In this document: one piece after another, positions 1 through 5,565 of the stretch | Position numbering within the stretch: position 1 is the stretch's first letter | Layout: every line of letters starts with the position of its first letter | DNA from: a virus | Taxonomy: Duplodnaviria > Heunggongvirae > Uroviricota > Caudoviricetes | Length of the DNA stretch: 5,565 nt | IMG/VR virus record: IMGVR_UViG_2531839474_000014 | Location: 1-5,565 of that record | Reading direction: 5' to 3' (one strand) | Notes under the pieces: generated by a model | Told to the model about the DNA's origin: nothing | Database searches by the model: none | What the model saw: the letters and a program-made list of their open reading frames with translations, nothing else | Translations under genes and position numbers: made by a program

Positions 1-17
1 TATCGCGCCCTCAACAA

Positions 18-165
18 TGAGTTTTGTGATGCGGTGCCTGGTGCCTCCAGGTGACGTTAACCAGTTAACAATTAACGCCGGATACAGAGAATCCACCCAT
101 AACACTGTTTTTGGTTTTAACTGTTCCGCGTGCGCTTAGCCGCATTCACCGCATCACAAAATTCA
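18..165 (-). repeat. Long-range inverted repeat: arm 18-36 (tgagttttgtgatgcggtg) and arm 147-165 (caccgcatcacaaaattca), 18 of 19 complementary, about 110 bp apart; lies between the DicF terminator and the presumed dicB-like start
   Basis: Reverse complement of 18-36 is caccgcatcacaaaactca, differing from 147-165 at one position. Would form a long stem in a minus-strand read-through transcript. Confidence 0.55.
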
Positions 166-169
166 CTTT

Positions 170-227
170 AAAAAGGGCGGCAGAGCAGTCACGGAGTAAA
201 ACTGATACCGCCAAACGTCACCAGAAA
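170..227 (-). ncRNA. dicF: DicF-like small RNA (53-nt mature species about 175-227 plus U-tail to about 170), cell-division inhibitor sRNA of the dicB operon
   Basis: Minus-strand sequence TTTCTGGTGACGTTTGGCGGTATCAGTTTTACTCCGTGACTGCTCTGCCGCCC followed by TTTTT matches the E. coli DicF sequence as I recall it (53 nt). GGCGG...CCGCC stem plus U-run gives an intrinsic-terminator-like 3' end. Position downstream of ydfC-like gene matches the Qin order ydfABC-dicF-dicB. Confidence 0.75.
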
Positions 228-568
228 ATTGATAACAGAGGGCGTTGCAGCGGGGTTGTCACTTAAGCGTATGGTCAACCTGACAACCCGGTGTCCTCAA
301 CGGGGGAAGGAATAACCCCGCCATACTTACCGCCGCGCCATTTCGCGGATTGCCACAACCGGAAGCGCACGGTCGACGAAAATTTAACGACAGGCTATCT
401 ATGAACCAGCTACCTCGCCGTGCGCTTTCGCGTTATGGTCTGACTTTTCAGGGAAATATCCTTTCAGTAAACTGTCAGTGCCGGATGCTCACCCGTGTCC
501 GGCGCACGCACTCCACCTCACCCGTGGAGAACTCCTTAATTACCAACCTTAGCTTCGTTGGTTAGCTA

Positions 569-787
569 TTAACGCGGGTATGTAATCATTCTGGCAATGC
601 TTAATGCCGCTGCTTTTTCCAGATTGGTGATATCCTGCTCCAGAGAGAACAGATTTTCAGCCTGCTTAGCCCTGGCTTCATTAGCCCATTTCAGATCCTG
701 CGCTGCATTAATTTTCTGGTGCATCCACTCATAAAGTTCATCATCGGTATAGTCTGGCGCGATGATAACGGGTTCTCGTTTCTGCAT
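569..787 (-). CDS. ydfC: Small prophage protein, YdfC-like (72 aa), function unknown
   Basis: ORF with ATG at 787-785 preceded by GAGGAA 5 nt upstream (minus strand). 72 aa, same size and operon position as Qin YdfC. Symbol assigned from size, order and linkage to dicF, not from sequence alignment. Confidence 0.65.
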   Translation of the reverse strand: MQKREPVIIAPDYTDDELYEWMHQKINAAQDLKWANEARAKQAENLFSLEQDITNLEKAAALSIARMITYPR

Positions 788-816
788 ACTGATTCCTCGC
801 GGTGCTGTTTCGCTTA

Positions 817-945
817 TCAGCCGTTAGATTTTGCCGAACTGGAAAGCGCCTGTTTAAATTCGCTGAAGCTGAGAGCTTCTTCGCCTTCGGCAAGGCCTTC
901 GAAGTATTCTTCGTAAGCCTTTTCCATGATTGTGTCGAAATCCAT
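817..945 (-). CDS. ydfB: Small acidic protein, YdfB-like (42 aa: MDFDTIMEKAYEEYFEGLAEGEEALSFSEFKQALSSSAKSNG); not in the supplied ORF track
   Basis: Hand translation of the third minus frame. ATG at 945-943 preceded by AGGTGG with 5-nt spacer; stop at 819-817. Starts 1 nt after the ydfA-like stop. 42 aa matches the size of Qin YdfB. Confidence 0.6.
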   Translation of the reverse strand: MDFDTIMEKAYEEYFEGLAEGEEALSFSEFKQALSSSAKSNG

Positions 946-946
946 A

Positions 947-1102
947 TCACCCACCTGAATTTCTTTCCAGCCAGCGACGCGCTCCAGATTCGGTTTTAAA
1001 CGTTTTGCTTTTGGTATACGTCATTGCGGTGAACGTGCCGTCCTGGTTTGGAAACACGCCGTACACCAGAGATTCGTTGTTGCCAAGATCGATAGTATCC
1101 AT
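947..1102 (-). CDS. ydfA: Small prophage protein, YdfA-like (51 aa: MDTIDLGNNESLVYGVFPNQDGTFTAMTYTKSKTFKTESGARRWLERNSGG)
   Basis: Internal ATG (1102-1100) of the 947-1156 minus ORF has a GAGG RBS 6 nt upstream; the longer form has none. 51 aa matches Qin YdfA size; first gene after the repressor-controlled leftward promoter. Confidence 0.65.
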   Translation of the reverse strand: MDTIDLGNNESLVYGVFPNQDGTFTAMTYTKSKTFKTESGARRWLERNSGG

Positions 1103-1179
1103 GCTGACCTCATTTCCCCTTAACGCCGGGGTAGCGGAACTGTTTGCTGAGAACACCGTGCGGTGTCTTGATGGAAAAT

Positions 1180-1208
1180 AATTTAGAATAACCTAACATG
1201 AGAGGCAA
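1180..1208 (-). promoter_or_regulatory. Putative sigma70 promoter of the leftward ydfA-ydfB-ydfC-dicF operon (minus strand -35 TTGCCT at 1208-1203, 17-bp spacer, -10 TAAATT at 1185-1180)
   Basis: Hexamers read on the minus strand, each 4 of 6 to consensus. Flanked and overlapped by operator-like TTAG-N6-CTAA sites. Inferred from sequence only. Confidence 0.4.
1183..1196. promoter_or_regulatory. Operator-like site TTAGaataacCTAA overlapping the -10 of the leftward promoter
   Basis: Shares the TTAG-N6-CTAA core with three other sites around the repressor gene. Confidence 0.45.
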
Positions 1209-1215
1209 GTGTTTT

Positions 1216-1235
1216 TTGTTAGATTGATCTAACAA
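1216..1235. promoter_or_regulatory. Perfect palindrome TTGTTAGAT-tg-ATCTAACAA (9-bp arms), candidate repressor operator upstream of the leftward promoter
   Basis: Perfect dyad symmetry seen directly. Core TTAG-N6-CTAA at 1219-1232. Near-identical half-sites recur at 1728-1745 in the dicA-dicC intergenic region. Confidence 0.6.
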
Positions 1236-1270
1236 AAAGGGTGGGCGCAACTAATCACTTGAAAAGAATG

Positions 1271-1678
1271 TTATTTTATTGATTTATTTTTACGCGCTTT
1301 AAGCATTTCTTCGAAGAGTTTGTTGAAGTTTTCTACTCTTGCGCGCATTTCAGACAGCAAGGCTTCCTGCTCGGAAGATGGAAGAGCATCGAATAATTCG
1401 ATCAATTCTTTGTGGTTGGGAGTTAGCTCTGTTTCCACATGAAGTTCTTGTGCAGGCACTGGTGCCTTGTCTTCGTCACCAAACATTAGCCATGTAGGTG
1501 AGCACTTCAGAGCATCCGCTAAAGCAAACAATCGTTTTCCGACTGGCTGGGTTTCGTCTCTTTCCCATTGTGAAATTGTGACGTGAGCAACTCCAGCGAG
1601 GCGCGCGGCTTCTCGTTGTGTTAAGCGTAATTCTTTTCGTCGCGCCAGAACTCGCTGGCCCAGGGTTCTTGTATCCAT
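1271..1678 (-). CDS. dicA: DicA-like XRE-family HTH repressor (CI analogue), 135 aa
   Basis: N-terminal HTH (LRLTQREAARLAGVAHVTISQWERDETQP) and C-terminal half (CSPTW..FGDEDK ... EMRARVENFNKLFEEMLKARK) closely resemble E. coli DicA as recalled, same 135-aa length. The HTH recognition region differs, suggesting different operator specificity. Divergent from a Cro-like gene. Confidence 0.9.
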   Translation of the reverse strand: MDTRTLGQRVLARRKELRLTQREAARLAGVAHVTISQWERDETQPVGKRLFALADALKCSPTWLMFGDEDKAPVPAQELHVETELTPNHKELIELFDALPSSEQEALLSEMRARVENFNKLFEEMLKARKNKSIK

Positions 1679-1680
1679 AG

Positions 1681-1694
1681 TTAGGTAATTCTAA
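1681..1694. promoter_or_regulatory. Operator-like site TTAGgtaattCTAA next to the repressor start codon; overlaps a -10-like TAGAAT on the minus strand
   Basis: TTAG-N6-CTAA core. Minus-strand TAGAAT (complement of 1688-1693) sits 9 nt upstream of the dicA-like ATG, with no Shine-Dalgarno between. Confidence 0.4.
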
Positions 1695-1700
1695 TTTTTC

Positions 1701-1728
1701 TTGACTTAGGTATCCCGCGCACAATAAT
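1701..1728 (+). promoter_or_regulatory. Putative rightward promoter for the Cro-like gene (-35 TTGACT 1701-1706, 16-bp spacer, -10 AATAAT 1723-1728)
   Basis: -35 is 5 of 6 and -10 is 5 of 6 to consensus. The operator palindrome at 1728-1745 overlaps the -10 and predicted start site. Confidence 0.5.
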
Positions 1729-1745
1729 GTTAGAAAAGTCTAACA
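1728..1745. promoter_or_regulatory. Operator palindrome TGTTAG-aaaagt-CTAACA overlapping the rightward promoter
   Basis: Perfect 6-bp inverted arms with the same TGTTAG/CTAACA half-sites as the 1216-1235 palindrome. Confidence 0.6.
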
Positions 1746-1758
1746 AGAGGGGGATTTG

Positions 1759-1986
1759 ATGCTTAAAGTTGACGCAATTACTTTTTTTGGCAGCAAAACA
1801 AAGCTTGCCAATGCCGCAGGAGTGAGGCTGGCAAGTGTTGCTGCTTGGGGGATACTGGTTCCTGAAGGTCGCGCGATGCGTCTACAGGAGGCATCTGGCG
1901 GGGAGCTTCAGTATGATCCCAAAGTTTATGATGAATATCGTAAGACGAAGCGGGCGGGGCGGTTGAACAATGAAAATCACTCCTGA
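1759..1986 (+). CDS. dicC: Cro-like small DNA-binding protein (DicC analogue), about 75 aa
   Basis: Divergent from the repressor. ATG at 1759 with GAGGGGG RBS 5 nt upstream; the ORF-track start at 1756 is a TTG. Small basic protein in the Cro position. Symbol by position, not by verified alignment. Confidence 0.7.
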   Translation: MLKVDAITFFGSKTKLANAAGVRLASVAAWGILVPEGRAMRLQEASGGELQYDPKVYDEYRKTKRAGRLNNENHS

Positions 1987-2491
1987 ACAGGCTCGTGAGG
2001 CTCTGGATGCCTGGATATGTCGACCAGGAATGACACAGGAGCAGGCGACGATATTAATCACTGAAGCATTCTGGGCTTTGAAAGAGCGCCCGAACATCGA
2101 TGTTCAGCGTGTCACAGATGAAGGTGGCGCGGTTGATCAGCGAGCGCTTGGTGTTAATCGAGTGAAGATATTCGAACGCTGGAAGGCTATCGACACCAGG
2201 GATAAGCGTGAAAAGTTCACGGCGCTAGTGCCTGCGATTATGGAGGCTATCCGGATTAGTGATTTCAGGTTGTATCGTGAAATTACTGACGGAAAAAGCA
2301 TCACGTGCATGATCGCCGGGTTAAACAAAGAATATGGCGATGTGGTGGAGTCCGGACTGCTTTTTGCTGATCCTGCCGTAGTGGATCGTGAAACTGACGA
2401 ACTTATAGAAAAAGCAATTGCTTTCAAGCTTGCGTATCGACAGCAATACCAACAAAAAGCTGGATGGAATTATGAGCCTTCTTTTTGCTGA
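1970..2491 (+). CDS. YdaT-like protein (CII-analogue family), 173 aa
   Basis: Overlaps the Cro-like stop by 17 nt, suggesting translational coupling. The segment WKAIDTRDKREKFTALVPAIMEAIRISDFRLY resembles Rac YdaT (WLKGETKTQREKIQKLIPAILAILPRELRHRL) as recalled. Sits where CII would in a lambdoid layout. Confidence 0.6.
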   Translation: MKITPEQAREALDAWICRPGMTQEQATILITEAFWALKERPNIDVQRVTDEGGAVDQRALGVNRVKIFERWKAIDTRDKREKFTALVPAIMEAIRISDFRLYREITDGKSITCMIAGLNKEYGDVVESGLLFADPAVVDRETDELIEKAIAFKLAYRQQYQQKAGWNYEPSFC

Positions 2492-3437
2492 ACGCCCACT
2501 GGTTATAAACACGCAGCTGGCAATGAAAATTGGCTTAAACGAAGCCATTGTTTTGCAACAACTGCACTACTGGTTGAGAGATACCAACTCCGGCATGGAA
2601 TGTGATGGTGTTCGCTGGATTTATAACACAACGGAACAATGGCTGGAACAGTTCCCATTCTGGTCAGAGTCAACGTTAAAGCGCGCGTTTGCAAGTCTGA
2701 AAACGCTGGGGCTTTTGCGTTGTGAAAAGCTCAATAAATCAAAGCGCGATATGACCAATTTCTACACGATCAACTATGGGAGCGAGCTTTTAGATGGTGG
2801 CAAATTGAGCGAATCCATCGGTTCAAAATGCGCCGCTCCATCAGGTCAAAATGACACGATGGAAGAGGTCAAAATGAAACGCTCCATTGGTTCAAAACGA
2901 CTCAATGTCATCGGGTCAAAATGGCCTGATGATCTTACAGAGAATACAACAGAGATTACTACAGAGAATAAAAAGACTTCTCGTCCGGAAGCTTCGCAAC
3001 CGGACCCGCAGACGGTTGAACAGGATTTTTTAACCCGACACCCTGACGCGGTTGTGTTCAGTGCGAAAAAACGCCAGTGGGGCAGCCAGGAAGATTTGGC
3101 GTGTGCGCAGTGGATCTGGGGGCGAATCGTGAGTCTTTACGAGCAGGCCGCCAGCGATGATGGCGAGATTTCGCGACCGAAAGAACCCAACTGGACCGCA
3201 TGGGCCAACGACGTGCGCACAATGCGGATGCTGGATGGCAGAACTCACAGACAAATTTGTGAAATGTTTGGTCGGGTGCAGCGGGATCCATTCTGGGTAA
3301 AAAATATCATGAGTCCGTCAAAGCTTCGCGAAAAATGGGATGAACTGGTTATCCGCCTGGGGCGTTCGTCTGTACAGCGTTGTGTGAATCATATTTCTGA
3401 GCCGGATACCGAAATTCCGCCGGGCTTCAGGGGGTAA
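2472..3437 (+). CDS. Phage replication initiation protein (lambda-O-like organisation) with internal origin and DnaT-like C-terminal tail, 321 aa from the first ATG (alternative TTG start at 2418)
   Basis: Iterons and an AT-rich repeat block lie inside the coding sequence, as in lambda O. C-terminus VNHISEPDTEIPPGFRG matches the C-terminus of E. coli primosomal protein DnaT (...VNTVSEPDSQIPPGFRG) as recalled. Confidence 0.8.
   Translation: MSLLFAERPLVINTQLAMKIGLNEAIVLQQLHYWLRDTNSGMECDGVRWIYNTTEQWLEQFPFWSESTLKRAFASLKTLGLLRCEKLNKSKRDMTNFYTINYGSELLDGGKLSESIGSKCAAPSGQNDTMEEVKMKRSIGSKRLNVIGSKWPDDLTENTTEITTENKKTSRPEASQPDPQTVEQDFLTRHPDAVVFSAKKRQWGSQEDLACAQWIWGRIVSLYEQAASDDGEISRPKEPNWTAWANDVRTMRMLDGRTHRQICEMFGRVQRDPFWVKNIMSPSKLREKWDELVIRLGRSSVQRCVNHISEPDTEIPPGFRG
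2814..2923. repeat. Five direct iterons with core GGT(T/C)CAAAA(T/C)G, ending at 2830, 2853, 2876, 2899 and 2923 (23-24 bp phasing); putative phage origin inside the initiator gene
   Basis: tCCATCGGTTCAAAATG, tCCATCAGGTCAAAATG, gaAGAGGTCAAAATG, tCCATTGGTTCAAAACG, gtCATCGGGTCAAAATG. They encode repeated SIGSK-type peptides in the protein. Confidence 0.75.
2937..2970. repeat. Three 12-bp-phased A+T-rich repeats ACAGAGA(A/T)TA just right of the iterons; candidate DNA-unwinding element
   Basis: ACAGAGAATA at 2937, ACAGAGATTA at 2949, ACAGAGAATA at 2961. Position relative to the iterons mirrors the lambda origin. Confidence 0.55.
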
Positions 3438-3477
3438 GTGTTAATTTCTGGTCATGAGGTAATTTTCAGGAGGGCTT

Positions 3478-3900
3478 GTGGCAAAAGTTTTTACACAAGA
3501 AGAGCGGGAAAAAATTAAAGGGCAGGTTGTTGAACTCGTACGCCGGAGTGGGCGTGAGACGTTACGGCAACTGGAAGTCAAGACAGGTGCGACAAGATAT
3601 CTGATGAGCGTTCTCGCAAGAGAGCTGGTTGCCAGCGGCGATGTATACAACTCTGGTTACGGGTTATTCCCGTCTGAACAGGCGCGTAAGGACTGGCAAA
3701 ATGCCCGTAAAAAGCTCTCAAGGGCAAAGCTGAAGGAACCATCTGCGGTTGATCCGGACCTTATCTGGTCATTACCTGACGGAGAAATACGTCGCTACGA
3801 CAGGCGTCAGAACATAATCTGTCGCGAGTGCCGGAAGAGTGAAGTTATGCAGCGCATACTAGCATTCTATCAGGGAAATGCTCGATATTTATTGAAGTGA
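3478..3900 (+). CDS. Hypothetical prophage protein, 140 aa, GTG start; possible winged-helix-like N-terminus
   Basis: AGGAGG RBS at 3468-3473 upstream of GTG 3478. Composition matches the neighbouring phage genes. Ends with tandem stops TGA TGA. No family recognised. Confidence 0.65.
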   Translation: MAKVFTQEEREKIKGQVVELVRRSGRETLRQLEVKTGATRYLMSVLARELVASGDVYNSGYGLFPSEQARKDWQNARKKLSRAKLKEPSAVDPDLIWSLPDGEIRRYDRRQNIICRECRKSEVMQRILAFYQGNARYLLK

Positions 3901-4082
3901 TGAGATTAAAGTTTATTAGTTCAGATATTGATTGGCTCTTTTGTGGAGTAGGGTAGAGTTAGTGTGTTTGTCTGCTTGGTGCCAGCAGCGGATATGTTTA
4001 ACAACAGAAAGCATTCAGCATGGTTAGTGGATTTGCAAAGTGGATTAGGATTTGAGAAACTTTGATGAAGTTGTAAAGCTTG

Positions 4083-4117
4083 TTTCTATAAAAATAGAAA
4101 TTTAACTAATAGTTAAA
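4083..4117. promoter_or_regulatory. Two adjacent A+T-rich palindromes (TTTCTAT-aaaa-ATAGAAA at 4083-4100; TTTAACT-aat-AGTTAAA at 4101-4117) about 35-70 bp upstream of the orphan ORF; candidate operator or promoter region
   Basis: Perfect 7-bp inverted arms seen directly. Followed by AAGGA RBS (4139-4143) and ATG at 4153. Confidence 0.35.
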
Positions 4118-4152
4118 CACACCTCCAGCTTCATTGAAAAGGATTATTAGCT

Positions 4153-5052
4153 ATGATTGATCCACTTATTAGAAACTTACAGAGTGATATTGCACTACTC
4201 CAGCTTTATATCGCGCAACGCAAACAGGCAGGCTTTCATGACATGGAAAGAATAATTGAGTCATTGACCATCTTTATGTTTCGCGCGCTGAAAATGGGTG
4301 AACTGGTAAACATGAATCAGATTAAAGTTAATTTTCCCGCCATTGATTTAGCTGATAATAAAAACATGATAGCAGTTCAAGTTACTACGAATGCAAGTCC
4401 AGCAAAAATTAAAAAAACTATCGAATCTTTTGAGAAAATAAATGAAATAGGAGAGAGTCTGAAAGATAAATACTCTACTTTATATATTTTTGGTTTTTGT
4501 AAAGCCTCAAGATACCTAACTCCAAGTTATTGTAAAATAATCGACCCCAGCTATTTCGTGAATGAACTTTGCGATAAAGCAGATGAAGATATGGTCCAGG
4601 ATATGATTGACGCCATTCGACGCCATCATGATTATACATCATTACATCCATGGAGTGATAAAGATTCACTCGAAATTATACTCAATATTATTAATCGCAA
4701 TGCAATAAAACATCGGATGAGTTGCGAAGGCAGTCTGTCTGATATGCTCACTGGTTTAAAAGAAATTAATGAAGTAATTACAAAAGGAACAATTCAACGT
4801 AAGCAACGTTCAAAATCGATATCTGACTTCAAAGATCAAAGCATGGTGAAATTTATGAGAGGTGTAATGGATGATTTGTCTGTTATTCAAGCCATAGTGA
4901 ACAAATCTAAAGTTAACCAAGGTGATATGGTTTATATAAGCCATGAAGATATGATTAATATTGATAAATTAAAAGCTAAAATAGCAAGTGATTCATCAGA
5001 GATTGCAAGGCTAAATAATATTGATATAACACTAAATGTTGTTGATTTATAA
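4153..5052 (+). CDS. Orphan low-GC protein, 299 aa, function unknown; candidate accessory (defence or abortive-infection type) gene
   Basis: Long uninterrupted ORF with AAGGA RBS 9 nt upstream. G+C roughly 30-35 percent by eye against about 50 percent in flanking genes. No catalytic motif recognised. N-terminal segment NFPAIDLADNKNMIAVQVTTNASPAKIKK loosely recalls N-terminal domains of conflict-system proteins (unverified). Confidence 0.8.
   Translation: MIDPLIRNLQSDIALLQLYIAQRKQAGFHDMERIIESLTIFMFRALKMGELVNMNQIKVNFPAIDLADNKNMIAVQVTTNASPAKIKKTIESFEKINEIGESLKDKYSTLYIFGFCKASRYLTPSYCKIIDPSYFVNELCDKADEDMVQDMIDAIRRHHDYTSLHPWSDKDSLEIILNIINRNAIKHRMSCEGSLSDMLTGLKEINEVITKGTIQRKQRSKSISDFKDQSMVKFMRGVMDDLSVIQAIVNKSKVNQGDMVYISHEDMINIDKLKAKIASDSSEIARLNNIDITLNVVDL

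Positions 5053-5565: not shown

Follow-up and report, generated by a model that had tools for sequence, protein, structure and literature searches.

DicF and DicB are textbook examples of cell-division inhibitors encoded by prophages, and the way in which both are produced from one transcript is still being worked out. In the stretch of DNA analysed here (5,565 nt, positions 1 to 5,565 of IMG/VR virus record IMGVR_UViG_2531839474_000014, hereafter called the window), the minus strand is the dicBF operon of a Qin-like prophage, and a long-range inverted repeat lies between the DicF sRNA and the dicB gene. The question addressed in this work is whether this repeat acts in the DNA or in the transcript, and what it would do there. 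A preliminary description made from the sequence had proposed that the two arms form a long duplex in a read-through transcript and serve as an RNase III processing or stability element, or as a control on dicB translation.

The DicF gene was located by a match to Rfam family RF00039 (76.7 bits, window 226..175, minus strand) and by comparison with MG1655, in which the annotated DicF (1649382-1649434) corresponds to window 227..175 in a gap-free alignment with 5 mismatches in 227 nt. The 53-nt sRNA (175..227, minus strand) includes its intrinsic terminator hairpin and is followed by the terminator U-tract at 174-170 (minus strand). Upstream of DicF are found ydfC, ydfB, and a ydfA-like gene, with dicA- and dicC-like genes beyond these. 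Downstream, the dicB ATG begins 1 base past window position 1, as seen in identical and near-identical genomes. The dicF-dicB spacer is 174 nt in length and contains the inverted repeat, in agreement with the position between the DicF terminator and a dicB-like gene that had been assigned to it. Promoter and terminator scans of window 1-600 gave nothing above chance. Further upstream, between ydfC and a second hairpin of the operon (353-438, see below), an exact 10-nt direct repeat CTCACCCGTG is present at 488-497 and 517-526, 29 nt apart.

A repeat search found the 19-bp repeat again exactly as first described, i.e., two 19-nt arms at 18-36 and 147-165 that are 95% complementary (18 of 19 positions) and 110 nt apart. 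The chance expectation is approximately 2e-4 by our own arithmetic (about 1e6 arm placements at distances of up to 200 nt in the 5.5-kb window, multiplied by 58/4^19). In the dicBF sense (minus strand) the helix, designated P1 here and not to be confused with phage P1, comprises 21 positions in which 167-147 pair with 36-16. It grows outward by two pairs (G166.U17 and A167-U16) beyond the arms originally noted, so that the 5' arm covers 147..167 and the 3' arm 16..36 (both minus strand); these limits are given by the repeat search, the fold, and the alignment. P1 is composed of 19 Watson-Crick pairs, one G.U pair, and one A.C mismatch, the latter (A162.C21) being the only mismatch in the helix. 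In a thermodynamic fold of the read-through RNA, all pairs except 162/21 have probabilities of 0.91-1.00, as expected for the long duplex that had been postulated, and folding of the 230-nt minus-strand transcript (1-230), which the preliminary description had suggested as a check, gave a z-score of -5.0 against shuffled sequences. RNase III substrates are duplexes of about two helical turns (~20 bp), and P1 has this length.

The relatives of the locus bear on whether the duplex itself is selected. In an alignment of 27 relatives from 7 enterobacterial genera (alignment A5, to which members from Citrobacter, Pseudescherichia, Klebsiella, Raoultella, and Enterobacter were added), 12 of the 21 P1 pairs are changed on both sides and 94.2% of the cells are paired, and the covariation of the two arms that had been named as the critical observation is thus present. 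For the whole structure, 96.3% of the cells in A5 are paired, a figure that falls to 33-39% with slid partners. In this alignment 21 pairs show changes on both sides, and the covariation score is 0.347 versus 0.177 in shuffled alignments (reached by 0 of 500 shuffles); all these values lean towards structure because A5 was fitted to the structure model. A MAFFT alignment made independently of structure (A3) gave 94.7% paired cells versus 28-42% with slid partners, 12 pairs changed on both sides, and a score of 0.165 versus 0.095, again reached by 0 of 500 shuffles. The arm sequences diverge among the genera and the duplex length is kept at 17-24 bp. The strand under selection can be read from the wobble pairs: among 20 E. 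coli-type P1 haplotypes, 36 G.U cells and 5 A.C cells occur on the minus strand, and since these numbers would be reversed on the opposite strand, the excess of G.U indicates selection on the dicBF sense RNA. The A.C mismatch of the window is a minor allele (9 of 111 loci), the pair being A-U in most relatives. Judged from these comparative data, the inverted repeat is an RNA helix, and the duplex itself has been kept in evolution.

P1 closes a folded and pseudoknotted RNA domain of about 110 nt (about 150 nt with the arms, window 167..16, minus strand), in which long invariant blocks flank a hypervariable insert. Proceeding from the 5' arm on the minus strand, hairpin H1 (131..144) consists of a UGCG/CGCA stem that is invariant in all relatives and a variable loop, GCUAAG; the stem pairs never vary and are therefore neutral on the existence of H1, and its position equals that of a hairpin in the STnc100 consensus. 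The 5' strand of helix P2 (CGGA, 125..128) pairs with UCCG at 82-79, and two of its four pairs are changed on both sides (A-U to C-G and G-C to A-U). Next to it, CAGUUAA at 117..123 is the 5' strand of the pseudoknot and is complementary to UUAACUG (68-62) of the H3 loop. Across the family, at least 8 distinct sequence pairs are complementary over 6-10 bp at this position, each pair being individually just modestly unlikely. The insert (83..116) is located inside P2 and is a mosaic that varies in length and sequence among otherwise near-identical copies. Many unrelated insert versions were seen, reshuffled independently of the downstream gene (examples were noted at eight loci). The segment at 54..82 contains the 3' strand of P2 (82-79) and H3, a 9-bp hairpin (78-70 with 62-54) whose loop, GUUAACU at 69-63, supplies the second (3') strand of the pseudoknot. 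Of the nine H3 pairs, five are changed on both sides. After a CA junction, the domain ends with hairpin H4 (37..53, CCUGG, loop AGGCA, CCAGG), in which a U-A pair is replaced by G-C in 11 of 26 sequences. Nowhere in the STnc100 superfamily is conservation higher than in this H4 block, UCACCNGGAGGCACCNGGCACC.

A tRNA-like cloverleaf, which the helix lengths brought to mind at first sight, was rejected: ARAGORN predicted 0 genes, no match to the Rfam tRNA clan was found at E values up to 10 in window 1-260, and the variants favour a 4-bp P2 and a 9-bp H3 instead of an anticodon arm. Some copies consist of the 3' half only. At several loci of this kind the domain is joined to unrelated sequence exactly at ..AUCCGGCG, with the breakpoint at about 77-80, and one genome retains only window 77-600; this common breakpoint suggests that the conserved 3' half is a recombination junction between phage modules.

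The family to which the domain belongs became apparent in a permissive Rfam scan, in which window 163..23 matched STnc100 (RF02076, 38.8 bits, E=2.7e-7, model positions 21-154 of 206); in gathering mode the same model gave no match, 38.8 bits being below its cutoff of 47. In the STnc100 alignment, the repeat is the closing helix of the family. Conversely, a covariance model (R1) built solely from 30 copies of the subfamily of the window's domain finds bona fide STnc100 loci at E values of 1e-4 to 1e-11, most of them at about 1e-6 or better. The dicB copy has the core architecture and the conserved 3' block CACCNGGAGGCACCNGGCACC of the family, and both groups reside in prophages of Enterobacteriaceae. 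They have the same order of elements, namely closing helix, GAAU junction, small hairpin, H3, and the near-invariant UCACCNGGAGGCACCNGGCACC, and in each of them the segment after H1 forms a pseudoknot with the H3 loop, with different sequences. They also differ. The closing helix is 8-9 bp in STnc100 and 21 bp in the dicB copy; STnc100 is a gene of its own, whereas the dicB copy is embedded in an operon transcript; and the linker and intrinsic terminator that follow the domain in stand-alone STnc100 genes are absent from the dicB copy, which runs directly into the dicB ribosome-binding site (no terminator was found after the 3' arm, and the dicB Shine-Dalgarno sequence and ATG lie within 16 nt). 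From these matches, we assign the domain to the STnc100/PasD superfamily as a sub-threshold member in a new setting.

STnc100 and PasD are Hfq-associated prophage sRNAs, one copy of which is located 75 nt downstream of stx2B. The relationship itself is uninformative on mechanism, and the preprint on the STnc100/PasD family mentions neither Qin, Rac, and RNase III nor a pseudoknot. The RIL-seq tables examined list dicF and the ydfC-dicF spacer and hold no entry for the dicF-dicB spacer, the operon being repressed in laboratory conditions; the literature examined likewise records no discrete spacer RNA of about 130 nt.

Copies of the element occur well beyond the Qin-like locus. In a megablast search of E. 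coli genomes, window 16-180 alone, at approximately 81% identity, was found directly upstream of kilR in Rac-type prophages, and window 30-153 upstream of a TerB-family gene on a phage-plasmid; further copies are present in records of Stx phages, P7, D6, and a Klebsiella phage. In these places the domain lies just upstream of kilR (which, like dicB, encodes a cell-division inhibitor), a Rha/Ash gene, a Klebsiella ORF of 40 aa, or tciA of the phage P1 type. In the dicB, kilR, and most Rha/Ash copies, the 5' arm begins directly after the U-tract of an sRNA terminator, the sRNA in question being DicF in Qin and KilS in Rac. The length of the closing helix differs with the setting. The stand-alone STnc100-type genes, some of which form tandem arrays, have a linker, an intrinsic terminator, and a helix of 8-9 bp; in the copies embedded before dicB, kilR, the Rha/Ash gene, and the Klebsiella ORF it is about 20-22 bp long, or up to 30 with the outer extension. 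The embedded copies of phages P1, P7, and D6 upstream of tciA have a closing helix of just 8-9 bp, so that the long helix is not needed in every embedded copy.

What would a long duplex at this place do? According to two secondary sources (PMC5069750, PMC9438474), a 72-nt DicF is made by RNase III from the full-length mRNA, with a 3' end 19 nt past the terminated one. This second RNase III cut was already reported in 1990, and the idea of the preliminary description that the repeat is an RNase III processing element is thus supported and is mostly a rediscovery. By coordinate arithmetic from the published sizes of 53 and 72 nt, the 3' end of the 72-nt form (...AAAGUGAAUUUUGU) falls at about window 156, or anywhere in 151-156 if the terminator U-tail is allowed for; the position is uncertain by a few nt since it was derived from sizes given in secondary sources, and the duplex may differ from the one drawn by the original authors. 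The whole range 151-156 is inside the 5' arm of P1, near the middle of the helix. RNase III usually cuts the two strands with a stagger that leaves 2-nt 3' overhangs. Assuming this stagger, the partner cut on the 3' arm would be near 26/25.

An RNA-seq comparison (PMC5371410) contains a site at MG1655 1649470, equivalent to window 139 and thus within the domain, with 26 reads in an rnc deletion and 0 in two wild-type replicates. These data are unstranded and of low coverage, and sites lying less than 400 bp apart had been merged in them. The site carries the label "known" in that study, and the read difference could reflect changed operon expression in the rnc mutant. The better-documented RNase III cut of the operon is located upstream of DicF and produces the 5' end of the 190-nt DicF (Faubladier 1990; Ragunathan 2023, PMC10448788). 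This end maps to about window 360-364. A hairpin distinct from P1, with a stem of about 22 bp, lies at ~353-438 (minus strand) and contains the end in its 3' arm, and we therefore rejected P1 as the site of the documented 190-nt cut. The upstream site resembles P1 in being a helix of similar length (~22 bp) in the same operon that is associated with the same enzyme, and differs in being a local hairpin, P1 being long-range. With P1 on one side and this hairpin on the other, DicF is bracketed by two RNase III duplexes.

The repeat also lies next to the start of dicB. The dicB Shine-Dalgarno (SD) region (7..12, minus strand, with GAGGG at 12-8) is predicted to prolong P1 outward by pairing with GCCCUU at 178-173, which belongs to the 3' side of the DicF terminator. 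In folds of the read-through RNA, the SD has an unpaired probability of 0.01-0.04, and the paired SD bases of dicB-type copies in general have values of 0.00-0.05. Fragments that begin at window 30 or 26 are predicted to have four of the five SD bases unpaired at about 0.98, with G12 staying paired; in a fragment from window 22 the SD is 0.96-0.99 unpaired. The AUG is placed within a weak local hairpin in these fragments. If the fragment begins at window 16, directly after the 3' arm, the value for the SD is only 0.43-0.68. For the kilR, Rha/Ash, Klebsiella, Citrobacter, and tciA copies, the same analysis does not predict that the 5' flank masks the SD, and masking was rejected as a family-wide role. 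It cannot explain the conservation of the long helix in the kilR, Rha/Ash, Klebsiella, and Citrobacter copies, for which it is not predicted. The control on dicB translation that had been suggested at the outset is therefore retained as a folding prediction for the dicB-type copies and is not general across the family; masking of the SD may add to dicB control.

We propose that the repeat is probably an extended STnc100-type closing helix that is cut by RNase III near its middle on read-through. In the copies of lambdoid early-left operons, located after DicF or KilS and before dicB, kilR, or a similar gene, P1 has been extended to about 21 bp, against the 8-9 bp usual in the family. Read-through of the DicF terminator would allow the P1 duplex to form and become a substrate for RNase III. 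Cleavage in the 5' arm would create the 3' end of the reported 72-nt DicF at about window 156. If the 3' arm were cut with a stagger near 26/25, the domain would be released and would retain about 9 bp of its closing helix, as many as the stand-alone STnc100 genes have; the dicB mRNA would then begin about 25 nt upstream of the start codon. In dicB-type copies, the uncut structure would bury the ribosome-binding site, and cutting could unmask it.

Other readings of the repeat must be weighed against this proposal. If it acted as DNA, for example as the terminal repeats of a miniature element or as a site for recombination or protein binding, one could understand why the element recurs in different genomic contexts and why truncated copies share a breakpoint at about 77-80. 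A constraint on DNA, however, would give no strand bias, and the 36 G.U versus 5 A.C cells are counted on one strand; the arms differ among genera with pairing kept, the orientation to transcription is always the same, and the interior, which in a MITE would be variable or non-functional, is a conserved RNA fold with a covarying pseudoknot. We regard an action as DNA as having a negligible probability. We give no more credence to selection for a structure in an antisense (plus-strand) transcript or for a small protein, the candidate frames being a plus-strand ORF at 17-139 (40 aa) and an 11-codon minus-strand ORF in the insert. It is true that the A.C mismatch of the window becomes G.U on the plus strand and that one weak promoter-like match lies at 65-92 of that strand, but a single match is not above the level of shuffles (0.6 expected), and the asymmetry of wobbles and mismatches across haplotypes points to the minus strand, the A.C being the minor allele found at 9 of 111 loci. 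The invariant blocks, compensatory pairs, and hypervariable insert display no codon periodicity.

Two further readings accept an RNA helix on the dicBF transcript and dispute what it does. P1 might be mainly a translational lock that, extended as far as the ribosome-binding site, prevents the synthesis of the toxic downstream product from transcripts leaking through the DicF terminator, with RNase III being incidental. The genes that follow, dicB and kilR, encode cell-division inhibitors, and in the dicB fold the SD is unpaired at only 0.01-0.04, being paired with the 3' side of the terminator. The SD is nevertheless free of the 5' flank in the kilR, Rha/Ash, Klebsiella, Citrobacter, and tciA folds, the lineages with kilR, Rha/Ash, Klebsiella, and Citrobacter copies still maintain a helix of 17-24 bp through compensatory changes, and masking does not require the 12 additional pairs that separate the family core from the SD. 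This makes a lock unlikely as the main role, although it may coexist with cleavage. Alternatively, the extension of P1 could be a structural clamp only, which secures the folding of the domain within a long translated mRNA and has no part in processing or regulation. Stand-alone copies, whose 5' end is just before P1, manage with 8-9 bp, and embedded copies face competing flanking sequence, as a clamp would lead one to expect; yet the copies in phages P1, P7, and D6 are embedded too and have 8-9 bp. Moreover, 21 pairs far exceed the need of folding and correspond to the length that RNase III cuts, and an RNase III-dependent end is reported inside the helix. We consider a clamp without processing very unlikely. 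Cleavage of the extended closing helix by RNase III is the reading adopted in what follows.

Cleavage of this kind has parallels in well-known systems. In the stems of the 16S and 23S rRNA precursors and of the phage T7 early sites, distant flanks pair and enclose a folded RNA, and a double cut would free the enclosed RNA and split the upstream from the downstream product. The dicF-dicB domain differs from these in its size of about 110 nt, and in that only the 5'-arm cut is reported and the 3'-arm cut would follow from the stagger. The hairpin of the lambda N leader and the cIII mRNA are similar in that an early-left operon is involved and RNase III acts on a leader structure with consequences for ribosome access downstream. 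There is no sequence relationship to them, however, and they are local hairpins, whereas P1 is a long-range helix around a separate domain of 110 nt; the translational effect at dicB is a prediction only.

To judge from the searchable literature, three aspects are new: a pseudoknotted STnc100/PasD domain occupies the dicF-dicB and kilS-kilR spacers, and the duplex is its closing helix in extended form; the STnc100/PasD family has a covarying pseudoknot; and a long closing helix marks the copies before dicB, kilR, the Rha/Ash gene, and the Klebsiella ORF, the embedded copies of the phage P1 type being without it. The 174-nt dicF-dicB "spacer" is almost wholly a conserved folded RNA of this family, and this cassette is also found in front of kilR in Rac and of genes in Stx, P1-like, and Klebsiella phages. 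The second RNase III cut, reported long ago, is now placed in a defined duplex with compensatory conservation, and exact coordinates are supplied with which northern probes, RNase III assays, and compensatory mutants can be designed. Provided that the domain is set free, it would be a third RNA product of the operon, and the 5' domain of STnc100 would be a portable structured module that is more than scaffolding for a seed. One may speculate further, although we rather doubt it at present, that a released domain of about 130 nt is a third functional product of the dicBF operon and of the kilS-kilR leader that acts by its fold (e.g., by binding a host or phage protein) and not by seed pairing, and that lambdoid and P1-like phages use it in two forms, a gene of its own (STnc100, PasD) and a cassette that is excised from in front of host-takeover genes.

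Several minor observations were made during the survey of copies. Eight hits of a genome-wide pattern scan in unrelated GC-rich genomes failed the covariance model and were discarded as chance matches. Hits in MAGs of Veillonella, Nanosynbacter, and Collinsella and in one Proteobacteria-labelled MAG look like mis-binned enterobacterial prophage sequence. Similarly, the records of Aeromonas phage AP1 and an Actinobacillus phage and three MAG loci are 87-98% identical to an E. coli prophage region, and contamination or mis-binning is the likely source of such E. coli prophage sequence under unrelated hosts. In Rac, KilS (b4833; MG1655 1418230-1418502, locus L132) holds the position of DicF, the order being sRNA, domain, and kilR. 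At two other loci the order is reversed, and the domain, with a 9-bp P1, precedes a KilS-like terminator and resembles a stand-alone sRNA. Locus L136 (2310-3366, minus strand) contains four tandem STnc100-type units, two of which are followed by an intrinsic terminator, and the pseudoknot pair differs from unit to unit. In four copies of the phage P1/P7/D6 type, a boxA-like motif, UGCUCUU(A/U), is located just 5' of the closing helix, at the site of the outer 5' arm in the lambdoid copies. Finally, in four Rha/Ash copies the outer 3' arm sequence GUUCAC can pair either with the 5' arm or with a downstream GUGA, and a UCAC-UUCG-GUGA tetraloop hairpin is a possible alternative structure there.

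Follow-up and report, generated by a model that had tools for sequence, protein, structure and literature searches.

The question raised by this locus is whether a viral stretch of 5565 nucleotides (IMG/VR record IMGVR_UViG_2531839474_000014, positions 1–5565; hereafter the window) carries a genuine gene for the cell-division-inhibitor RNA DicF, and what follows from its presence beside a replication module. A search of the whole window with Rfam cmscan returned one match above threshold, to DicF (RF00039), at 226–175 on the minus strand. Its E-value is 3.1e-16 and its score 76.7 bits, the gathering score being 48; the match spans model positions 1–52 of 52. Alignment of window 175–227 (minus strand) with the annotated 53-nt dicF gene of K-12 MG1655 (b1574) revealed identity at 53 of 53 positions. 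The identity continues into the flanks for some 75 nt upstream and 23 nt downstream, and the reverse complement of window 1–570 shows a mean column identity of 99% to the K-12 Qin prophage. Immediately after the gene, at 170–174 on the same strand, the sequence reads as the U5 tail of an intrinsic terminator, which is identical in K-12. A preliminary description of this DNA had placed an intact DicF with its terminator at 170–227 of the minus strand and had proposed alignment to the Rfam model and to K-12 dicF. Those alignments gave the full-model match and the 53/53 identity reported above, and its interval is exact, comprising dicF at 175–227 and the U5 tail at 170–174.

Folding of the RNA places a 3′ stem–loop, the terminator hairpin, at 176–212 (minus strand) in both the minimum free energy and the centroid structures, in agreement with the Rfam consensus structure. 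The predicted energy of this hairpin is −15.9 kcal/mol, and it is followed by UUUUU at 170–174. Taken alone, the energy is unexceptional, with z = −1.6 and 16 of 200 shuffled sequences folding equally well, and a simple terminator scan did not flag the terminator, probably on account of its 9-nt loop and bulges. Both results would suit a GC-rich hairpin that had arisen by chance and is not DicF at all. We nevertheless reject this explanation entirely in the face of the covariance E-value of 3e-16, the complete identity to the K-12 gene and the conserved synteny described below; the identification rests on covariance score and sequence identity and not on fold statistics. We conclude that window 175–227 (minus strand) is almost certainly a bona fide dicF gene, and that it belongs to the early-left operon (PL-like) of a lambdoid prophage of the Qin family.

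Comparison of 11 copies of dicF revealed that the single-stranded 5′ region is invariant; the sole variant has its change at the final base of the 53-mer. RNAduplex analysis of DicF against K-12 ftsZ (−60 to +30) predicts pairing from −29 to +25 with an energy of −38.5 kcal/mol; as 75 of 1000 shuffled versions of DicF do equally well, this energy does not discriminate. Pairing of the K-12 RNA, which is identical, with ftsZ has been shown experimentally (PMC5069750). K-12 DicF acts with Hfq to block translation of ftsZ, xylR and pykA, leading to filamentation; expressed alone, it represses these three genes in trans, as compensatory mutants confirm (PMC5069750). The 3′ end of the K-12 RNA arises either by Rho-independent termination (53 nt) or through RNase III (72 nt) (PMC5069750), and processing of the dicBF transcript by RNase III as well as RNase E has been reported (PMC10448788).

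The hairpin and its U5 tail lie between ydfC and dicB, and it could be argued that they act mainly in cis, as a terminator or attenuator limiting read-through into the toxic dicB–ydfD genes, with the sRNA as a by-product. The formation of the K-12 53-nt 3′ end by Rho-independent termination accords with such a role, as does the strongly structured character of the flanking RNA: the untranslated stretch from ydfC to dicB (window 1–568, minus strand) folds with −219.8 kcal/mol (z = −4.9), and none of 100 shuffled sequences does as well. A mainly cis-acting hairpin is, however, hard to square with repression in trans by K-12 DicF alone, or with the invariance across the 11 copies of a 5′ single-stranded region that a terminator does not need, and we consider it highly improbable. 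Roles as cis-terminator and as trans-acting sRNA are in any case compatible and not exclusive.

The genes surrounding dicF are those of the K-12 operon. Upstream of it and on the same strand lie ydfA (947–1102; 51 aa, 98% amino acid identity to K-12 YdfA; Pfam DUF1391, E = 2e-28), ydfB (817–945; 42 aa, 100% identity to K-12 YdfB) and ydfC (569–787; 72 aa, 95.8% identity to K-12 YdfC; PHROG 1744), so that the position first proposed for DicF, downstream of genes of the sizes of these three, is matched by identities of 95.8–100% to the K-12 proteins. On the other side, alignment with K-12 and with the prophage of strain PE164 shows that window base 1 is the last base ahead of the dicB ATG; dicB itself is beyond the window. 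In 8 of 10 comparison loci containing the exact 53-mer, dicB starts 174 nt past DicF, exactly the length that the window holds there. The suspicion that DicB is encoded just beyond the window start is therefore upheld, the gene following base 1 directly in K-12 and PE164 and being equally far from DicF in another six related loci. Many public assemblies contain exactly the YdfC variant found in the window. Six contigs with this variant were inspected, and in each of them dicB, ydfD and a predicted excisionase gene are found beyond ydfC; an 823-aa exonuclease gene is called in five of them, and an integrase gene or rspB comes next wherever the sequence reaches. Related prophages adjoin rspB, which marks the attachment site of Qin.

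The spacer between ydfC and dicF (228–568, minus strand; 341 nt) is untranslated, is about 98% identical to K-12 and constitutes the DicF precursor region; its sole annotated function is as the site of RNase III and RNase E processing. Short open reading frames on the plus strand at 111–266, 291–404 and 350–565 run over the dicF region; they were treated as spurious, since in K-12 this part of the dicBF transcript is untranslated precursor. In some phage records, open reading frames overlapping the dicF region are labelled as hypothetical proteins.

Alignment with K-12 and PE164, together with predicted folds, delineates the dicF–dicB spacer (1–169, minus strand), which is the dicB leader. A long-range helix of some 20 bp, in which 147–167 pairs with 16–36, is predicted to close it. 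The published 3′ end of the 72-nt form of DicF corresponds to window position ~156, inside this predicted helix, a location that fits cleavage by RNase III. Three single-nucleotide differences from K-12 fall in the helix: those at 151 and 33 convert U·G and G·U pairs to C-G and G-C, and that at 21 breaks one pair. As a separate observation, window 23–163 (minus strand) gives a sub-threshold Rfam match to STnc100 (38.8 bits, E = 5.7e-6; gathering score, 47), and a full STnc100 copy scoring 100.8 bits is present in the late region of the PE164 prophage (locus positions 20796–20968).

Control of the operon was addressed through the immunity region. The repressor gene (1271–1678, minus strand) encodes a DicA-like HTH_3 protein of 135 aa, a diverged allele with 58.6% amino acid identity to K-12 DicA and 100% identity to the repressors of strain YZMc17-1 and other public genomes, GCA_019297545.1 among them. 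The DicC-like Cro protein (1759–1986, plus strand; P22_Cro, E = 5e-12) is 86.7% identical to K-12 DicC, from which it differs at the N-terminus, the C-terminus being identical. The pairing of these two alleles is common, the identical pair recurring in YZMc17-1 and in other public genomes. A search for the pattern TGTTAG-N6-CTAACA found two matches in the window, against 0.01 expected; supported by alignment, these are the operators TGTTAGATTGATCTAACA at 1217–1234, upstream of the inferred promoter, and TGTTAGAAAAGTCTAACA at 1728–1745, at the position of K-12 Oc. DicA binds the K-12 operator, TTGTTAGTCATAACTAACAA, and one change in a half-site inactivates it (PMC3441716). Both window operators share its half-sites, TGTTAG and CTAACA, and differ from it only in the central 6 nt.

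Alignment with the K-12 dicA–ydfA intergenic region suggests a promoter equivalent to dicBp at 1180–1208 on the minus strand, with a −35 element TTGCCT (1203–1208), a 17-nt spacer and a −10 element TAAATT (1180–1185); a consensus promoter scan of the window did not flag it. A second, half-conserved operator-like site at 1181–1198 overlaps the −10 element and spacer. The repressor gene and operator sites thus flank this region, in keeping with the DicA-controlled promoter claimed at the outset. The accompanying claim of a different immunity region holds in part. The repressor indeed has no more than 58.6% identity to DicA, and Cro is different at its N-terminus, but the operators keep the half-sites of K-12 Oc, and for that reason we do not equate the difference with heteroimmunity; as judged by sequence, it is in the protein alleles that a difference is seen, and heteroimmunity may or may not follow from it. 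Repressor alleles may diverge without change in core DNA specificity. Since the repressor has so limited an identity to DicA, the inducing signals and the sensitivity to Rem may differ from those in K-12.

The right arm reveals what K-12 Qin has lost. A CII-like gene of the YdaT family (1970–2491, plus strand; 173 aa; PHROG 163, E = 3e-40) follows cro, and K-12 YdfX corresponds to amino acids 1–93 of its product with 97.8% identity. Similarity to K-12 ends at window position ~2249, which marks the Qin deletion breakpoint (K-12 ydfX occupies 4347–4637 of the K-12 region compared). In Qin, dicC is followed by ydfX alone, a truncated CII/YdaT-like gene, and there are no replication genes, as the preliminary description had stated. 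In the window, the CII-like gene is followed by a gene for an O-like replication initiator (2472–3437, plus strand; PHROG 391 ‘replication initiation O-like’, E = 4.9e-95), whose product, compared along its entire length, is 96–96.6% identical to the O proteins that phages PhiR42_1 and mEp460_ev081 encode. Within this gene, at 2800–2931 (plus strand), five iterons with the core G[G/T]TCAAAA[T/C]G recur at intervals of 23–24 bp and form a putative origin. A lambda-type origin calls for at least four iterons at helical-repeat spacing inside the initiator gene, and this array has five, in line with the earlier description of the initiator as containing an origin. A short direct repeat, TACAGAGAATA(C/A)AA, occurs after the iterons at 2936–2973. 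After the O-like gene, the window has no separate gene for a helicase loader, and neither have mEp460_ev081 and PhiR42_1. Next comes a DUF977/LygF (Ren-like) gene (3478–3900, plus strand; Pfam DUF977, E = 2e-30; PHROG 142).

The early-right genes, namely those for Cro, the CII-like protein, the O-like protein with its iterons and LygF, are contiguous with the dicF arm, and the window therefore represents the undeleted form of the Qin family. Because ydfX is a remnant of the CII-like gene, K-12 Qin is, on this sequence comparison, a deletion derivative that has lost the genes past codon 93 of that gene, and plainly one of a family still extant as isolated phages.

Similarity to phage records stops between 3879 and 3992. 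Here, a low-GC island begins (~3900–5350; 30–35% GC in the GC profile), which holds a gene for a 299-aa SMEK-domain protein (4153–5052, plus strand; SMEK_N, E = 2e-22). The foreign island of the preliminary description is recognisable in it, window 3900–5250 having a GC content of 30–35%. Amino acids 8–146 of the SMEK protein match the PADLOC defence-candidate model Aga_REase-PNTD1-PNTD2 (E = 1.4e-20). The island is variable cargo, filling a slot past LygF that in other relatives is taken by a methyltransferase gene or other genes. Just beyond it, at 5351–5565 (minus strand), is the end of an IS1414 element (IS256 family), 99.5–100% identical to annotated IS1414 and matching the C-terminus of a transposase in PHROGs; it replaces the methyltransferase gene of relatives. 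The junction of the SMEK island with IS1414 was found in none of 5426 complete Escherichia coli genomes.

With the end of IS1414 at its right edge, the window element may be defective. One might go further and regard the dicF locus as a silent relic, with the prophage defective, the operon locked off and no role in the strain. The IS1414 end, its junction unmatched among complete E. coli genomes, and the tight repression of K-12 dicBp in standard conditions (PMC10448788) would all be consistent with this. However, the eight non-IS coding sequences are all of full length and free of frameshifts relative to isolated phages, and even the cryptic K-12 copy still yields DicF in stationary phase, dicBp being on in ~1% of ΔdicBF reporter cells (PMC10448788). 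On balance, we regard a silent relic as unlikely.

The linkage of dicF to replication genes might appear novel, and the preliminary description implied as much in presenting the locus as a mosaic. The survey of genomes does not sustain this. Of 5426 complete E. coli genomes, 3969 contain a 71-nt stretch with dicF, in up to seven places per genome. Window 1–3440, from dicF through the O-like gene, has a single contiguous counterpart, with coverage of at least 80%, in 834 complete E. coli genomes, a BL21(DE3) derivative among them; for the whole window, coverage of 80% or more is reached in 117 complete genomes, at ~97–98% identity. Among deposited phage records, dicF occurs in 22 at ≥98.7% identity, and at least 120 viral contigs of IMG/VR have the exact DicF 53-mer. 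A 100% match to the window is absent both from 120 such IMG/VR loci and from the complete E. coli genomes, and an exact 40-mer of its left edge has no match in the species-representative genomes of GTDB. In the complete Tritos phage genome, a misc_RNA is already annotated as ‘DicF antisense sRNA, inhibits ftsZ’; it lies between ydfC and dicB, on an arm that also encodes a replication protein and a CI/Cro pair. An E. coli-type dicF (98.7% identity) also appears at 249906–249983 in the 254-kb record of Aeromonas phage AP1 (MT713136.1), possibly through contamination or chimeric assembly.

The arrangement of dicF with replication genes is thus already known and is common in genomes and isolated phages. 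The mosaic is that of a standard lambdoid phage, with a conserved left arm, exchangeable immunity alleles and, past LygF, a slot for variable cargo. Prophage sequences resembling dicF were reportedly first surveyed by Faubladier and Bouché in 1994. Retention of the dicBF locus in many prophages, with several copies in O157:H7, is documented (PMC5069750; PMC7873438). The gene is annotated in K-12; it is unannotated beneath all ten of the RefSeq E. coli matches listed, which carry PGAP-style annotation. The window serves as a reminder that dicF is routinely missed in annotation and is otherwise of little weight.

Given an RNA identical to DicF of K-12, the K-12 mechanism can be expected to transfer to the window locus. 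Its identity, structure, synteny and operators are observed here; its expression, processing and effect in the window's strain are extrapolated from K-12. The DicA-like repressor would bind the TGTTAG-N6-CTAACA operators and hold the promoter at ~1180–1208 off. Derepression, whether through the Rem antirepressor, a bistable flip to DicC/Cro or stress, would yield a polycistronic RNA from which RNase III and RNase E would excise DicF, the 3′ end being set either by the intrinsic terminator (53 nt) or by an RNase III cut at window ~156 (72 nt). Together with Hfq, DicF would then pair with the translation-initiation region of ftsZ, and with xylR and pykA, so that FtsZ synthesis and division would be blocked, and read-through RNA would supply DicB. 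In K-12, repression of dicBp by DicA is relieved by Rem, by a spontaneous DicA/DicC switch, and by urea or heat (PMC10448788).

Comparison with K-12 Qin (dicF, b1574) reveals a shared 53-nt sequence, terminator and immediate flanks, the ydfA–ydfB–ydfC–dicF–dicB operon and the operator half-sites. Qin differs in that its right arm is deleted past codon 93 of the CII-like gene, so that it is without the O-like gene, LygF and the SMEK island, and in the limited identity of DicA to the window repressor noted above. The closest relatives are the Qin-site prophages of YZMc17-1, PE164 and about 115 other complete genomes, which match the window up to 5354 at ~97–98%, SMEK island included. The YZMc17-1 prophage, with repressor and Cro identical to those of the window, adjoins rspB. 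Prophages of the YZMc17-1/PE164 type do not have IS1414 at this right end; instead, the SMEK gene is succeeded by a gene for a methyltransferase and a hypothetical gene. In EHEC O157:H7 (EDL933 CP-933 and the corresponding Sakai prophages), dicF is present in multiple copies and dicBF resides on large lambdoid prophages other than Qin (PMC5069750, PMC7873438). EHEC DicF also activates pchA and, in consequence, the LEE virulence genes.

Independent decay of the Qin-type family can be seen in a relative, GCA_019297545.1 (4348–7858). Here, a deletion has removed the segment equivalent to window 2178–3657, so that the CII-like gene has lost its end, LygF its start, and the O gene is gone. Between dicF and dicB, at the equivalent of window 114–124, stands an inserted gene for a 324-aa transposase-like protein; since this protein has HTH_38 and rve domains, the insert is probably an IS30-family element. 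The insertion uncouples dicB from the operon.

The isolated temperate coliphages that carry dicF, Tritos (OV696610), PhiR42_1 (PV340562), mEp460_ev081 (LR597641), HannyBb and others, share with the window the int–xis–exo–ydfD–dicB–dicF–ydfCBA left arm, a repressor/Cro pair and the CII-like, O-like and LygF genes. DicF of both PhiR42_1 and mEp460_ev081 scores 76.7 bits. These phages differ in their immunity alleles, the repressors of PhiR42_1 and mEp460_ev081 being 50–56% identical to that of the window, and have a methyltransferase gene or other genes past LygF, not SMEK. mEp460, Tritos and PhiR42_1 would offer natural systems in which the role of DicF and DicB in phage growth can be studied outside a cryptic remnant.

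The early-left operons of other lambdoid elements offer a further parallel. Lambda Kil and Rac KilR are early-left-operon products that block host division through FtsZ upon loss of the repressor. We tentatively suggest, as a possibility short of an even chance, that in replication-competent Qin-family phages DicF and DicB together constitute the phages' own Kil-like division block, and that the STnc100-related spacer RNA regulates dicB. The block may operate from the early-left position during lytic growth in mEp460, Tritos and PhiR42_1, and possibly in the window element. The spacer may be a conserved structured RNA in which the long closing helix that is predicted links cleavage by RNase III to the expression of dicB. 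Neither suggestion is specific to the window. If the former is true, the functions ascribed to DicF and DicB of the K-12 ‘cryptic prophage’ are the relic of a lytic role. The resemblance would be one of position and effect, Kil and KilR being proteins unrelated in sequence to DicF, itself an antisense RNA that targets the translation of ftsZ.

Follow-up and report, generated by a model that had tools for sequence, protein, structure and literature searches.

The best described relative of the locus treated here is the dicA-dicC-dicBp region of the Qin prophage of Escherichia coli K-12, where DicA and DicC govern dicB and dicF, whose prophage-encoded products inhibit cell division and change phage sensitivity. 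Work in K-12 has shown that DicA represses both dicCp and dicBp, that dicBp is placed upstream of ydfA, that the switch is bistable, and that derepression can follow from the antirepressor Rem, heat or urea (PMC10448788). The dicA/dicC/dicBp arrangement, in which dicCp is PR-like and dicBp is PL-like, has been described in work cited by that paper. At the level of single operators, the Oc site beside dicC binds DicA in vivo, and a single A-to-C change in its CTAACA sequence destroys the binding; neither Oa nor the middle site Om bound DicA in vivo when each was present alone (PMC3441716). The DicA site at the dicC promoter is treated as well established, and Reg-Seq confirmed it in K-12 but found no active dicA start site (PMC7567609). 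As for DicC, ChIP-seq work inferred binding on both sides of dicA and a palindromic motif, TT(A/C/T)G...C(G/A/T)AA, and reported a 48- to 84-fold repression of dicA by DicC (PMC11430063). No DicA or DicC motif was found in the main text of the ChIP compendium PMC12059191.

The window and its four sites

The window, meaning the whole stretch of 5,565 nucleotides analysed, has a Qin-type gene layout: dicF and ydfCBA read leftward with a DicA-family repressor gene, and dicC, ydaT and an O-like gene read rightward. Its features, with the four sites given as candidate operators, are the following.

175-226, minus strand: DicF sRNA (Rfam DicF, 76.7 bits; cut-off 48)
569-787, minus strand: ydfC (annotation of a near-identical genome)
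817-945, minus strand: ydfB (same annotation)
947-1102, minus strand: ydfA (same annotation; Pfam DUF1391)
1180-1208, minus strand: putative leftward dicBp-like (PL-like) promoter; -35 TTGCCT at 1208-1203, 17-bp spacer, -10 TAAATT at 1185-1180
1181-1198: site 1, candidate left operator nearer the promoter, ATTTAGAATAACCTAACA; core TTAG-N6-CTAA at 1183-1196
1213-1238: site 2, candidate distal left operator, TTTTTGTTAGAT-TG-ATCTAACAAAAA; 18-mer TGTTAGATTGATCTAACA at 1217-1234
1271-1678, minus strand: DicA-family repressor, 135 aa; N-terminal HTH_3 domain and short helical C-terminal part
1679-1696: site 3, abutting the repressor start codon; exact core TTAGGTAATTCTAA at 1681-1694
1701-1728, plus strand: putative rightward dicCp/PR-like promoter; TTGACT at 1701-1706, 16-bp spacer, AATAAT at 1723-1728
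1728-1745: site 4, exact 18-mer TGTTAGAAAAGTCTAACA; counterpart of K-12 Oc
1759-1986, plus strand: DicC/P22_Cro-family gene, 75 aa, divergent from the repressor
1970-2491, plus strand: YdaT-family (CII-like) gene; Pfam YdaT_toxin, PHROG 163 "CII-like transcriptional activator"
2472-3437, plus strand: replication-initiation O-like gene; PHROG 391 "replication initiation O-like"

The core shared by the sites, TTAGNNNNNNCTAA (TTAG-N6-CTAA), occurs exactly four times in the 5,565 bases scanned (1183-1196, 1219-1232, 1681-1694 and 1730-1743), just where a preliminary description had placed it and nowhere else. All four matches fall within 560 bp, inside 1183-1743, against a chance expectation of 0.06, and four were reached in 0 of 200 shuffles of the window. 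Allowing one mismatch over the whole window adds a single unrelated match at 4348 and yields no third full site on either side. The longer 18-mer, TGTTAG-N6-CTAACA, is exact at 1217-1234 and 1728-1745 and has two mismatches at 1181-1198. Sites 2 and 4 had both been called perfect palindromes; this is true of site 2, where arms of 12 + 12 bases are 100% complementary around a 2-base centre, but at site 4 the symmetry is limited to the outer 7 + 7 bases and the centre, AAAAGT, is asymmetric. Sites 1 and 2 lie 36 bp apart and sites 3 and 4 lie 49 bp apart, centre to centre; cooperativity within the pairs is at most a possibility, since these distances do not correspond to whole helical turns and differ from lambda's 23-24 bp.

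Promoter-like elements lie at or beside the sites. The rightward promoter, which is sigma-70-like and points at the Cro-like gene, was the sole match of a promoter scan (10 of 12 positions), and its -35, read as AGTCAA on the other strand, is invariant in nine alleles from several genera. Site 4 begins at the -10 of this promoter and spans the -10 end and the start site, so that an Oc-type operator, TTGTTAG-N6-CTAACAA, is present at the dicC promoter, abutting the -10 at 1723-1728. The scan of the window called neither the leftward nor the repressor promoter, both of which are weak consensus matches; the leftward one was missed because just 8 of 12 positions match. We infer the leftward promoter from its hexamers and from its alignment with a TTGACC-17-TAATCT stretch upstream of ydfA in K-12. 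Its CTTG[AC]C element is kept in 9 of 9 class A alleles; site 1 sits within its spacer and -10, and site 2 lies about 8 bp upstream of its -35. The ydfABC-dicF operon lies downstream of the repressor gene on the same strand, behind a putative promoter of its own that would drive ydfA-ydfB-ydfC-dicF and, past the left end of the window, dicB, which the annotation of a near-identical genome places just outside. Site 3 holds a -10-like TAGAAT (1693-1688, minus strand) only 9 bases before the repressor ATG, which suggests a near-leaderless repressor mRNA. An overlap of the two weaker sites with the -10 regions of the leftward and repressor promoters, as first proposed, is plausible given TAAATT and TAGAAT.

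The repressor matches NCBIfam NF007257 ("transcriptional repressor DicA") at 224.7 bits, well above the cut-off of 101, covering 1-134 of 135; K-12 DicA itself scores 234.3 bits. It is 57% identical to K-12 DicA, with 12 of 22 residues identical over helices 2-3, which bears out the early view of a DicA-like protein whose HTH differs from that of K-12. A Pfam search returned HTH families only (HTH_3), with no peptidase or autocleavage (LexA-like) domain in the 135 residues, and K-12 DicA lacks an autocleavage domain too (PMC10448788). Residues 1-68 align gaplessly to the N-terminal domain of P22 c2 (PDB 1ADR/2R1J, E=1e-18), and V33, Q37 and E42 of c2 are all present. DNA-reading roles are known for Val33 and Gln37 of c2 (PMC5175364), and we infer the corresponding residue-to-base assignments for the window repressor. 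Val33, Gln37, His32 and the TQR that opens helix 2 are common to the window and K-12 alleles, whereas the loop after helix 3 reads RDETQ in the window and R(G/D)DSE in K-12. The DicC-like protein matches NCBIfam NF007282 ("DicC") at 165.8 bits (cut-off 130) and Pfam P22_Cro (PF14549) at 45.9 (cut-off 30.2). It is 86% identical to K-12 DicC, and every difference falls in the first ~32 residues, which contain the HTH.

Comparison with K-12 Qin and with other switches

K-12 Qin agrees with the window in the order and orientation of its genes from dicF to dicC, and in their protein families. Its sites occupy the same four positions, their outer half-sites (TGTTAG/CTAACA) are those of the window, and their spacings differ by no more than 1 bp. 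The positional counterpart of site 1 is TGTTAGTCATGGCTAATC, upstream of ydfA; that of site 3 is Oa, TTAGCATTAGCTAA, near-identical and at the same position; and site 4 aligns column for column with Oc, TTGTTAGTCATAACTAACAA, with the same half-sites. The switch architecture is already known, since the K-12 sites match in position and half-sites and Oc is the published DicA operator. The preliminary description had envisaged a lambda-like OL/OR arrangement around a DicA-like repressor, built from a different operator sequence. The layout holds and is shared with K-12 Qin, but the idea of a sequence different from that of K-12 has to be abandoned for the outer half-sites, because the K-12 region reads TGTTAG/CTAACA as well. 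Compared with the K-12 dicA operators, those of the window are neither identical nor a new sequence.

The two loci do differ in several respects. Spacers in K-12 read YCATGR, while those of the window begin with a purine and are otherwise free; the palindrome of the distal left site is perfect in the window, whereas K-12 has a degenerate arm there (CATACA); nothing in the window corresponds to the K-12 Om site; and ydaT and the replication genes, lost from K-12 Qin, are intact. The differences are concentrated in a 680-bp cassette, 1181-1860, which comprises the four candidate operators, the three putative promoters, the repressor gene and the DNA-binding end of DicC. Identity to K-12 here is 32-80% in 40-base steps (about 55% overall), against 98-100% in the flanks (90-100% in 40-base steps over 141-1180 and 95-100% over 1861-2220), so that the cassette is swapped as one block, resembling a lambdoid imm region. 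The difference lies in the allele; the system has already been described in K-12, and the finding is sound but mostly ordinary. About 10% of the complete genomes of E. coli carry the window-type allele, among them those of the laboratory strains B/BL21-type and C and of the reference strain ATCC 25922, and the operator map lets the K-12 regulatory model be transferred to such strains.

In 20+ relatives the sites keep these four positions and the distances between them, and the half-sites vary along with the recognition helix; window and K-12 belong to one half-site class. For example, the helix SGSSISLWES goes with the palindrome ATTGAG-N4-CTCAAT, and SSVSVFKWE goes with ATAACT..AGTTAT, at the same positions. 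Among the nine class A alleles (Escherichia, Citrobacter, Rahnella and Symbiopectobacterium), invariant intergenic columns cluster in GTTAG, CTAAC and the -35 elements. Class B is the DicA-like cassette of O157:H7 and phage PPompW. In classes A and B the pair spacings are conserved (left 35-36 bp, right 49-51 bp), and all relatives of both classes have a near-identical counterpart of site 3 at the same position. Among 80 copies from IMG/VR, the half-sites hardly vary, nor do sites 1 and 3, while the spacer and centre of site 2 take at least 10 forms.

The four palindromes almost certainly serve as binding sites for the repressor in a common variant of the Qin DicA/DicC switch of E. coli. The fuller account, that they are the operators of a Qin-type lambdoid switch in which a DicA-family repressor is opposed by a DicC counter-repressor, and that this is a second common allele with K-12 outer half-sites but another first spacer base, is very probable. 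The roles proposed for the single sites draw on the K-12 system, in which DicA has been shown to bind Oc and to repress dicCp and dicBp, and in which DicC peaks lie on both sides of dicA. A DicA dimer would bind the 18-bp TGTTAG-N6-CTAACA, each monomer reading one half-site through its P22 c2-like HTH. On site 4, DicA would cover the rightward -10 and start, keeping dicC, ydaT and the replication genes off and, by analogy with K-12 Oc, favouring transcription of the repressor gene. At the leftward dicBp-like promoter, which sites 1 and 2 flank, bound DicA would silence ydfABC-dicF-dicB, with its cell-division inhibitors. Site 3, overlapping the TAGAAT of the repressor, would be a weak DicA site, probably preferred by DicC, and is a candidate for an OR3-like role; DicC bound at it would turn the repressor off and make the switch bistable. 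Considering the lack of an autocleavage domain in the repressor, induction would presumably proceed by antirepressor or heat, as shown in K-12.

Other phage switches share parts of this plan. Like the window, lambda has divergent repressor and cro genes, with operators that overlap the rightward lytic promoter, the promoter of the repressor itself and the far-side leftward promoter, a layout kept in relatives; bistability is known from K-12 data. The lambda operators, however, have no sequence similarity to the window sites. They number three per side (OR1-3 and OL1-3, at 23-24 bp) as opposed to two per side at 36 and 49 bp, and lambda CI undergoes a RecA-dependent cleavage for which the window repressor has no domain. 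P22 is closer in its proteins: the 68 N-terminal residues of c2 align gaplessly with the window repressor, Val33, Gln37 and Glu42 are kept, and the Cro-like protein belongs to Pfam P22_Cro. P22 operators (ATTTAAGATATCTTAAAT) and the window sites are both 18-mers with TpA steps 10 bp apart, which in P22 are touched by Val33. The P22 operator ATTTAAG-N4-CTTAAAT is nevertheless not matched at the window sites, where only TTA and the 10-bp TpA spacing are shared; the half-sites ATTTAAG and TGTTAGn differ at positions 1, 2, 6 and 7. Residue 32 is His in the window repressor and Asn in c2, c2 has a LexA-like cleavage/oligomerisation domain in place of the short helical C-terminus, and P22 has three adjacent operators per side, unlike the two separated ones here. 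The PaaR2/YdaS/YdaT system of CP-933P (E. coli O157:H7) likewise has a repressor at the cI/dicA position, a Cro-like YdaS, a CII-like YdaT, and PR-, PRM- and PL-like promoters. Its leaderless repressor mRNA fits the -10 abutting the ATG in the window. The PaaR2 paper describes low sequence similarity to cI and DicA, and the repressor is followed by a toxin-antitoxin pair in CP-933P and by ydfABC-dicF in the window.

Immunity specificity of the cassette

The preliminary description took it as probable that the element has its own immunity specificity. As written, this is unsupported, since the K-12 half-sites, Val33, Gln37 and the helix-2 TQR are all shared. A separate specificity is nonetheless possible from the sequence, and partial or one-way heteroimmunity may apply, because the cassette was swapped whole, the first spacer base (position 7) differs, and the HTH of the Cro-like protein differs from that of K-12. 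In its strict form, this reading holds that K-12 DicA and DicC would not control the window operators, nor the window proteins those of K-12, with discrimination by the inner positions and the loop after helix 3 rather than by the outer half-sites; it is a doubtful proposal. An exchanged block of about 55% identity between flanks of 98-100% is the pattern of a lambdoid imm swap. Of 20 distinct window-type half-sites, 19 have a purine at spacer position 7, whereas 15 of 15 K-12-type ones have a pyrimidine there; K-12-type centres are YCATGR (13 of 15 have A at position 9), as opposed to the free centres of the window type. The loop that reads RDETQ rather than R(G/D)DSE corresponds to the one holding Glu42 in P22 c2, where this residue sets the preference at the equivalent base (PMC5175364). 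Against this stand the twelve outer bases, which are those of K-12 Oc, including the A whose mutation abolishes binding of K-12 DicA, together with Val33, Gln37, His32 and TQR, common to both alleles. As far as is known, heteroimmune lambdoid pairs are told apart by contacted bases of the half-site and not by spacers alone, which counts against the proposal. Moreover, the K-12-type pyrimidine comes from one lineage, 88-100% identical, and the changes seen at this position are all transitions, so that mutation bias could explain the pattern; a scan of IMG/VR for lineages with the K-12-type loop returned copies that were almost all window-type. Relatives with GDS loops in Rahnella and Symbiopectobacterium have mixed bases at position 7, so the link between the loop Asp and a pyrimidine is not general.

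Class B adds a third point of comparison. Its repressor, 66% identical to that of the window, has an identical helix 3 and following loop (AHVTISQWERDETQP), its DicC HTH is nearly identical, and the TTAG-N6-CTAA core lies at the same four positions, all 23 of its 23 half-sites having a purine at spacer position 7, which counts in favour of the heteroimmune reading. Its outer half-site differs, being CCTTAG/CTAAGG, never with G at position 2, as against TGTTAG/CTAACA, and helix 2 starts with SQAALGK as against TQREAAR. Across the cassettes, half-site positions 1-2 are TG with TQR and CC with SQA at the start of helix 2, and position 7 is a purine with RDETQ/VRLASVAAW and a pyrimidine with R(G/D)DSE/IRLASLYSW. 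The cassette of the window would look recombinant, its outer bases being K-12-like and its inner base and DicC being O157/PPompW-like. It is conceivable, if rather unlikely, that E. coli holds at least three DicA/DicC cassettes with modular operators, in which positions 1-2 track helix 2 and position 7 tracks the loop and DicC, the cassette of the window being intermediate and heteroimmune to both others. This would amount to a two-position immunity code in a prophage family that controls host cell division.

Should the inner-position difference confer an immunity of its own, Qin-like prophages living in one cell would be shielded from one another's control, and the family could serve as a small natural series in which to study specificity change in HTH repressors. 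If it does not, recognising the locus is routine, one more case of a textbook-style switch. No genome with two window-type copies was found among 567 records (567 places). A concatenated query of K-12-type and window-type sequence gave 1531 records and 1668 places, at most two per genome, with second places inseparable from partial matches to the O157-class cassette (query 487-665, ~80% identity).

Alternative readings of individual sites

Another means of explaining the four sites is that operator function is confined to sites 2 and 4, the two perfect 18-mers, and that sites 1 and 3 are -10 regions without a regulator, carrying the core by descent or chance. Sites 1 and 3 do match just the 4 + 4 core, where they overlap TAAATT and TAGAAT, and their near invariance in the population is what promoter elements would show; their conservation could partly reflect promoter function, because both overlap -10-like hexamers. 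Site 3 may also be no DicA site, since its K-12 counterpart, Oa, failed to bind DicA in vivo on its own (PMC3441716). Four exact cores against 0.06 expected speak against this reading, as does the left promoter-proximal site, which covaries in other specificities (e.g., TAATGAGAAAACTAAAT beside ACTTGAGTTTTCTCAT in the TTGAG class). DicC sites inferred on both sides of dicA, and the 48- to 84-fold repression of dicA (PMC11430063), point the same way, and repression of dicBp solely from a site upstream of the -35 would be unusual. On balance, two operators are an improbable alternative to the four of the DicA/DicC switch.

That the 26-bp palindrome 1213-1238 is an RNA hairpin terminating or stabilising the repressor transcript, rather than a protein site, is scarcely credible: it does lie 33 bases past the stop codon of the repressor gene, and its folding gives z = -2.3 against shuffles, but its AT-rich stem is weak (-9.6 to -10.5 kcal/mol), a T tract is absent on both strands, a terminator scan did not call it, its arms are the TGTTAG/CTAACA of the other sites, the degenerate K-12 arm (CATACA) would break it, and variation in the 80 IMG/VR copies is confined to the loop or centre with no compensatory changes in the arms. 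A terminator was accordingly rejected for this palindrome, on account of the weak hairpin, the missing T tract and the shared arms. The window-type repressor is at present annotated merely as a "helix-turn-helix domain-containing protein".

Four operator-like sites in a Qin-like control region

The window comes from a Qin-like lambdoid prophage of E. coli, of which it is the early-control region. Its relevant features are as follows.

Features of the control region
175-226, minus strand: complete gene for the DicF sRNA (Rfam RF00039, positions 1-52 of the 52-position model; 76.7 bits, cut-off 48)
569-787, minus strand: ydfC
between ydfA and ydfC, leftward: ydfB, minus strand
947-1102, minus strand: ydfA
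1183-1196: site 1, centred at about -17 of the leftward promoter
1219-1232: site 2, centred at about -53 of the leftward promoter
1271-1678, minus strand: helix-turn-helix (HTH) repressor, 135 aa
1681-1694: site 3, containing TAGAAT 9 bases before the repressor ATG; no Shine-Dalgarno sequence
1730-1743: site 4, with its centre near +1 of the rightward promoter and near -56 of the repressor promoter
1759-1986, plus strand: P22_Cro-family gene, 75 aa
1970-2491, plus strand: YdaT/CII-like gene
2472-3437, plus strand: O-like replication gene
after the O-like gene, in the rightward reading: DUF977 gene
4153-5052, in the rightward reading: SMEK_N-domain protein, 299 aa

The repressor scored 224.7 bits with the NCBI DicA model (cut-off 101), and the Cro-like protein 165.8 bits with the DicC model (cut-off 130). 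The DicF gene lies downstream of ydfC, so a cell-division-inhibiting sRNA would be under the control of the leftward promoter, guarded in turn by sites 1 and 2; dicB, as placed from a near-identical genome, is just beyond the left end.

The core TTAG-N6-CTAA occurs exactly four times in the window (starts 1183, 1219, 1681 and 1730), where chance predicts 0.06 and none of 200 shuffles gave four. With one mismatch allowed, the sole additional match is an unrelated one at 4348. The longer TGTTAG-N6-CTAACA has exact matches at 1217-1234 and 1728-1745 and one with two mismatches at 1181-1198. These core and 18-mer searches bear out both the coordinates of the preliminary description and its wording of two strong and two weak sites. 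Site 2 sits within a palindrome with fully complementary 12+12 arms (1213-1238), while the symmetry of site 4 (1728-1745) is confined to the outer 7+7 bases. A terminator reading of the 26-bp palindrome was rejected, as its fold is weak (-9.6 to -10.5 kcal/mol), T tract and scan call are both lacking, and one arm is degenerate in K-12. The single call of the promoter scan, TTGACT-16-AATAAT at 1701-1728, is directed toward the Cro-like gene, and site 4 starts at its -10. An isolated minus-strand half-site, CTAAG (plus-strand CTTAG, 1705-1709), abuts the -35 TTGACT (1701-1706) and may be the remnant of a third right-hand operator; CTAAGTCAA is kept here in the window-type and O157/PPompW alleles, and the K-12 equivalent is CATAGTCAA.

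Farther right, the SMEK_N gene is contained in a low-GC island (3900-5250, 30-36% GC against about 50% around it) and is flanked on either side by an AT-rich untranslated stretch. The 299-aa protein had no PHROG match, and the gene has the look of an accessory ("moron") insertion. The best-matching genomes are similar only as far as 5354, and the last 180 or so bases hold the end of a minus-strand ORF running off the window (49 aa listed, 5389-5538). This ORF had no Pfam match; it presumably resembles the C-terminus of IS256/mutator-family transposases, a likeness that suggests an insertion-sequence junction at the right end.

The K-12 Qin switch and a likely mechanism

The same layout is found in MG1655 Qin. 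Read in the window's orientation, TTAGCCATGACTAA lies upstream of ydfA, in the stretch to which the literature assigns dicBp, with the degenerate TATGCTATAGCTAA 36 bp farther from ydfA; TTAGCTAATGCTAA abuts the dicA ATG, and TGTTAGTTATGACTAACA (Oc) adjoins dicC. Yun et al. showed that TTGTTAGTCATAACTAACAA cloned as an operator gives DicA-dependent repression in vivo, that a single A-to-C change in CTAACA of Oc abolishes it, and that the sequence-predicted Om and Oa do not bind DicA when alone (PMC3441716). Ragunathan et al. described dicCp and dicBp as analogues of PR and PL with operators on either side of dicA, in a bistable switch; as DicA has no site for RecA cleavage, derepression is through the antirepressor Rem, heat or urea (PMC10448788). 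Reg-Seq has used the DicA site at dicC as a gold standard (PMC7567609), and the ChIP-seq signal of DicC is strongest at this Qin locus (PMC11430063). The proposal of a lambda OL/OR-like repressor/operator switch with sites flanking the repressor is thus right, but it restates the published, already known architecture of Qin. A middle palindrome of K-12, ATGTTAACAAAAACAT (2386-2401 of the K-12 locus L002), is probably the published Om. Comparison with window positions 1695-1727 gave no counterpart in the window allele, nor was there one in the Citrobacter relatives, an absence that agrees with the reported lack of DicA binding by Om.

A likely means of recognition comes from phage P22. Residues 1-68 of the repressor form a gapless alignment with the DNA-binding domain of P22 c2 (E=1e-18). 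In the c2 complex, each TTAA half-site has Val33 on its TpA step, neighbouring bases are read by Gln37 and, via water, Glu42, and 10 bp separate the TpA steps of the operator's two halves (PMC5175364). TGTTAG-N6-CTAACA has the same 10-bp spacing, and the K-12 mutation that abolishes binding falls on the A of the TpA step. From these three points, we infer a repressor dimer that reads two half-sites as P22 c2 does. Site 4 would repress dicC-ydaT-O and favour transcription of the repressor gene, by analogy with the demonstrated effect of K-12 Oc, while sites 1 and 2 together would silence ydfABC-dicF-dicB; the left and right sets are about 510 bp apart. The TAGAAT of site 3 would be the -10 of the repressor promoter and yield a near-leaderless mRNA, for which lambda cI and paaR2 offer precedent (PMC8630535). 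Site 3 is also the probable site through which DicC shuts off the repressor, because Oa, its K-12 counterpart, does not bind DicA on its own and dicA is repressed 48- to 84-fold by DicC.

Conservation of the sites among relatives

Comparison with relatives argues that the sites are functional. Twenty-three cassettes from genomes and phages were brought into one orientation by their repressor gene. Class A carries TGTTAG/CTAACA half-sites and class B, the O157/PPompW type, carries CCTTAG/CTAAGG. In both classes, where sites were located systematically, they occupy the same four places, the left pair 35-36 bp and the right pair 49-51 bp apart; more distant relatives have their own palindromes at similar places. 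The intergenic columns that never vary among nine class A alleles (Escherichia, Citrobacter, Rahnella and Symbiopectobacterium) cluster in GTTAG, in CTAAC and in both -35 elements. The half-sites are also almost invariant in 80 IMG/VR copies of the window-type cassette (L032-L111), where the 6-bp centre of site 2 (1223-1228) takes at least 10 forms beside an identical repressor and sites 1 and 3 scarcely vary. Near-invariant half-sites around a free spacer in site 2 mark a protein site whose centre is not contacted, and speak against an RNA hairpin. The site 2 centre itself resembles a local hot spot of variation.

Recognition helices pair with operator types across the set: HV(S/T)(I/V)SQWE with TGTTAG-N6-CTAACA, SGSSISLWES with ATTGAG-N4-CTCAAT, (H/Y)A(S/T)ISLWES with TTGTTGAG...TTAACAA, and SSVSVFKWE with ATAACT..AGTTAT. 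In five TTGAG-type relatives (L010, L012, L013, L015 and L019), the ATG-abutting site, about 20 bases before the repressor ATG, is TTAAGATA(T/A)CTAAA, closer in appearance to the P22 operator half TTAAGATATC than to the rest of their own sites; the Cro-like protein or the promoter, not the repressor, may be what it serves.

Cassette exchange and the question of immunity

Identity to K-12, computed in 40-base steps, is 90-100% over 141-1180 and 95-100% over 1861-2220, but falls to 32-80% (about 55% overall) over 1181-1860. The divergent block starts at the leftward promoter -10 and ends near dicC codon 34, inside the gene; it therefore holds the four sites, three promoters, the repressor and only the DNA-binding end of DicC. 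From about that codon on, identity is back at 98-100%. The repressor is 57% identical to K-12 DicA, and every difference in DicC falls within its first 32 or so residues. Such a sharply bounded cassette exchange is what lambdoid imm-region swaps look like. The window-type allele is present, one copy each, in 567 of the 5,426 complete genomes of E. coli, among them B derivatives, strain C, ATCC 25922 and NRG 857C, where its repressor is annotated only as "helix-turn-helix domain-containing protein"; the full K-12-type cassette occurs in 851. The allele is a widespread, under-annotated member of the Qin DicA/DicC switch family.

The preliminary description had argued from a divergent HTH to a distinct specificity and immunity, an argument borne out only in part. 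The divergence is real, with 10 of 22 positions in helices 2 and 3 differing from K-12 DicA, but the TQR opening helix 2, the H-V-x-x-S-Q-W-E-R of helix 3 and all twelve outer operator bases are shared; these features place the window and K-12 in a single operator class, and the main recognition bases lend a distinct immunity no support. There is, all the same, a consistent difference at an inner position, the first spacer base (position 7). Window-type sites, including those of Citrobacter and an IMG/VR lineage at 72-74% identity, have a purine there in 19 of 20 distinct half-sites (the centre being otherwise unconstrained), as do class B sites (23 of 23), while K-12-type sites have a pyrimidine in 15 of 15, within a YCATGR centre with A at position 9 in 13 of 15. 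This difference tracks the loop after helix 3 (RDETQ in window type and class B, R(G/D)DSE in K-12 type), homologous in place to P22 Glu42, and the DicC HTH (VRLASVAAWG against IRLASLYSWKG, respectively). However, the pyrimidine state represents one lineage, 88-100% identical, in which the changes are all transitions, and two other genera with GDS loops have mixed bases at position 7. Meaningful heteroimmunity with K-12 Qin is therefore less likely than not, and cross-recognition would be the likelier outcome.

The O157/PPompW cassette, a third type in E. coli, is a truly different operator class. Its loci (L026, L027 and L028 from E. coli, O157 and phage PPompW; L007 from Enterobacter) share helix 3 with the window and have an almost identical DicC HTH; however, helix 2 opens with SQAALGK, unlike the window's TQR, and the sites read CCTTAG-N6-CTAAGG, with G at position 2 in none of 23 distinct half-sites. 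Class B cassettes carry an additional partial site, TCGTAGAGAAACCTAAGT, over the -35 region, and in some genomes they occur together with the window type, at two places per record.

What the first reader, a model, noticed from the sequence alone, without database searches (positions are those of the whole stretch)
2814..2970. Origin of replication embedded in the initiator gene: five phased iterons plus three A+T-rich 12-bp repeats
Five copies of GGT(T/C)CAAAA(T/C)G recur at 23-24 bp intervals (about two helical turns), followed by three ACAGAGA(A/T)TA repeats. This is the lambda origin architecture (iterons then an A+T-rich unwinding region inside the O gene), but with different iteron sequence and number. 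The iterons also encode repeated SIGSK peptides, so DNA-level and protein-level constraints coincide.
Basis: partly seen in the sequence, partly recalled or inferred. Interest (0 to 1): 0.5.

Follow-up and report, generated by a model that had tools for sequence, protein, structure and literature searches.

The report
Prophage replication origin inside initiator gene
The repeats are almost certainly the replication origin of a lambda-like E. coli prophage, sitting inside the gene of the protein that binds it, which is an ordinary kind of origin; the less ordinary point is that this phage has no helicase-loader gene and its initiator ends in a copy of the tail of the host protein DnaT.

Summary
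Five G[GT]TCAAAA[TC]G cores lie at 2821, 2844, 2867, 2890 and 2914 (0 of 200 shuffles), with a degenerate sixth copy at 2798. Three 12-bp ACAGAGAWTA repeats follow at 2937-2972.

The repeats are under DNA-level selection, not protein-level:
- The cores fall in all three reading frames.
- Third-codon positions are as conserved as first and second.
- The encoded peptide is modelled as a disordered linker.

Of 73 relatives from several phyla, 56 carry phased 22-24-bp repeats at the same place in the gene, against 1 of 73 in each control region. The repeat sequence differs between clades.

The lambda-type origin reading is therefore supported, as a new member of a known kind. No experiment was possible.

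It differs from lambda in having no P, DnaC or DnaB gene. The initiator ends in the C-terminal tail of host DnaT. That tail excludes a neighbouring helicase or loader gene (0 of 24 loci against 27 of 47). This is a testable lead for how "O-only" lambdoid phages replicate, which is not understood.

The parts
1701..1728 (+). pR-like sigma-70 promoter (TTGACT-16-AATAAT) in front of the dicC/cro-like gene. Rightward transcription from here would run through the origin about 1.1 kb downstream.
   Evidence: 10 of 12 consensus matches, the only promoter-like site in 1200-4200. It is flanked by two TTAG-N6-CTAA operator-like palindromes. A role in activating the origin is inferred from lambda, not tested.
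2472..3437 (+). Initiator gene (321 aa). NCBI annotates it as a hypothetical protein. It is O-like and holds the origin in its middle.
   Evidence: PHROG 391 'replication initiation O-like', E 4.9e-95. No Pfam family. Infectious phages carry genes 93-95% identical: PhiR42_1, HannyBb, mEp460_ev081.
2472..2810 (+). N-terminal domain (aa 1-113), modelled as a winged helix-turn-helix. It is the presumed iteron-binding domain.
2798..2807 (+). Degenerate leftmost iteron core (TGGCAAATTG), one 23-bp step before copy 1.
   Evidence: Included in the repeat family at 67% identity. The aligned position is GAGGTCAAAGTGAC in relatives.
2814..2929 (+). Five iterons of 23 bp each. Cores G[GT]TCAAAA[TC]G start at 2821, 2844, 2867, 2890 and 2914. 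Each unit is an imperfect palindrome converging on an A-tract.
   Evidence: 0 of 200 shuffles. The 23-mer consensus from 80 aligned copies is TCCATCAGGTCAAAATGACCCGA. The cores lie in three reading frames. Core third-codon positions have conservation 0.89 against 0.63 in the N-domain, Mann-Whitney p 1.2e-6.
2931..2934 (.). Single GATC (Dam site) at the left edge of the A-rich repeats.
   Evidence: It is conserved in most but not all enteric relatives. Its significance is unknown.
2937..2972 (+). Three 12-bp A-rich repeats (ACAGAGAATACA, ACAGAGATTACT, ACAGAGAATAAA). They are the presumed DNA unwinding element.
   Evidence: Least stable 41-mer of the gene and operon. Most conserved DNA of the gene at 0.92 mean identity, with third positions 0.96 and second positions 0.83, p 9e-9 against N-domain third positions. 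Relatives carry 3-5 copies, always differing by 12-bp steps.
2983..3005 (.). Inverted repeat to the right of the A-rich block (GTCCGG-n11-CCGGAC here; 10-bp arms in relatives).
   Evidence: The Klebsiella type has GTCCGGTTGC-n3-GCAACCAGAC. The Xenorhabdus type has GTCAGGTTCC-n3-GGAACCCGAC, a compensatory change. Lambda has a palindrome at the corresponding place (by eye).
2910..3353 (+). Part of the gene homologous to the lambda O C-terminal half (aa 147-294).
   Evidence: BLASTP against lambda O: 35% identity over 148 aa, E 4e-28. Helical domain at aa 183-296 with pLDDT 62-82.
3384..3434 (+). C-terminal tail (aa 305-321, VNHISEPDTEIPPGFRG) that copies the last residues of E. coli DnaT.
   Evidence: PDB DnaT chains 2ru8, 6aep and 9zbt at E 0.008-0.03, aligned to the very end of DnaT. 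NCBIfam DnaT positions 158-179 of 179, E 0.003. Twenty-four of 74 relatives have this tail, and none of them has a helicase, loader or P gene next door.

Best explanation
Window 2798-3005 is the replication origin of a lambdoid (Qin/DicA-DicC immunity type) prophage. It lies inside the gene of its own initiator.

**Shown:**
- The array exists, with its phasing and palindromic units.
- It is under DNA-level conservation.
- It recurs across the protein family.
- The initiator's C-terminal half is homologous to lambda O.
- The N-domain is modelled as a winged helix.

**Inferred mechanism:**
1. Dimers of the N-terminal winged-helix domain bind the five (or six) 23-bp semi-palindromic iterons.
2. 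The resulting nucleoprotein complex stresses the adjacent three 12-bp A-rich repeats (2937-2972) and opens them.
3. Rightward transcription from the pR-like promoter at 1701-1728 may help, as in lambda.
4. The host DnaB helicase is then loaded.

The phage has no P, DnaC or DnaB gene. I propose, with less confidence, that the lambda-O-like C-domain and its DnaT-mimicking tail recruit host loading machinery directly. The stretch of protein encoded by the origin is a tolerant disordered linker between the two domains, which is why DNA signals can be written into it.
For: 1. **Array statistics.** Five cores against 0.11 expected; 0 of 200 shuffles reach 5. Spacing is 23, 23, 23 and 24 bp.
2. **Reading frames.** The cores lie in frames 1, 0, 2, 1 and 1, giving different peptides.
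3. **Codon positions.** Over 14 enteric relatives, conservation at positions 1, 2 and 3 is:
   - N-domain: 0.85, 0.92, 0.63
   - iteron cores: 0.88, 0.93, 0.89
   - A-rich repeats: 0.99, 0.83, 0.96

   Third positions differ from the N-domain at p 1e-6 and 9e-9.
4. **Family-wide recurrence.** At least 3 phased repeats (22-24 bp or double) occur at nt 290-560 of the gene in 56 of 73 relatives, from Enterobacterales, Pseudomonas, Acinetobacter, Bacillus, Staphylococcus and Lactobacillaceae. Each of two control regions of the same genes gives 1 of 73.
5. **Specificity co-variation.** The repeat sequence changes with the N-domain clade:
   - GGTCAAAATG, GGACAAATTGTCC, GCAAATTGC, CAATTTGTC and GATCCAACG among relatives sharing this N-domain
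   - GTCAAAATCTGAC at 15-bp spacing in SfIV-type genes, which share only the C-domain
6. **Homology.** The C-half matches lambda O at E 4e-28. Lambda's annotated iterons sit at the same relative place.
8. **Melting.** The A-rich block is the least stable 41-mer of the early-right operon.
9. **Working replicon.** Infectious phages HannyBb, PhiR42_1 and mEp460 carry the same gene and iterons with no other replication gene nearby. A complete related phage genome is deposited as a 43.7-kb circular extrachromosomal record whose only candidate replication gene is this one.
10. **Linker.** aa 109-174 have pLDDT 24-31.
Against: - There is no experimental evidence for binding or origin activity of this sequence type; none was found in the papers searched.
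- The N-domain has no detectable sequence similarity to lambda O's N-domain or to Pfam RepA_N. The fold assignment rests on a medium-confidence model built from a shallow alignment (mean pLDDT 60).
- The 12-mers are conserved in sequence, not only in composition. They may therefore be a protein-binding site rather than, or as well as, a simple unwinding element.
- This copy lies in a prophage with an IS fragment at the window's right end, so the element may be defective and the origin unused here.
- The helicase-loading step is a hypothesis. The DnaT match is only about 22 residues (E 0.003-0.03). A profile of the whole C-domain finds no DnaT in the PDB.
Confidence: 0.85

Rival explanations
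1. The repeats are initiator-binding sites, but they work mainly in control (autoregulation of the gene, copy-number handcuffing, exclusion of related phages). Initiation happens elsewhere.
For: - Iterons in plasmids do both jobs (established knowledge; PMC3401445 for chromosome II of Vibrio).
- The window holds stretches that melt more easily outside the gene, for example 4079-4119 and 1252-1292.
Against: - Those other A+T-rich stretches lie in accessory DNA (SMEK gene, immunity region) that the infectious relatives do not share.
- The iteron plus A-rich plus inverted-repeat block is the only non-coding-type signal conserved with the initiator across genera.
- Lambda's homologous arrangement is the origin itself.
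Confidence: 0.07
2. The repeats reflect a repeated peptide in the protein (SIGSK and TENT/TEIT motifs) and have no role as DNA.
For: - Three of the five cores encode (S/V)IGSK.
- The 12-bp repeats are in frame and encode TENT, TEIT and TENK.
Against: - The period of 23 bp is not a multiple of three, so the cores are read in all three frames.
- Third-codon positions are as conserved as the others, or more so. In the 12-mers the second position is the least conserved, allowing Asn, Ile and Ser changes.
- The encoded segment is modelled as disordered.
Confidence: 0.02
3. The block is conserved mainly because it is a recombination joint. Short conserved DNA between the N-domain and C-domain modules would promote shuffling of lambdoid replication modules.
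For: - Similarity to other phages breaks exactly at gene nt 496-497, just after the 12-mers. Klebsiella phages share nt 58-535; SfII and SfIV share nt 497-875.
- The same 12-mers join lambda-O-type and Phg_2220_C-type C-domains.
Against: - A joint explains the 12-mers at most. It does not explain the phased, palindromic, clade-specific iterons or their presence in distant phyla.
- Exchange at a conserved origin is an expected consequence of an origin.
Confidence: 0.04
4. It is an origin by descent but no longer functions in this element, because the prophage is a decaying, Qin-like cryptic prophage.
For: - The neighbourhood is that of Qin: DicF RNA at 175-226, ydfABC, dicA and dicC.
- A transposase-like ORF fragment runs off the right end.
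- A related Shigella locus has a truncated gene (L048).
Against: - The 321-aa ORF is intact.
- The iterons and 12-mers match the copies in infectious phages (window against PhiR42_1 and HannyBb).
- The 221-bp block is kept at 95% identity or more in most of the 1972 complete E. coli genomes that carry it.
Confidence: 0.2

Closest known systems
Bacteriophage lambda ori and O protein (with P)
   Same: - The origin lies inside the initiator gene, between its two domains.
- It has four to six dyad-symmetric iterons at 20-24-bp spacing with a TCAAAAYG-like centre.
- An A-rich block follows to the right, then a palindrome.
- The C-terminal half of the protein is homologous (35% identity, E 4e-28).
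- A pR-type promoter lies about 1 kb upstream.
   Different: - The iteron arms differ, and there are five or six copies rather than four.
- The A-rich block is three sequence-conserved 12-mers.
- The N-domain is not a detectable Phage_rep_O member.
- No P gene follows.
- The protein ends in a DnaT-like tail, which lambda O lacks.
O-only replication modules of lambdoid phages (phage LLS and 34 of 314 Enterobacteriales lambdoid phages; PMC12315714)
   Same: There is a single O-homolog gene and no helicase or loader. That paper states none of these phages has been studied and that replication of this type is not understood.
   Different: The paper does not describe the origin or the C-terminal tail. 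Whether LLS itself has this N-domain or tail was not checked here.
RepA_N plasmid and satellite initiators (pSK41 and pTZ2162 RepA; Vibrio PLE RepA)
   Same: - The iterons are semi-palindromic and converge on an A-tract.
- A variable, host-specific C-domain follows (PMC7145576).
- From my own knowledge (Weaver et al. 2009), RepA_N origins often lie inside the rep coding sequence.
   Different: - No member of the family reaches the Pfam RepA_N model.
- The C-domain here is lambda-O-like.
- The setting is a lambdoid early-right operon.
P22 gene 18 and phage L gene 18 origins
   Same: The initiator gene carries its own, phage-specific iterons near its centre. Phage L has six imprecise 11-bp repeats, inferred from sequence to be its origin (PMC8022706).
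   Different: Those phages encode a DnaB-type helicase (gene 12) next to the initiator. Their iteron sequences and spacing differ.
E. coli DnaT (primosomal protein I)
   Same: The last 13 residues are nearly identical: SEPDTEIPPGFRG here against SEPDSQIPPGFRG in DnaT.
   Different: The rest of the protein is not DnaT. The score is 17 bits against the NCBIfam cut-off of 201, and the profile search gives no match. I could not find the function of DnaT's tail in the papers read.

Membership tests
Lambda-type origin (ori inside the O gene) | Origin signals lie inside the initiator ORF, at the junction of the N- and C-domain coding parts. | tested here: met
   The array at 2798-3005 lies between the N-domain (to 2810) and the folded C-domain (from about 3018). 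The encoded aa 109-174 are modelled as disordered. Lambda iterons sit at the same relative place.
Lambda-type origin (ori inside the O gene) | Four or more direct repeats with internal dyad symmetry, about two helical turns apart. | tested here: met
   Five cores plus one degenerate copy, spaced 23, 23, 23 and 24 bp. The unit is the palindrome CATCrGGTCA-AAA-TGACnnGATG. Lambda's spacing is 20, 24 and 23 bp.
Lambda-type origin (ori inside the O gene) | An easily melted A+T-rich segment lies directly right of the iterons. | tested here: met
   GC is 0.33 with AT skew +0.35 at 2920-2979. It is the least stable 41-mer of 1756-3900.
Lambda-type origin (ori inside the O gene) | The initiator is homologous to lambda O. 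| tested here: inconclusive
   The C-half is homologous (E 4e-28). The N-domain shows no BLASTP similarity, and none of 74 family members hits any Pfam model in that domain.
Lambda-type origin (ori inside the O gene) | A partner gene for helicase delivery (P) lies next to O. | tested here: not met
   The next genes are DUF977 and a SMEK-domain gene. HannyBb and PhiR42_1 likewise have no P, DnaC or DnaB near the gene.
Lambda-type origin (ori inside the O gene) | The initiator binds the repeats, and the fragment supports initiator-dependent replication. | not testable with these tools
   This needs EMSA or footprinting and a replication assay.
RepA_N initiators | N-terminal winged-helix domain of the RepA_N/DnaD-NTD fold. 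| tested here: met
   [not shown]
RepA_N initiators | Match to the Pfam RepA_N model (PF06970). | tested here: not met
   RepA_N is not among the five Pfam families that any of the 74 family members matches at E <= 0.001.
RepA_N initiators | Semi-palindromic iterons converging on a poly-A tract. | tested here: met
   The consensus GGTCA-AAA-TGACC lies within CATC...GATG arms. The description of RepA_N iterons is from PMC7145576.
DnaT (primosomal protein I) | Full-length match to the DnaT equivalog model. | tested here: not met
   NCBIfam NF002770 scores 17.2 bits against a cut-off of 201. Only positions 158-179 align.
DnaT (primosomal protein I) | C-terminal ...SEPDxxIPPGFRG tail. | tested here: met
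   Aligned to the very end of PDB DnaT chains at E 0.008-0.03.

The most novel reading that the evidence does not exclude
Initiators of 'O-only' lambdoid replication modules dispense with a phage helicase loader because their extreme C-terminus mimics the tail of host DnaT (...DxxIPxGFRG). The tail would capture the host protein that normally docks on DnaT (a primosome or DnaB-DnaC component) and bring it to the opened origin.

More generally, the last 10-15 residues of these initiators would be an exchangeable docking peptide that names the helicase-delivery partner:
- A DnaT-like tail goes with no phage partner.
- An HWNSPEAWENTL tail goes with a lambda P homolog. It occurs on two different C-domains, in L018 and L020.
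- An EQDYGxTDCNW tail goes with a DnaC-like ATPase.

Evidence: 0 of 24 loci with the DnaT-like tail have a helicase, loader or P gene next door, against 27 of 47 with other tails (Fisher 4e-7). Within Enterobacterales the figures are 0 of 24 against 8 of 11 (7e-6). The lineages are not independent.
Probability: 0.35. Interest if true: 0.7.

Novelty: new member of a known kind. Interest (0 to 1): 0.4.

Why it matters
**Annotation.** The 221-bp origin block is present in 1972 of 5426 complete E. coli genomes. The listed best hits all lie under a gene called "hypothetical protein", and the protein family has no Pfam model although it spans several phyla. Naming the gene and its origin would improve prophage annotation and help judge which prophages can still replicate.

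**Mechanism.** A 2025 survey states that lambdoid phages with only an O gene have not been studied and that their replication is not understood (PMC12315714). This locus gives:
- a defined origin;
- infectious model phages (HannyBb, PhiR42_1, mEp460);
- a specific, cheap test: remove or swap the DnaT-like tail.

If the tail idea holds, it would also point to the unknown binding partner of DnaT's own tail in replication restart.

Tried and rejected
- **Pfam and NCBIfam on the initiator.** No family; only chance-level hits to Slx4 and YLR146W-A.
- **PDB profile search with eight C-domains.** No hits. The DnaT similarity is therefore confined to the tail and is not a domain homology.
- **DnaA boxes.** TTATNCACA with up to 1 mismatch gives 5 matches against 5.5 expected, none in the origin.
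- **GATC.** 18 sites against 20.8 expected, with one at the edge of the 12-mers. No Dam-site clustering of the oriC type.
- **Terminator-like sites.** No enrichment, and none in the array.
- **Rfam.** Only DicF, so the array is not a known RNA element.
- **Literature.**
  - "initiator-solo" returned no papers.
  - The SfV genome paper is not held.
  - The Stx-phage replication-unit paper does not mention iterons, DnaT, YdaT or DUF977.
  - The DnaT structure papers do not say what the C-terminal tail does.
- **DUF977 as a hidden partner.** This is the gene after the initiator, which PHROGs calls "Ren-like". It follows only 2 of the 24 tail-bearing initiators, so I rejected it as a general partner.
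- **Large Pantoea downstream ORFs.** I suspected helicases. They carry a ParB-type HTH domain, not DnaB.
- **Technical note.** An iterative DnaC profile drifted into DnaB-type ATPases. I use only the per-locus presence or absence from that call.
Full report
**1. Setting**

The window is the immunity and early-right region of a lambdoid E. coli-type prophage of the Qin (DicA/DicC) kind.

On the minus strand:
- DicF RNA at 175-226 (Rfam, 76.7 bits)
- ydfC, ydfB and ydfA
- a DicA-like repressor at 1271-1678

On the plus strand:
- a DicC/Cro-like gene at 1756-1986
- a YdaT/CII-like gene at 1970-2491
- a 321-aa gene at 2472-3437
- a DUF977 gene at 3478-3900
- a low-GC SMEK-domain gene at 4153-5052
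- a transposase-like ORF fragment that runs off the right end

The nearest complete E. coli genomes are 97-98% identical over most of the window. The finding lies in the middle of the 321-aa gene.

**2. The observation**

G[GT]TCAAAA[TC]G occurs five times, only at 2821, 2844, 2867, 2890 and 2914. Chance expectation is 0.11, and 0 of 200 shuffles reach five. The spacing is 23, 23, 23 and 24 bp. ACAGAGA[AT]TA occurs at 2937, 2949 and 2961.

A degenerate sixth copy lies at 2798-2807; relatives have a good copy there. Eighty aligned copies from 14 relatives give the 23-mer TCCATCAGGTCAAAATGACCCGA. This is an imperfect palindrome, CATCrGGTCA-AAA-TGACnnGATG.

To the right of the 12-mers is a conserved inverted repeat at 2983-3005. 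Its arms co-vary between clades:
- GTCCGGTTGC/GCAACCAGAC in the Klebsiella type
- GTCAGGTTCC/GGAACCCGAC in the Xenorhabdus type

**3. DNA signal or protein repeat?**

The period of 23 bp is not a multiple of three. The five cores start at codon offsets 1, 0, 2, 1 and 1 and encode SIGSK, SGQN, EVKM, SIGSK and VIGSK. The peptide repeat is therefore partial and secondary.

In an alignment of 14 non-redundant enteric relatives, mean column identity by codon position is:

| Region | Position 1 | Position 2 | Position 3 |
|---|---|---|---|
| N-domain | 0.85 | 0.92 | 0.63 |
| Iteron cores | 0.88 | 0.93 | 0.89 |
| 12-mers | 0.99 | 0.83 | 0.96 |

The N-domain shows the usual signature of a protein under selection. 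The other two regions do not. Third positions of cores and 12-mers are more conserved than N-domain third positions (Mann-Whitney p 1.2e-6 and 9.4e-9). The 12-mers tolerate Asn, Ile and Ser changes while keeping the DNA.

The AlphaFold model gives pLDDT 24-31 for aa 109-174, exactly the part encoded by the array. It sits between two folded domains. So DNA-level constraint dominates, and the protein there is a tolerant linker.

**4. The protein**

No Pfam or NCBIfam family covers the protein. PHROGs places it in "replication initiation O-like" (E 4.9e-95).

Residues 147-294 are homologous to the C-terminal half of lambda O (35% identity, E 4e-28).

RepA_N iterons are described as semi-palindromic repeats converging on a poly-A tract (PMC7145576). 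That is the form seen here.

**5. Comparison with lambda**

In the lambda record the four annotated iterons start at O-gene nt 349, 369, 393 and 416, a spacing of 20, 24 and 23 bp. Their centres read TCAAAACGA. An A-rich stretch and then a palindrome follow.

In the window the cores start at gene nt 350-443, followed by an A-rich block and an inverted repeat. The block 2934-2974 is the least stable 41-mer of the gene and of the whole early-right operon, with dG -45.6 against a mean of -56.6, sd 3.5. Its top strand is A-rich (AT skew +0.35 to +0.39).

A single pR-like promoter at 1701-1728 would send transcription through the array.

**6. Relatives**

*Close relatives.* Infectious phages PhiR42_1, HannyBb and mEp460_ev081 carry genes 93-95% identical, with iterons and 12-mers that match the window's.

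*Module boundaries.* Similarity to other phages breaks at gene nt 496-497, directly after the 12-mers:
- Klebsiella phages share the N-domain, iterons and 12-mers.
- SfII and SfIV share only the C-domain. They have a different N-domain with different iterons (GTCAAAATCTGAC, six or seven copies at 15 bp).

*Wider family.* A scan of one genome per species with the N-domain alignment gave 80 loci. They come from Enterobacterales, Pseudomonas, Acinetobacter, Psychrobacter, Bacillus, Staphylococcus, Lactobacillaceae and others. In 73 non-redundant genes, a chain of at least three repeats spaced 22-24 bp (or double that) lies at nt 290-560 in 56 genes, and at least four in 38. Each of two control regions of the same genes gives 1 of 73.

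*Clade-specific repeats.* The repeat sequence differs between clades: GGTCAAAATG, GGACAAATTGTCC, GCAAATTGC, CAATTTGTC, CGACAAATT, GATCCAACG and TGACCCAAT. Binding domain and repeats thus travel and diverge together, as expected for an initiator and its sites.

*C-domains.* These vary among relatives: lambda-O-like, Phg_2220_C (33 of 74), DnaD-like DnaB_2, and DnaA_N.

**7. Most likely mechanism**

1. Dimers of the winged-helix N-domain occupy the five or six iterons.
2. The complex distorts and opens the adjacent 12-mers, possibly helped by transcription from the pR-like promoter.
3. The C-terminal part brings in a helicase.

Steps 1 and 2 are inferred from lambda and from iteron plasmids. They are supported here by sequence evidence only. 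I put 0.85 on [quoted passage not shown]. I put about 0.65 on the 12-mers being the unwinding element.

The 12-mers' sequence conservation is not explained by easy melting alone. They are kept across relatives with different iterons and different C-domains. This suggests that something reads them specifically.

**8. Where it departs from lambda**

No P, DnaC-like or DnaB-like gene follows the initiator, either here or in the infectious relatives. A 2025 survey found 34 of 314 lambdoid phages with such O-only modules. It states that none has been studied and that their replication is not understood (PMC12315714).

The last 17 residues, VNHISEPDTEIPPGFRG, match the very end of E. coli DnaT...NTVSEPDSQIPPGFRG (PDB chains at E 0.008-0.03; NCBIfam DnaT positions 158-179 of 179, E 0.003). 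The rest of the protein is not DnaT.

The tail motif ends 24 of the 74 family members, all of them Enterobacterales, on two different C-domain types. Tail type tracks the neighbouring gene:

| C-terminal tail | Loci | Gene next door | Calls |
|---|---|---|---|
| DnaT-like (...IPxGFRG) | 24 | no helicase, loader or P (0 of 24) | 85, 108 |
| Any other tail | 47 | helicase, loader or P in 27 | 86, 108 |
| HWNSPEAWENTL | L018, L020 (different C-domains) | lambda P homolog | 87, 88 |
| EQDYGxTDCNW | L031, L034, L035, L036, L041 | DnaC-like ATPase | 87 (L031, L034, L036), 108 (all five) |

The Fisher tests give 4e-7 for all loci, and 7e-6 within Enterobacterales (0 of 24 against 8 of 11). Lambda O, which has P, lacks the DnaT-like tail. 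The lineages are not independent, and the tail match is short, so I give the docking-peptide idea 0.35.

**9. Rivals**

- *Pure peptide repeat.* Contradicted by frames and codon positions.
- *Control sites with initiation elsewhere.* Cannot be excluded without an assay. It is unlikely, because the other A+T-rich stretches of the window lie in accessory DNA that infectious relatives lack.
- *Recombination joint.* Explains at most the 12-mers.
- *Relic origin.* The origin may be idle in this particular, possibly defective, prophage. That does not change what it is.

**10. Verdict**

The finding is correct in substance and ordinary in kind. Origins written into initiator genes are textbook for lambda and P22. 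The same inference from sequence has been made for phage L (PMC8022706).

It is a new, apparently undescribed member of that kind. It is very common: the 221-bp block is in 1972 of 5426 complete E. coli genomes, and the listed best hits all lie under a "hypothetical protein". The more interesting result is the side observation on O-only modules and the DnaT-like tail.

Noticed in passing
window 3384-3434 (aa 305-321); loci L004-L047, L018, L020, L031-L041: The initiator ends in the C-terminal tail of host DnaT (SEPDxxIPPGFRG). Across 74 relatives the tail type tracks the neighbouring gene. The DnaT-like tail goes with no helicase or loader (0 of 24). HWNSPEAWENTL goes with a lambda P homolog. 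EQDYGxTDCNW goes with a DnaC-like ATPase. Some Firmicutes relatives end in acidic-aromatic tails (DDLPF, DFDF) that look like SSB tails.
   Followed up: partly
window 2937-2972 and aligned positions in L004-L023, L024-L038, L083: The 12-bp A-rich repeats are conserved in sequence, not just composition. This holds across Enterobacterales relatives with different iterons and different C-domains. Their number varies from 3 to 5, always in 12-bp (in-frame) steps. What reads them is unknown.
   Followed up: partly
window 2983-3005: A conserved inverted repeat lies right of the A-rich block. Its arms co-vary between the Klebsiella-type and Xenorhabdus-type relatives. It corresponds in position to the palindrome at the right of lambda ori.
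   Followed up: partly
window 1183-1196, 1219-1232, 1681-1694, 1730-1743: There are four TTAG-N6-CTAA palindromes (0.06 expected; 0 of 200 shuffles reach 4). Two lie in front of the ydfA-dicB operon. Two flank the pR-like promoter between the dicA-like and dicC-like genes. They are probably the repressor's operators.
   Followed up: partly
window 175-226 (-): A full-length DicF small RNA is present (Rfam RF00039, 76.7 bits, E 3e-16). It lies downstream of ydfC, so the dicBF cell-division-inhibition operon of Qin type is part of this prophage.
   Followed up: yes
window 4153-5052 (+): A low-GC accessory gene follows the replication module. It has a SMEK N-domain (Pfam E 2e-22) and matches a PADLOC model, Aga_REase-PNTD1-PNTD2 (E 1.4e-20). 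It is a candidate anti-phage defence gene. HannyBb and PhiR42_1 lack it.
   Followed up: partly
L090 (NZ_CP081704.1, whole 43,680-bp record): A complete SfV/mEp460-like phage genome is deposited as a circular 'plasmid' of E. coli AH02. Its only candidate replication gene is a 330-aa relative of this initiator (7488-8480). This is consistent with autonomous replication of an O-only module, or with an induced prophage caught in the assembly.
   Followed up: no
A3 (74 relatives of the N-domain): The N-terminal origin-binding domain has no Pfam model, although it occurs from Enterobacterales to Bacillus, Staphylococcus and Lactobacillaceae. It is fused to at least four unrelated C-domains: lambda-O-like, Phg_2220_C, DnaD-like DnaB_2 and DnaA_N.
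   Followed up: partly
window 5389-5565 (-): An ORF running off the right end reads like the C-terminus of an IS transposase. The 58-aa fragment gave no Pfam hit. The many plasmid matches to the whole window may come from this segment, but that was not checked.
   Followed up: partly

Follow-up and report, generated by a model that had tools for sequence, protein, structure and literature searches.

Perfect palindromes just upstream of a coding sequence have close counterparts in several described systems. In phage immunity operators of the DicA/DicC type and in lambda OR/OL, perfect or near-perfect dyads of 17–18 bp with central spacers of 3–4 bp lie on a promoter, and C-boxes, the sites of restriction-modification controller (C) proteins, are GACT-N3-AGTC dyads set in tandem before the genes for the C protein and the nuclease. 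Further points of comparison are structured 5′ leaders, such as RNA thermometers and 5′ stabiliser hairpins, the morons and defence cassettes of prophages, and quasipalindrome template-switch mutations, which can make or perfect a hairpin in one event. In E. coli, template switching at quasipalindromes is well established as a cause of mutation hotspots (PMC7202029).

We analysed a stretch of 5,565 bp (the window, by which we mean the whole of that DNA), in which two abutting perfect palindromes, P1 and P2, precede a SMEK_N-domain gene. The leader of this gene looks like a moron leader that has been structurally remodelled in one lineage, and its palindromes look newly built rather than like a conserved repressor site. 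P1 and P2 resemble phage immunity operators in dyad length, in spacer length and, for P1, in its place over what in relatives appears to be a promoter; unlike those operators they have no half-site in common with each other or with the window's own immunity dyads, do not recur elsewhere, are missing from orthologous leaders and lie near no repressor gene that is linked to them. They recall C-boxes as tandem dyads just 5′ of a nuclease-like gene that would do harm if expressed too early, and relatives have AACT-AAC-AGTC where P2 of the window reads AACT-AAT-AGTT, but only a single GACT-like dyad is present and the cassette has no gene for a C-protein (a small HTH protein). We rejected a restriction-modification arrangement because there is no C gene and because the neighbouring methyltransferase, encoded on the opposite strand, is of the class I small-molecule type rather than a DNA methylase and is inconsistently linked. 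As in structured 5′ leaders, the predicted RNA is a compact, A/U-rich fold of several helices that ends directly before the ribosome-binding site (RBS), although here the RBS is unpaired in the junction, Rfam gives no match and one allele alone carries the fold. The locus is like prophage morons and defence cassettes in being an AT-rich single gene that travels with its own upstream region and occupies a cargo hotspot after a DUF977 gene, and the same cassette is found in islands beside integrases, resolvases and toxin-antitoxin genes. With template-switch mutations it shares the lineage-specific perfecting of imperfect inverted repeats and, in leader variant L027, a clustered multi-base change; it differs from them in that the window palindromes changed in both arms and that four isolated substitutions mended a long-range stem without touching its wobble pairs.

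The window comes from a lambdoid prophage of the Qin/Rac-like kind and covers its early region. A DicA-like HTH repressor is encoded on the minus strand at 1271–1678, and genes follow for a Cro/DicC-like protein (1756–1986), a YdaT-like protein (1970–2491), a replication-type protein (2418–3437) and a DUF977 protein (3478–3900). E. coli C7 is annotated in the same order (dicA, dicC, YdaT family, hypothetical, DUF977, SMEK domain-containing protein), in a prophage of this arrangement integrated beside a tRNA-Ser gene. Dyads of the form TGTTAGA-N4-TCTAACA occur in the window only at 1216–1235 and 1728–1745, where they flank the DicA-like repressor gene, and are likely to be the immunity operators. 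A preliminary description of the sequence had stated that no cognate regulator is visible in the window; regulator genes are in fact present, namely those for the DicA-like and Cro/DicC-like proteins, but their dyads are unrelated to P1 and P2. The open reading frame at 4153–5052 lies in an AT-rich stretch (GC 0.28–0.38), whereas the flanking phage genes have a GC content of ~0.5. A search of a phage database returned matches to the 3′ end of the DUF977 gene and to the backbone only, and the cassette was found in no phage record.

This reading frame, which had been described as an orphan, encodes on the plus strand a SMEK_N-domain protein of 299 amino acids that forms the cargo of the cassette. 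The profile matches lie far above the curated cut-offs, with Pfam PF21941 at 2.2e-22 and 79.9 bits (cut-off 27) and NCBIfam NF033859 at 1.3e-30 and 105 bits (cut-off 30), and RefSeq likewise labels the product a SMEK domain-containing protein, with an identical start in E. coli C7. The PADLOC model for the REase associated with pAgo covers the N-terminal 140 amino acids (1.4e-20). We collected 108 full-length homologues of ~300 amino acids across Proteobacteria, and in a sample of 35 homologues residues E36, D65, Q76, T78 and K85 are invariant. The AF2 model (pLDDT 85) has no significant neighbour in the PDB, and its matches to REase-like folds are weak (E ~2–4). SMEK has been described as the nuclease domain of the partner proteins of short pAgos, and SMEK-APAZ/short-pAgo is the one context known to us to have been studied (PMC10810196). 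Going by this family annotation, the protein may be costly or toxic when expressed. We know of no stand-alone SMEK protein for which anti-phage activity has been shown.

Because homology to SMEK cassettes elsewhere begins at 3964–3981 in all contexts and homology to Qin-like prophages with other cargo stops at ~3995, we regard the SMEK gene as a single-gene mobile cassette with ~190 bp of its own upstream DNA. This upstream DNA accompanies the gene in 20 sequence variants. The left cassette edge, where the two homology tracts overlap, is marked on the plus strand by a GC-rich junction hairpin at 3970–3993 (GTCTGCT..AGCGGAT), whose arms co-vary among relatives and whose RNA minimum free energy (MFE) is −10.7 kcal/mol; it is without a clear U tract. 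Here the cassette is inserted after the DUF977 gene, and elsewhere it lies in prophage, in integrase islands, at IS-flanked sites and in a Pectobacterium genome, with neighbours that include IS elements, integrases, resolvases, toxin-antitoxin genes and phage structural genes. Among 5426 complete E. coli genomes 152 carry the SMEK gene, and 146 of these carriers have the window allele. Diverged alleles, drawn from other E. coli islands, the Pectobacterium genome, a contig filed under Streptomyces, IMG/VR contigs and gut metagenomes, show 76–87% nucleotide identity over the aligned cassette and 79–92% in the coding sequence.

The preliminary description had reported two abutting perfect palindromes within about 70 bp of the start codon, and their coordinates and complementarity proved correct both by reading of the sequence and with a repeat finder. 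P1 (4083–4100, strand-neutral) is TTTCTAT-AAAA-ATAGAAA, with fully complementary arms (100%) at 4083–4089 (TTTCTAT) and 4094–4100 (ATAGAAA) around a 4-nt spacer, and its first base lies 70 nt 5′ of the ATG at 4153. P2 (4101–4117, likewise strand-neutral) is TTTAACTA-A-TAGTTAAA, with arms at 4101–4108 and 4110–4117 that are also 100% complementary; it can be described as 8-bp arms with a 1-nt spacer or, equivalently, as 7-bp arms with a 3-nt spacer. The two are contiguous, with zero gap and centres 17.5 bp apart. The AAGGA Shine-Dalgarno sequence that had been placed after them was found on the plus strand at 4139–4143, 9 nt 5′ of the ATG. To gauge chance occurrence we counted palindromes whose perfect arms were 7 bp or longer and whose spacer did not exceed 6 nt against dinucleotide shuffles. 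For the 252-bp intergenic spacer the shuffles gave an expectation of 0.14 palindromes, a probability of 0.010 for two or more and a probability of 0.001 for two that lie no more than 5 nt apart; the probability of such an adjacent pair over the entire 5565-bp window was 0.008. Seven palindromes of this kind occur in the whole window, and two of those other than P1 and P2 are the probable immunity operators. P1 and P2 are thus confirmed as real and as more than chance would produce.

The leaders of relatives carry at this place what appears to be a promoter. At positions equivalent to 4062–4089 of the window they have a sigma-70-like element with an extended −10, TTGATR-N16-TGnTAATAT; a scan of L002 called TTGATA-N16-TAATAT with its upstream TG at the aligned position, and a home-made position weight matrix (PWM), built on classical sigma-70 base frequencies, ranked the element among the top candidates in L026, L039, L002, L005 and L034 and found TTGATG-N17-TAGAGT at the promoter position of L045. 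Since the PWM scores are no better than those of shuffled AT-rich sequence, we infer the promoter in relatives from its positional conservation. The window retains a remnant on the plus strand at 4062–4089, with a −35 TTGATG at 4062–4067, a 16-nt spacer that includes TG at 4081–4082, and TTCTAT at the −10 position (4084–4089). Sigma-70 promoters generally require an A as the second base of the −10 box. The substitutions that turned the relatives' TAATAT into TTCTAT, and in so doing made the left arm of P1, removed this A. P1 has its left arm on the −10 position, and the left arm of the outer stem described below sits on the −35 position. A consensus promoter scan of 3900–4152 called no promoter-like site in the window, the PWM gave the window leader only scores that shuffled sequence also reaches, and the aligned sequences suggest that the family promoter was lost or crippled in the window allele. 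The PWM also picked out a promoter-like candidate in the backbone, TTGGCT-N16-TAGAGT at 3932–3959. We considered and set aside two other accounts of this region: embedding in an operon as the cause of the allele's changes, since several relatives with an intact promoter also lie 220–265 nt after a co-directional gene, and a single-strand (Frpo-like) promoter, suggested by the position of the −35 and −10 remnants within helices, since the allele occurs only in a dsDNA prophage and the two boxes belong to different helices.

The predicted RNA of the window leader is unusually structured. A 106-nt RNA spanning 4060–4165 folds into a three-way junction in which a 13-bp outer stem encloses the P1 and P2 hairpins, with an MFE of −24.7 kcal/mol (z −3.9 to −4.2) and a centroid identical to the MFE structure; the junction is retained when the context is widened to 211 nt and 321 nt. 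The equivalent region of the 15 diverged variants gave z values from −1.0 to +1.5. Both MFE and centroid pair the 5′ arm of the outer stem, UUUGAUGAAGUUG at 4061–4073, with its 3′ arm, CAGCUUCAUUGAA at 4126–4138, both on the plus strand; the latter ends 1 nt before the RBS, which stays outside the junction pairing and is not sequestered. The outer-stem duplex is worth −14.4 kcal/mol, where shuffled flanks give −6.9 ± 2.5 (P=0.008) and the ancestral flanks −4.0, and it contains three G·U pairs, which are tolerable only in plus-strand RNA. The enclosed hairpins are individually weak and A/U-rich, with one G-C pair per stem: P1 forms 8 bp over 4082–4101, one of them G·U (−3.2 kcal/mol, z −4.1), and P2 reaches −2.0 kcal/mol (z −3.3). 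Under DNA parameters the twin hairpins persist (z −3.7) and the outer stem is weaker on both strands. A search of Rfam gave best matches of 12–20 bits against gathering scores of 36–80 (E 0.5–7), all to eukaryotic or viral families. The outer stem depends on an RNA that starts upstream; it cannot form if the start lies downstream of 4061.

To establish how this allele arose we polarised the changes with a coding-sequence tree and the bases shared by relatives, and inferred an ancestor for 4060–4152. In the tree the window allele nests with the L039 cluster and the L002 group, with L006/L034 and L003/L045 outside, on a branch of ~5.5% in the coding region as estimated from pairwise distances. 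The window differs from the ancestor by ten substitutions (4061, 4070, 4085, 4086, 4095, 4103, 4110, 4114, 4127 and 4132), at all of which the relatives share the other base, and by two deletions, one of 1 nt and one of 14 nt, the latter between CAAA repeats. In the MFE structure new base pairs result from the 1-nt deletion and from nine of the ten substitutions, and reversion of any one of the nine costs 0.9–6.5 kcal/mol; the tenth, at 4110, lengthens P2 to 8-bp arms as a DNA palindrome. Four of the substitutions lie in the flanks, where they repair exactly the four mismatches of a latent helix paired at 9 of 13 positions and so complete the 13-bp outer stem. The 14-nt deletion was rejected as a structure-building change, because its re-insertion lowers the MFE further. 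When the ancestor was given the same number and types of mutations at random, the stability of the window was attained in 0.07–0.11% of 10,000 trials, and four random flank substitutions never reached the observed outer-stem energy in 20,000 trials, values that assume the reconstructed ancestor and are optimistic in being post hoc, the hypothesis having followed the fold. The changes in the allele are clearly non-random with respect to pairing.

The comparison of leaders took in 20 distinct variants, 15 of them diverged from the window allele, with base pairs counted over 13 distinct alignment rows. P1 and P2 as found in the window are absent from all 15 diverged variants. In relatives that are 84–92% identical, the place of P1 is taken by TTAATAT..AACAAGAAA, which in the L039, L027, L005, L002 and L026 groups has the form TTAATAT(A/G/C)A(A/C)AACAAGAAA, and that of P2 by TTAAACTAACAGTCAAA, in which 5 of 7 arm positions are complementary in relatives other than L026. 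The P2 position reads TTAAACTAACAGTC(A/C)AA, or a more divergent sequence, in all relatives but L026, which has TTTAACTAATGGTTAAA, a version with 6-bp arms. Among relatives a P1-like dyad, TTTATAT-AAAT-ATATAAA, occurs in Pectobacterium L006 only. Lineage-specific palindromes in this leader are of three kinds: those of the window allele, that of L006, and CTTGTT-N8-AACAAG in most others. There was no family-wide covariation of the window pairs, 70% of alignment cells being paired against 68% after shuffling, and the positions whose pairing distinguishes P1, P2 and the outer stem do not pair in 8–9 of the 13 rows. Covariation within the window allele is impossible, as the 146 genomes are 100% identical over the 91-nt core 4055–4145. 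The blocks that are conserved in the leader are TTGATGAAATTGTAAAGCTTGTTAATAT, which can be read as the sigma-70 promoter with its extended −10, AAATTAAACTAACAGTC and the ribosome-binding block AAAAGGATTATTAGCTATG, the last near-invariant in relatives. For annotation, the practical point is that conservation here falls on the junction hairpin and on the blocks that hold the promoter and the RBS, and not on the palindromes.

We tentatively favor the possibility that P1 and P2 are parts of an allele-specific cis-acting structure over the native promoter and leader that damps or conditions expression. A cis-acting structure fits better than a protein site, because the changes that make P1 damage the −10 box and because the changes as a whole build a long-range stem containing G·U pairs. 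Under this proposal the ten substitutions and the 1-nt deletion would have destroyed the −10 box, perfected P1 and P2 and closed the outer stem. The SMEK gene would now be transcribed mainly from upstream, either by read-through of the prophage early operon or from the candidate promoter at 3932–3959, and its leader RNA would fold into a compact three-way junction adjoining the RBS, which may hold a nuclease-domain protein that could be toxic to low or conditional expression. In the DNA itself these changes might simply inactivate or occlude the old promoter, and a dedicated repressor would not be needed. The most likely mode is a leader-RNA junction read from upstream, which would form in vivo and lower expression, with promoter inactivation as the minimum. 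A more specific version, in which the allele is a recent de novo structured leader RNA, made out of a promoter by ten point changes within ~5% divergence, and control has moved from a private promoter to read-through plus RNA structure, strikes us as rather unlikely, although, if true, living alleles, L026 among the intermediates, would directly record how an RNA fold was assembled by adaptive steps, something seldom found in nature. A functional structure would mean that a mobile gene for a nuclease-domain protein, possibly a toxic one, had been tamed after its arrival in the prophage by rebuilding its leader rather than by recruiting a repressor, and the natural pair of alleles with and without the structure would be a tractable system for the origin of cis-regulatory RNA and DNA structures.

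A serious rival, though a somewhat unlikely one, is that the palindromes are a mutational by-product, produced by template switching (quasipalindrome correction) together with drift in an AT-rich leader, and that they and the damaged promoter are tolerated rather than selected. The leader has the raw material for such events: the precursor of P2, TTAAACT/AGTCAAA, is a quasipalindrome with 5 of 7 arm positions complementary, the ancestor of the outer stem paired at 9 of 13, and the adjacent change of AA to TC in the left arm of P1 yields the complement of the right arm. The clearest case is L027, in which five consecutive substitutions turned CCTTGATGAA into CCTAATCTAA, a textbook template-switch signature; the change produced, with the upstream arm, a perfect palindrome with 11-bp arms and overwrote the −35 box. 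The three different lineage-specific palindromes found across alleles and the lack of family-wide conservation or covariation are also in keeping with a by-product. However, both arms changed in P1 and in P2, which requires at least two events for each, and the outer-stem changes are isolated single bases, two per arm, separated by 55–70 nt. Three G·U positions in the outer stem were left uncorrected, unlike the result of opposite-arm copying, and the simulated probability of nine pair-forming substitutions among ten is ~0.001. Because both arms changed, the outer-stem changes are isolated and the wobbles were kept, we favor selection on plus-strand RNA pairing over copying of the opposite arm. 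Were the palindromes nevertheless a by-product of template switching, the locus would be a clean bacterial case of that mutation class disabling promoters and a warning not to take every perfect palindrome in an AT-rich leader for an operator.

Less likely than a cis structure, and distinctly unlikely in our judgement, is that P1 and P2 are operator dyads at which one repressor or two, acting in trans from a gene of the host or of another part of the prophage, silence an overlapping promoter. The dyads are perfect, of operator size (17–18 bp) and commoner than chance; P1 covers the family promoter's −10 position and the region where its transcripts probably start; and the window's likely immunity operators likewise have perfect 7-bp arms around a 4-nt spacer, so that this format is one the phage uses. 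The half-sites, TTTCTAT and TTTAACT, are unrelated, however, and a single dimeric repressor therefore cannot account for both palindromes, whose centres, being 17.5 bp apart, fall on different helix faces. Neither resembles the TGTTAGA-N4-TCTAACA dyads, so an identity as DicA-type operators is ruled out by sequence, and across 19 kb of prophage no further copy of P1 or P2 was found within 3 mismatches beyond chance. In none of more than 10 genomic contexts does a regulator gene accompany the SMEK cassette, and the palindromes are missing from orthologous leaders that are otherwise 84–92% identical. Moreover, the mutations that created P1 harm the very −10 box that the repressor would regulate, and an operator leaves the outer stem unexplained. 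Of the repressor-controlled promoter put forward in the preliminary description, what survives is that the dyads are non-random, lie over a family promoter and leader and could plausibly affect expression; the unshared half-sites and the lack of recurrence, conservation or a linked regulator count against the rest. An orphan reading frame, a repressor operator and a missing regulator are, on the whole, not supported.

In E. coli, H-NS keeps AT-rich genes gained by horizontal transfer silent, and xenogeneic silencing offers another account, in which the AT-rich leader (GC ~0.32) is a target of H-NS, Fis or IHF and the palindromic symmetry is incidental. The low GC content of the cassette beside that of the flanking phage genes is as this account would have it, and A-tracts and TpA steps are dense at 4085–4117, but silencing gives no reason for pair-forming changes and the relatives are equally AT-rich without the palindromes; we consider the account very unlikely. 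An intrinsic terminator or insulator that halts prophage early transcription before the SMEK gene was rejected as extremely improbable, for although two successive hairpins do lie between two co-directional genes, each is a weak A/U stem with one G-C pair and only −2 to −3 kcal/mol, no U tract follows, and a terminator scan of 3900–4152 called nothing. Returning to the favored cis-acting structure, three polymorphisms were seen within the window allele, a shortening of the P1 loop from AAAA to AAA, C4079T and one change upstream, and all three fall at unpaired positions.

Inverted repeats other than P1 and P2 occur in the SMEK leaders of related loci. In the IMG/VR relative L027, a perfect palindrome with 11-bp arms (AGATTAGGTTT-TGAG-AAACCTAATCT, L027 positions ~2371-2396, aligned to window ~4040-4070) arose through five consecutive substitutions that overwrote the TTGATG -35 box of the cassette family's inferred promoter. 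Such a change is a textbook template-switch signature, found in the same leader as P1/P2. Two further relatives carry long-range inverted repeats around the region equivalent to P1/P2, of 8 bp in L039 (AGCTTGTT/AACAAGCT) and 6 bp in L002 (GAGCTT/AAGCTC), which align to window positions 4077-4084 and to a 14-nt segment that is deleted in the window. The window allele lacks the right arm of this repeat type, which was removed by the 14-nt deletion between CAAA repeats.

At the left edge of the SMEK cassette, a GC-rich hairpin (3970-3993) marks the exact point at which prophage-backbone homology ends and cassette homology begins. The hairpin is also present in the related loci L039, L027 and L042, in the Pectobacterium locus L006 and in the UTI89 locus L058, and its arms co-vary across relatives (GTCCGCC/GGCGGAC, GTCTGCT/AGCAGAC, GTCCGCT/AGCGGAC). 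Prophages with other cargo carry the same hairpin 3' of DUF977, and the element resembles either a junction for cassette exchange or a weak terminator. A second hairpin, GGAUUAUUA....UGAUUGAUCC (4141-4163), is predicted to enclose the AUG and to pair part of the ribosome-binding site; it is predicted in L006 and in the related locus L026 as well, and is weakened in alleles in which codons 3-4 read GACCC or GCCCC.

Two perfect dyads, TTGTTAGATTGATCTAACAA and TGTTAGAAAAGTCTAACA, lie in the prophage's immunity region, the former (1216-1235) 3' of the DicA-like repressor gene and the latter (1728-1745) in the divergent repressor/cro intergenic region; they probably serve as the prophage's immunity operators. 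Its immunity module has a mosaic make-up: window positions 1352-1847, spanning the repressor, operator and cro start, do not align to the E. coli C7 prophage, which elsewhere is 94-99% identical to the window.

The protein encoded at 4153-5052 belongs to a SMEK family of stand-alone 300-aa proteins, conserved over their full length across Proteobacteria, with invariant residues E36, D65, Q76, T78 and K85. The helical C-terminal 180 aa match nothing in Pfam and have no significant fold neighbour in the PDB. In some sources this stand-alone family is labelled 'regulator'. In the E. coli hits H96-H99 and H121, which come from chicken isolates, the SMEK locus is one base short in the alignment and is annotated as two CDSs, a hypothetical protein and a SMEK domain protein, which suggests that some carriers hold frameshifted, inactivated copies. 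Downstream, the window diverges from C7 after position 5354. An IS1414 (IS256 family) end is inserted ~300 nt 3' of the SMEK stop, at ~5350-5565; the C7 prophage has at this point a hypothetical gene and a gene for a class I SAM-dependent methyltransferase, the latter convergent.
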